Source: Octopus vulgaris | Lineage: Eukaryota | Assembly: GCA_951406725.2 (NCBI GenBank) | Contig: OX597831.1 | Coordinates: 14,508,001-14,572,000 of the forward strand | Reading direction: 5' to 3' | Length of the DNA stretch: 64,000 nucleotides | In this document: piece by piece, positions 1 through 64,000 of the stretch | How positions within the stretch are numbered: position 1 is the first letter of the stretch | Layout: each line of letters begins with the position of its first letter | Made by a program: the position numbers and the translations under genes | The notes under the pieces: generated by a model | Seen by the model: only the letters and a program-made list of their open reading frames with translations | Told to the model about the DNA's origin: nothing | The model's database searches: none

Positions 1-235
1 AACACTCACAATACCACATGGCAGTACTACATAATAAACTGTACTACGTCATACACAACAACAATCAAAATACCTCGTGAAAGTAGAACATTCTACACTG
101 TACTACATCATACACTACAAAACTCATAATATCACGTGACAGTAGTACATGCTACACTATACTATGTCATACGCAACAACACTACATTATACCACATGAT
201 GACACTGACACACCAGTATACTACATCACAATATA
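1..235. repeat. Degenerate tandem repeat of about 59 bp
   Basis: ct.tacta..tcatac.c.aca recurs at about 39, 98 and 157. Confidence 0.7.
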
Positions 236-396
236 CATTATATTTTAGCACACGAGAGTAAATGCTACAGTAGACCTTACGATACTATAACATATACTAT
301 AGTATACAACAGCCTGTACAGTACCATATACTACGATGTTGTAGCATGAATACATATACCATACGATATATATAGATACATACATACATACATACA

Positions 397-473
<77 letters not shown>

Positions 474-680
474 ATGTATATGGAAAAATCATTTAGCTGT
501 TATCTTTTACTTTAGACTGCGGCCATGCTGGGGCATGGCTTGAAATATTTAGTTGAGTGAATCGACTTATTTACTTGTTATGCTTGCAGGGACGTAAACA
601 CACTAACACCATCTGCCATTCAGTGGTGGGAGTAAAACATAGGCACAAAGGCACACACACATATATACGCGCATACATAC

Positions 681-769
<89 letters not shown>

Positions 770-1146
770 ATATATATATGAATGTATGTGTGTATGTATA
801 CACCGGGTTTCTTTCGGTTCCTGTCTACCAAATCCTCAAGGCTTTGGTCGAACCGAGGCTGTATCAGAAGACTCTTTCCCACGGTGCCACGTTGTGGGAC
901 TGTGGCCAAGAAGCAATCTTCTTCCTACACACCCACGCCTATACACCAGGTAAATTCGAAAGCAGATGGTTTAATAGATTTGGCAATATAGACACTAGAT
1001 ACAAGTCTACACCAGACGATATATACATCAAACAACATATATTTCATACAATATACACACCAGACAATATCTATATCCGATTAATATATACCGCCATAAA
1101 AATCTGCATCAGATATATTTGCCCCCCGATGGTGTATACAGCATAA

Positions 1147-1188
<42 letters not shown>

Positions 1189-1189
1189 G

Positions 1190-1241
<52 letters not shown>

Positions 1242-1301
1242 ACTGTCTGTTTGTCTGCCTGTCTGTCTGCCTGCCTGTATGTCTGCCTGTCTATCTATCT
1301 G

Positions 1302-1358
<57 letters not shown>

Positions 1359-2110
1359 TTGGCTGACTGGCTGTCTGTCTGTTTGTCTGTCTGACTGACT
1401 GGCTGTCTGTCTGTGTGTATGGATGGATGCGTGTAAACCAGGGAAGCCAACGAGGAACTAGTATGTAGTCGCTCAGTTTACTAGAAATAGCAGTTAATTT
1501 GTTTTCTCAACTCACACCCATGAACTTTGATAAACACAGGTAATGTAGACCCGTGTGCCACAAAACGACGGAATGGTCAGGGATGGAAAGAGGTAAATCA
1601 AAAGTCTGAACGATCAAGGTTGGCTGAGAATGTGAAGTGCAAGAATAACTACGGTAAAGCATTTTGTTCGACGCACTAAAGTTTCTTCCAGTCCGCGGAT
1701 TTTTAACGTTTCAATAGGGTGCAGTTGTAAGGGAAGACGGTCGATTCATTGATTATATCGATCTTAATACATGACTGGTACTTAATTTTCATCGATTCCG
1801 AATCGATGAAAGGTCAAGATACTCCTAAAGACTGAAGAAATGCCGCGATGCAATTTGTTCGACGCACTAACGACTCAGCTTGCTGTGTAATAATGAATAT
1901 TTTATATTTTGACACAAGGCCAGCAATTTTAATTAAAGCGAGTTAGCCGATTACATCGACCCTAGAACTCAAAGGGTGCTTAGTCTGTCGACCCCAGAAA
2001 GATGGGTGGTAATACAATCGACCTGGGTAGCATTTGAACTCACAACATAAAGATCCGAAAAAAATGCCACTTGGTATTTTTGCTCGACGAAATAAAGATA
2101 CTGATAACCA

Positions 2111-2179
<69 letters not shown>

Positions 2180-3389
2180 CGCTGCTGCTGCTGCTGCTAT
2201 CACTACTTCTGAGAATATGGTGTTCCTGCTTTTCGATAGGAAGTTTGGACGAGCAGTAACGCAAATCCATACCTTTTGCCGTTGCTGTTTGCTTTTTTGT
2301 GTGTGTGTACGTGAGCGCGCACCCGCGTGCACACGCGTGTATTTTTTAAACTCACACATATATGTATGTGTGCGAGCATAGTGCTATTTCATAATCTTAT
2401 GGGTTCCAAAGCTGTAATCTTTACCTCAGCGAGAAAAGAAAAAAAAATCCTAACCTTGAAGCAACTAGTGTCATCTACCAATCTGAGATCAGAGATCAGA
2501 GATTCTATCAAATAACCGGCAGCAGAAGAGGTCACTTTGAAAAACATTTCAACCGACAAAATGTCACAATACATAAATTTCAGCTTCAGAAAGGGCCAGT
2601 GGAGCAACATCTCAGAGTAACTATCGCTGTGGGCATTAACAAAGATCGACTGTAACCAATGAAAACTGACGTTAGAATTGCCCCATAGGCATTCAACTTT
2701 TCGCTATCATTTACAAATATTGCTAATATCATCTGAATGATCGCAGTCACGTATACTGTGTGTGTTTGCATGTATGTTTTATGCGCGCACAGACACGTGT
2801 TTGTATATTGTGTGTGTGTGTGCAGGGGCGCTCGTATGCATGTGTGCGTTTCTGTATGTTTGTCTAAAACTCTGAGTTGCGGTGAGGTGAGCCACGGACT
2901 GTTTTATAGATATAGGGTTCGATACACATGTGGAACTCCTCTCTGCATAAGATTAATATAAGAATAATATTAGACGAGGATATCCTTCACCCTCGTGTTA
3001 TATCATATAATATTACACTCACCACACACACCAATACACACGCACTGACATATAATACATATTTACATATATGTGTGTGTATGTGTGTGTTTGTGTATAT
3101 ATATTTATATATATAAATATACACACACACACGCACACATATAGTTATACATATATACGACGGGCTTCTTTCAGTTTCCGTCTACTAAATCCGATCTCAA
3201 GGCTTTGGTCGGCCCGAGGCTATAGTAGAAGACACTTACCCCAGGTATCACGCAGTGGGACTGAACCCGGAACCATGTGGTTGGGAAAGCAAGCTACTTA
3301 CCACACAGCCACTCCTGCGCCTATATATATATTTTATACACACACACATATATATAAATATATATATTATACACGCACACATATATATT

Positions 3390-3449
<60 letters not shown>

Positions 3450-3456
3450 ATATATG

Positions 3457-3501
<45 letters not shown>

Positions 3502-5799
3502 TTATTTATATAAAGGTATGTATCTATCCATATATATATATATGCATATATATGTATATGTATATACGTACACACACAAATACACACACACACACACACA
3601 CATATTTATATATACACACCCATATGCATATGCGTAGATGTGTGTATGTGTGTATTACACATATGACATGTATTATGTACATTACACACACACGCACACA
3701 TATATGTACATAAATGTAAACACATACAGAGACACATGCACACACGCCCGCACACCCACACCCAACCACACACACACACTCATATATGTTTATCTCCGTA
3801 TGGATATCATACATCTGCAGACATCCAAAACGCACTAAAGCTCTCCACTGCAAACAAGCATGCGCTACTCACAACGACAAGCATACATATATAAACATAT
3901 ACAAACATATAACTGCTGAAAAGTCGACACTTCGTTTGATACCACTCAAGAAATATATTAACACTTAGTTACTCTTTATTCAAGCAGATGGCGTACCAGA
4001 GTGTGCTGTCTCTGACCACGCCTATACATCTAAGGAAGATCATTATCATTGTTATAGTAGTTATAATTGGTTTACATCTCAAGGTCAACCCCACCAAGTA
4101 GTGCAGCTCTATGATAGATGGCGCTGAAGCCCTGATCTCTGCATCTCATTCGAAGGAATAGTCTATCGATGACTACACTGTGCAATGTGTCTTTCGTATT
4201 TTAAAACTCTTAACTGTGTGAATCGAAGGGCATTTGGCTGCTACTTCTAGCATTTCGAGCGACCAGCCACCGGTTACCTTCCTGTATGAAGTCACCAGTG
4301 CAACCAGGAATCTAGGCCTGCCAACTTTCCTAGCTAAGCTCCGTACGTTAGTGTGGTGTCTGCACATGCGCACTCGCTGTCACAGTAGTCTGCACGCCCG
4401 CCCACGCCCTGCTGTTCACCTGGACGATGATGTAAGACCAACAGGTATGTCATCACCGTTAAAGGATTCGGACCAATCGATGACAACATGATATGGAGCG
4501 ATGGTAACTAGGGTTGCGCCGTGTGTGTGTGAGTGAACGCGTGTGTAAAGTCTGTGACACGTGTTCGATTTGTAGTCAGGTTATTTTTCTCCACCTCTTC
4601 TTCGTGTTTGCTCTCGTGGTCGTGTGGTTAAGGAACTCACTTTGCGTCCACATGGTTTCGGGTTCAGTTTCGCTGCGCGGCATCTTGAGAAGGTGTCTTC
4701 TGTTAGAGCCATGGGCCGACCAATGTGAATTTGGTAGATGGAAACCTGTTGCGCGTGTGTATGTATATATGCATGTATATATGTATGTATGTGTGTATGT
4801 ATGTATGTATGTGTGTATGAATGCATGTATGTATGTATGTATGTATGTATGTTGTATGTATGTATGTTGTATGTATGTATGGATGTGTGTATGTATGTAT
4901 ACGTGTGTGCGTATGCATGTATGCATGTATGTATGTGATTTTGTGTTTGTCTTCGTCCTCCCTACTTTACAACCGATGTTGGTTTGTTTACATTCTCATA
5001 ACTTAGCGGTTCCACAAAAGATTACCAGACTTAATTTTCAAAAATAAAAAAATGAAAAAACGTTCTCGGGGTGGGGTCGATTCATTCTGCTAAGACCGTT
5101 TAAGGCGGTGCTCCAACATGGCCGCAGTCTAATAACTGAAAGAACTAAAAGATAAAAAGGAAATGCTTATCAGTCACGTGTCCTAGAAACCTTCGTCCTT
5201 TTAAATAAAGGGTGTATTCGATATTGCTGTAAGGGTTTATTGTTAGACCTTTGGCCCCTCGTTGTAGGGATACTAAGTGAGGGAGCGTGTAGCTCAATGG
5301 CTAGGGTGTTGCACCCAGTATCGCAAGATCGTAGTTTCTATTCCTGGGATGATTGGTGCGTTGTGTTCTTGAGCAAAACACTTCATTTCACTTTGTTTTA
5401 TTCCGATCAGTTAGAAACGAGTGACCCTTCGATGGACTTCAGAGGGGACGCTGTGATCTTGGTCACTTATGCGCCACGGAAATCGGGTAAGTGACTCTGT
5501 GAGCCCTAGAGCTCGAGGTAGTAATGTCCAGAGGTTGATGATGACGACGATGATGATGACTATGAAGATAGTTTGGGTATTTTTTAAACAAGGTGGATCC
5601 CATGCTTTTCCAGAAAGACAGGCAAGAATCAATCCTACTATTTCACTGATGGTTTCATTTATCAACCCCGAAATGGTGAAAGGCAAACCTGATCTCGTAT
5701 CAAGGGTTCATTATAACTGAAAAACAGAAATAAAAGGAGGGATGGTTATGGAGAGAATGTCTTTAATGTAAGGCCATCTAGATAAGGATTGGTCCAGAC

Positions 5800-6340
5800 T
5801 TAAACAAACACCTAGGTTACTCTAAAACATCTATCAACCCCCTAGGCCACTCTTAAACATCTCCCACACCACTAAGATACCCTTGATAAACATCAGCTCC
5901 ACCCGTAATCAACTTTTAAAAATACCCACCACACCACTATCGTACCCCTAATAACCATCCGTTACATCCTTAAACATCCATTAATAAACAATCCGCACCT
6001 TCACCCCACCGCTGAACCACCCTTAATAAACATTCACCATGACCACACCACCGAGCCACCCTCACATATCTACCAAAGCCCCTAAGTCACCCTTAATAAA
6101 CTTTCACGTTCACCTCACCACTTAGCAGCTCTTAATAAATGTTTGCCGCTCCAACAAGCCATCCCTTAATCCCCCACAGCATCGCTAAGCCACCCGTAAT
6201 AACCATCCAGCACATACCTAAAAACAGCCCGCACCTGAATTAATAACCTCCACCTTCACTACGACACTTAACCACTGAGCCACCCGTAACAACCAGCCAC
6301 CATACTACAAAGCCACCATTATTATCCACCACCACCCTTA
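5800..6340. repeat. Degenerate C/A-rich minisatellite
   Basis: Recurring cactaagccacccttaataaacatc-like units. Confidence 0.6.
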
Positions 6341-7309
6341 ATAGTTACCGTCATGTATTGTTCATAGTGAAACATCTCTCTCTTTATGTCACTCATTATA
6401 ATACATTATGGCAAAATAATAATAAAAGCAGCAACATCAGTTATTATTGGGATTAATTACTCGGTTAATTTGATGTAGTGAGCATCACAAATCTAATTAA
6501 AATAATTATGCCGAGAAAGCAACAAGAGTATTTTAATTATTTTAATTGTTTTCCGAAACAGTTTTTTTTCAAAAATAATATCAGTCATTTGGGGACATCG
6601 CGGTCCTTTATTCATCGCATAATTATTTTTAATTAGAATTTTTATGCTCACAACACCAAATACGCTAAAAATAGCACTTAACTATTATTTTGAATGCATA
6701 ATAGCGTCCTTGAGCTTTGCATATTTGAATACGCAAATTTTTCACGCAGCGTACGTACAGTGATGTTAATTCACTTAGTGATTCTCTCAACACTGCTTTC
6801 AAAAAGTACGGTGACGTCTATGCTTCATTGTTGTGGTTTCATAAGGCCGAAACATATTCGGAGTTGTCTTCTCTTGTGGTCGTAACGATTGAAGCAACAT
6901 TAATCGACTTTGTCTTTCATCATTTCAGAGGAGGGGGTGTTAATTAAATAAAATACTAATGATATACTGAGGTTGAGGGTATCCACTAGCCCTCTTCTAA
7001 AATTGCTTGCTTCGGACCAATATTGAAACAACCTATGATTGAAACAAACCCACCTGACTCAAGGATACCAGCAGTAGCAGCAGCAGTAGCAGCAGTAGTA
7101 GCAGCAGTAGTAGTAGTTGTTGAAGATATGCACTATTGGGATACTTTTTTACTCTTTTACTTGTTTCAGTCATTTGACTTCGTCCATGCTGGAGCATCGC
7201 CTTTTAGTCGAACAAATCGACCCCGAGGATTTATTCTTTGTTAGCCTAGTACTTATCCTATCTGACCTTTATGCTGAACCGCTAAGTTATGGGGACGTAA
7301 ACACAACAA

Positions 7310-7679
<370 letters not shown>

Positions 7680-8246
7680 TCGCACATAAACACAGAAGTA
7701 TGTATATGTTTGTATGTATTTATGTATGTATATATTCCACAAGTGTGTTGGGTCTGCAGAATTGTAACAGCGTGTAAGAAATTGTTTTGTGTCTTTTGTT
7801 TCGGCTGTTTATGTTCTTCTGAGTTCAAATCCCGCCGAGGCTAACTTAACCTTTCATTCATCGTTGGGAGGACAAATTGATCTCCTAGCGAACTATTGTT
7901 TTTGGTGGCACCCGTTAACCACCTCCCATTGAAATTGCTGGACAGGAACCTTAATTAGAGACAATCGCATTATATATATATCATTCATTTCTTTGCTGCA
8001 CGAAGAAGCGATATTTTAAGCGAAGAATAATAACATGGTTTCAAGGTGGAAGAAAAAAAAGTTCTAATGGGTGCAGACGTGACTGTGTAGTAAGAATCTT
8101 GTTTCCCAACTACAGTTTTGGGTTCAGTCCTACTGCGTAGCACCTAGCATAAGTGTCTTCTACTATAGCCTCGGGCTGACCAAAGCCTTGTGAGTGGATT
8201 TGGTAAACGGAAACTGAAAGCAGACTGTCGTATACACACTCATATG

Positions 8247-8298
<52 letters not shown>

Positions 8299-9576
8299 TG
8301 TGTGTGTGTGTGTATAAATATTTATATATGTATGTATGTATTTATGTATCTATGTGTGTGTGTCTTTGTGTCTGTGGTTGTCCCACTTTCCATTTCCGCT
8401 TGACAACCGGTGTTGGTGTGTTTATGTCTCTGTAACTTAGCTGTTCGGCAAAAGAGGCCGACAGAATAAGTACCAGGCTTTAAAAAATAAATCCTGGGGG
8501 TCGATTTGTTCGACTAAAAGGCGGTGCTCCAGCATGGCCGCAGTCAAATGACTGAAACAAGTAAAAGAATAAAAGAATAATAGAAAAAGGGGAAATTTGA
8601 AAATAAATAAATAAATAAAGGCCCTTATTTCTGAAATGAAGCACCGGCCCCTGAACTTCAAATTTCACTTTATTCTTATACTATACAAACTTATCCAAAG
8701 TCATGGTAAGAATACCGACATTCCGGACCCTAATGGCCCGCGACCTCTTCTAATCCCTATTAATTTTCGAGCAGAATTCTCAAACTCCTGCGTCTGAGAG
8801 AGTAGTTTACGAGACGGCCCTCTTTCACAGACCCATGCACAATACAGTCCTCAATTTGTATTATTTACACTAAATACACAATTTTCAGTGTCGAATTTAA
8901 TTATTTAAGTAATTACAAAGCAATGAGGGATTGAATAAATATATCTCTCAGGCAGAAAGCTGGCAGAGTCGTTAGCACACCGGGCGAAATACTTAGCGGT
9001 ATTTCGTCTGCCGTTACGTTGTGAGTTCAAATTCCACCGAGGTCTACTTTGCCTTTCATCCTTTTGGGGTCGATTAATTAAGTACCAGTTGCGAATTTGG
9101 GTCGATGTGATCGACTTAATCCGTTTGTCTGTCCTTGTTTGTCCTCTCTGTGTTTAGCCACTTGTGGGTAGTAAAGAAATAGGTATTTCGTCTGTGTTTA
9201 TGTTCTGAGTTCAAATTCCGCCGAGGTCGAATTTGTCTTTCATCCTTTTGGGGTCAATAAACTGCCAGTTGTGTACTGGTGTCGATCTAATAGACTGGCA
9301 TCCCTCCCCTAATATTTCTGACCTTGTGCCTAGAGTAGAAAAGAATAATTATGTCATTTGTTTACTGCAGCTGCTGCTGTTGTTGTTGTTGTTGATGATG
9401 GTTAGCTCTGATCAAGAACACAGGTAATCAAAGGTATTTTGACGGTGAGACTGCCGTCGTTACCTTTAGAATAGAGTACCAAGGAGTTTGCGTGTTGCTC
9501 GCATTTATGCCATGTATATTCCCGTGAATTCATTCACACATGCAAACATGCATACGTCCATGCATGTATGCATACA

Positions 9577-9610
<34 letters not shown>

Positions 9611-9659
9611 CATACAGATATATATATACATGCGTACCTATATAGATACACACACATAC

Positions 9660-9695
<36 letters not shown>

Positions 9696-9699
9696 ATTT

Positions 9700-10030
9700 G
9701 TTTAGTTTTATTTCAAAATTTCTTGCCAAAAGAGAAAGAACCGGTTTCTAACCTAGATCCAAGGCTCCGTCATTGTAATTTGAACATCAACAACAGGGTA
9801 TGTATGTATGTATGTTTGTATGTATGTGTGACCGCGTGTGTATCGTTGGCGATTTTTTTCCTACGTCTTCTCTTCCTTGGATCTTTCCTTTTTCTATGTT
9901 TCTGACGAAGAGCTCCGCTCGAAACGTTAAAATCCTTCTTCTTTCTTTCCTGAGCGTCCAATAACACTATACTTGTTCCACGTCCTCGCGTTGTTGTGTT
10001 TTCTCTTTGTGTTTTCATGTTAGGATTAAC
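9700..10030 (+). mobile_element. PLE-terminus-like fragment with HHR motif at 9898-9932
   Basis: TTT-CTGACGA-aGAGC tcc GCTC-GAAA-CG-TT-AAA. Flanks resemble those at 35180-35390 and 47690-47860. Confidence 0.6.
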
Positions 10031-10060
10031 CATATATATATATGTATGTATATATTTACG

Positions 10061-10094
<34 letters not shown>

Positions 10095-10180
10095 TGTATG
10101 TATGTATGTATGTATGTATGTATGTATGTTTGTAGGTATGTATGCATACATGTATGTATACATGTATGTATATATGTATG

Positions 10181-10220
<40 letters not shown>

Positions 10221-11029
10221 CGTGCAGATTTGTATATTTTGTTTTGTGCATGTCTTCTCGTACATATGTGTGCATACCTAGACATACTGCAACAAACATA
10301 TGTATGAATGTGTCTATGTTTATATGTATGTACGTAAGCATGCGTATATATGATTCTATTTATGTGTGTGCGTGTTAGTTTTTGTGTTATTGCATGTATA
10401 TATCTGTTTACATTCACACACACAGACAGACAGACACACACAGACAGACAGACACACACACACACAGACAGACGCACACACACAGACAGACACACACACA
10501 CACAGACAGATAGACAGACACACACACACAGAGACACAGACAGACACACACACAGACACACAACACATGGTTGCGTCTGTGTGTTATCGGAAAATCCACG
10601 CAAACATTTTATTTTCATATTCGAAGGGTTTTTTTTTTAAATACGCGCGCTTCCGGGTTCAGTGCCGTTGTTTCGGGCCGAGGCAACCGTTCCATCGCCC
10701 ATCATCCCTATAACCAGCATCACCGCTACCCACCCCCATCATTCGAGTACCAATCCCCCCCCCCACCACTCCACCCCCCGTCGCCACCACCACCGCCATC
10801 GCCATCACCCCCGCTGACACCCCAAACCTCCACCGTACTCACCCCAACTGTCCACCCGTTTCTTTGCTTTCCGAGAACATTCCACGTAGCTTCACCGTTG
10901 CCTGGCAACCGAGCATGCAACAAACAGCAGTTGTGATGTTGATGTTGATGTTGATGTTGAAGATGGCGATGGTTACTTACCTCACCCCACCTCACCCCGT
11001 CATGCTCTCACAACCACTACCAGCGACAC

Positions 11030-11428
11030 CCTAATCACACAACGCACCACTGCCACCACCACCACCACCACCACCATCACCACCACCACCATCACTGCCG
11101 CCGCAACTTAATTTCTGCTTTAACCTTCACTTCGACCAAACATCACTACGACTAGCTCTACTACTACAACTACTACTACAACTACTACTGCTGCTGCTGC
11201 TGCTGCTGCTACTACTACTACTACTACTACTACTACTGCTATTACTGGCTATAGTTGTAGTGGTGGCGGTGGTGATGGTGCTTGTGTTGGCTGTAGTGGC
11301 GGTAGTAGTGCTAGTAGTAGTGGTGGTGGTGGTAGTATTTACAGTATGGTGAGTTGCATGACAGTGTTAGCTGCAATAGGGTAGTAGCAGTAGGAGTAGT
11401 GGTGGCGATGGTTGTAGTAGTAGCCACT

Positions 11429-11502
<74 letters not shown>

Positions 11503-11565
11503 TGTAGTAATTGTAGTAGTAATTGTAGTAGTAGTAGAAGCAGTGACAGCAAGAGCCGCAGCAGT

Positions 11566-11597
<32 letters not shown>

Positions 11598-12010
11598 TAG
11601 TAGTGGTAGTAATAGTAGTAGTAGTAGTTGTAGTACAATGAGAAAGAGGCAGGAGTAGTGAAGGAAAAGAAGTAACAGCGTTGGTGGTGGCGCAGGTAGT
11701 ATTGTCGGTGGTGGTACTCGATGTTGTGTTGGTGGTAGTGTTGTTGTTGTTGGTATGGGTGTTAGCATGATATTGACGGTATTCGTTGTAGTGTTGGATG
11801 TAGTTTCTGGTGATAGAAATTGTCTGTAGTATGGTCAGTAGTTTTAGTGGTAGCGTTGTGTTGGTGCGGGTATAGGTGTGGGTAGCAGTGTAGGTGTTGG
11901 TGATAACAGTTTATGTAGTAGTGTTCATGGAGGTACTGGTAGTTGTAGCGGTGGTGGTGGTGGTGGTGGTGGAGGTGCTGGTGGTGGTGGTGGTGGTGCT
12001 GGCGGTTATT
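11030..12010. repeat. Compound trinucleotide low-complexity tract (CAC/CTA/GTA/GCA/GGT)
   Basis: Direct inspection. Confidence 0.9.
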
Positions 12011-12138
12011 GTAATGGTTTGGAATGCCTTGGGGGTACGGAAGATTGGTTAAAGACGGATTGCGTGTCAAACTATCACAGCGCACAATTATTCTAGATTA
12101 TCAGAAATTGCATTCTGTGTGAGAAACAAGGCTGTGTG

Positions 12139-12217
<79 letters not shown>

Positions 12218-12602
12218 CCAAGTGTGTGTGCGTCTGAGTGTTTATGCAAGCGTATGTGGAACTAACTGCATCCTTCGATAACCACATGTAATACAATTGC
12301 ACAGAACAAATACACATATACACACATAATATTTATGTATAATATATATATGTATATATATAGGTATGTATGTATATGCATATATAGACGAATGTGTGAA
12401 TGTGTGGTTGCATACGTAGACGCGAGCGCACTCATTAGTGTGCCTGCATAGGTATAGGCTTAATGCATTCGCGAAAGCACTTAGCTGTGTTGTATTAGCA
12501 TACCTAAGTAGGTACGCACTACCATCATATATTCATATACACACACATATATATATATATATATATGTAAAGATCTATATATATATATATTAACATTACC
12601 AG

Positions 12603-12660
<58 letters not shown>

Positions 12661-12760
12661 ATATATATGCGTGTAAAGATATATATATATATATAAAACA
12701 TTACAAGATATTTATATATATATATATATATATACATATTATTTTAATGCGTACAATATA

Positions 12761-12858
<98 letters not shown>

Positions 12859-13649
12859 TATATGGCCATACATATGTGTCTTCTTATCTAAACACTTAAG
12901 TGTTATACAAACTCATTCATTCTCTCGTTCTCTCTCTCTCATCCCTTTTGTATTTTTATTGCATGATGTTTGACGTAATATTGTGTGTTGAAACAAATGC
13001 TTTTTATCTTGGGAGGGTCATATTGCCAATGAAAACACGCACACTGGCTCTCTTTCTCCTCTTTTTTAAATCATTCCTCATATTGTTACCAAATTAACAA
13101 ATTAACTAATCCTTTGACTAATATTTCGAATAAGCAATCAGCCAACCAACCAACCAACTAACCAACAAATCAATCAGTCAATCAGTCAATCAAATTGTCA
13201 AAGACCTTTTATCGCCATTCATGACTTCAGCAACAATATCATTGCTCCAGCTTTGCCACAGTATAATTAAACTATACCACTCGAGATTTCTCCTTGTACT
13301 CTTTTATTGTCTTACTCGTTTCAGCCATTTGACTGCGGCCATGCTGGAGCACCGCCTTGAAGGGTCCTAGTCGAAAAAATCAACCCCAGGACATTTTTTT
13401 TAAAGCCTAGTACTTATTCTATTGGTTTCTTTGCTGAACTGCTAGCTGACGGGGAAATAATCACACCAACACCGGCTGACGTGCGGTGATGTGAGGACAA
13501 GCTCAGACACAATCACACACGCGAATATGTGCATATATATATGTGTGTGTGTGTGTATGTATATAAAGATATATACATATATGTATAGAAATACACGCAC
13601 ACACATATATATATATATATATACTAGGATAATTCATTCACCTACTTAA

Positions 13650-13776
<127 letters not shown>

Positions 13777-14654
13777 GCAAACACACGTCAGGCTTCTTTC
13801 AGTTTCCGTCTACCAAACCCTCTCACAAGGCTTTGGTCGGCCCCGGGCTATAGTAGAAGCAACTTCCCCAAGGTGCCTCGCAGTGGGACCGAAACCCGGA
13901 ACCTTATGGTTGGGAAGGAAGCTTCTTAACATTTTCGAATATGTGTACCTATGTTCGCGTGTGTTTCTCTGAGTGTGATTGTGTTGGCGTTTGTGTTTTT
14001 TTCGTTAGCATTTGATTGTTTTGGCTTTAATGGTCATTGAGTTTCTACGTAAATTATGTGTGTGTGTGTGTGTGTGTGTACGTGACTGTGCGTGCACCTG
14101 TGAGCGTATACGTGTCTGCAAATATGTAGGCGCATCGGTGCGTGCTCTCTGCGACTACTTGTGTGTGTGAATGTGTGCGCCCTGTGTTCGTGTGTGTATG
14201 CATGTGTGTATGTGTGCATGCGTGCATGCTATGTACGAGTGCGTGCTATGTACGTGTATGTGCGTGTGTCTGTGCGCGTTCATACACAAGCATGTTTCTG
14301 TACGTGAATTATGTTCATACGTGCGTATATATGTGTTTGTGTGTGCACCTGTATGCGAATATCTGTGTATGTGTGTGAGTGTGCGTGAGTGCTTGCGTGA
14401 TCTGCCTGTTGCTTATTCCTGCGTGTTCGCCTATATCGGCGTGGCACGTCTCTGTGACTGTATGCTTACCTATTATTCTTTCAGTTTTGTCATTGGCAAA
14501 AGGAATTTTAAAATCCATCCATTCACACACACACAAACACATATCTTTCTTACGCTTTGGATATGTTTAGGAAAAGATTATTTTTCATCACAATAAACGG
14601 ATTCCACCGTATAAAATAAATTTCTTTCTGCCACAGGCGCAAGGTCTGAAATAT

Positions 14655-15830
14655 TCTTTTCTACTCTAGGCACAAGGCACGAAATTTTGTGGGAGGCGGG
14701 GGACAGTCGATTACATCGACCCCACTACGCGACTGGTACTTAATTTATTGACCCTGAAAGGATCCGTCGACCTCGGCGGAATTTGAACTCAGAACCTAAT
14801 GGCAGATGAAATACCTATTTCTTTACTACCCACAAGGGGCTACACACAGAGGGGACAAACAAGGACAGACAAACGGATTAAGTCGATTATATCGACCCCC
14901 AATGCGTGACTGGTACTTATTTCATAGATCCCCAAAGGATGAAAGGCAAAGTCGACGTCGGCGGAATTTGAACTCAGAACATAAAGACAGACGTACCCAC
15001 AATGGGCTAAACACAGAGAGTACAAACAAGAAGAGAGAAACTGATTAAGTCGATTATATCGACCCCAGTGCGTAACTGGTACTTATTTAATCGACCCCGA
15101 AAGGATGAAAGGCAAAGTCGACCTCTGCGGAATTTGAACTCACAACGTTGCGACAGGTGAAATACCACTAAGCATTTCGCCCGGCGTGCTAGCGAATCTG
15201 CCAGCTCGCCGCCTTACACATATGTATATATTCTTTTCTACTCTAGGCACAAGTCCCGAAATTTTGTGGGAGGCGGGGTCCAGTCGATTGCATCAACCCC
15301 AGTACGCAACTGGTACTTAATTTATCGACTCCGAAAGGATGAAAGGCAAAGTCGACCGCGCGGAATTTCAATTCACAACGTTGCGACAGTTGAAATACCT
15401 ATTTCTTTACTACCCACAAGGGGCTAAACACAGAGGGGACAAACAAGGACAGACAAACGGATTTGACGAAATGCGTAGCCGTATTTCGTCTGCCGTTATG
15501 TTCTGAGTTCAAATTCCGCCAAGGTCGACTTTGCCTTTCATCCATTCGGGGTCGATTAAATAAGTACCAGTTACGCACTGGGATCGATGTAATCGACTTA
15601 ATCCATTTGTCTGTCCTTGTTTGTCCTCTCTGTGTTTAGCCCCTTGTGGGTAGTAAAAGTATAGGTATTTCGTCTGCCGCTACGTTCTGAGTTCAAATTC
15701 CATCGAGGTCGACTTTGCCTTTCATCATTTCAGGGTCAATCAATTTAGTACCATTTGCGTACTGGGGTCGATCTAATTGACGGGAACGCTCTCCCAAAAT
15801 TTCGGGCATTGTGTCTGGAGTAGAAAAGTA
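14655..15830. mobile_element. Cluster of multimeric family-B SINEs in both orientations
   Basis: Repeated gtcgat..tcgacccc..ctggtactt..aaaggatgaaaggcaaagtcgac units; orientation switches near 15465. Confidence 0.8.
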
Positions 15831-15902
15831 TATATATATATATATATATGAAAAAACAAGTCAAAAATAGAAAATGCTAAAATAATTTTATAGTGAACAT
15901 TT

Positions 15903-15940
15903 CAGTACCGGTTTCGGTCATTTTGAGACCTTTTCAACTG
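15903..15940 (-). ncRNA. Minimal type I HHR in the PLE 3' terminus (U3-A8 core variant)
   Basis: Minus strand reads CAG-TTGAAAA-GGTC tcaaaat GACC-GAAA-CCGG-TA-CTG. Confidence 0.8.
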
Positions 15941-16650
15941 TAACGATTAAATAATTAAATTTAGAAAAATTAGAAGAAAAGTTTTTTTAAAAGAATATTT
16001 CTATAGTAATGTTCAGATTTAAGTGGCATTCTGCCTTTCTCTGACTCCCTTGTTTGCACTTGAGTGTTGGAGGTCGTTGTGAGTTCTTGGTAGGGTAGTA
16101 GAGGAAGAAGGCTGGTGAGGAAAGGGGGTGGGAGAATCTGGGAGTGCCCTGATGGTCGTATTTTGAATGGTCAGTGGCGGCTGGCAGTCTCAGTTCAATT
16201 CAGGAGAATATTTATATTGACAGGCTTGTTTATAGAATTAGCGTAGGTGTTATACTAAAAAACATTAGTGACAAAGTTAAGGGGTAGGGGGTGGAGAAGT
16301 AAAAGAAGAAGAAGAAGAAGAAGAAGGAGAAGGAGAAGATGACGATGATGGTGATGGTGGTGATGATTATGACGACGATGATGATGATAATGATGATGAT
16401 GAAGAAGAAGAAGAAGAAGGAGGGGAAGGAGAAGATGGTGGTGATGATGGTGGTGATGATGATGACGACGATGATGATGATAATGATGATGATGAAGAAG
16501 AAGAGGAAGAAGAAGAAGAAAAAAACAGAGAAGGGAGAATATGAATGGGTGTAAGAATAGCTTTGAAGTGGCTGATTGGTAATGGATTCTATGGAGTGTA
16601 ATATTTGTGTGTGTATATATATTTTTCTTTTATTCTAAAGTTGAGGTATA

Positions 16651-17760
16651 TTAATTGTTTGTCGTAGACCCGTTAAGAAGTGGCTTGTATTTTGTAATAA
16701 AGAGATTTTCTTTACTTATTCGTTGTCTCGAGGTTGTATCGTCCCTAAATTGGTAGAGGGGGAAAATTCTGAAGTTTGGTGTTTTTTTGTTGGCGCAAGT
16801 ATCTATGTGTTGGCTAAAAGCTATTTTTCTGTTTTGGGGAATTTTTATCTGGGATCTGTGCAGGGCCATTCGTTTACGCAAACCATTTTTTGTTTGGCCT
16901 ATGTACTGCTCTTGACACCCGGAGCAGGTTAGTGAGTATATTAGGTTCTCCGAAGCACATGTGAAGTTGCTTTTCACTGTAAACCGTTGTCCCTGTTTGA
17001 AGGAGAACTCTGATCCCTCAATTAGATAGTCGCATATCCCGCAATTGGGTCTTCCACATTTTTTTACTGTCGGCTTCTGTGTTGAAGAGTGAATTCGGGC
17101 TTGTGTAAGGAGACTTTTCATGCATCTAGGCTGTCTTTTGCTTTTTATGATCGTGTGTGTTTGGAGGATTGTGTTCATTCTGTGGTCTTTTTTTAGGAGG
17201 GGTATGTTGTGGAGGATGGTGTCGAAGGCTTCGTTATTGAGAGGGTTGTGTGTGGAGATGTATGGTAAGGCTTTTGGTTGTAAGTTTTTCTTTGATTTGG
17301 GATGTCTCAGTTCCTTGATGTTAAGTTGAAGGGCACGTTGAATGCACTTGTCAATAAGTGAAGGTGGATAGTTCCTGGTGATTAGGGTATCTTTTAGTTC
17401 TTGTAGTCGTGTGTCTCTGGTGTTTGCGTTAGAGACTATAGTGCATATCCTTTTTGCTAGATTGAAGGGGATATTCATCCTGGTGTGTCTGGGGTGGCAT
17501 GAATTGAATGGAAGATATTGCTTAGAGTCTGTAGGCTTATAGTATATGTCTGTTTCTATTATATTATTAGCTTTCTTAATGAGGATATCGAGGAAGGGGA
17601 GTTGTTGTTGGCTATATTCCATCGTGAATTGGATGTTTACGTCCAGTCCGTTTAAAATTTTCTGGAATTCTATGAGTTTTTCTATATTTTTATGCCAAAG
17701 GATGAAACAGTCATCTAGATATCTCTTCCAGTTGTTTTCTATGTAGATGGAGAAAGGGTT
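16651..17760 (-). pseudogene. PLE polyprotein C-terminal part (RT palm/thumb, Cys linker, GIY-YIG endonuclease); frame uninterrupted but 5'-truncated
   Basis: The frame extends upstream of the listed Met as NPFSIYIENNWKRYLDDCFILW (YLDD at 17710-17721). Also LPFLDI, YKPTDSKQYL..SCHP, CGRPNCGIC and NLIYSLTCSGCQEQYIGQT..LRKRMALH. The Cys linker resembles Neptune/Naiad-type PLEs. Confidence 0.93.
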
Positions 17761-17814
17761 CTAGAAAGATATGGTTCTAGAAAGATAAGGTTCTAGAAAG
17801 ATATTTAATCGTTA

Positions 17815-17852
17815 CAGTTGAAAAGGTCTCAAAATGACCGAAACCGGTACTG
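17815..17852 (+). ncRNA. Minimal type I HHR in the inverted PLE terminus
   Basis: Same motif as 15903-15940, on the plus strand. Confidence 0.8.
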
Positions 17853-18023
17853 AAATGTTCACTATAAAATTATTTTAGCATTTTCTATTTTTGACTTGTT
17901 TTTTCATATATATCAACTCGTGTGTTCCTTTTCACCCTTATACATATATATATATATATGTATATATATATGTATATGTGTGTGTGTTTGTGTATGTGAG
18001 TGAGTGTGTGTGTGTGTGTGTGT

Positions 18024-18355
18024 AGGCTCAATGGCCCAGTGGTTAAGGCAGCGCATACGCGGTCGTAGGATTGTGGTCTCGATTCCCAGACCGAGCGTTG
18101 TGAGTTTTTATTGAGCGAAAACACCTAAAGCTCCACGAGGCTTCGGCAGGGGGTGGGGGGCGACCCTTGCTCTGCTCTTTCACCACAACTTTCTCTCACT
18201 CTTTCTTCCTGTTTCTGTTGTACCTGTATTTCAAAGGGCCAGCCATGTCACACTCTGTGTCACGCTGAACCTCCCCGAGAACTACGTTAAGGGTACACGT
18301 GTTCCGTTGATCGGATCAACTGGAACCCTCGTCGACGTAACCGACGGAGTACCAC
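18024..18355 (+). mobile_element. tRNA-derived SINE family C (second copy 33888-34160 with a different tail)
   Basis: tggcccagtggtta box A; shared gcgttgtgagt.tttattga.cgaaaacacctaaa and ctctttcaccac body. Confidence 0.75.
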
Positions 18356-19202
18356 GGCGATAGTTATATGTACATGTGTGTATATCTAAATGTATGGAAA
18401 CGTATATCTATCTATCTATATTTAAATACATGTATGTTTTATATGTGTGTGTATGTATGTATGCAAATGTGTGTGTGTGTGTGTGTGTGTGTGTACATAA
18501 TATGTAAATGTAATGTATACATCGTATTAATTAAGTAGTTTGCATTATGCAGAGAGGATTTAGTTAGAAACCTGCGAAGTATACTGTCTCGAACATTCGC
18601 CAGTTCTTTACGATGACAAAAAATATTTGAGATGAACAAGCTGTAGACACGAATTTATTGATTCGCAGACTGACGTTAGTGGATTGACGTCTAGTTTTGC
18701 TAATAGGACTGCCTTGTAGGTATACTTAGCAGAGTAAATAGATGTGACTATGGCTTATTTATCAACAAATATAACAGAAGAAGAAAGTTTGGTGTACAAA
18801 ATAGCAAGCTTATCTTCAGTTCGGTTTTCGTGTCTGTCTGCACACATGTTCGTGAATGTTAAGTAATGAGCGAAATAGTACGACAGCAAGTATAAGCGGA
18901 GATTCCACCGAACAATGCCTGGATTAATGTTACTGGATTAATATTACTGGTATGTAGCTCGGAGATTTGGGAGTTTCTCCAGATCGAGCCGACACTTCTT
19001 CGCCATTGAGAGGTCAAAGCTCTGACGTTATGGACATGCAGGCGCAGGAGTGGCTTTGTGGTATGTAGCTTGCTTAACAACCACATGGTTCTGGGTTCAG
19101 GGCTAGTGCGTGGCACCTGGGGCAAGTGTCTTCTACTACAGCCTCAGTCCGACCTTAGCCTTGTGAGTGGATTTGGTAGACGGAAACTGAAAGAAGCCCG
19201 TC

Positions 19203-19240
<38 letters not shown>

Positions 19241-19770
19241 GTGTCTGTATTTGTGCCTCCACCATCGCTTGGCAATCGATGCTGGTGTGTTCACGTCATA
19301 CCACACACACATACACAAATTTGTTCGACTAAAAGGCGGTGCTCAAGCATGGCCGCAGTCAAATGACAAACAAATAAAGATATATGATTAGAATGCCGTA
19401 GGAAAGAATCGCAAGACGGATTCTTCAAGCTGATCCCATCAGCGAAACTCTTCGGTGGAATTTGAACGCAGAACATAACGAGTTAGAAAAAACGCCACTA
19501 TGATATTTCTTTATTGCCCACAGGGGACAAACATGGACAGAAAAGTCTGTCCTTAATTACATTGACCCCAGTGCGTGACTGGTACTTAATTTATCGATCC
19601 CGTGACTGGTACTTAATTTATCGCAAAGAATACCTTGCAATATTTTTCCGAACCTCTGTAACCAGAGTTCTAATCACACCGCAATCGACTTTGCAGTTTC
19701 CATATTTGTGAGGTCTGTAAAGTACGAACACATTTTTCCACCACCAAAAAATGTTTCTAAAGCAATCCAT

Positions 19771-19822
<52 letters not shown>

Positions 19823-19834
19823 TGTATGTATTTG

Positions 19835-20100
19835 GTTTGCAAGATTCCTTAAGTGAATTCGTGTGTTGAAGCATATTTTATTGTGTCTGGGGAGAGCCAT
19901 TTTCTTTTTGTGCCTTATCATTTAACACACTCACCGGTTCGATTTCCACTCATTTAGTTATTTATTTTTTCTAAAATTTTCGTTGCACTTTACAACCTTT
20001 CCAATAATCAACGATTATTGAATAGGTTGTGAGGCACAACGGTAAGTATGTTCAATAACAATGGACTAAAAGAGAATGACTCTCCCTAGACACAGGTAGA
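19835..20100. mobile_element. Degenerate second copy of the 7310-7570 family, also with an internal inversion
   Basis: Shares ctaaaattttcgttg, aaaagagaatgactctc and tttgcaagatt segments; inversion centred near 20010. Confidence 0.55.
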
Positions 20101-21183
20101 ATTGTTAGCCTACTGTGCAAAATGCTTACCGGAATTTCTTCCGTCCTTACGTTCTGAGTTCCAAATCAGCCGAGGTTGATTTCGCCATCCATCCTTTCGG
20201 GATCACATTGAGGTAGATGTAATCGACTAGTTCTCTTCCCGCCAAATTTCAGGCCTTCTGCCTATAGCAGAAACAATATAGCCCGTCCCCACCTCCCCAA
20301 TTTCACTTACTCTCTCTGGCGGGATACATATATAACTACGTTTTGGATATGTGTAGGAAAAGATTATTTTTCATCGTAATAAACAGATTCCACCGCAAAG
20401 CATAAATTTCGGTACTTTATGACATTAAAAAAACATATCTCAAACAAATCACTTTGTGTCCCATATGCGAGGTGGGTCCTACATTTTATGCTTCTATACA
20501 CAAAATGTTTCACCCCGTTACATATACGATACTGAAATTGGGGAGCATCTAATACGCCTGTGCGCCATGTATGCCCTCAGATACGGTATTCATTATCTTA
20601 CCGTTCCCCCTCTCTCTCTCTCACTGTCTCTCTCTCGTTCTCGCTGATTCGAGGATTTTACTCCATCGAAACAGTCGTAGGAAACCACATATATTCTTGT
20701 TTATAAAAACGAAGAATAGACTGAGATGCTAATAGCCTCTTCTTATAGACAATCTGAGATGTTAATGATACCATCGAAAAACGGAGAGATGTGCCGCAGA
20801 ACACGGACTGGATATAAATAAATAAAATTATGCATGCGTTTATAATTTCAATGAGGTTTTTTTTTCTTCTTATTTCATTTGTTAACTTCAATATAGGTTT
20901 GTCTTCAAACATTATGCTGCATCGGGTTGCAGCCATTTATGGCCAATATCGAGCTAAAAAGGCAACAGGCAATTCATTTCATATTTTTGGTATAGAATTT
21001 TATTTTCTATTTTATGTTTTGTTATTCATTTTTTGTGATAGAAACGTCGAACACAGAGACGAATGCCAGCGTATTGTTATACTGCGAGAAAGAGAAGGGG
21101 CTGGCACAAACACACATTAATCAATAAATATACAATATACACATAACTTACTGCGCGTATATATACATACACACACACACACA

Positions 21184-21280
<97 letters not shown>

Positions 21281-21459
21281 GTTGGATTTTACTCATAAGG
21301 TATTGGAATCTTATATGTATACCATTCTGCCTAAAAAAATGGATCTACAAATGCAATATCCTTACATATCTCACATCTATTTTCTTTTTATTTACTCTAC
21401 CTCACTCTCTATTTTATATCTTATCTAAATTAACTATTGCTTAACCATCTTCTCACACC

Positions 21460-21507
21460 GTCTCCGATGAAAAGATATAATAAATATCCTGGAAACAGCT
21501 GTAAGAC
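21460..21507 (+). ncRNA. Type I HHR motif inside a roughly 300-bp insert (21281-21580) between TA repeats
   Basis: GTCT-CCGATGA-aaaGATAT aataa ATATCctg-GAAA-CAGCTG-TA-AGAC. Confidence 0.75.
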
Positions 21508-21590
21508 CTTCTATTTATAAATGTTCTAAAATCTACACAGCCTTCATTTTTTTTTATCTCATTACGAAAAAGAAATTTTTTTATATATAT

Positions 21591-21674
<84 letters not shown>

Positions 21675-22163
21675 ATAGATATATATATATATAACCCAGA
21701 GCCTCGGAAGTAGTAACTAGTCAAACGAGGGGTAATGCGCTAGCTACTCGTCTGGCCAAAGAGCTCTCATTTGATTAAGGGATCTTTGGCCCGAAGTTTA
21801 GCCAGTAGATTTCCCCTCGTTTAAGTAATTACTACTTCCGAGGTTCTGTTAGCTATGAAACATATGTAGCCTGAATTTTATCAACACCGTTCCCTAATTT
21901 TGGATTTTTATTTTCATAAACGGGAACCATAAAGTAACTTTTTTTTTAGCTTCTCGAAATTCGATATAGGAAAAAATTTACAACCTTCTACGTAATTAAA
22001 CCTCAACCTGAAAGTTGCTTTTGTTATACCTCCTACGGACTGCTCGAAGCTTAATAATTTTCTACATTCATCCTTGGGGCTTACCTTAGCACATTCATAC
22101 CCCGCCCCTTATAACAAATATTCATCTATGTGAATATGTGTGTATGAATATATATATATATGT

Positions 22164-22218
<55 letters not shown>

Positions 22219-22424
22219 ATTCTCTAAAATGAATATAGACAGTAACTGCTCGACAACATAAGGGACTAAAGCCATCTGAATATGGCTAGGGACAGGGCAG
22301 GGTGGTGGGGGTGTTACTGTTGCATTTAGCCCCAGGCGAACATCGACGTCACCAGAAAGGCTCGACACCGTCACGGTGCCCTAAACCTGCAAAGGGAGGT
22401 AATTCCCCGATGAAGCGGAAACCA

Positions 22425-22470
22425 CACACGGACCATGGTTTCAAGGTGTATTGCCTATCATCGGCGTGTG
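22425..22470 (-). ncRNA. Type I hammerhead ribozyme motif in the inverted monomer
   Basis: Exact reverse complement of 22946-22991. Confidence 0.85.
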
Positions 22471-22945
22471 GTAGGCCTCCGCTTCCTCGACGAATTCTCT
22501 CTCTGCAGGATTTTCTTATATAGATTTTCAAGCAAAATAAATTTGCTGATTTCGAAAATCTGTTCGAAAGCAATAATAATTCTCTAAAATGAATATAGAC
22601 AGTAACTGCTCGACAACATAAGGGACTAAAGCCATCTGAATATGGCTAGGGAATTACCTCCCTTTGCAGGTTTAGGGCACCGTGACGGTGTCGAGCCTTT
22701 CTGGTGACGTCGATGTTCGCCTGGGGCTAAATGCAACAGTAACACCCCCACCACCCTGCCCTGTCCCTAGCCATATTCAGATGGCTTTAGTCCCTTATGT
22801 TGTCGAGCAGTTACTGTCTATATTCATTTTAGAGAATTATTATTGCTTTCGAACAGATTTTCGAAATCAGCAAATTTATTTTGCTTGAAAATCTATATAA
22901 GAAAATCCTGCAGAGAGAGAATTCGTCGAGGAAGCGGAGGCCTAC

Positions 22946-22991
22946 CACACGCCGATGATAGGCAATACACCTTGAAACCATGGTCCGTGTG
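22946..22991 (+). ncRNA. Type I hammerhead ribozyme motif (first direct copy; also 23306-23351, 23666-23711, 24026-24071, 24386-24431, 24746-24791, 25106-25151)
   Basis: Stem I CACACG/CGTGTG; core CCGATGA (U4C variant of CUGAUGA); stem II AGG-caataca-CCT; GAAA; palindromic stem III CCATGG; predicted GUC cleavage after 22985. Confidence 0.85.
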
Positions 22992-25320
22992 TGGTTTCCG
23001 CTTCATCGGGGAATTACCTCCCTTTGCAGGTTTAGGGCACCGTGACGGTGTCGAGCCTTTCTGGTGACGTCGATGTTCGCCTGGGGCTAAATGCAACAGT
23101 AACACCCCCACCACCCTGCCCTGTCCCTAGCCATATTCAGATGGCTTTAGTCCCTTATGTTGTCGAGCAGTTACTGTCTATATTCATTTTAGAGAATTAT
23201 TATTGCTTTCGAACAGATTTTCGAAATCAGCAAATTTATTTTGCTTGAAAATCTATATAAGAAAATCCTGCAGAGAGAGAATTCGTCGAGGAAGCGGAGG
23301 CCTACCACACGCCGATGATAGGCAATACACCTTGAAACCATGGTCCGTGTGTGGTTTCCGCTTCATCGGGGAATTACCTCCCTTTGCAGGTTTAGGGCAC
23401 CGTGACGGTGTCGAGCCTTTCTGGTGACGTCGATGTTCGCCTGGGGCTAAATGCAACAGTAACACCCCCACCACCCTGCCCTGTCCCTAGCCATATTCAG
23501 ATGGCTTTAGTCCCTTATGTTGTCGAGCAGTTACTGTCTATATTCATTTTAGAGAATTATTATTGCTTTCGAACAGATTTTCGAAATCAGCAAATTTATT
23601 TTGCTTGAAAATCTATATAAGAAAATCCTGCAGAGAGAGAATTCGTCGAGGAAGCGGAGGCCTACCACACGCCGATGATAGGCAATACACCTTGAAACCA
23701 TGGTCCGTGTGTGGTTTCCGCTTCATCGGGGAATTACCTCCCTTTGCAGGTTTAGGGCACCGTGACGGTGTCGAGCCTTTCTGGTGACGTCGATGTTCGC
23801 CTGGGGCTAAATGCAACAGTAACACCCCCACCACCCTGCCCTGTCCCTAGCCATATTCAGATGGCTTTAGTCCCTTATGTTGTCGAGCAGTTACTGTCTA
23901 TATTCATTTTAGAGAATTATTATTGCTTTCGAACAGATTTTCGAAATCAGCAAATTTATTTTGCTTGAAAATCTATATAAGAAAATCCTGCAGAGAGAGA
24001 ATTCGTCGAGGAAGCGGAGGCCTACCACACGCCGATGATAGGCAATACACCTTGAAACCATGGTCCGTGTGTGGTTTCCGCTTCATCGGGGAATTACCTC
24101 CCTTTGCAGGTTTAGGGCACCGTGACGGTGTCGAGCCTTTCTGGTGACGTCGATGTTCGCCTGGGGCTAAATGCAACAGTAACACCCCCACCACCCTGCC
24201 CTGTCCCTAGCCATATTCAGATGGCTTTAGTCCCTTATGTTGTCGAGCAGTTACTGTCTATATTCATTTTAGAGAATTATTATTGCTTTCGAACAGATTT
24301 TCGAAATCAGCAAATTTATTTTGCTTGAAAATCTATATAAGAAAATCCTGCAGAGAGAGAATTCGTCGAGGAAGCGGAGGCCTACCACACGCCGATGATA
24401 GGCAATACACCTTGAAACCATGGTCCGTGTGTGGTTTCCGCTTCATCGGGGAATTACCTCCCTTTGCAGGTTTAGGGCACCGTGACGGTGTCGAGCCTTT
24501 CTGGTGACGTCGATGTTCGCCTGGGGCTAAATGCAACAGTAACACCCCCACCACCCTGCCCTGTCCCTAGCCATATTCAGATGGCTTTAGTCCCTTATGT
24601 TGTCGAGCAGTTACTGTCTATATTCATTTTAGAGAATTATTATTGCTTTCGAACAGATTTTCGAAATCAGCAAATTTATTTTGCTTGAAAATCTATATAA
24701 GAAAATCCTGCAGAGAGAGAATTCGTCGAGGAAGCGGAGGCCTACCACACGCCGATGATAGGCAATACACCTTGAAACCATGGTCCGTGTGTGGTTTCCG
24801 CTTCATCGGGGAATTACCTCCCTTTGCAGGTTTAGGGCACCGTGACGGTGTCGAGCCTTTCTGGTGACGTCGATGTTCGCCTGGGGCTAAATGCAACAGT
24901 AACACCCCCACCACCCTGCCCTGTCCCTAGCCATATTCAGATGGCTTTAGTCCCTTATGTTGTCGAGCAGTTACTGTCTATATTCATTTTAGAGAATTAT
25001 TATTGCTTTCGAACAGATTTTCGAAATCAGCAAATTTATTTTGCTTGAAAATCTATATAAGAAAATCCTGCAGAGAGAGAATTCGTCGAGGAAGCGGAGG
25101 CCTACCACACGCCGATGATAGGCAATACACCTTGAAACCATGGTCCGTGTGTGGTTTCCGCTTCATCGGGGAATTACCTCCCTTTGCAGGTTTAGGGCAC
25201 CGTGACGGTGTCGAGCCTTTCTGGTGACGTCGATGTTCGCCTGGGGCTAAATGCAACAGTAACACCCCCACCACCCTGCCCTGTCCCTAGCCATATTCAG
25301 ATGGCTTTAGTCCCTTATGT

Positions 25321-25358
<38 letters not shown>

Positions 25359-25375
25359 CATACATATATATATAT

Positions 25376-25420
<45 letters not shown>

Positions 25421-25422
<2 letters not shown>

Positions 25423-25591
25423 CGCAGGAGTGGCTGTGTGGTAAGTAGCTTGCTAACCAACCACATGGTTCTGGGTTCAATCCCACTGCGTGGCATCTTG
25501 GGCAAGTGTCTTCTGCTATAGCCCCGGGCCGACCAATGCTTTGTGAGTGGATTTGGTAGACGGAAACTGAGAGAAGCCTGTCGTATATATG

Positions 25592-25622
<31 letters not shown>

Positions 25623-25850
25623 TTGTGTGTCTGTGTTTGTCCCCCTAGCATTGCTTGACAACCGATGCTGGTGTGTGTTTACGTCCCCGTCACTTAGCGG
25701 TTCGGCAAAAGAGACCGATAGAATAAGTACTGGGCTTACAAAGAATAAGTCCCGGGGTCGATTTGCTCGACTAAAGGCGGTGCTCCAGCATGGCCGCAGT
25801 CAAATGACTGAAACAAGTAAAAGAGAGTAAAAGAGTAAAAGAGTAAAGAG
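25421..25850 (+). mobile_element. tRNA-derived SINE, family A (representative full copy)
   Basis: Box A (tggctgtgtggt) and box B (ggttcaatccc), internal TA/TG microsatellite, (gagtaaaa)n tail. Other full or partial copies, approximate: 500-910-, 3155-3322-, 4610-5155+, 7150-7310-, 8070-8580+, 13300-13930-, 19040-19380+, 26740-27170+, 30400-30655-, 32290-32460+, 32490-32860-, 37665-37900+, 41265-41605-, 43395-43535-, 52885-53310+, 56915-57320-, 60435-60598-. Confidence 0.88.
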
Positions 25851-25856
25851 TATATA

Positions 25857-26703
25857 GTGGTTCTTGTGTCGTCTCTGTGGCGTTTCATGTTCTTGTCCAT
25901 GTCTGTAATTATTTTTACTGTTTACCTATATAATCGGCGGCTACGTATCCACAATTGTCCTTATACGATAAGTATATTTTTTTCTCAAGCATTGATACGA
26001 CTCTTAATCTTTCTTTCTCTCTCTCTCTCCTCCCTTATTCCCCCTCCTTTCTTTCCCTCTCCATCCGTTTCCCCCCCCTTCTACGTTTCTCTATCTCTCT
26101 CACCTCCAGCCCCCTCGATCTGTCTCTTTCTTCTCCTCCCTCGTCCACCTTCTCTCTCTTTTCATCTGTCCCTTTCTCTTGTCTTTTGTTCTCACGTGAC
26201 CGCTGACCGCTGTTGAGCGCTCTTTTCGTTCCAGCAGCCGTTGAAGCAACACGTACTTGTTCGTCTCCCTGTGGCCATTAGGCACAACTTCATAAGCCAG
26301 CCCCATGCTCAATTCGTCCTGTCGAAAGACCCTTGTCCTACGTCCTGGTTTTGTTTTGTTGTTTATTTTTTATACTTTATTTTTACCGTTATTGTTTTTA
26401 CGTTTTTGTATTCTTATTGTTGTCACGTATTCTGTATTTTTGTTCGTGTACTTCGTTCGTTTTCCGTCCTCGTGTTGTATACATTCGAAGCTTTCTTCCA
26501 GGGGATCTAATGCACTTGGCTTAGATTTCCCGTGGCGGGCTGCCCATATCGGAGCAATCTCAAGATTAATCAGCCGAAATTGCTAAGATGATCTGGTTCT
26601 TGACTGATGACTGAGGGCTTCGAATGTCCCGTCCTGTGGTTCTTGTGTCGTCTCTGTGGCGTTTCATGTTCTTGTCCATGTCTGTAATTATTTTTACTGT
26701 TTA

Positions 26704-26710
<7 letters not shown>
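25857..26710. mobile_element. Non-coding insert bounded by identical direct repeats of about 75 bp (25857-25931 and 26636-26710)
   Basis: gtggttcttgtgtcgtctctgtggcg..tttactgtttacctatat occurs at both ends; TA flanks. Confidence 0.65.
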
Positions 26711-26741
<31 letters not shown>

Positions 26742-26910
26742 TGCAGGAGTGGCTATGTGGTAAGAAGCTTGCTTACCAAGCACATGGTTCTGGGTTCAGT
26801 CCCACTGCATGCCAACTTGAGCAAATGTCTTCTACTATAGCCTCGGACCGACCAAAAACTTGTGAGTGGATTTGGTAGACGGAAACTGAAAGAAGCCTGT
26901 CGTATATATG

Positions 26911-26966
<56 letters not shown>

Positions 26967-27274
26967 TGTGTTTGTCCTCCCACCATCGCTTGACAACCGA
27001 TGCTGCTGTGTTTACGTCCCCATAACTAGCGGTTCGGCATAAGAGACCGATAGAATAAGTACTAGGCTTAGAAAGAATAAGTCCTAGGGTCGATTTGCTC
27101 GACTAAAGGCGGTGCTCCAGCATGGCCACAGTCAAATGATTGAAACAAGCATAAAAGTAAAAAGTAAAAGTATATATATAAAGTTTAAATAATCAGAAAA
27201 TGGGGAAAAGTTTTGATCAATAAACAAAGGAACTGGACCACATCAGTTAATACGGATATTCGTATCGATTAGTC

Positions 27275-27324
<50 letters not shown>

Positions 27325-27340
27325 ATATATATACATATAT

Positions 27341-27401
<61 letters not shown>

Positions 27402-28391
27402 CATATACACACAGACACAGACATGCATGTATACCGCACATCACTAACACAGAAGGGATGTGTTTATTTTGTTATTTCAGCCACAGTAGGTCTTTGTAAT
27501 ATTTAAGTTTATTTATCTCTTTGACGTTTTGTTCTACATAATACACACACACACGCACGCACATACACACAAGCACACACGCACGCACACACACACATAC
27601 ACACACACACGCACATGTAAGCACACGCATGCGCGCGCACGGATACCTTCACGCGCACACATAAACATACACATATACACATACATACGCAACGATGCTG
27701 CGCGTGCTTGCGTGCCACCTGTATGCACACACGTGACAATCTCTGTCGCCGCGTGAACATAAATCTTTAACCGGAACAAAAGATTGGCGCTAAAACGGCT
27801 GGCACTTTCTATTTTCTTCGCATGTTGTTCCCTGACCATTTTTTCCGTCTATTTCGTTTAATTCTTTCGCAAGCAAAACATTTCGTGACATTTTAAAGAC
27901 GGTGTCACTTCATTAGTTGATATTCATTGCTAAACAGAATTCCGGTCACTTTACCATTTCTGTTGCAAGTATCTCTTCTACTCTAATTCTTCCAACTTCT
28001 TTAAAATACTTGTTTCGTGTTTTTTCTTCTAAGGTTTTTGCTAATGTCACCTTCTTCTTTTACCATTCCTCTTTTTGTAGTTTCTGTTTTCTTTTGGTTT
28101 TGTTTAAAGAAAATATCTATTTGCGTTCCTACCTTTCTCTCATTGAAGTTTCGTTTCTTACTTCTGGCTTTTTCTCGCCTTCCTCCTCCTTCTTCCCTTC
28201 TTCTCCTCCATTTCCTCCTCTCCCCTTCCATCAAATTTCCACGACGACGACGACGACTACCACCACCACCACCACCACCACCACCACCACCACCACCACC
28301 ACCACCACACCACCTCTTCTTCTTCTACACACACACATATATTTTTGTATGACTCTATGTAAATATGTTTCTGAATGTTTGTCTTTATATA

Positions 28392-28454
<63 letters not shown>

Positions 28455-28455
<1 letters not shown>

Positions 28456-28665
28456 TGGCTGCCCCCTCGTTATCGAGTATGGCCATTGCACGAAGCTTAA
28501 TCAATGTTGTTATCGTGCAATGCCTGTGCAAGAAGATTTTTTTTTAAGTGAGGAAAGGCTGTGTACTGAGTCAAGAACACAACACGCAGCCCGGTCCGGG
28601 ATTCGAACTCACAACCTCACGATCGTAAGCTCGACGTTCTAACCACTGAGCCATGTGCCTTCACT
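28455..28665 (-). mobile_element. tRNA-headed SINE fragment (related copies about 5275-5520+, 38140-38330+, 46000-46305-, 57930-58220-)
   Basis: Minus strand reads ggcacatggctcagtggttag..gagttcgaatccc..gtgttgtgttcttga. Confidence 0.65.
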
Positions 28666-28963
28666 TGTATACACATATATATACACATATGAATACACAC
28701 ACACACACACATATGTACACACGCCTACCTGCATATATACCAGATGCCAATAAAACAGATGTAAAAAGAAATGAAAGCCATAAATCTATTAAAACAAACG
28801 AAGATAAAACATAAACAATAAATAAAACAGGCGCAGACCCCAGAAAAAACACACCGAGAAACAATGCATAAAAACAGCCCCACCCACCACCACAAAGAAA
28901 AACAACCTAAACAACAACAACAACAACAGCACATTCTTAGCAATCGTTTTATTTGTATTAATA

Positions 28964-29206
28964 CAAGGTGTTCAAAAAGTCTCTCCGCAGTGAATTTTTC
29001 TTTTTATCCTGCGCATCTCACCGTGGCGCTATTTCGAAAGGTTTTCGGTGAACGGATTATTTCGAAGGGACTCTGGCCACCAAGAACACCTGATTTAACA
29101 CCACCAGATTTTTCTTTTTCTGGGGAGCAAGTAAAAAGATCAGTGTACAAGAATCGCCCGAAAAACCATTAGCTACTTACTGCGAAGAGACTTTTCCAAC
29201 ACCCTG
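28964..29206 (+). mobile_element. Tc1/mariner-superfamily internal-deletion derivative (DD37D/maT-like)
   Basis: TA target duplication. Imperfect TIRs caaggtgttcaaaaagtctctccgcagt / actgcgaagagacttttccaacaccctg. Internal peptide FGERIISKGLWPPRTPDLTPPDF matches the transposase WPP.SPDL.P.D motif. Confidence 0.85.
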
Positions 29207-30119
29207 TAATATGTATAATAAAAATAATCCTGAAGTTTTCCTGTAATATATTTTTGGTTAAGTACGAACAATCATTGGAGAGGTATTGAGTTCTTTGTTA
29301 ATATTGGACGTAAACAACTGGTTTCTATATATAAGAATAGGTTTTTCTTCAATAGTAGATAATGTTTTATTTATGGTTGTTGTCAGTGTTATAGAAATAT
29401 TCCGTTTCCATAGTAACGATATATATTTTAAAACTTCTTCTTGTTTATCTAATCTGGAATATTTCATATCGTTAACAACAATGTTTCTCTGTCCTTCTCT
29501 GTCTGTGTGTCTTTCTCTCTCTGTCTCCCTTCTTTCCCTCCTCTTTTTCTTGATTTTTTTCGTCTCTTTCTCTCCTTGTCTTTTTTGTCTTTGTGTGCAT
29601 GTGCGTGTGTGTGTTTGTGTATGTGTGTGTGTGTCTATATATATATATCATACATACATACATACATGAATGTATGTAGTATATATATATGAATATGTAT
29701 CTATGCGTTTTTATACAAATGTATATTTATGTATATCTGTCTATGTCAATAAATTTGTATGTATATGTGTGTATATATATATATATACGCATACATATTT
29801 TCATATGCATATACGTACATAATAAATCTCACACGTACACCTACATACATACATATATATACATACATAGACCCACATATACAGTCATTAAAATATAGAA
29901 GAAAATTCTGAAAAAAACCCATAAAGCAAATAGTCCAGTCTTATATCCACATGTATAGTATGAATGTATGTGCATATATGTGCGTATGTGTATGTGTGTG
30001 CGTATGTGTGTCCATGTATATGTGTTTTTGCGCGCGTGTGTGCGTTAATATGTGTATCTATACTAAAATATATTTGTATAAGTTAAGTTGACACAACGGC
30101 GCCTCTCATAATGATTGGT

Positions 30120-30770
30120 GAATCACATTTGTCACAATCAATCATGAAACTCCTTCATCAAAACGTCTTATGAAACTCCTCGGTTTCAGTCATTCGTAAA
30201 ACTTTTTCGTCACAATAATTCTTAAATCGCTTTAGTCATAATCATTCATGAAACGCTTTGATTACAGCAGTTCATGAAATTCTTCCGTCACAAAACTGTA
30301 AATCTTTTCTCACAGTGACTTATGTCACAATTTTGTTCACCGTCATTCATGAATCTTTCTAGTCACATTGAATCGTGGAAGTCGTTTGTCCCAATTATAT
30401 ACTCTTCAGTCATTTGGCTGCGGTCATGCTGGAGCACTGGCGTTACGGGTTTTAGTCGAAGAAATCGATGCCAGGACGTATTATTTGCAAGCCAAATACT
30501 TATTCTATCGGTTCTATTTTGCCGAACCGCTAATGTTACGGGGACGTAAACACGCCAACATCGATTGTGAAGCAACTTGCCAAAGGTGTCCCACAGGCGG
30601 ACTGAACCCGGCACTACGAGGTTGGAGAGCAATCATCTTACCACACAGCCACTCCTAAATGACTTACGGAGACTCCTTTTGCCCAGTCAGTTTCTGAGAT
30701 ATCTGCTTCGCGATGACTTATGAGATTCATCCGTCATCATGATTTATGAGACAGCTCCGGGTCAATCTGT
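30120..30770. repeat. Degenerate minisatellite of about 25-30 bp interrupted by a SINE
   Basis: Recurring gtcacaat..ttcatgaaactc units on both sides of 30400-30655. Confidence 0.55.
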
Positions 30771-31129
30771 TATAAAATATGCGATTAGGTGACAAGCTTA
30801 AGTAATTATATCTCCAAACTTTATTTCGGTTACATAACCAAATTGATTATCTCAAAAAATCGTAAACGAACGGAGCGTGGAGGTGGGGGGAGGCAACGAT
30901 TATCTTGATTGTTGTGGGAAACCGATAAATCCATAATGAAGTTGGTTTTATTTTAATTTTATACAATTTTCCTTCTCCTCCTCCTTCCTCCTTCTTTTCC
31001 ACCCTCCCTCACGACACACAGACACGTAGTAATTTATTTTACTATTCTTCTTCAGTTCTATTTTATTCTACTTTTCGTTATACATCAGAAACGGCTTGGA
31101 AAAGAGGAAAAACAAACTTTAGGAATTTT

Positions 31130-32180
<1,051 letters not shown>

Positions 32181-32871
32181 TGCAAACAACAACATTAAGC
32201 AATTCAGTGGCATGCTGAACAATATGTTGTTCATACTTTTTTTGTTTCGTTTTTGCTATTAAATCGTTTGGTCAGACAATGCCTTGCTTGTTTACACGTT
32301 TATTTGTTTATGTCTCTGCCACTTAGCGGTTCGGCAAAAGGTGCCGATAGCATGAGTACTAGCCTTCGTATAGGAGGAAGCATGGAGGTCGATTTCATCG
32401 ACTAAAATTTCCAAGGCGGTGCCCCAGCATGGCCGCATCTCTGTGATTTGAATGAGAAAAAGAAAAAAAGAACACACACGCACACATTTTTTATCTTTCA
32501 CTTTTTTCAGTCTTTAGAATGCGGCCTTGCTGGAGCACTGCTTTAAAGACTTTAGTCGAACATATCGACCCGAGAACTTTTTTCAAGCATGGTACTTATT
32601 CTGTCGCTGTCGTTTGCCGAACTGCTAAGTTGCGGCGACGTAAATACACCAATATCGGTTGTCAAGCAGTGGTGGAGGACAAACACAGACACAAAGACAC
32701 ACACAGATATAGATATTTATAAATACATGTCGGGCTTGTTTCAGTTTCTGTCTACCCAAATCAACTCACAAAGATTTGGTCGGGGATGTACTAGAAGTTA
32801 CGTGGGACGAACCTAGAACCATGTGGTTGAGAAGCAAGCTTCTTACTGCACAGCCACACCTCCAACCATAG

Positions 32872-32925
<54 letters not shown>

Positions 32926-33855
32926 ATGAGTGCGTGGATGTACGTAAATAAAAAAGAATGGAAGAAGTAATCAAATACTACAGCTGTTTCAAAAGAAATA
33001 CGGAGTGTTCATTCCGTAATATGTTTCATTGCAAACTGATGTCCTTTATCGTCAGGTGATTGCGGTCATTCATTTAAAAATTATCTGCTATAATGATACA
33101 GAACCCCCACCCCCAAAAAAACCCCACAGCCCAGGAGGGAGATGTACATTTTAAGTATAAAAAAGGGAGAATGGAAATTGTAATTGGCAAAGAGTCGATG
33201 GCGTGAACTACCCACATATTATCTTCGTGTGATAGATCGGTGTCTGATTGCACTTCGCTTGCTGCATACTGAAATTTATGGGGTGACCACCAGAAATTCA
33301 CATATAAGAAACACCTATTAGGTGTCAATGAAGGAAACAGGTGCCCAAAAGAACGGGATCTTTATTACTAAGGAACAATAACGGGATTAATAAAAGTTAA
33401 TACGGGGAAGAAACAAAGAGAACGGAAAAGCAAGTGAAAAGGAAAAAAGAAAAATGTCAGAAATAAGTTGACGACTGTAAGTTAAATGTATATACATACA
33501 CGCATATATATACACATAAAAGAGAGACTACGCGCACGTACACATATTTGTATATGCACATATACACACATATAGAATATGTAAACAAAATGACACACAC
33601 ACACACACACTAAATATATATATATTGGTTAAAGAGGCCGACGGAGGACATATGACTTGAGATGTTTGCCTTGTCTTTACGTTTGTTGTCCTCTTTAACA
33701 ATTATACATCCGCTATATGGGAAATCTACAATGGTCCCATAACTCCCGCCTCGGTTATGACCTTGGAGCCCAGGTAATCAGTTACAGCACTTACCCAGCG
33801 TACCTAGTCGTTTAGATCACCTGTGAACTAAACCCTCATATTTTGCGTGTGCGTG

Positions 33856-33886
<31 letters not shown>

Positions 33887-34155
33887 GGAGGCGCAATGGC
33901 CCAGTGGTTAGGGTAGCGGACTCGCGGTCGTAGGATCGCGGGCGTTGTGAGTGTTTATTGACCGAAAACACCTAAAAGCTCCGGCAGGGGGTGGTGATCC
34001 CTGCTGTACTCTTTCACCACTCTTTCTCTCACTCTTTCTTCTGCTGGCCTGCTCGCTTAGCCAGCGGGGTGGCGTCATTCAAAGGCTAAAACAATGCGAA
34101 CGCATTGTGACCAGCGATGTGTAACAACATCTGATGGTCTGGTCGGTCACGTGAT

Positions 34156-34186
<31 letters not shown>

Positions 34187-34272
34187 CATATTTATATATA
34201 TATTTATATATATATATATATATATATTTATATAGATATATATACATATTTATATAGATAGATAGATAGATA

Positions 34273-34321
<49 letters not shown>

Positions 34322-35023
34322 TTAGGTATGCACACAGCCAAGCATAATATGATTATAATCTTTCGCTGGTGTAAAATAAATCTTTACAAACGAATACATT
34401 AGTACACTGCTAATATAAATGTATAATATCGAGTACATACATAATCACGCACAAATATACATACTTAGGTACGCTAGAAGCTATTTGGATGTAATACCAG
34501 ACGGAACAAACAGTAATACATAAAAAAGCTGAAATGAGACAAGGGAACGAAAGTTGTGTGGATAGTTACAAACGCATGAGTGTATAACACATTAAAACGA
34601 ATTGGAAAAGAGAATACAAAAAACGAAAGGAAAACGTAAAGCACATACTCACACACATACGTACGTTTAGAGGTCGTTGTAAAACAGATAATTTTCAAGT
34701 GAATGGCCGCATGTATCTTATGGAAAAGACACCGGATACCTATGAAACACTCATAACGTTACGTAATAGGCGCACGACGCATCTTTTGAAACAGTTGTAG
34801 TTCTCGACTTTTTTAAAATACTTTTTTATTTATTGACTTCATTATTGCATAATAAGCAACATTTGTGGCTTTCGAACAGGAATTTTTATAGCTTGCATCG
34901 TCTTATAGGAATTTTCTAAGCTCTAAATGAGACGAAGCGTATTTGATTTATTCATTGATAAATTTTATTGATCAGTGATCGAATCATCTACATGTCCAAT
35001 ACAAGGCGTGATTGTGTTAGAGA

Positions 35024-35059
<36 letters not shown>

Positions 35060-35145
35060 TATTTATTACACTATTGTTTGACAGCACCCTCGCGTCGGTT
35101 CGATTCGATTCGTTCGCTTCGTTCCGTTCTTATTCTCCCGGTACT

Positions 35146-35185
<40 letters not shown>

Positions 35186-35279
35186 GAAAATTCACAAAAT
35201 AAAACAAAACAAAAGACGAAGACAGGTGGTGTAGAAAACCAACAGATGTATTAGTATAATGCTCGGGAAGTGAAAAAGT

Positions 35280-35315
35280 CTTTAACGTTTCGAGCCTACG
35301 CTCTTCCACAGAAAG
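35280..35315 (-). ncRNA. HHR-like motif (CTGTGGA core variant) in a PLE-terminus-like fragment 35180-35390
   Basis: Minus strand reads CTTT-CTGTGGA-aGAGC gtag GCTC-GAAA-CG-TT-AAAG. Confidence 0.55.
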
Positions 35316-35411
35316 GAACACAGAAAGAAACAAGGAGAGAAAATAAGGAATGTGTAGTGGCTAGCGATTTATCATGGCGAATGCCGGGCACACACGCATA
35401 CATACACACAC

Positions 35412-35442
<31 letters not shown>

Positions 35443-35734
35443 TACATATGTATTTTGTGTGTGTGTATAAATATGAATGTATATTTATGAATGGTTTTAG
35501 GCTTAGTTAAAACAGAAAGAATTTTACCTTAATTTGATGCGTTACCCTATACTTTTCTACAATATAAATCTATTATTGTTACACAAGGATGTTGTTGACC
35601 GTAACTTCGAAGTTTCGGCCAAATAAGCCATCGTTGAACAGTATATGTACATGTATGTATGCATCTGTCTCTTTTCTGTGTGACTGCTGCTGCTCTCTCT
35701 CTCCCCATCTCTCTCTCTCTCTCTCTCTAATTAC

Positions 35735-35796
<62 letters not shown>

Positions 35797-36142
35797 CTCT
35801 CTATTTACCTATCTCTATCTATCTATTTGTATATACCCAGTATACCCATCACGCACATACATTAATATCAAGTAATCGTAAAATGGTTTTGAGCCGAAGA
35901 TATAAAAATACCCGTATCTGCGTATCTGATTATTGGTTTGAGATGGAAGCCGAAAATAAACAAGTAAATAAGAAATATATAAATAAATAATAAAATCAAG
36001 TAATAAAAAATTAAAAACCGATAATGTCGGTGGAATGCTTTGTTATCAAAATCTGTAAAATACTGCAATTTGTAACAACAACCACCTTCGTCACCACCTC
36101 CGCTACCAGCAGATATTTACTCACCCACACATATATATATAA

Positions 36143-36179
<37 letters not shown>

Positions 36180-36235
36180 CATATATATATATATACATAC
36201 ATATATATATATATACATACATACATATATATACA

Positions 36236-36271
<36 letters not shown>

Positions 36272-36353
36272 CATATATATATTTACATATATATATATAT
36301 AAATATATATACATACACACATATGTTTATCTCTTTAGCCATCCATGTATCTA

Positions 36354-36520
<167 letters not shown>

Positions 36521-36804
36521 GCATACAGAAAGAACTATATTAACTCTATAACTTCCAAACAATTTCCTGGTTATCCATTTCCATTTATTCAGAATTTTTT
36601 TTTGCGTCATATCATATAGAATATTATCAAAGAAGGTTAACTGTGACTTTAATGTTTTTTTCCTTCTATTCGCAAGAGAATATTGGTTTTCTTTATGTTT
36701 TTACAGGTTTATAGTGTCAGGCATCGAAAAACATGTTGTTTTACTTTAACTCTATGGTAATATCTTTTTGAGAACGTACATAAATATACAATGTATGTGT
36801 GTGG

Positions 36805-36940
<136 letters not shown>

Positions 36941-36982
36941 GTTCGTGTGTTTATTTGGCAACAAAAATGACCATTCTAAAAT

Positions 36983-37044
<62 letters not shown>

Positions 37045-37212
37045 CATACATATATATATATTTACATCTATATCTATATGATTATATATACATATATCTA
37101 TATATCTGTCTAAATATATATATATATATATATACATATATATAGACACACATACATATAAAAACATATGCCTATATGTACATGTGTATGCATATACATA
37201 TATATATGGATG

Positions 37213-37260
<48 letters not shown>

Positions 37261-37455
37261 TATATGAGTGTGTGTGTGAATTTATGCATATGATTGATAT
37301 AAATCGCTATATATATTTTAATACGTTGTAATTTTGCGCTGTTCTAAGCAGACACAAGTGCAGTTTTTAATATGAAAATATAACGATGAAACACTTACAT
37401 TGTGATTGCTATCCTCCAACATATAGCAACAACAATTATCTATGTATGTATACGT

Positions 37456-37527
<72 letters not shown>

Positions 37528-37576
37528 GCATATGCATGTATATATGTATGAATATATATGTATGAATATATATGTA

Positions 37577-37619
<43 letters not shown>

Positions 37620-38436
37620 GTATATATGTGTATATGTTTATATATGTGTGTGCGTGCAAGAATCGGCGCAGGTATGGCTGTGTGGTAAGATGGTTGCTTC
37701 CCAACCACAATATTCCGTGTTCAGTCTCATTGAGTGGCATTTTGGACAAGTGTCATTTACTGTAGCCTCGAGAGCATTTGGTAGACGGAAACGGAAAGAA
37801 ATTCGTCGTGTGTGTGTGTGTGTGCGTACATTTACCTGTGTCTTTGTGTCTGTGCTTGTCTCTCAGCCGCCGCTTGTCAACCGGTATTGGTGTGTTTACG
37901 TTCCAAGGTCGACATTGCCTTTCATCCTTTGGGGGTCGATTAAATAATGTAATCGACTTAATCCCTTAATGTCCTTCTTTGTCCCCTCTTTGTTTAGCCC
38001 CCTGTGGGCAATAAAGAGATAAATATTTAACCCTATGTAGTCGACGTTAAACCTGTTTCACTCCAAACAGTTCTCAAATATAGATTGTAATTTTTATTTG
38101 AGGATATTTGCATTTTATAGCGCAGTGTGTTTATATAGCAGTGAAGGCACGTGGCCTAGTTGTTTTACAATTGCTAGATTCTGGTTTCGATTCCCGATGT
38201 AAGTGGCACGTTGTTTTCTTGAGCAAAATATTCCATTTGAAGTTGCCCCTGGGGTCTCTTCATCATCTGCCATGTGGCACACTCATGTGCACCTGAACAG
38301 GAAATATTAACTTGATACAGAAAATAAGTTATTGTAAGGCACAAACATGAAGAGGGCTTAAAGAACCAAAAGCTTTTCCTATTTCCGTTCTGTCGTCCAT
38401 TAAACAGGTTCTCTGAACATTTTCGTTTTCTTATCA

Positions 38437-38565
<129 letters not shown>

Positions 38566-38572
38566 TATATAC

Positions 38573-38607
<35 letters not shown>

Positions 38608-38620
38608 CATGTAATCTTTA

Positions 38621-39783
38621 TCTTTATATATATAAAACTGAGAATGTGTGTCTGTCTGTCTGTGTGTTTCCCTAAAACTTGAGAACTACACAACCAATTT
38701 CATTCAAATTTTACACATGTTTTACTTAGGGTCAAGGGAGTGTCATCGCAAAAAGTGTTTTACTTTTTGCTTAGGGCGAGCCCACAGCAATATCATATCT
38801 TCTGCACTACGATTCCCTAAAACTTGAGAACTACGCAACCAATTTCATTCAAATTTTACACATGCCTTACTTAGGCTCCATGTAGTTTCATGGGTAAGAA
38901 AAATGTTCAACTTCTTGCCTAGAGCGAGCCCATAGCAATATCATATCTTCTCCACTATTTCAGTATTACGTGTTAAAAGTGAAACAAAAATATCTCTCTA
39001 TTTTATGTCAGATGCTTTCACTTTAACAATAAAAATAATAATAACAATTGAATTATATGTAGTAAGTAATAATTAAAATCAAACTAAAGTAACATGACAA
39101 AAGTAAAAATAGCAATTGGTATAAAATTGCATCAATGATTTGAACTTGAATAAGTGGTTTCACATGAATGGGAATAAATCAAAAATATAATTAGCGTGCA
39201 GAAATGGAATAGTCCAGATAGATACTAAAAAATTAAATTAAAGAAAAGACTATTGTCTATAAAGTATACAATCTAGAGAAAAAAGAAGATTTGAACACAT
39301 GGAAGAAAGCTCCTTCGAAAAGTGTCTTGGTGCGACTATGAAAGTTATCTAATCAGAGGCGGTAAATTCGCCACAATAGAAGCAAGGTTCGAGTCAACGG
39401 AGAGTGCAAGGGAGTACTCGACTCGAACTTGCAAAGTGGAAATATTTCCTTTTTACTTTTATATCTGGGACGTAGGACGTCCAGAAAAAAATTTTAATGC
39501 CCCATCCCCCAGAAGTAGAGGTAGGCTGGATTTTAGCCACACTTCTATACAAGAGGGAGGACAAGATACAATTGATCGAAATTACAAGAGACGGGCTAAA
39601 AATTCCAGTCTGTTATATATTTTGAGTATTGTTATCACTAGCGATATCAAGATATAACTTTGTATTTTGCATTTTATGTGTAGATGTATATATATAGATG
39701 TACATGTAATATGTACACATATATATACACATATATATATGCACTAGCACTATGACCCGGCAACGACGGGTCTTTAATGCTAG
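38621..39783 (+). mobile_element. Non-autonomous Helitron-like element
   Basis: 5' A|TC-tttatatatataaaa followed by (gtct)n. 3' hairpin GACCCG-gcaacga-CGGGTC then CTAG|T. Internal duplication of about 145 bp (38667 and 38812). Linkage of the two ends is inferred. Confidence 0.6.
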
Positions 39784-39829
39784 TATATATATATGTATGT
39801 ATATCAGGTGTTATATATATATGGAAATA

Positions 39830-39887
<58 letters not shown>

Positions 39888-40022
39888 AATACATGGTGAT
39901 TGTGAAGGATTATTCAAAGAGAGACACGCACGCACCACATACAGACATTTATCCGTAGCCCGTCTGCGCTATGAAAGGTCATTTTATATTTTTGTTGGTC
40001 GTAATTATTCATGGCAATATGT

Positions 40023-40114
40023 AATTCCTGACGAAGAATCTAATTTTTATTTCATGAATAGTTTTTCGTTTTTGCCTTTGGAATTAATTAGACTCTGAAA
40101 CAATTTGTAGAATT
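40023..40114 (+). ncRNA. Type I HHR motif with an extended stem II
   Basis: AATTC-CTGACGA-AGAaTCTAATT..(about 40 nt)..AATTAGAcTCT-GAAA-CAAtTTG-TA-GAATT. Confidence 0.75.
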
Positions 40115-40176
40115 TATATTGGATCTCAACCAACCTGGATTATGGTTTACAACTACAATTGTTTTCTTTCCTTATA

Positions 40177-40248
<72 letters not shown>

Positions 40249-40324
40249 GGAGTAAACACATAAATGTGAAACAAGGTGGAAAAAAGAGTACTCAAATACC
40301 AGTGGTAGAGTAATATGCTAAAGT

Positions 40325-40372
<48 letters not shown>

Positions 40373-40449
40373 ATATATATACCGAAGCGATAGTAACTCC
40401 ATAACACCCACTCATATACCCTCCGATCATATAACCACTCTCCACACAA

Positions 40450-41262
40450 TCCCCAACTCGACAAATTTGAAGCAGATTTGCTTCTTATGATTAGAAACAC
40501 TAAATTCTAAGAATATAAATCCTCCTTTGAAAAAACTAGAAACTTTCGTATACCATAAAACGAATCGTTTCAATTCCTAAATTAAACGTCTTCTCGGATA
40601 AAACAGGAAATATGGATCCTATTACCATCGAGGGATACAACAAATTCATAAAGAAGGAACTCTATAAATCTTACAAGCTCGCACCAACATTCGTCCTTGA
40701 CGACATCAACACCAACCATTGCAAACATATGAAGAAATTACACGTGGATGACCGTTCAGTACCATACTGCCCTACAATTCCACACTTGACCCTCAACGAT
40801 CATAAGAAGGACTTTATAACCAAACCATCAATATGCCACATATGCCCCACCAAATCCGATCTGGGAAGAATAAGAAGAAATATTTTGGACAAAATAACAC
40901 CAATCGTCAAGGAGAGATTAACGTCAACTTATGGTCCTGTACAGGTGAACTTATATCATGGTTCCATCTCTTGAACAACAAAAAACTCTTATTCTTTGCT
41001 ACAATTCTTTATAAATAATTACTATTCTTCTGTTTCTCGCAAACTTCTTAATCAAGCTCTCCTTCTAGTTAGGAATCTAATTAAACTTAACCCATTAGAA
41101 ATTAACATAATCCTTAAACCCCGCAAAAGTCTTATTTCTTTTGAGAACAAACTCTGGTGCCGGGCCATTCGCCATAACAATACTAATAACCATAACAATT
41201 TATTTGACATTACCATGGGATCATCTGACTCCGTTCAGGTCACTGACCTCGTTGGACTATAA
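40450..41262 (+). pseudogene. Frameshifted PLE-type reverse transcriptase fragment (different lineage from the 16-17 kb element)
   Basis: HLTLNDHKKDF..KPSICHICPTKSDLGRI..ILDKI, NLWSCTGELISWF, LQFFINNYYSSVS and FDITMGSSDSVQVTDLVGL resemble recalled PLE RT motifs (TLKDHK..F..RLINP.KSELG; FDVTMGSYDGAEVCELVG). Truncated by a SINE. Confidence 0.75.
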
Positions 41263-41764
41263 TACTCCGCTAAGTTACAGGAACATAAACCCACCAACAC
41301 TGGTTGCTAAGCAGCGATGGGTGTAAGGAACACGAACGCAAAGACACATACACATAGACATATATATATATATATATATGTAGATATGTATATATGCATA
41401 TACATACGCATACACACAAACACACACACACATACACACGCACACATATATACACGACGAGCTTCTTTCAGTTTCCGCCTACCAAATCCACTCACAAGAG
41501 TCTGGTACGTCGTGATTATAGTAGAAACACAGGCCTATGATGTTAAGCAGTGAGACTGAACCCGGGACCATGTGTTTGAGAAGCAAGCTTCTTATCACAC
41601 AGCCAAGCTATGACTTAATTTTATTACTCGAGTCTTGCCACACGATGAGATGCGGGGACTTCCACGTTCTTTTTATCGTGGAGTGATTTTTATCTCAAGA
41701 ATCCGCAACCAACCGACCAACCAGCCAACCAACAATTCCATCAATGAACCAACCAACCGACCAA

Positions 41765-41799
<35 letters not shown>

Positions 41800-42215
41800 A
41801 CCAACCAACCATCCCGCAATTCTTGTCATAACATCGAACATCATTTGTCCTACAGCCGTCCTTCGTTCAGAGAGGTTCCAATGTCGTCACTATCGCCCCC
41901 ACAACAATCAGAACAGACAATGTAGAATAAGAGGCAAGATGACAAATGCAGAGGCGGGTTGGGGGTGGGGGGTGGCGGACAAGGAAGCGTGGGAGGGTGG
42001 GAGTGAAAGCCTGATCGATATTCCATCGAAACCAAAATGAAGATATAAATAAACGAGAATATAAAAACGCGTAGATTTCTGACGTCACTAATTTTCCGAG
42101 ATGAATGCTTAACGTCATCTCGTAGAAGTCACAGAATCACGTGGTTAGCTCTCTGTCTGTCTGTCTGTCTGTCTCTCTGCCCGTCTCACTCACTTTCACC
42201 CACATAGGTTTTTCG

Positions 42216-42289
<74 letters not shown>

Positions 42290-42889
42290 GATTTTCTTCT
42301 CTCGTCTATTCTGTTTATTTCTAAAGACCTACAAACACATGAGTTTGCATTGATTTCATTCAGAAATGTCGAATCCCATATCTATTTTTAAACATTTGCC
42401 GGAAATATGATGTCGTGAGGTTCATCTCCATATCAGCATCATCAACTTCCGCATCTCCCCTTCCCTCTCTCATCCGCCTCATCATCATCATAAGCACCCT
42501 TCTTCTTCTTCTTCTTCTTCTTCTTCTTCTTCTTCTTCTTCTTCTTCTTCTTCTTCTTCTTCTTCTTCTTCTTCTTCTTCTTCGTCTTCTTTAAGTCAAT
42601 GAGAGTGGTTTGTACGTATATACATGTACGCTTGTATGTATATATATATATATATATATAACTATGTATATATATATATGTGCATGTGCGCGTATACATA
42701 TACATATGAAAGTATGTTGATGCAAAACGCACGAAGCTGTTGGACCTTGAGTCACTCTGTTACATAGGTGCTTCTGATGAGAACCCAATAAGGGTTGAAA
42801 ATCCATTAATATAGTTCATAATTTTTTTCGGGCTGCGGAGAAATGGTTAAAATTTGCCCTGTTTATAATTATACCATGTTGCACATGTA

Positions 42890-43048
<159 letters not shown>

Positions 43049-43252
43049 AATCGCTGAACGAGGTATAAACAGTAGCTGCACGACAATGTGAAGTATATTT
43101 GCCACTTAAATGTAGCTAACCACTAAGGGTGGATGCTACTGTAGCTTGTAGTCCCAGAACATCTTCTCCAGTTGGATATTGACACACTTTCTGTGCCCTA
43201 TAAGGTTTTGCAAAGGGAAGCCATCCTTCCCATCGTCGACCTGACGTGATAC

Positions 43253-43295
43253 ACACGGACCCGGGTTTCTGAGTATTTACCCGTCGTCAGCGCAC
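43253..43295 (-). ncRNA. Type I HHR motif
   Basis: Minus strand reads GTGCG-CTGACGA-cGGGTA aa TACTCa-GAAA-CCCGGG-TC-CGTGT; stem I relies on G-U pairs. Confidence 0.65.
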
Positions 43296-43737
43296 GGCAA
43301 TCACCTGTCTTCGAGATCAGTAACTTTTCGTCACTAAAAAAAGGATATGTGTATTTGCATTGGGACCCCTTCGCATCGAAGACTGGTGATTGTCTACGAA
43401 ATCCACTGATAAGGCTTTGGTCTGCCCGAGACTAGAGTAGAAGATACTTACCTAAGGTGCAGTGCAGTGGGACTGAACCTGGAAGCATGTGGTTGGGAAG
43501 CAAGTTTCTTACCACACAGACACTCCTGCGCCTATTGTTAAACAATTCCAGATTCAGAGGAAAATATGAACACCACGACACCACATCTTTCTTGTTGCTC
43601 TTCCGACGGATTTAAGACATTTTGTTTCATATTAATACGAACGGATTATAAAATCGTTAAGTCTGCAACATCAGTGATGCTATTTATAGTCACAAACCGA
43701 TTCCATCAAAATATCTCCTCCATCTCACCCACTCTCT

Positions 43738-43777
<40 letters not shown>

Positions 43778-43958
43778 AAGTATAACCTTCTTTATATAAC
43801 TCTTAGTCTCTCTTTGCCTATCCCGTTCTCTCTAAACACTAGTGTCTAACATTTCCAAGCACTTTCAGCGCAAAATACGAATGAATAATTGATGTTTACG
43901 AAGATACTGACGTCAGTTAAAAGTGTGTAGGACGTCACTCCGCCGTGGAGTAGTCTGT

Positions 43959-44017
<59 letters not shown>

Positions 44018-44236
44018 CGTATAAATACACACACACACACACACATATATATATATGTATGTATATATGTGTGCATATGTGTAGGACTGGCTGTGTATAC
44101 GCCTGAGTATGCGCATGTAATCCTGTATGTATACATACATATTTATTTTTATATACACACACCCACATATATATGTATATATGTATACATGTATATATGT
44201 ATATATATACATATATACATACATACTTACATATAT

Positions 44237-44277
<41 letters not shown>

Positions 44278-44926
44278 AGTATGTATGGATGCACACACAT
44301 GTATCTGTGGCGTATGTATCCATACTTTTTACGTTTACTGGTCTCAGCCATAGGTTGTAGCCATGTTTTCAGGCATCGCCTTTTGTACGATTGTTTCCAC
44401 TGGTTTATTTTTTTTCTTTCACTCTCATTGTCCGGTCCTCTCTTATATATACATGTATATTAATTGTTAACAAGTGCTGTTAGTAGTATTAATGCAAGAA
44501 TGTATTTCGTCTGCTACTACGTTCAAATTCCACCGAGGTCAACTTTGCCTTTCATCCCCTCGGAGTCGATTAAATATGTACCAGTTATACACTGGTGTCG
44601 ATGTAATCGACTTAATCCCCTACTCTGAATCTGCCCTTGTGGAAAAAAATTGAAATCATTATTAATGCAAGAATTAAGAAAAAAAGGCGACCGGTTGGCA
44701 AGATCTTTAGTACAGAGGGCTTAATGGTTAGTGGCATTTCTTTCGTGTACGCGTTCTCAGTTCAAATTCCATCGAGATTCTCTTTGACCTTTATCCTTTC
44801 GGACCTGAACCTGGTCTAAAGAAATTATTCCAGTGTATGTGTGTGTGTGTGTGTGTTGTTTGTTTAAGTGCATGGGTGAATCTGTGTGTGTACCCCACAA
44901 CTCCACTTTGTTATATATATATATTG

Positions 44927-44966
<40 letters not shown>

Positions 44967-46473
44967 ACAGAAGGAAAGAGACAAAGAAAAACAATGTTAC
45001 AGTGTTAAAATGGTGCTCTCGGTTTTAATTCCGGATTTAGATTAACGACGTCAAAACCAAAATTAGGATTAGGATCATAATTAGGGTTAGCGATGTGATT
45101 GTTTTCAGTTAGTATTCAGTTTAGTATTTGCGAAAAACAATTAGGTTTACTGCTTGTTGCCGTTGATATTTCGCCCTTGACTGACCATCCTTGATTGTGA
45201 AAAACCTTAGTCATAAGCGGTTTCAGCCATGGTTATGTAACCTTTTCGTCGTACAAAGGTTTTCATCAGTCGATGCATCCTCGTCTTATTTACATATGGC
45301 GGTATTTTGTGATCTGAGAAAGCTACGGCTTCTACTTCTAGCGGTGCCCTTACTTCTAGCTGTCGACTCGTTAGTGATCGGTTTAAGGTTATAAATAAAG
45401 TAGATAGATTTGAAAGAAAAGAAAGAAAATTTTTGCTTAACGCTAATGTTTTCGTCTTCCATGAGAATAGCTTATCTGAATAATTAATATCCTAAGCAAC
45501 CATACTTCTTTACGTCAACCAGTGTACAATGTAATACATTTACTAAAGGTATTTCTTTACTGCCCACAAGGAGCTAAACACTGAGGGGACAAACAAGGAC
45601 AGACAAACGGATTAAGTCGATTATATCGACTCCAGTGCGTAACTGGTACTTATTTAATCGAACATGAAAGGATGAAAGGTAAAGTCAACCTCGCCGGAGT
45701 TTGAACTCAGAACATAGCGGCAGAAGAAATACTTCTAAGCGTTTCGGCCGGCGTGCTAACGTTTCTGCCAGCTCGCCGCCTTTCCAGAATCGTTACTGCG
45801 TAGGGAAAAATGCTTAGCGGCATTTCTTCTGACTTTGCACTCTGAGTTCAAATGGCACATGGGTCGACTTTACCTTTCATCCGTTCAGAGTCGATAATAC
45901 AATATACTAATGAATACTGGAGTCGATTACATCGACTTAACCACTTCGGGGAAAATGTGCCACATTTTGAAACCAGTGTAATACATTTGCTTTGTTACTC
46001 TCCCATTCGTGGATCCTCCTTTCAGAGACAACCGATGAGGGTTCAGCAAGCTCTTAATGAACGATCTGCTCATTTGTTTACAGAAGCCAAATGTTTGTGT
46101 TGTACATTGGCCCACGTCCTCCATCAAATGGACGTTGTCTGTACAGATACACAACGTGCCACACGTCTGATGTCGATGTGTTCGAAGACCAACGCTAGAT
46201 GAAGTATTTTGTTCCAGAACACATCGCACCGCCCGATCCGAGAATCGAAAACACGATCTGGTAGCCATGAGTGTAAGACCCAAACCATTAGGCTACGCGC
46301 TCTCTCATTACCATTCCATTATCACAACGACAAACGTCATGAAATCTATGCTTAGCTGATGAGGTCGTAGTAATGTCAAAACATGGTCGCAGTTGTATCC
46401 CGTATATACCGAAGAAATTAAAATGATATCAGTTATTAAGTGAAATTGTTTTATCTCAACTCACTTCTTCCAT

Positions 46474-46690
46474 GGCGGTGAGCTGGCAGAGTGGTTAGCA
46501 CGCCAGGGGAAGTGCTGAACGGCATTTCGTCTGTCTTTACGTTCTGAATTCAAATTCCGCCAAGGTAGACTTTGCCTTTCATCCTTTCGGGGTCGATTAA
46601 ATAAATACCAGTTGCGTACTGGGGTCGATCTAATCGACTAGCCCTCTCCCCTAAAATTTCGGGCCTTGTGTCTAGATTAGAAAAGAATAA
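46474..46690 (+). mobile_element. SINE family B (MetaSINE-like central domain), representative copy
   Basis: ggcggtgagctggcaga..gaattcaaattccgcc..gactttgcctttcatcctttcggggtcgat..taccag. Other copies, approximate: 8951-9345+, 20100-20280+, 44500-44640+, 45550-45785-, 52184-52340+, 54150-54365-, 54900-55380. Confidence 0.8.
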
Positions 46691-47914
46691 GACATCCTAC
46701 ATGAATTAACTTATCACAGATTCAAGAATGAACAGTTATGTTATGAACAAGATAATACTACAGTTAATATTAAATTTAATATCTTAGGGTTATACTTAGT
46801 ATTAGGATTAAGTAAGCAAATACTTTTCTTAATTAGTTTTAGGAATAGGATTTAGCGTTAGTTCCAGATTCACTCTAAGATAAAACATTCTTATTAAGCA
46901 TACCATTCATATTTATTTTAATATTCAGTTTCGTTTTACAATTAGAGACTAGGGCTATGATTAATAAGAAGCTTACTGCAAGCATTAAGATTAACGTTAT
47001 GATTTTAATATTTAGTATGGCTTTAGCTGTCTATATAAGTTTAATATAGCAGTGGCGTACAGGATTGTATGTCATCAGATGCTTTGTAGTACTCACAATA
47101 ATTACTTTGTTCTAAGTATTGTTCAAAAGAGAAACATATTAACTTTAGGTTGTTTCCTTGTAAATAATATGACTTGGACGCTGGCAACCACAAATGGTTA
47201 AGGAATCCGCTTCGCAATCACGAGGTCTCAAGATTGATCCTTATATGGGCCCTCTTCGTTATGCGTCTTTTACCATAACCATGAGTCGATTGAAAGCTTT
47301 AGAAGTGTAATTTGGATGATGAATGCTACACGGAAGATATGTTTGATGGGATCTCCAAATTATTCAAAGGTCCAACCCTGTCATATATCGCGTCACACTG
47401 TTTCGCCCAGATATTAGAGGAAACACACGTTTATGGCTGGCATATTCAGACATTTACACCGCTACATTTACACATACACACACGTCCATACGCACACATA
47501 CACATACACACACACACGCTCACCTCCATTCACAAATACATACTTACACACATTCTCACATACGCAAACACATTTGCACACCTTAGATCGTTGGGGGTCA
47601 CCGTTACCGTTATTATTATTGTTATTATCTCCCTTTCATTCAGCCTCTTTTTTCAGTCATCTCGCTATGTTGGACCGTTGAACTCTGCAGATTTTTTCTC
47701 TCTCCATTTGATTTCATTCTCTCTCCGTTTCCCCCTCTTAATCCTTTCTGTTAAAGAGCATTTGCTCGAAACGTAAAAGACTTTTCCAGTTTTGCCGAGC
47801 GTTAAACTAATACACCTACTTGTTCCTACACCTGCCTTGGTCTTTGATTTTCTGGAAATTTGCTTAGTCATTACGAAGATTAAAATTTTTTACACTTACT
47901 GACACCTACATCTA

Positions 47915-47966
<52 letters not shown>

Positions 47967-48621
47967 TAAGTAGATAGATAGATAGATAGATATAGATGTA
48001 TATATATAGATAGATATATCGGTATGCATATATATATGTACATACATACATACATAAATACATACAGCTAAATACAGCTACACATGCACTAACACACAAG
48101 CAACAAACACTACTAATAACAAAATATGTTTTAGCGAGGTGTATGCGTGGGAGTTAATACTTAGAAGCTAAAACTGTTATCACCTAAATTGCAGAAACGC
48201 TTCTTGCGTGGGTGGGAAGATGACGTTGTATCGATAACTTTACTACGAATGGAGTAAAAAATAAATAAATAAATGTGATAAGCCAACATTGAACGCTTTA
48301 CTTTGGGTGTATTGATTATTGTGCGTCTGCTTTGATCTAGATAATATAAGAGTTTGGAAACAGTAAAGCAATCATTTGGGAAATATCAGAGACGAAATAT
48401 TAAAGAATGACCTAAGAAGGGGTAAGAAATGACTACGAACGCAATGGCACGTGAATATACATACATTCAACATACATACGTACATACGTACATACAGACA
48501 TTCAGATAAAAATACATACGTATCTGCTAACATAGGTACATAGACATAGATTTACACACGTATGTACAATACATTACATATTTGTGCATGCACACACAAG
48601 CACGCATATAAATCTATCTGC

Positions 48622-48654
<33 letters not shown>

Positions 48655-48713
48655 TATAAATGTATGTATTTATATATATGTATATATATATATAAATGTA
48701 TGTATATATATAT

Positions 48714-48745
<32 letters not shown>

Positions 48746-48754
48746 AAATATATT

Positions 48755-48818
<64 letters not shown>

Positions 48819-48981
48819 AACAAAATATATATATATACTATATTAAAAATAAGGAATACTCCGAAGTATTAACAGCATTCCATTTAATTCTATAATTATT
48901 TACTGCCTTTTAAGATCAACTTATGAAAACCTGGGAGCAAACTGCTAATCGTTCTGGAGTATCCCTGAATTTTTACTAATA

Positions 48982-49053
<72 letters not shown>

Positions 49054-49054
49054 G

Positions 49055-49095
<41 letters not shown>

Positions 49096-50068
49096 TAATA
49101 CACACACACACACACATATATATATGTATGTATGCAGATAGATGTGTATGTCTGTATATGAAACATAAATATGTAATAAAAATGTAAGCGAATTTTTTAC
49201 ACACACACACACAGACGCACGCACATATTTATACATCCGCAGATGTGTGTAGATGAATACGTGCGTGTTTATGTCTGTGTGTATCGAGTGGATGTTGTTT
49301 ATCTGTGTGGGTGTTGACAAAAGAAATATTGCTCCCGGCAACATGAAACACTTCAAAAAACACTCGAAATTTGTTAGTAAATTGAACAGCAAAATAAATT
49401 TGAATCAGTATGAAAATATTTGTGAGGGCGTGCGTGGTCACGAGTTCAAATCCCACTCCCACCTAAACAACATTTTCATTATAAATATATATATATTGTT
49501 GTTTTTATTCTATATTTTTTCATGGTAATTTGTTTATGCTTTAAACTTCATTAGGACGTCGGAAAAAAAAAAGAAAAACAGAATCTGCGTCATGTATTTC
49601 GACTATTTGAGTTCAAATCTCGGCAAAGTGAATATAAATTACCATTTTTTTGGAATCAGTAAAATAAAATCGCAGTGGAGAATTGGGATTGACAGTAACA
49701 ATTTACCCCCACCTGAAACTAGGAATTCTTGAAAATTAGAAATAGTATATATCTTTTAAATACACATTTCCATAACTTCTAAATTTCCAATGCAGGATTA
49801 CAACGATGGTTGATAATTCGATTGGTCATAGGTATTCTGCATTTGAGCTGGCCTAGCATTTAACAACAAACAAAAAGGTAACGTAGCCAACTAAAATATA
49901 TACCATGCAATTAAAATATATATTACCAGTATTATAATCGTCTCAGTTTAGTGTACCTCAAATTTGGGATCAACAAAGCTTTGCACACGTCAGCTTATCT
50001 ATTATTTGTTGTTTAAATATTAGGAATGGTAGTTCTTAGGGGGCTACGAACGATGGATTCAGTGTCCG

Positions 50069-50108
50069 TAACTGATGAAGCGTAACAATGCAGAAACATG
50101 TGTCCTAT
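50069..50108 (+). ncRNA. HHR motif in a degenerate tandem dimer of about 313 bp
   Basis: CTGATGA-aGCGT aaca ATGCa-GAAA-CATGTG-TC with a weak stem I; decayed second copy near 50385-50420. Confidence 0.6.
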
Positions 50109-50469
50109 TGTCCAATGATATCATTCATAACCCATATTGTGAATAAGGAAAGTTTCTACTCTCAAGAAAATTTCCGCAAGGAAATTCTTTCCTCGTTTCT
50201 GAATACATGAATATGTTAAATATAAATCTACACATATTTCCAATCAACGCTTCTTGGTTTACCTTTAATTAATTAATTCCAGCTTGACAAAGCTTTTCAC
50301 CTGTCTGCAAAATTATGATTTGCTTTTTAAGTATAGGAATGGTAGTTCTTAGTGGGCTACGAATGCATGATTCCGATAACGGCACGCGACGACGCAGAAA
50401 CGCATGTCCTTACGGGCTGATGACGTCATTCATAATACAGTGATGCGTTTTCCATACTTGTTGCCTGTG

Positions 50470-50503
<34 letters not shown>

Positions 50504-52019
50504 GGAAACAATTTCCTCAGCGAAGGTCTTTCCACGTTCGAGTATACACGATTGTGGTAGATATAATTGTTCACAGCTATATTTGAACCAACGCTGCTTA
50601 GTGTTCCTCTACTTAATACATAATACCCTTCTATAGCACTCAACCGATTCTATAGAGCTTGCACAAACGGAGACACGGTTAACAGATTAATTATTGTCTA
50701 TGAGAATCACCCGCATGACTCTCCTCTCTCTCTCTCTTACTCGTTCTACAATATTGATCTTCGGATTAACACGTTTTCTTCTTCTCGGTTTATCTTTCAT
50801 TGCTTTTCATTTCCCCTTCTCTTTCTCCCTATATTACGCCATCTATCAAATCATGCGAGAGATACATGCTACATCCAACTAGCAATCCAAGCTGTAGGAC
50901 CTGTATTTCATTTGAACAAAGTAGAGCATAGACAAGTAATTGAAATAAATTTACACCAGAGTCTAATAAACAGCGCAGAGTAGTTTATTTTAATGTACTT
51001 TGACTGGAGTTAATGAATTAAGATGATTCACTCATTCACTTTCTTTATACATTTGTCACCTTGTTCCTCGCTTTGAAATCAAATTAACGTTACAGTCAAA
51101 ATGGCGATTCGACATTTTACGAATATTACGATATTCGTCTTGATCACCTCATGGTTTGGCGATGCATTCGAGGAGGCAATTTATAACAATAAAAATCATC
51201 CAGAATTATTTCCTCCATGTTTGCAATATCATTGCAAATCTTATAGAAATAGTTGGACGTTACCAACTGACAGAATAAGCAATAATGGTTCAATTCGTGG
51301 CATAGGCGTTTGACATTACTTCATGTATGGGAGAGTTTCACACCATGTGATCTTCTGTGTTAAATAAAGACAAAGAGTCTTTAGTAGAAAGTCGATTTCT
51401 CATGAACAAAACATTTCTGATTTCTCACTGCTGCAAAATAATCGTCTTTTAAGGATTGTAAAAAAAAAAAAAGAAAGAAAAGGAAGCTTGTTGCCCAATC
51501 AGGTATTTTCGGGTTCAATCCACCAACGTGATACCTTCAGGAAGTGTCTCTACGAGTCGAACGTGACCGTCTGAATAGACACAGAGACAGAAAACTGCGC
51601 AGATAGCTATACACACGGCATCAATTCTTATATGGCAGATTTAATCTTTCTCTACGCTTACCCATAATCGCTTTTACCCCTGTATGAACCTCACCTGCTT
51701 TTTGCAGAATCCACCCTCTTACATACACTTGGGCATGGCTCAACTCCATATTTTCCTGTTCTGTTTCCTATGTCAGAAACCTTTGAGTCGTGTCTTTCTC
51801 TCTTCCTTTCCTCTACATCCACCACCCTCTTTTACGTTACATCTTACTGGCTTAAGAAAAAAGAAGACATATTTGTTACATTATGTCTGAGAGAAAAATA
51901 TGCAATAGTCATGAGAAGAATGGCTTTCATCATATTTCTACAGGATTGAAGCCAGCCAAGTTCTAAACAGCAACATGTTCGCCATATGCCGTCTTTGGTA
52001 TTATGTAACAGCCATGTGA

Positions 52020-52495
52020 AAATGTCGATATCACCAACAGGTCCCATATAAGGTTGATATCATACGCAGGTTTATCTTAAAGTCGATATCGAATACAGCG
52101 TCATGATAAAGCCGATGTCACCGTGCCATTATAAACTCGATATCACATACAACGTTATGACAAAGTCGATATCACGTATGAAAGGGCGGCGAGCTGGTAG
52201 AATCTTTAGCATGCTGGGCGAAATGCTTAGCGCTATTTCGTCTGCCGTTACATTCTGAGTTCAAATTCTGCCGAGGTCGACTTTGCCTTTTATCCTTTCT
52301 GGGTCGATAGATTAAGTAGCAGTTGCGTACTAGGGTTGAAACTAATGTAAAGCGGGTACCAGAGACCGCGTCACTATAAAACCGATATCACATCGCCATT
52401 ACGACGTTCCTATTACATCTAAGATCATTATGAATTCGATATCACATACAGGACCATATCAAAGTTTATATCACATACAGGATTATTATGAAGTC
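52020..52495. repeat. Minisatellite of about 29 bp with a TCGATATCAC core, interrupted by a family-B SINE
   Basis: gtcgatatcacatac..atgataaa units on both sides of 52184-52340. Confidence 0.7.
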
Positions 52496-55381
52496 ATTCT
52501 GCAGATTTTAGATGTCTATAACTTCAGTCCCCTCGATGTTAGAATTAACTAACAAAACGAAAAGCGACAGAAATTTATTATATTTTAAAATAAGATTATT
52601 TTTGAGATTAGTTTTCCTCATCAGGTCTCCCGCCATTGTTATGCAAATCTTGATGTAGTTTGGAAGTCTAAGAAATACAATTATTTAAAAGGAAAAAAAG
52701 ATTTCACCGTTAAGTTTTTAATTGTGCGTCGAATCACATAATTTCTTTTATCTTCCTGCCCGCAAGTCATGTCCTATATAACGAGGTTTCGTTCAGTAGG
52801 GAGTAGCCTTAAGATCTTCCAGAAAAAAATATAGTTCAAATAATATTTTCTATTCTTTTTTGAGAAAATAAAAAATAAATTAATGTGACTGCGTGGTAAG
52901 AAGTTTGCTTCCCAACCAAATGGTTCTGGGTTCATTCCTACTGCGTGTCTTCTACCATGGCTCTGGGCCGACCAAATTCTTGTGAGTGGATTTCATAGAC
53001 GGAAACCGAAAAACTTCCTCGTGTGCTTACACTCACACGCGCACACACACACATGTATGCATGTATATGCGTGCGTGTGTGTGTGAGTGTGTGTGTGTCT
53101 GTGAATGTGTGCGTATATCAATGTATGAATGTTTTGTGTTTGTCCATCACAACCGCTTAACAACCGGTGTTGGTTTGATTAGGTCCTAATTACTAAACAA
53201 TCGTAGGCTTTAAGAAAAAAGAAGTACTAGAGGCGATTCGTTCGACTAAAAGTCTTTGAAGGCGATGCTCCAACATGGCCACAGTCCAGTGATTGAAACA
53301 AGTAAAAGAGAGAAATAATTATAAAATTTAGTCTCACAAACGACGATGAAAGACGACTGATTATAGTTGGCGGCTTCTGAAAGCTCTCTATAGAACAATT
53401 CAATTACATTGTGAATTAAGGTTATAAAAAATTTAAATTTATAATTGCAGAAGGATTTTTATAAATGGTTCAGTATTTATTAAGAGAACCGTTGATAATG
53501 AAAGAAATTCAGCCTTGACATCCTATATCATCCATAATTGCAACTTTGATTCCGTTATTGATCCATTTGTGTTAAGAGAGTTCGTTGAAGCGTTTGCAAC
53601 TAGTTTGCTAAGTGCTTGCTTCATACCTCATATACAATGGAAATACTAGAAGAGCAAGCAAGCGAGTGAGAGAGAAAGATAGATGGATAGAAAGATAGCC
53701 AGAGTGAGAGAGAGAGAGAAAGAGATAGATAGATAATCGGAGAAAGGTTAAGGGAAAAAGAGACTCTTTCTCTTGGAAGTGAAGTAGATTTCCGTTGTGA
53801 CATTCTACGCACGCTATAAATATTCCTGGTCCATCTGGTTTATAATTTGTTTTTCACGTGTGAGAACAGAAAATAATACAAAACTGTAATGAAGTGGAAG
53901 AACATTATTTGGTCTCTCAGTTTACAATGAGTGCCGTGGATGAGATGGTTGCTTCCGCCAAACTGAATTAGCGATCCGGTTTCGATTTCCGTTTCTACAT
54001 ATTTCATTCTATTTACGTCAATAAATCGGTTTGGAATAAAAATGGATGAACGTTACAAATCACCATTACCTCTCCTGCTTCGAACCAAAGTTGTAATGTC
54101 AACATGATCACTTTGCTAAAAATAGCAGCTAAATAACCCCTAATTGAAAAAAATATTCTTTCTACTATAGGCACATGAGTTGAAATTTTTGAGAGGATTG
54201 TGTAGTTGGTTACATTGACCTCAGTGTTCAACTGGTAATTCTGTTACCAACCCAAAGGGATGAAAAGATGTCCTCGGTGGAATTCGAACTCAGAATGTAA
54301 AGCCGGACGAAATATTGTTAAACATTTTGTCCAGCAGGCTACGATCCTGCCAGCTTGCCTCCACCTTGAAAAATATTATATTGTCCAATATTATAAAATG
54401 AACAGCTTAGACTGAGTGGGCTACAATGATTGTTATATCATTACTTAGTCACGTACAGTGAAGTATATGCTTCGCTGAGGAGGCCTAATAACACTGAAAT
54501 ATGTCTGGAGTTCTCTTCCGTGCCGATAAAAGAAATCCTCAAAGCAATATTTCTCCTCGCGCTAACATCGTCCATTCCTTAACACATATATTTCTCATGT
54601 TGATGTTTTACTTCCCTTTTTAATAACACTAACTAAAATATAGATTGTTTTTTTTTTTATGTGCTAGTTGTAAATTAATTTATTTTTGAAAGTATACGAA
54701 CAAAAGTGTTCATCATAGTGTTTAGTCATAACATTAACAAGATTAAATAAATAAAATAATTGTTTCCAAATTAGTCAAAAGGAGCAGAAATTTCGTGGGG
54801 ATGGGATTAATCGATATTATCGATCCAAGCACGAGATTGTTATTTTAATTTATCGTTGCAAAAAGAACGAAAGGAAAATTTGGCCTTGGCGAGACATGGA
54901 AGAAATACCCGTTTCTTACTACCCACAAGGGGCTAAACACAGAGGGGACAAACAAGGACAGGCACACGGAGTAGGTCGATTATATTGACCCCAGTGCGTA
55001 ACTGGTACTTAATTTATCGACCATGAAAGGATGAAAGGCAAAGTCGACCTCGGCGGAACTTGAACTCAGAACGTAGCGGCAGACGAAATACCGCAAATCA
55101 TTTTGTCCGTCGCGCTAATGATTCTATGAATCTGTTGCCCTTAACAAGAATAATGCTTTCTTTCTTTCATTTTCTTTCTTCCTTTCTATCTTTCTTTCTT
55201 TCTGTCAGAATCGCTTGCATGTCAGGTAAAATGCTTAGCGGCATTTCGTCTGCCGTTACGTTCTGAGTTTTAATTCCACCGAGGTCGACTTTGCCTTTCG
55301 TCCTTTCAGGGTGTCGGTAAAATAGGTACCAGTCGAATACTGGGGTTGTTCTAATCGACTTACCCTCTCCACCGAAATTGC

Positions 55382-55543
55382 TAGATTCACTTCAACATTT
55401 AAATTTAATTTGTCAAAATATTTTCGTCACTTTGAGACCGCGACCTCTTCACTGACAAAATTCCTATGCAGCACAGAACAGGTCGCGGTCTGAAAGCCAC
55501 GAAATTATTTTAACAAATTAAATTTAAATGTTAAAGTGAATCT
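55382..55543. mobile_element. Inverted-repeat remnant with an HHR-like motif (55412-55456 minus)
   Basis: Inverted arms of about 65 bp. Minus strand reads GTCA-GTGAAGA-gGTCGC..GTGAC-GAAA-ATAT-TT-TGAC. Confidence 0.55.
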
Positions 55544-55655
55544 AACGGTGTTTGTGTGTTTTAAATGGCTTATAAATACCTTCCACGCTGCAACTGATTT
55601 CGTTCCAGTAAACGATCTCAGATCAGGTCACTTGCTATGCAAGTACATCTCCGTA

Positions 55656-55775
<120 letters not shown>

Positions 55776-56409
55776 TTAAATGAAGCGCAATATAATATGA
55801 AAAATATAAAAAAACCTGTCCTGGGGTCTGTAGTCTGCTGTTGTCTGGAAATAATATGAAATAGAATTCGTCTTGCCATCTTCGAAATTGCAATTTTGAA
55901 ATTCAAAATAAAAAATCTTTTGTAATTTATAACTTATTTGCTGGGCAGGTGGACAGTTAGATTTTGACTTGTTGGATTATGTCCGTGCCTCTTTGTTTAA
56001 ATAAAGAAGAGAACCAAAAGCGAATAAAAATATTGTCGCCTGAAAAATAGAAACGAAAAATATTAAAGCAAACAAGACAAGAGCAAATAATGTGTGTGTG
56101 CATGCATTGTGCATCGTGTGGAAAATAATGAGTTTGCGTACTGTGTGCGCATCGTACAAAGAGTGAAAGCATTATTTCCATCTGATTTATATTTCCGAGT
56201 TCTGACGGGAGGAAAAATGTAAATAGGGATAATGCTAAATAATAATAAAAAGAATATTAATTATAACATTCCCGTCAGAGATGCGATAAACATCGCAGAA
56301 TAGTTTGGAGGACATCGCAAATAAATATATATTCCAAACACAGGAATCAAGAGTGTCATCTTGCGCAGATAAATTGAAATATTGGTTTATTGCGCGAGAG
56401 AGAAACCGG

Positions 56410-56484
<75 letters not shown>

Positions 56485-56714
56485 GGAAAGTGAGGGCGTT
56501 GGAATGGCGAGAAAACAAGATGGCGGTAGTCTGATAATAGGCAACTGGACTGAGGATGTAAAATAATTGCGGATCAATAACGGAAGGCTTCCTGAACATT
56601 CTCCCTCGTGAAATAAACTCTCTCTCCATTGATACTTTCCGAAATATCCAAATGGGATTAGAAAGACGGGCTTATTATGTAGTTTGTTTTAGAAGCTGTA
56701 TCGACCAAAGGCCT

Positions 56715-56746
<32 letters not shown>

Positions 56747-56849
56747 ACTACTGCTACTGCAACAATAGCAGCTGTGACTCTTGGTTAGTGTTTTTGTTAG
56801 TGTTTTACGAACAGGTAATTTAAAGACGTTCGAACAACGAACGATCAGT

Positions 56850-56888
<39 letters not shown>

Positions 56889-59771
56889 ACACACACGTAC
56901 ACATACATCCTTTTTCTTTTATCTTTTACTTGTTTCAGTCATTTGACTGCAGCCATGCTGGAGCAACGCCTTGGAGGGTTTTAATCGAAAAAAATCGAAC
57001 CCAGGACTTATTTTGTACTTATTCTATCGGGGTCTTTTTTGTTTTGTCGAACCGTTAAGTTACAGGGATGTAAACACGCCAACACTGGTTGTCTAGTGGT
57101 GATGGGGGGACAGACACAATGATATAAACGCTGACACAAACACATATTCATATATATATATACGAGGGGCTTCTTTTTAATTTCCATCTACCAAATCCAC
57201 TCACAAGACTTTGGTCGGCCTGAGGCCATAACAGAAGACAGTTGGCCAAGGTGCCAAGCAGTAGGACTGAACACGGAACCATGTGGTTGTGAAGTCACCT
57301 TCCTACCACACAGCCACATCTTCACTTATATATATATATATATATATATATAAATCTATGCATGTATGCATGTAAATATACATCGCTACATATGTACACA
57401 TCCACCCATACACTTATATGTTTGTATGTATTTATGGATATGTGAAGATGTAAAATGTCAATGGCCGGACGACAAAGTGGTCACTTTCGATTTCTGAATC
57501 ATTCATTGAATTTCTTGAAAAGAAAAGAGAGCTAGCAGTGGACTTAACCTTTACAATTCCTCTGAGATTGGTTAGATCTATGTTTAAATTCTGCATTCGT
57601 AAGTCAACGAGTGGACTGGATAATATAGACGAGGTGAGAATACCAGGGGAATTTATTTTCTGCGTAGAAAGGACTCCCACGAGACACTATGTGTCGGATT
57701 GACCTGGGTCGAGGTGTTACGCAACTAATTTGTTCAGATCTGTAATGATGCTTTTGTCAATGACTTCCTTGAGGATGCGTTCGGCCATGATTCTTTGGCT
57801 GTTAAATTAGTTTACCTCATTGTTTTTATTTGCCCTGGGCCTCAATATTTTAATATCGTCCAGTGAACTGTTCCAAAAATTAAATTACATACACAAATGT
57901 AATTAGAATATAAAAATAAAACTGATGGTAGTCTCCCGTCGTCCGAGAAAGACGGTTCTGCAATTTCTTGCTGGACAACCAGCACTAATGGTTTGTTTAC
58001 AGGGATCAAAGTTATGTGCTGTACACAAGCTTACTCTCTCCATCAAATCGACGTTGCTTGAACAGGTCCATGGTGTACCAAATGTCAAACATCGAAATGA
58101 TCACAGAACAGCGTGAGATGAAGCGTTTCGCTCAAGAATACAATGAACTAACTGGTCCAGGAATCAATAATACGATTCTGTAACCATGAATGCAACACCC
58201 TAACAACAAGGCCATTCGCCATCACAATATAAAGAAATGATACAGTTGCAGTATACAGGTGCAATGACCGTTTCAGAGTTGCATAATTAATTATTTTTCC
58301 GAAAGATATAGGTGATACATAGTTTTATAATTAATTGTGTATAATAATTACGTAATGGTATAAAGGAAGATGGTTTTATTCTACCGAAACAGCTGTTGGG
58401 CGTAATAAAATTATTCTCGTATTTGTCGTTGCTGCTTGATACCAGGCCATCTCTGAACGTACAACTTCTATGGTCAAAACATTCCAACCGTGGCAATATC
58501 ATCAATTGCATACGTTGCAAAGAACTGGGGACTACATTGTGGCATGCGTTCATTTTCTTTGAGGTGGTAAGTTAAGATTTGAATAAAATTCGGCGGCTAT
58601 TTCCAGCTGTCTTCGTTGACAGTTAGAAACTGGCCCTCGGATCCCGATAAGAATCTGCAACGACATCATTGGTCGCCATTTATAATTAAATAAATTAAAA
58701 CAAATTAAAATTTAAAAAAAAAGCGATAGCAACAACAACAACAAAGAATGGGTGCTCATAAACACACGGGTGAACAGAAATCAATATGGCTTGAAGCCAG
58801 TCACCTAACCCCTCACTAGACACCTCCACCCCATCTGAAACTCTGTGAAGGCACGTGGATCTGGAATGTGGCCAGAACATGGAATGGAAGCAATAAATAA
58901 TATCTGAGAGTAAACAAGGAAGAATCGATGCCATGGAGGTGTTTTTTGCTTGTTTCGTTCTGTTTGTTTTGTTTTGTTTGGTTTTACATCATCACGAGTA
59001 GCAGCAGCAGCCGCAGCAGCAGCTGTAGTACCGCCACCGCGGCTAGTGTAACGCCGTCACCAGCACTACAGCCTCAACTACTACCACCACCAACGCAGCT
59101 ACCACTACCACTAGTAAACACAATGAGCACCATCACCATCACCATCATCACCATCACCATCATCACCGTCACCAGCATCACTATTCTTAACACCACCGCC
59201 GCCGCCACCACCGCCGCCGCCACCACCACCACCACTGCCACCACCACCACTGCCACCACCATTGTCATCGTGAACTCCAGCATCATCAACAGCACGATCG
59301 TCATCATTGTCATCATCATTGCCGTCGTCGTCGTCATCGTCGTCATGTTTCTCTTCACCGCCACCACCCCTGACATCACCATTATCCCTCTGAACATGGT
59401 CATCATCCTCATCACAATCCACCTGCTACTCTTCTTTTTTCCTTCTCCTCTTTATAATCATCCTCATCATCCTCATCATCCTCATCATCACCATCATCAT
59501 CATCATCATCATCGGTATTACTATAATGATTTACGAACTTAAAGTGCTGACGTAAAAACAGTCAAAGATAAAAATCGAAATCCGTTTCCTATTATATCCT
59601 GATACATACATACATACATATATACATACATATATACATACATATGTATATATACGGATGCACATATATTTTTCATATATACACACACACATGTATGCAT
59701 GTATCTACGTATGTATACACACACTCATTTATACAACTAGGTTTGTATGTGTGTATATATGTGAATATTGT

Positions 59772-59822
<51 letters not shown>

Positions 59823-60083
59823 CTGTGTGCATATGTACATGTGACTATGTATGTATATATATGTACGTGTGCATACATAAACACTTCATACGTATACATA
59901 ATTATACTTCATACACATACGCAATCTTAGCGCAGAATCTTAAAATGTATATATACAGAAGTTTAAAAAATGTATAAACCCTTTGGACAGCAATTAATCG
60001 ATGTCGGATTCATAATTAGAATGTATACATATATACACACATGCACACTAGCACGTTATATCAGTGAATGTGCGTTTGAGCGC

Positions 60084-60117
<34 letters not shown>

Positions 60118-60622
60118 CCGTGTAAGATTATATGTGGAACAGATGACGAGTGCATTTGTTCAAAAAATGTTGACACAGAGAAAATGCTAATGAACAACCA
60201 TACACACGTATGCACAAATACGTGTATATATGTAGCCATATTCATACACACTTGTTCGTTTCTGTGTCTGCGCATATATATGTATATGTGTGTGTATTTG
60301 TACGCGTGCATGTTTGAATATACGTAAATATATTTCTGTGTGCATTTTTATATTTATTTACGATTGTCTGTGAACGTAGGTATAAGCAAATTCATGCATA
60401 CATACATATTTATGTGTGTGTGTGTGAGTGTATAAACGATGGGCTTATTTCAGTTTCCGTCTACCAAATCCACCCATAAGTCTTAGGTCGGCCCGAGGCT
60501 GTAGTAGAAGACACTTGCCCAAGGTGCCACGCAGTGGGACTGAACCAGGAGCCATATGGTTTGGAAGCAAGCTTCTTACCACACAGCCACTCCTGCGATA
60601 TATGTACTTACACATATATATG

Positions 60623-60654
<32 letters not shown>

Positions 60655-62034
60655 AGTGTGTGTGTTTGTGTATACACACGTACACATATATATATATACA
60701 TACACACACATTTAAATTAACTTATTAATTACGCTTGTCTTAGAGCAGTGAATCGGGCAAAATATATTGTAGCCTTTTTTTCTGGCTTTTTGCATTCTGA
60801 GTTCGTATCCAGTGGCCGTCATCTATACCGATTGCTAACTTTCCCATGACCGCACGTAGGATAACAACCTTACAGTAATCATAACGAATACGTCCTCCTT
60901 CAAGGCAAAATTATGGAAGAAAGATATGAAATAAGATCAGAAATCCATCATAGAGAATAGCTGAATACGTGCATCATTGCTGAATGCTATTATAGTAAAT
61001 CAGAAACGATACAATAGACATCATGTCTCGGTGACACACGTCAAATGGTTTAGCGGCCATTTTGAATCCTTCAGTTATAATATGAAATATTTTGCTATTG
61101 TTTTAAGACTATCTCAGCTTGAAGTAGTTATTACGTATCAAAAATAAGGAGAGAAATAAAGGGGGAGATATATAGACAGGGAGACAGAGAAATTAGAGAG
61201 AGTGTGTGTAAAAAGTGAGAACGAAATAGAGACAAATTCTTTTACTTATCCTATCCTTTTATATTCCGTTCTACTCATCTAAATTATCTCCCCCTCCTTC
61301 TCTCTCTCCCCCTCCTCTCTCTCTGTCTTTCTTATACATATTCCCCGAAGCAATAAATATAACAAGTTGAAGCGAGTTTATGAGAAAGCTAATATGTGGA
61401 TGTTTCTTTGCTAGAAATAGTACCGTATTCTTCACGAAATCGTACCCAAGCGTCTTTAAAAAGAAATGCAACACATTTGACAAAGTAGTTGTAGATATAT
61501 AAAATGAAGGGAACGAGATGGCCACGGCTAGAAGGGTTTGATTATAAATTTGTTCACTCAGATTTAGTCCGGAGATAAGCAAATGCCACTACAAAATACT
61601 CCACAAAAAAGCTAAAAGTTCCAAAATGGATATCAGGCACGTTTTTATCTTTCTTCTTTTCAATCAGGTGACAAATAAGTGTAAAAAACTCGGAGTAGCA
61701 TGGAGTAAAGAATCATTAGGGTGAAACGAATAAACGATTTTATTATATGGATTGATATATATTGTAAAACACACAAGCACACACACACACACACACAGAG
61801 TCAATTCGAAGATGTCAGGTCCTCGTTAAAGATTAAATAATCCAAAAGTTTCACTGGTTAATTTCTATCATATAAGGAGATAGTCTCGACGATGTGTTTG
61901 GGATTATTATAGTAATACATATTATCAATAATGATGAAAGGAAGAAAATGGACAATTATGGATGTTTAAATAATTATATATATATATATATATATGCAGA
62001 TGTGTGTGTGCGTGTGTTTTATCTTTTATTTATT

Positions 62035-62240
62035 TCAATCGTTGACCGATTCACGCCTTACGTTAAGGGATCAAGGGCCGCAGGCTTTGTACAGTCGAAA
62101 GAACTAATATCCCTTTCTGCATCAACCTCCTAAACTCGAGATCGGAGATTTTCACGAAATCCAGGCATCTCGACAAGTGTCTGCTGCTGAAGATCACCAA
62201 ATTCTACAGGTTCGACACACAGTCTTCCAAACTCTAATAT
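62035..62240 (+). pseudogene. PLE endonuclease C-terminal fragment
   Basis: PYVKGSR then, after a frameshift, RLCTVERTNI..LLNSRSEIFTKSRHLDKCLL, resembling the recalled PLE tail C.LC..EK..I..LLNKRSE...KCRH.NKFLL. Confidence 0.6.
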
Positions 62241-63106
62241 TGAACCCCACCAACCATTGTTTATTCCCATTATAACGCACTGAAATGACACACCTCTTAT
62301 CTCCTGCTTTTCTTCAAAGATTATTTTTCCCTGTTTCTTTCTTTTTTTTCTGCAATTTCCTTTCTCCTCATTCTCTCTCTTTCATTCTTGTTTTATCTCA
62401 GTGAATAGGCCATGTTCATTTTGAGTCAGAATGATTACAGGTTAATACGCAGCACACAGTATGTGCTTATCTGATTACTGTCCTATCAGAGCATGAAACT
62501 TATGGTAGCGCAAAATATATGTATGTATATATATGTGTGTGTTTGTGTGCATGCATCTGTGTGTGCGTATGTATTTATTCATACATTTGTGTCTATATAC
62601 ATGTATACATACCTGCACACATGTATACACACACACTTGTATATATACATACATTCATATATATATATATACGTACACATATATAAGTATATACGCAAAC
62701 ATATATATATATAAATATCCATATATATATACGTACATAACATATGTATATATGTGTGTATGTATGTGTATATAAATGCGTGTACGTGTGCGTTTGTGTG
62801 TGTGAAGAGAGAGAGAGATAGACAAAAACATTGAATGGGAGAAAGTGAGAAAGAGGGGGAAAATGTAAGAAAGGTAGAGACAAAGAAAACAATGAAAGGG
62901 AAAAAACAGATTTTGTTCCGGTATTTTTCGTGTTTTGTTGACTCGAATGTTCCAGAATTAACCTCATCGTCCTTCAATTCTGTGTCATTAGTGTCTTAGC
63001 TTGAACAATGCACGCCGACTGAGGGACCGCTTGTGATGCTAGTGTGCTTGCGTGCATGTCTGTGTACGTATGTATATTGCGTATTTCTATCTGGCAAGCC
63101 AGATAA

Positions 63107-63153
<47 letters not shown>

Positions 63154-63226
63154 TGCGTGTGTGTATGTGTGTGTGCGTGTGTGCGTGTGTGTGTGCGTAT
63201 GTATATATGCATATATATATATATGT

Positions 63227-63257
<31 letters not shown>

Positions 63258-63330
63258 GTATATGTATATATGCATATATATGTATATGTACGTATACATA
63301 TTTACATACATACATATACACAGATCAGTA

Positions 63331-63365
<35 letters not shown>

Positions 63366-63394
63366 GTATGTATGTATGTATGTATGTATGTATG

Positions 63395-63425
<31 letters not shown>

Positions 63426-64000
63426 TTATGTAGGCATATACACAGTGGTTCTGTAATGATTGTTTTCCATGTGTGAAACAGTCATGTGACATTCGTATCA
63501 GAAGACATAACGCAACTCACTAAGGAAAAATCAAAAACATACGAATAAAATAATGAAATAATGAAATCTAATGCTTTGGGCTACTTCTACCATTTCTATA
63601 AGCATCGTCACGAAAATACTTAATTTAAGCAGGCCTACGTGATATTTCAAGACCTTACGCATCCGTCACCTCTTGCTGTCTTCATTTCGTAATGTATCTC
63701 ATTACTATTTACGAAATATCGCTTGTGACAAGGAATGCTGGGTAATTTAGTGGTTCTTCATGTTCTTTCTTTTGTCGTTTTTAAATATCCGCCATTGTTT
63801 AAGAAATTCTAAATAAGGAACGCTGTATTATTTCCTTTTCTTTTTGTTCTGGTCAACGCTGATTCAAGATGTCTATTATCGGAGACTTATAGACACGGCC
63901 ATTCCGCTTTTTTCATTCATTGTATTATTTTCAAATAATATACCCAGAACTGCGTCTTATTTTATGCTTGTTACTGCTGTGGTTGCTGCTGCTGTTGTTG

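Follow-up and report, generated by a model that had tools for sequence, protein, structure and literature searches.

The 360-bp repeat array analysed here lies in a window of 64,000 nucleotides of the Octopus vulgaris genome and is probably a young non-autonomous retrozyme, moved by the machinery of Penelope-like elements (PLEs) from one monomer template, most likely a circle. A link between retrozymes and PLEs was proposed in PMC7229834 and PMC7761336, and the integration of animal retrozymes through reverse transcription of a circular RNA with borrowed PLE machinery is, in the accessible literature, a published hypothesis. In the octopus family both steps have left a signature in the genome: the ends of the insertions mark PLE start sites, and their interior carries single-template variants. 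The start sites are deduced from the fixed ends that are observed, and the single template from the private variants.

The array consists of two arms in opposite orientation, with the features listed below. Positions are those of the window, and phase 1 is the base directly 3' of GUC, the predicted cut.

22148..22212, no strand: (TA)n target microsatellite, left flank (TRF 22148-22215 and sequence)
22213..22652, minus strand: inverted arm, 440 bp or 1.22 units (exact 440-nt reverse-complement match to the unit)
22213..22254, minus strand: terminal PLE-type 'tail', phases 177-218 (42 nt beyond the end point of the direct arm in the unit)
22425..22470, minus strand: inverted-arm copy of the type I hammerhead motif (C at 22431 is the last base before the predicted cut)
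22649..22652, no strand: 5'-to-5' junction of the two arms (4-nt overlap common to both)
22649..25321, plus strand: direct arm, 7.425 identical 360-bp units (0 mismatches at lag 360)
22946..22991, plus strand: first of seven type I hammerhead motifs, found every 360 bp to 25106-25151 (predicted cuts after 22985+360n)
22986..23345, plus strand: one cut-to-cut monomer, predicted 360-nt circle (GC 46.7%)
23186 (22826+360n on plus; 22230 and 22590 on minus): private variant, phase 201, in all 9 copies
25321..25420, no strand: (TA)n target microsatellite, right flank (repeat scan)

The two arms point away from each other, each outer end running into (TA)n. The inverted arm is 5'-truncated at phase 139 and has its 3' end at phase 218, a tail-type end; the direct arm is 5'-truncated at phase 24 and ends at phase 176, a short-type end. 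Any target-site duplication longer than 4 bp would be masked by the (TA)n on both sides. The sequence-only reading of this DNA had described a single array of about 8.6 units. Its 360-bp period was confirmed, with 0 mismatches at lag 360 over 22649-25321, as were the (TA)n tracts at both ends by the repeat scan, but the array is in fact made of the 440-bp inverted arm and the 7.425-unit direct arm with their 4-nt overlap. The reading had thus missed the inversion, which identifies a Penelope-type twin-primed insertion. It had counted 8 complete type I hammerheads: eight hammerhead-like motifs are indeed present, 7 on the plus strand and 1 on the minus strand, and the word complete overstates what is a U4C/U.U variant. 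Likewise, its GUC cut sites at 22985+360n hold for n=0-6 on the plus strand, the eighth GUC being located at 22431 in the minus arm. It was right that there is no credible open reading frame, the 360-bp unit having stop codons in all six frames, and a coding role for the unit was rejected on this ground. An ORF with reverse transcriptase (RT) plus GIY-YIG is absent from the 360-bp unit, so that an autonomous Penelope-like element was also rejected, and tblastn of a PLE protein matched no retrozyme arm. No tRNA was found and a tRNA origin was rejected too.

The ribozyme of the unit has a non-canonical core reading CCGAUGA, a U4C variant, with a stem I of 6 bp, a stem II with a basal U.U and a stem III of 2 bp on the palindrome ACCAUGGU. 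A full hammerhead descriptor (stems I-III, core and palindromic stem III) detected the motif and gave 0 matches in 20 shuffled windows. Searching for hammerheads with Rfam, as the sequence-only reading had proposed, returned no match at the gathering score in the whole window and none at E<=10 in 22200-23400, so that the ribozyme call rests on the descriptor and on covariation. In related families, stems I-III are maintained through compensatory changes and the cores are canonical or of the U3-A8 type; together with the shuffled windows, this speaks against a chance motif. In the sister family, about 70-85% identical, all three stems are kept in this way around a U3-A8 core, a type of core described in PMC4209133, and more distant relatives of the retrozyme exhibit canonical hammerhead cores. 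We infer from this conservation that the ribozyme is functional and probably under selection. According to PMC3088659, the U4C change makes in vitro activity considerably lower and still allows viroid infectivity; an axolotl retrozyme with a basal U.U and a 2-bp stem III is reported in PMC7229834 to cleave better as a dimer. Cofolding pairs two copies of the octopus ribozyme through the palindrome, and the monomer folded as a circle has a minimum free energy of -117 kcal/mol (z -4.8 relative to 100 shuffled sequences). In the flanks of L043, L161 and L069, we met by chance additional hammerhead families whose palindromic stem III is different in sequence; the genome therefore holds many ribozyme repeat families.

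Judged by the features that can be tested on sequence, the octopus element behaves like a non-LTR retrozyme. Such elements are tandem non-coding units of about 150-450 bp without LTR or ORF, here 360 bp, dispersed in multiple copies, with a GC content below 50% and a self-paired predicted circle, all of which are present here. The retrozyme reading, already made from the window, is supported. The metazoan non-LTR retrozymes described in PMC7229834 (mussel, 350-390 bp; axolotl, Rtz_353) have, like the octopus unit, non-coding units, a type I hammerhead, GC below 50% and a self-paired predicted circle, and in HHR_Amex2 of axolotl Rtz_353, as in the octopus, stem III has 2 bp and is closed by a tetraloop, and a U.U is found at the base of stem II. 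The octopus family differs from them by its two inverted arms, its two fixed 3' ends in (TA)n and its U4C core. The two-arm build is not reported in the accessible text of PMC7229834, where the words 'inverted' and 'tail' occur 0 times. Among the titles and abstract starts covered, no account of this family was found, and supplements may list cephalopod examples; neither were twin fixed ends in retrozymes nor array-wide edits, in a scope outside which most subscription journals lie.

The genome searched comprised 2.8 Gb in 227 contigs, representing one haplotype set. It contains 1,391 exact ribozyme motifs. Exact junctions with TA repeats were found 767 times for the tail end (phase 222) and 539 times for the short-type end (phase 176), and the reversed control junction searches gave 0 matches. 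We examined 121 loci: 41 selected by similarity, 60 tail junctions on contig 1 (out of 63, the other 3 being already in the sample) and 20 selected by one variant. After setting aside 26 older loci (<95.5% identical), 95 young loci were left, among which 78 contain a clean inverted two-arm pair and 17 do not. One end at phases 170-179 (about 176) is joined with one end at phases 216-224 (about 222) in 69 of the 78 pairs; no pair (0/78) joins like with like, and the remaining 9 have an end elsewhere. The flanks are TA-rich on both sides in 69/69 of these short/tail pairs, 43 of which come from loci chosen without reference to an end junction. Their two arms are joined bluntly or with a 1-8 nt overlap in 49 cases out of 69. 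Most insertions are short, the median arms being about 184 and 368 nt in the 26 junction-picked pairs; the insertion of the window is among the long ones of a family whose arms reach up to 14 units, and long arrays are 99.4-100% identical to their own subfamily. Since the same build recurs on many contigs, the array is real and not an assembly artefact of the locus.

These results also bear on the sequence-only expectation of dispersed arrays with variable phase, in which partial terminal units would be a sign of rolling-circle copying. The arrays are dispersed as a genome-wide family and the phase is random for the inner 5' ends only; the outer 3' ends occupy two constant positions, separated by about 46 nt, and the reason first given for copying from a circle was therefore in part mistaken. 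The sister family is larger (2,614 candidates; L035:9357-9830, L141-L170) and the loci looked at in it show the same inverted, TA-flanked build. The segment at phases 170-222 is conserved across three families and may be the PLE recognition signal. At L049:4852-5164, about 310 bp lie between the two arms, a junction zone in which pieces of the unit are scrambled and rich in deletions; slipping or switching of template has perhaps occurred there more than once. Neighbouring insertions of independent origin were observed less than 1 kb apart near L047 (C2:64.737 Mb) and about 14 kb apart near L178 (C2:57.27-57.30 Mb).

The fixed two-end pattern is the PLE 'tail' signature of two internal start sites. 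PLE hallmarks given in PMC8557442 are an inverted 5'-truncated copy, a one-sided tail and a microsatellite bias. In the experiments of PMC11167929, purified Poseidon PLE protein nicked AT-rich DNA on either strand and extended both, and reverse transcription began at two positions inside the RNA, by which the genomic tail is defined; these start sites were used without strand preference, and ribozyme mutants were without effect on insertion. In the octopus family, an inverted 5'-truncated copy lies beside the main copy, as in PLEs (78 clean pairs), and the tail is found at one end only in 69/78 pairs, measuring 42-46 nt versus the 30-40 nt described for PLE tails. EN+ PLEs (Poseidon PAc, PMC11167929; PMC8557442) and the Neptune-like PLEs of this genome have in common with the retrozyme the inverted 5'-truncated copy, the one-sided tail, the AT-rich or (TA)n target and a type I hammerhead with palindromic stem III. 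Unlike them, the retrozyme lacks an RT/endonuclease ORF, and it has up to 14 units per arm and the longer tail. MRC1 and other non-autonomous Chlamys PLEs (PMC8557442) are partners of PLEs with multicopy head-to-tail insertions, as here, but they resemble autonomous families at their 3' end and belong to a clade said to be without canonical hammerheads. A preprint on frog retrozymes (10.64898/2026.07.22.740005) comes to the same conclusion, that animal retrozymes depend on PLEs. It argues from co-occurrence and pLTR homology, whereas the octopus case is built on insertion junctions and within-array variants; it puts forward local amplification as the origin of the arrays, includes no mollusc in its sample and, in its accessible text, mentions neither tails nor junctions. 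Dimers are predicted there for the frog retrozymes, with no cleavage in vitro for 8 of 9.

The candidate helpers include a PLE family with open frames of 781 aa, which account for 16 of the GIY-YIG matches among the 148 matches listed. Two full-length copies of this family are 98.9% alike. A C-x4-C-x2-C motif precedes the GIY-YIG domain, and the family appears Neptune-like by the description of PMC8557442. Its loci L211 and L212 are young, with many open frames and a tandemly repeated 3' UTR; L211 carries a long open frame upstream of the RT frame, and some copies of the family end with a tail of about 38 nt. At about 4 kb from the array, the window contains a 5'-truncated PLE (15850-17940, minus strand) whose open frame (16651-17760) covers the RT end and GIY-YIG, 64% identical to the 781-aa family. 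This PLE has a terminal copy in inverted orientation, a tail measuring about 37 nt and a hammerhead of the U3-A8 type, and (TA)n lies on either side of it; having the same build as the retrozyme, it counts in favour of the PLE reading. The unit was compared with 32 GIY-YIG loci, 30 plus the two full-length ones and mostly of one lineage, out of 6,136 candidates. Only 23-26 nt were shared, inside the ORF, which we took as chance. The ends of the PLEs examined have no homology with those of the retrozyme either, so that no helper was identified among them.

The base at phase 201 in the window differs from all 20 loci first compared. An exact genome search for this variant gave 9 matches, all within this locus (direct arm 7, inverted arm 2); the variant being C>A, it supports a single template and not editing. 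Similarly, a variant of L050 has 5 matches genome-wide, all in its own two arms, and other array-wide variants are fixed in 22/22, 13/13, 12/12 and 8/8 copies. A variant present in all nine copies of both arms and nowhere else points to one monomer template, in an assembly of one haplotype set from which the parent array of a 'private' variant may be missing. Only 2 of 138 inner ends fall at phases 1-5, for 1.9 expected, and half of the arms in the 26 junction-picked pairs cross the cut site. Crossing of the cut site without excess stops favours a circle, and a covalent circle would explain both the single-template variants and the read-through. Copying from a circular monomer, as suggested from the window, is therefore upheld by insertion-private variants fixed in all units and by the lack of stops at the cut site. 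Some variants are present in only some units (6/75 loci), so that later or mixed-template events do occur. Two of four read sets, three presumed to be RNA and one of unknown kind, yielded a 390-nt contig that covers one full period (360 + 30, the length expected from a cyclic assembly path). Such a contig is compatible with a circle as well as with a tandem array, of RNA or DNA, and carries no weight here. No data set recorded as RNA was listed among those containing the sequence.

The closest rival to a covalent circle is template jumping from end to end of a single monomer, cut and linear (a nicked circle kept together by stem I). Template jumping is known for non-LTR reverse transcriptases and would explain the single-template variants equally well. 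We nevertheless hold it improbable here, given that the arm ends show no excess at phases 1-5 and that no recurrent indels occur at the cut site in 21 arrays. Distinctly improbable, in our view, is an uncut linear multimer read from an existing array by the same PLE machinery, the ribozyme being weak or idle. U4C and U.U weaken the ribozyme, a multimer likewise gives no stop at the cut site, and unprocessed RNA was the main substrate of an anole PLE in vitro (PMC11167929); against this, variants in every unit would need a parent array, of which the assembly has none for the two variants tested, and a multimer would not explain why arrays of ten backgrounds carry one and the same A>G throughout their units. 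A short PLE-type insertion could also have been enlarged later by local unequal crossover or slippage and homogenised by gene conversion, a satellite route of local expansion being proposed in 10.64898/2026.07.22.740005. Runs or periodic repeats of variants in L178, L182 and L186 speak for it, as do one variant mirrored in both arms of L171 and the shortness of most insertions, in which a seed variant could spread. The high identity of long arrays to their subfamily leaves little time for such a process, however; the phases at which inverted arms have variants in common would not lie within both of two short seeds, and a strand-specific excess of A>G is not what mutation of DNA produces, so that we regard local expansion as highly improbable.

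Fold-back copying of one arm from the other is not favoured as a rule, because the inner phase is shared in only 4/69 pairs and the longer arm can be either one (28 versus 41 of 69 pairs); a mirrored-variant test gave 4/56, with little power. In L182 variants recur five units apart, and in L178 a three-base variant block is found in three scattered units of both arms, patterns which suggest later duplication or a second template.

Array-wide changes, defined strictly as those that differ from the nearest neighbours and are present in at least 2 tandem copies, were counted in an independent sample of 75 loci. On the ribozyme strand, A>G accounts for 9/29 strict array-wide events versus 7/96 single-copy changes (p=2.5e-4), for 7/19 distinct array-wide alleles (p=1.9e-3) and for 10/15 of the alleles in at most 3 loci. 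Strict A>G exceeds T>C by 14 to 2 (p=7e-4), and distinct sites in the independent sample alone by 7 to 2 (p=0.055), the counts being small throughout. The variant 296G has 62 exact matches, grouped into 24 loci; the 22 loci examined carry it on ten haplotype strings, from old to young subfamilies, and it is found in 0/347 copies of other arrays, which makes it neither a single lineage nor an error arising at each pass of copying. The A>G sites are concentrated in the long helix 1-45/282-330 (7/13, versus 13/77 other adenosines, p=0.007). At site 291 in L183, the polarity is ambiguous (A>G or T>G).

We lean towards A-to-I (ADAR) editing as the cause of the array-wide A>G excess that is observed. 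The other explanation, transcription or copying errors combined with selection on RNA structure, concerns this excess only and is a serious possibility, if somewhat on the doubtful side. It would account for A291, which faces C36 and where A>G also stabilises the fold, but hardly for sites 28, 206, 289, 296 and 304, where A-U becomes G.U. Three A>G sites have a 5' G, which ADARs disfavour, and the ADAR 5' neighbour bias at the A>G sites is weak and not significant (p=0.15). Against errors and selection, C>T is absent from the array-wide events (0/50), being the most frequent of the structure-tolerated changes in single copies, inheritance of the genomic single-copy changes predicts 1.1 A>G events versus 9 seen, and in the 20 loci picked for 296G, 8/12 further array-wide changes are A>G as well. 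Copies reading A again at A>G sites amount to 5/123, versus 0/126 at the sites of other variants and 0.09% in the background, the outcome expected of an ambiguous base; compared with private non-A>G variants alone (0/40) the difference is not significant (p=0.34), and the L204 case may reflect a second template. The argument from reversions is further weakened by one in vitro study in which A was the rarest readout of inosine by viral RTs (PMC10877575).

The following mechanism could account for these results. Transcripts of tandem copies would be cut by their hammerheads, probably as dimers, and ligated into 360-nt circles, cutting and circularisation having been shown for coral, mussel and axolotl retrozymes. 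A PLE protein with RT and GIY-YIG, acting in trans, would nick both (TA)n strands, and reverse transcription would be primed from both nicks at two positions within the RNA, lying about 176 and 222 nt beyond the cut. Both cDNAs would run round the same monomer, presumably a covalent circle, and fall off at a random phase; their inner ends would then be joined bluntly or through short microhomology, giving divergent arms with a tail of about 46 nt on one of them. Some templates would carry A-to-I edits, the putative source of the array-wide A>G changes.

That each insertion is the record of one circle rolled up to 14 times per arm, with ADAR inosines written as A>G, is a tentative reading to which we give a little less than an even chance. 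If true, the genome itself would provide evidence that an animal circRNA retrotransposes by a rolling circle, and RNA editing would have a way of mutating a mobile element. If the A>G changes are due to ADAR, edits of a circular RNA become heritable DNA and may drive the turnover of subfamilies. The family supplies two start positions, a target and candidate proteins.

Other repeats were observed in the window. In an older, distant relative of the retrozyme (43043-43350, minus strand), the hammerhead core is canonical, stem III is palindromic and a tail segment that ends in (TA)n can be recognised. An element of about 150 bp with long terminal inverted repeats, MITE-like by eye, is located directly after a (TA)n tract at 21697-21849. 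On the right of the array, positions 25421-25823 are occupied by a SINE-like repeat, which we take to resemble the abundant octopus SINEs.

Follow-up and report, generated by a model that had tools for sequence, protein, structure and literature searches.

Two-armed arrays of a hammerhead-motif repeat in Octopus vulgaris end at two fixed sites in (TA)n tracts and were likely mobilised in trans by a Penelope element

The window (the whole stretch of 64,000 nucleotides of Octopus vulgaris contig OX597831.1 that was analysed) holds a tandem array of 360-bp units joined head-to-head to a shorter inverted copy, with a TA microsatellite on either side. How does a repeat that has no reverse transcriptase (RT) or endonuclease of its own come to lie in such a place and in such a shape? 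The answer reached here is that the array is an insertion of a hammerhead-motif family with two fixed ends, one per arm, in (TA)n, and that it is likely the work of an RT/GIY-YIG protein from a Penelope-like element (PLE) acting in trans. The locus is made up as follows (window coordinates; unit positions are those of the 360-bp monomer).

22148..22212: (TA)n microsatellite, left flank and target site
22213..22652, minus strand: inverted arm, 440 nt or 1.22 units, unit positions 116 to 195; its 3' end is of the site B class
22213..22254, minus strand: "tail" of the inverted arm, unit 154-195, present only at this end of the insertion
22649..22652: GGGA microhomology common to the 5' ends of the inverted arm and the tandem array
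22649..25321, plus strand: tandem array, 7.4 x 360 bp, identical units; its 3' end is site A (unit 153)
22945..22995, plus strand: type I hammerhead motif of unit 1, repeated every 360 bp; predicted cleavage after 22985
25322..25420: (TA)n microsatellite, right flank

A sequence-only reading had the array fused through GGGA to an inverted block of 440 bp, and so it is: the bases at 22649-22652 can be read in either arm, and the 440-nt arm is 100% complementary to the array unit from position 116 round to 195. Because the hammerhead motif lies on the plus strand of the array, both outer ends are 3' ends in the hammerhead sense, again as proposed. They fall at unit 195 and unit 153, 42 nt apart where about 40 had been estimated, and both enter (TA)n as expected. 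This offset is the "tail" of PLEs, and a two-armed insertion has one tailed and one tail-less end. The unit 195 end is a recurrent variant of an end at 199 (5/93 loci), and at these variant ends TTATTA can pair with the target. An inverted pair of 71 nt (79%) also lies beside the (TA)n tract just left of the array, at window 21697-21848.

Is this arrangement peculiar to one locus? The unit matches many dispersed arrays in the genome at 99% identity or more, and the first 20 mapped were mostly two-armed and tails-out, with ends at unit 153/155 (site A) or 198-200 (site B). Site A was accordingly defined as unit 153/155 and site B as 199 (with the 195 variant), a spacing of 42-46 nt. Exact ends followed by TATAT, a pattern that variants escape, number at least 530 for A153 and at least 747 for B199 genome-wide, and none occurs in reversed controls. 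In the range covered by both lists (67 A and 100 B ends) there are 44 tails-out A+B pairs within 12 kb. No A+A tails-out pair occurs among the 100 listed A ends and no B+B pair among the 100 listed B ends; same-strand neighbours among the listed ends are one A/B and one A/A. As exact patterns miss variants, unpaired ends (for B, 41 of 56) and 40 of the 44 pairs were mapped as well. Among the 121 loci mapped, 95 are two-armed, of which 92 are clean A+B and none A+A or B+B. Since 40 of the two-armed loci were picked as A+B pairs, the fair figures are those from loci in which one end had been selected, where the other end is of the opposite class in 37/38, and from the 17 found regardless of their ends, where 15 are clean A+B and one more (L047) is A+B interrupted by an insertion.

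Besides L047, the non-clean two-armed loci include L109, with ends at 74/199. Exceptional ends are also found at L139 (128/199) and at L033 (198/~135), the latter being the sole two-armed insertion outside TA, with a shifted second end and a 15-bp target duplication (copies at L033:3803-3817 and 5343-5357). That is the only target duplication seen, duplications being unreadable inside (TA)n. Single arms (n=26) end at A in 13 cases and at B in 13, and their 5' side lies in TA in eight. Ends that had not been selected lie in TA in 66/72 cases, against a background of about 8%, and no poly(A) was found at the printed ends, which go straight into (TA)n; the poly(A) tail plus target duplication that marks LINEs and SINEs is thus not what the array family displays. 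A second family with the same period, 75% identical to the first, has homologous sites, and by eye all ten of its TA-flanked two-armed loci (10/10, from 25 matches) are A+B. Scored over the genome, inversions, end positions and TA flanks therefore speak for the sequence-only reading, with fixed ends, no poly(A) and dozens of inverted loci. The family is a young, dispersed set of protein-less, ribozyme-motif tandem repeats in TA microsatellites, mostly two-armed. One idea that was dropped is that the tail is a uniquely conserved cis element: it is 83% identical between the two families against 75% overall, but unit 60-119 reaches 87%.

What do the two arms of a locus have to do with each other? 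In 70/90 loci no other arm matches an arm better than its partner does, and in 25 of them, where 0.8 would be expected, the partner is strictly the best match. In the window array a variant at unit 178 (178A) is present in every unit of both arms, and no other locus was seen with it; other array-wide variants fixed in both arms are 231C at L048 and 268G at L045. Judged from these variants, both arms of a locus appear to share a source. Private variants are mostly arm-specific (99, against 20 shared), as expected from later mutation, but they lend no support to a shared source. Arm lengths correlate (rho 0.57, n=40 paired loci), though not significantly in the 15 youngest long arrays (rho 0.27). 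The points at which the two arms stop are no more than 20 nt apart in 19/92 loci, with 5.9 expected, and in 10/82, with 4.1 expected, once a hairpin hot spot is set aside. In 18/93 loci neither arm is contained in the other, a result in keeping with one RNA source primed twice, and in 53/92 the tail-less arm extends further 5' than the tailed one. Junctions between arms are blunt in 20 cases, overlap by 1-10 nt in 50 and by more in three, and carry filler in 19; some of the overlaps are inexact.

The hot spot is a hairpin at unit 26-43 (window 22674-22691), at which both arm termination and near-symmetric junctions concentrate; the termination peak itself spans unit 18-37. A hard stop at the ribozyme site (unit 338) was considered and rejected, since arm termination runs at about 0.05 per 20 nt just inside this position and 0.03 just beyond it, with no barrier. 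That the arms freely cross the predicted cleavage site indicates a template that was circular or uncleaved. At L045 only a few units in either arm lack the locus-specific variant, two alleles being mixed among units, which leans weakly to a multimeric template. Joints in Logan contigs of read run X1 (depth 31 and 40) correspond to the junctions of L050 and L171, though this run may be the assembly's own sample; further arm joints of this kind occur in run X10, from another sample. No contig from the four runs spans a TA tract.

The hammerhead was recognised by eye. In unit 1 its core consists of CCGATGA at 22952 and GAAACCATGGTC at 22974, and the array form has a C3-G8 core, C at position 4, a U.U at the base of stem II and a palindromic stem III, ACCATGGT. 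An Rfam search of the window gave nothing at gathering score: the hammerhead models did not match the array at E<=10, and weak HH9 matches fell only on PLE pseudo-LTRs. The MFE fold of the monomer does not form the three-way junction. Subfamilies nevertheless differ in a compensatory manner, with C3-G8 in some and U3-A8 in others, palindromic loops CCATGG, CCTAGG or CCGG, and a stem I pair changed from C-G to U-A; this covariation argues that the putative hammerhead is genuine. Owing to its C at position 4 and the U.U at the stem II base, the youngest form is of uncertain activity. A short palindromic stem III is connected with dimer action of hammerheads in PMC4209133, and the same subject is treated in PMC6765202; by analogy, the stem III of the repeat suggests dimer action. 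A self-closing contig of 390 nt with a single variant was found at depth 107, against 4 in the flank, in one run that is RNA only by guess, and such contigs arise alike from a circle, a multimer or DNA. The second family and a third, related one (L035:9160-9610 and L231-L255; L043:8930-9495) have a better-formed hammerhead, with a U3-A8 core and a stem II closed by G-C, and the same two end sites as the window array.

By anatomy, then, the repeat would be a non-LTR retrozyme, and it appears to insert like a PLE. On the retrozyme side are the dispersed 360-bp units, one hammerhead motif per unit as read by eye, and the lack of its own RT and endonuclease; on the PLE side are two 3' end sites with a tail at one end, an inverted 5'-truncated head-to-head copy and a TA target. 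Non-LTR retrozymes are described in Cervera and de la Pena 2020 (PMC7229834) and in a preprint by Li et al. (10.64898/2026.07.22.740005) as dispersed tandem units of 150-450 bp with a type I hammerhead and no coding capacity seen. The repeat resembles them in this, and differs from these accounts, in the parts available, in its inverted arms, two fixed ends and TA target. It differs too from retrozymes with pseudo-LTR similarity, in that no matching pseudo-LTR was found at 70 PLE loci and the hammerhead core is non-canonical. Both sources consider that animal non-LTR retrozymes are probably mobilised by PLEs, arguing from co-occurrence, shared ribozyme type and pseudo-LTR similarity, and the preprint leans on local tandem amplification.

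For PLEs, PMC11167929 reports that the protein nicks and extends both strands of AT-rich DNA, that the tail, unique to PLEs, is the sequence between two internal RT start sites, and that the protein is predicted to dimerise and uses uncleaved RNA. According to PMC8557442 the tail is frequently confined to one end and accompanied by an inverted copy that is 5'-truncated, and (TA)n targets, mobilisation in trans and proposals of self-priming and endonuclease (EN) resolution appear there and in PMC3846280. The repeat shares with EN+ PLEs, as these three papers present them, the two internal 3' end sites, the tail at one end, the inverted 5'-truncated copy, AT-rich or (TA)n targets, microhomology junctions and an occasional target duplication. 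Unlike them it has no ORF, its arms reach 14.7 and 8.4 units and its tail is 42-46 nt long; the one-of-each pairing that is counted here is called "often" or "optional" in the available text of the EN+ PLE papers. Another precedent is the non-autonomous Chlamys PLEs such as MRC1 (PMC8557442), which are likewise non-coding, multicopy and head-to-tail, and are ascribed to a PLE in trans. These resemble autonomous partners at the 3' end and belong to a clade described there as without canonical hammerheads, whereas the window repeat has a hammerhead motif and no partner was found for it among the 70 PLE loci. A literature search found no tails or inverted arms on retrozymes, in a literature whose supplements (the preprint's, and Fig. 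S9 of PMC7229834) and subscription papers may contain them.

PLEs with the same architecture occur in this genome, one of them in the window.

15850..17760, minus strand: neighbour PLE, 5'-truncated, with the C-terminal part of RT, GIY-YIG and a 3' pseudo-LTR with hammerhead motif; tail-less end into (TA)n
16654..17760, minus strand: RT/GIY-YIG frame of this element
17802..17945, plus strand: its inverted pseudo-LTR arm, with a tail at 17914-17945, into (TA)n

The sequence-only reading had given this PLE the topology of the array and placed it at 15845-17912. The topology stands, the inverted arm at 17802-17913 being 100% complementary to 15842-15953, but the right end lies at about 17945, the tail having been left out. 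The last 32-40 nt of the inverted arm are kept at 100% identity in 39 other best matches and are missing from the left end. The order is RT and then a C-terminal GIY-YIG (22.5 bits, cut-off 22.6), with a hammerhead in the pseudo-LTR; RVT_1 was matched in a sister copy (L143), and a CX4CX2C motif before GIY-YIG would fit Neptune/Nematis as given in PMC8557442. Exact ends of this family number 817 without the tail and 372 with it. Pairs in the shared range are 13 A+B, no A+A and one B+B among the 100 A and 49 B ends listed, and of 20 loci mapped ten are A+B, one is B+B and one is ambiguous. The rule of one A and one B is therefore common to the array family and this PLE, yet not absolute in the PLE. 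The inversion junction of the window copy (17757-17804) holds a 16-bp unit three times over, as if slippage had recurred in the course of joining. The element has no sequence similarity to the array unit, comparison of the pseudo-LTR giving only chance words of 7-9 nt, and so it is an example of the architecture and not a shown partner.

Three old remnants in the window had also been said to contain inversions.

7310..7571: old inverted remnant, same family as that at 19835; its tailed arm enters (TA)n at 7572
19835..20094: old inverted remnant, long arm left and short arm right
55382..55544: old inverted remnant from a third family, with (ATT)n at the end of its right side

The inversions are real, at 7310-7468 (91%), 19882-20094 (80%) and 55382-55544 (82-90%). 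Those at 7310 and 19835 belong to a single old family, which has no relation to either the array or the PLE; by eye it too combines a long with a short arm, and a PLE ORF was absent from 12/12 of its loci (L276-L287). The elements of this family are short, with candidates in the thousands; one of their arms bears a tail of about 50 nt, and they have a degenerate hammerhead-like motif. Taken together, the three remnants lend little support to mobilisation of the array by PLEs in trans.

How might the array have been made? Its architecture, end positions, pairing rule, TA flanks and shared variants are directly seen. A two-site, tails-out footprint in TA is that of PLEs, so it is likely that a Penelope enzyme spreads these repeats, and when all variants of the idea are taken together PLE action in trans is very likely. 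A PLE protein, possibly a dimer, would bind the repeat RNA near unit 153-199 and nick both strands of a TA tract; one nicked 3' end would prime reverse transcription at site A and the other at site B. Each cDNA would cross unit boundaries, the template being a circle or an uncleaved multimer, and the two cDNA 3' ends would be united through microhomology (0-10 nt) or by way of a short filler, and then filled in. Survival of only one cDNA would give a single arm. We infer the enzyme, the single template and this order of events. In its fullest form, with one PLE dimer on one retrozyme RNA (circle or multimer), cDNAs from A and B off opposite TA strands that both run many units, one-of-each pairing as the basic PLE geometry, and the family as a direct genomic record of PLEs mobilising animal retrozymes, the account has in our view about an even chance of being right. 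Against the PLE account in any form counts the tail, 42-46 nt where 30-40 nt is usual for PLEs. Nor would one-of-each pairing follow from the in vitro work alone, in which the RT start site is reported to be the same on both strands (PMC11167929).

Could a single priming event suffice? The first cDNA would fold back and prime itself at a palindrome, and the endonuclease would resolve the hairpin and leave the tail on one end, the process still being PLE-driven. Junction palindromes are read as self-priming in PMC3846280, the tail is ascribed to EN-mediated resolution in PMC8557442, and near-symmetric junctions are indeed enriched here, many at the unit 26-43 hairpin. The 18/93 loci in which neither arm contains the other, and the 53/92 in which the tail-less arm reaches further 5' and cannot there be a copy of the tailed one, mean that simple fold-back of one cDNA fails for many insertions; it could explain a minority of symmetric junctions, and as the general route we hold it to be quite improbable. 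Priming of the two strands from separate RNA molecules, one PLE protein to each, is unlikely, as independent molecules give no cause for strict A/B pairing or for arms that stop at the same point. The shared variants would then reflect one dominant source locus; they cannot tell one molecule from one source locus, and one run, RNA only by guess, holds a single variant.

Two further explanations dispense with PLEs. Twin priming, in the model of Ostertag and Kazazian, reportedly yields tails-out inversions as well, so a LINE could have produced the identical topology, and L033 has its 15-bp target duplication. The printed ends lack poly(A), the second site is fixed and not random, both ends lie within the unit (176 and 222 nt beyond the point of predicted cleavage), and PLEs in this genome show the same pattern, so that LINE-type mobilisation is very improbable. 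As for an assembly artefact from fold-back reads, or a rearrangement of a satellite at the DNA level, the units are perfectly identical and the window junction is absent among the contigs listed. Such an origin is scarcely credible all the same: junctions are mostly asymmetric, hundreds of sites show the fixed ends, the structure persists in older copies (82-95% diverged), and joints of the same kind occur in the read contigs of X1 and X10. Priming by a PLE RT/endonuclease in trans, from both strands of a TA microsatellite, which the sequence-only reading had put forward, thus remains the best explanation of the footprint of fixed ends, TA flanks, inversions and missing poly(A).

Each part of this picture is known already; the link between the parts and the counted pairing rule appear to be new. 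The papers, in their available text, argue for PLEs as the mobiliser of animal retrozymes from co-occurrence and sequence kinship only, and hundreds of protein-less arrays that bear a footprint described as unique to PLEs are evidence of a more direct kind. The formation of PLE tails and inversions is listed as unsolved in PMC8557442, and the in vitro work, in the parts available, found two start sites without linking them to two arms; the array family bears on that mechanism.

Which PLE would supply the enzyme? In a rotifer, PMC3846280 reports that cross-mobilisation between PLE types was not seen, and a matching partner would therefore be expected for the repeat. Seventy PLE loci (L141-160, L201-230, L256-275; at least five families) were sampled from 6136 GIY-YIG candidates, and no pseudo-LTR match to the unit was found in their 3' regions among the matches listed; other matches at these loci are copies of the repeat in the flanks. 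A 23/26 match of the tail to RT coding sequence of a 781-aa family (E 0.005) was treated as chance. No PLE ORF is joined to the repeat in 120 loci of the array family or 25 of the second family, three PLE ORF matches near repeats of the array family lying in separate flank insertions. Other PLE families sampled in the GIY-YIG search likewise have (TA)n at their ends, some ends carrying a tail of 30-50 nt and some not.

The 781-aa family is a candidate enzyme. It is 65% identical to the window PLE, has its own hammerhead and a tail of 37-39 nt, and keeps an intact frame in many copies (L207, L212, about 16 listed GIY-YIG matches). Since this one genome offers both intact PLE frames and a repeat RNA of 360 nt whose two start sites are known to the base, the question is open to direct test. 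It is of note that in four PLE families the tail starts with ATATA, matching the target. At the same point the older retrozyme subfamilies have AT and the youngest GT, and the youngest still ends at 153/155.
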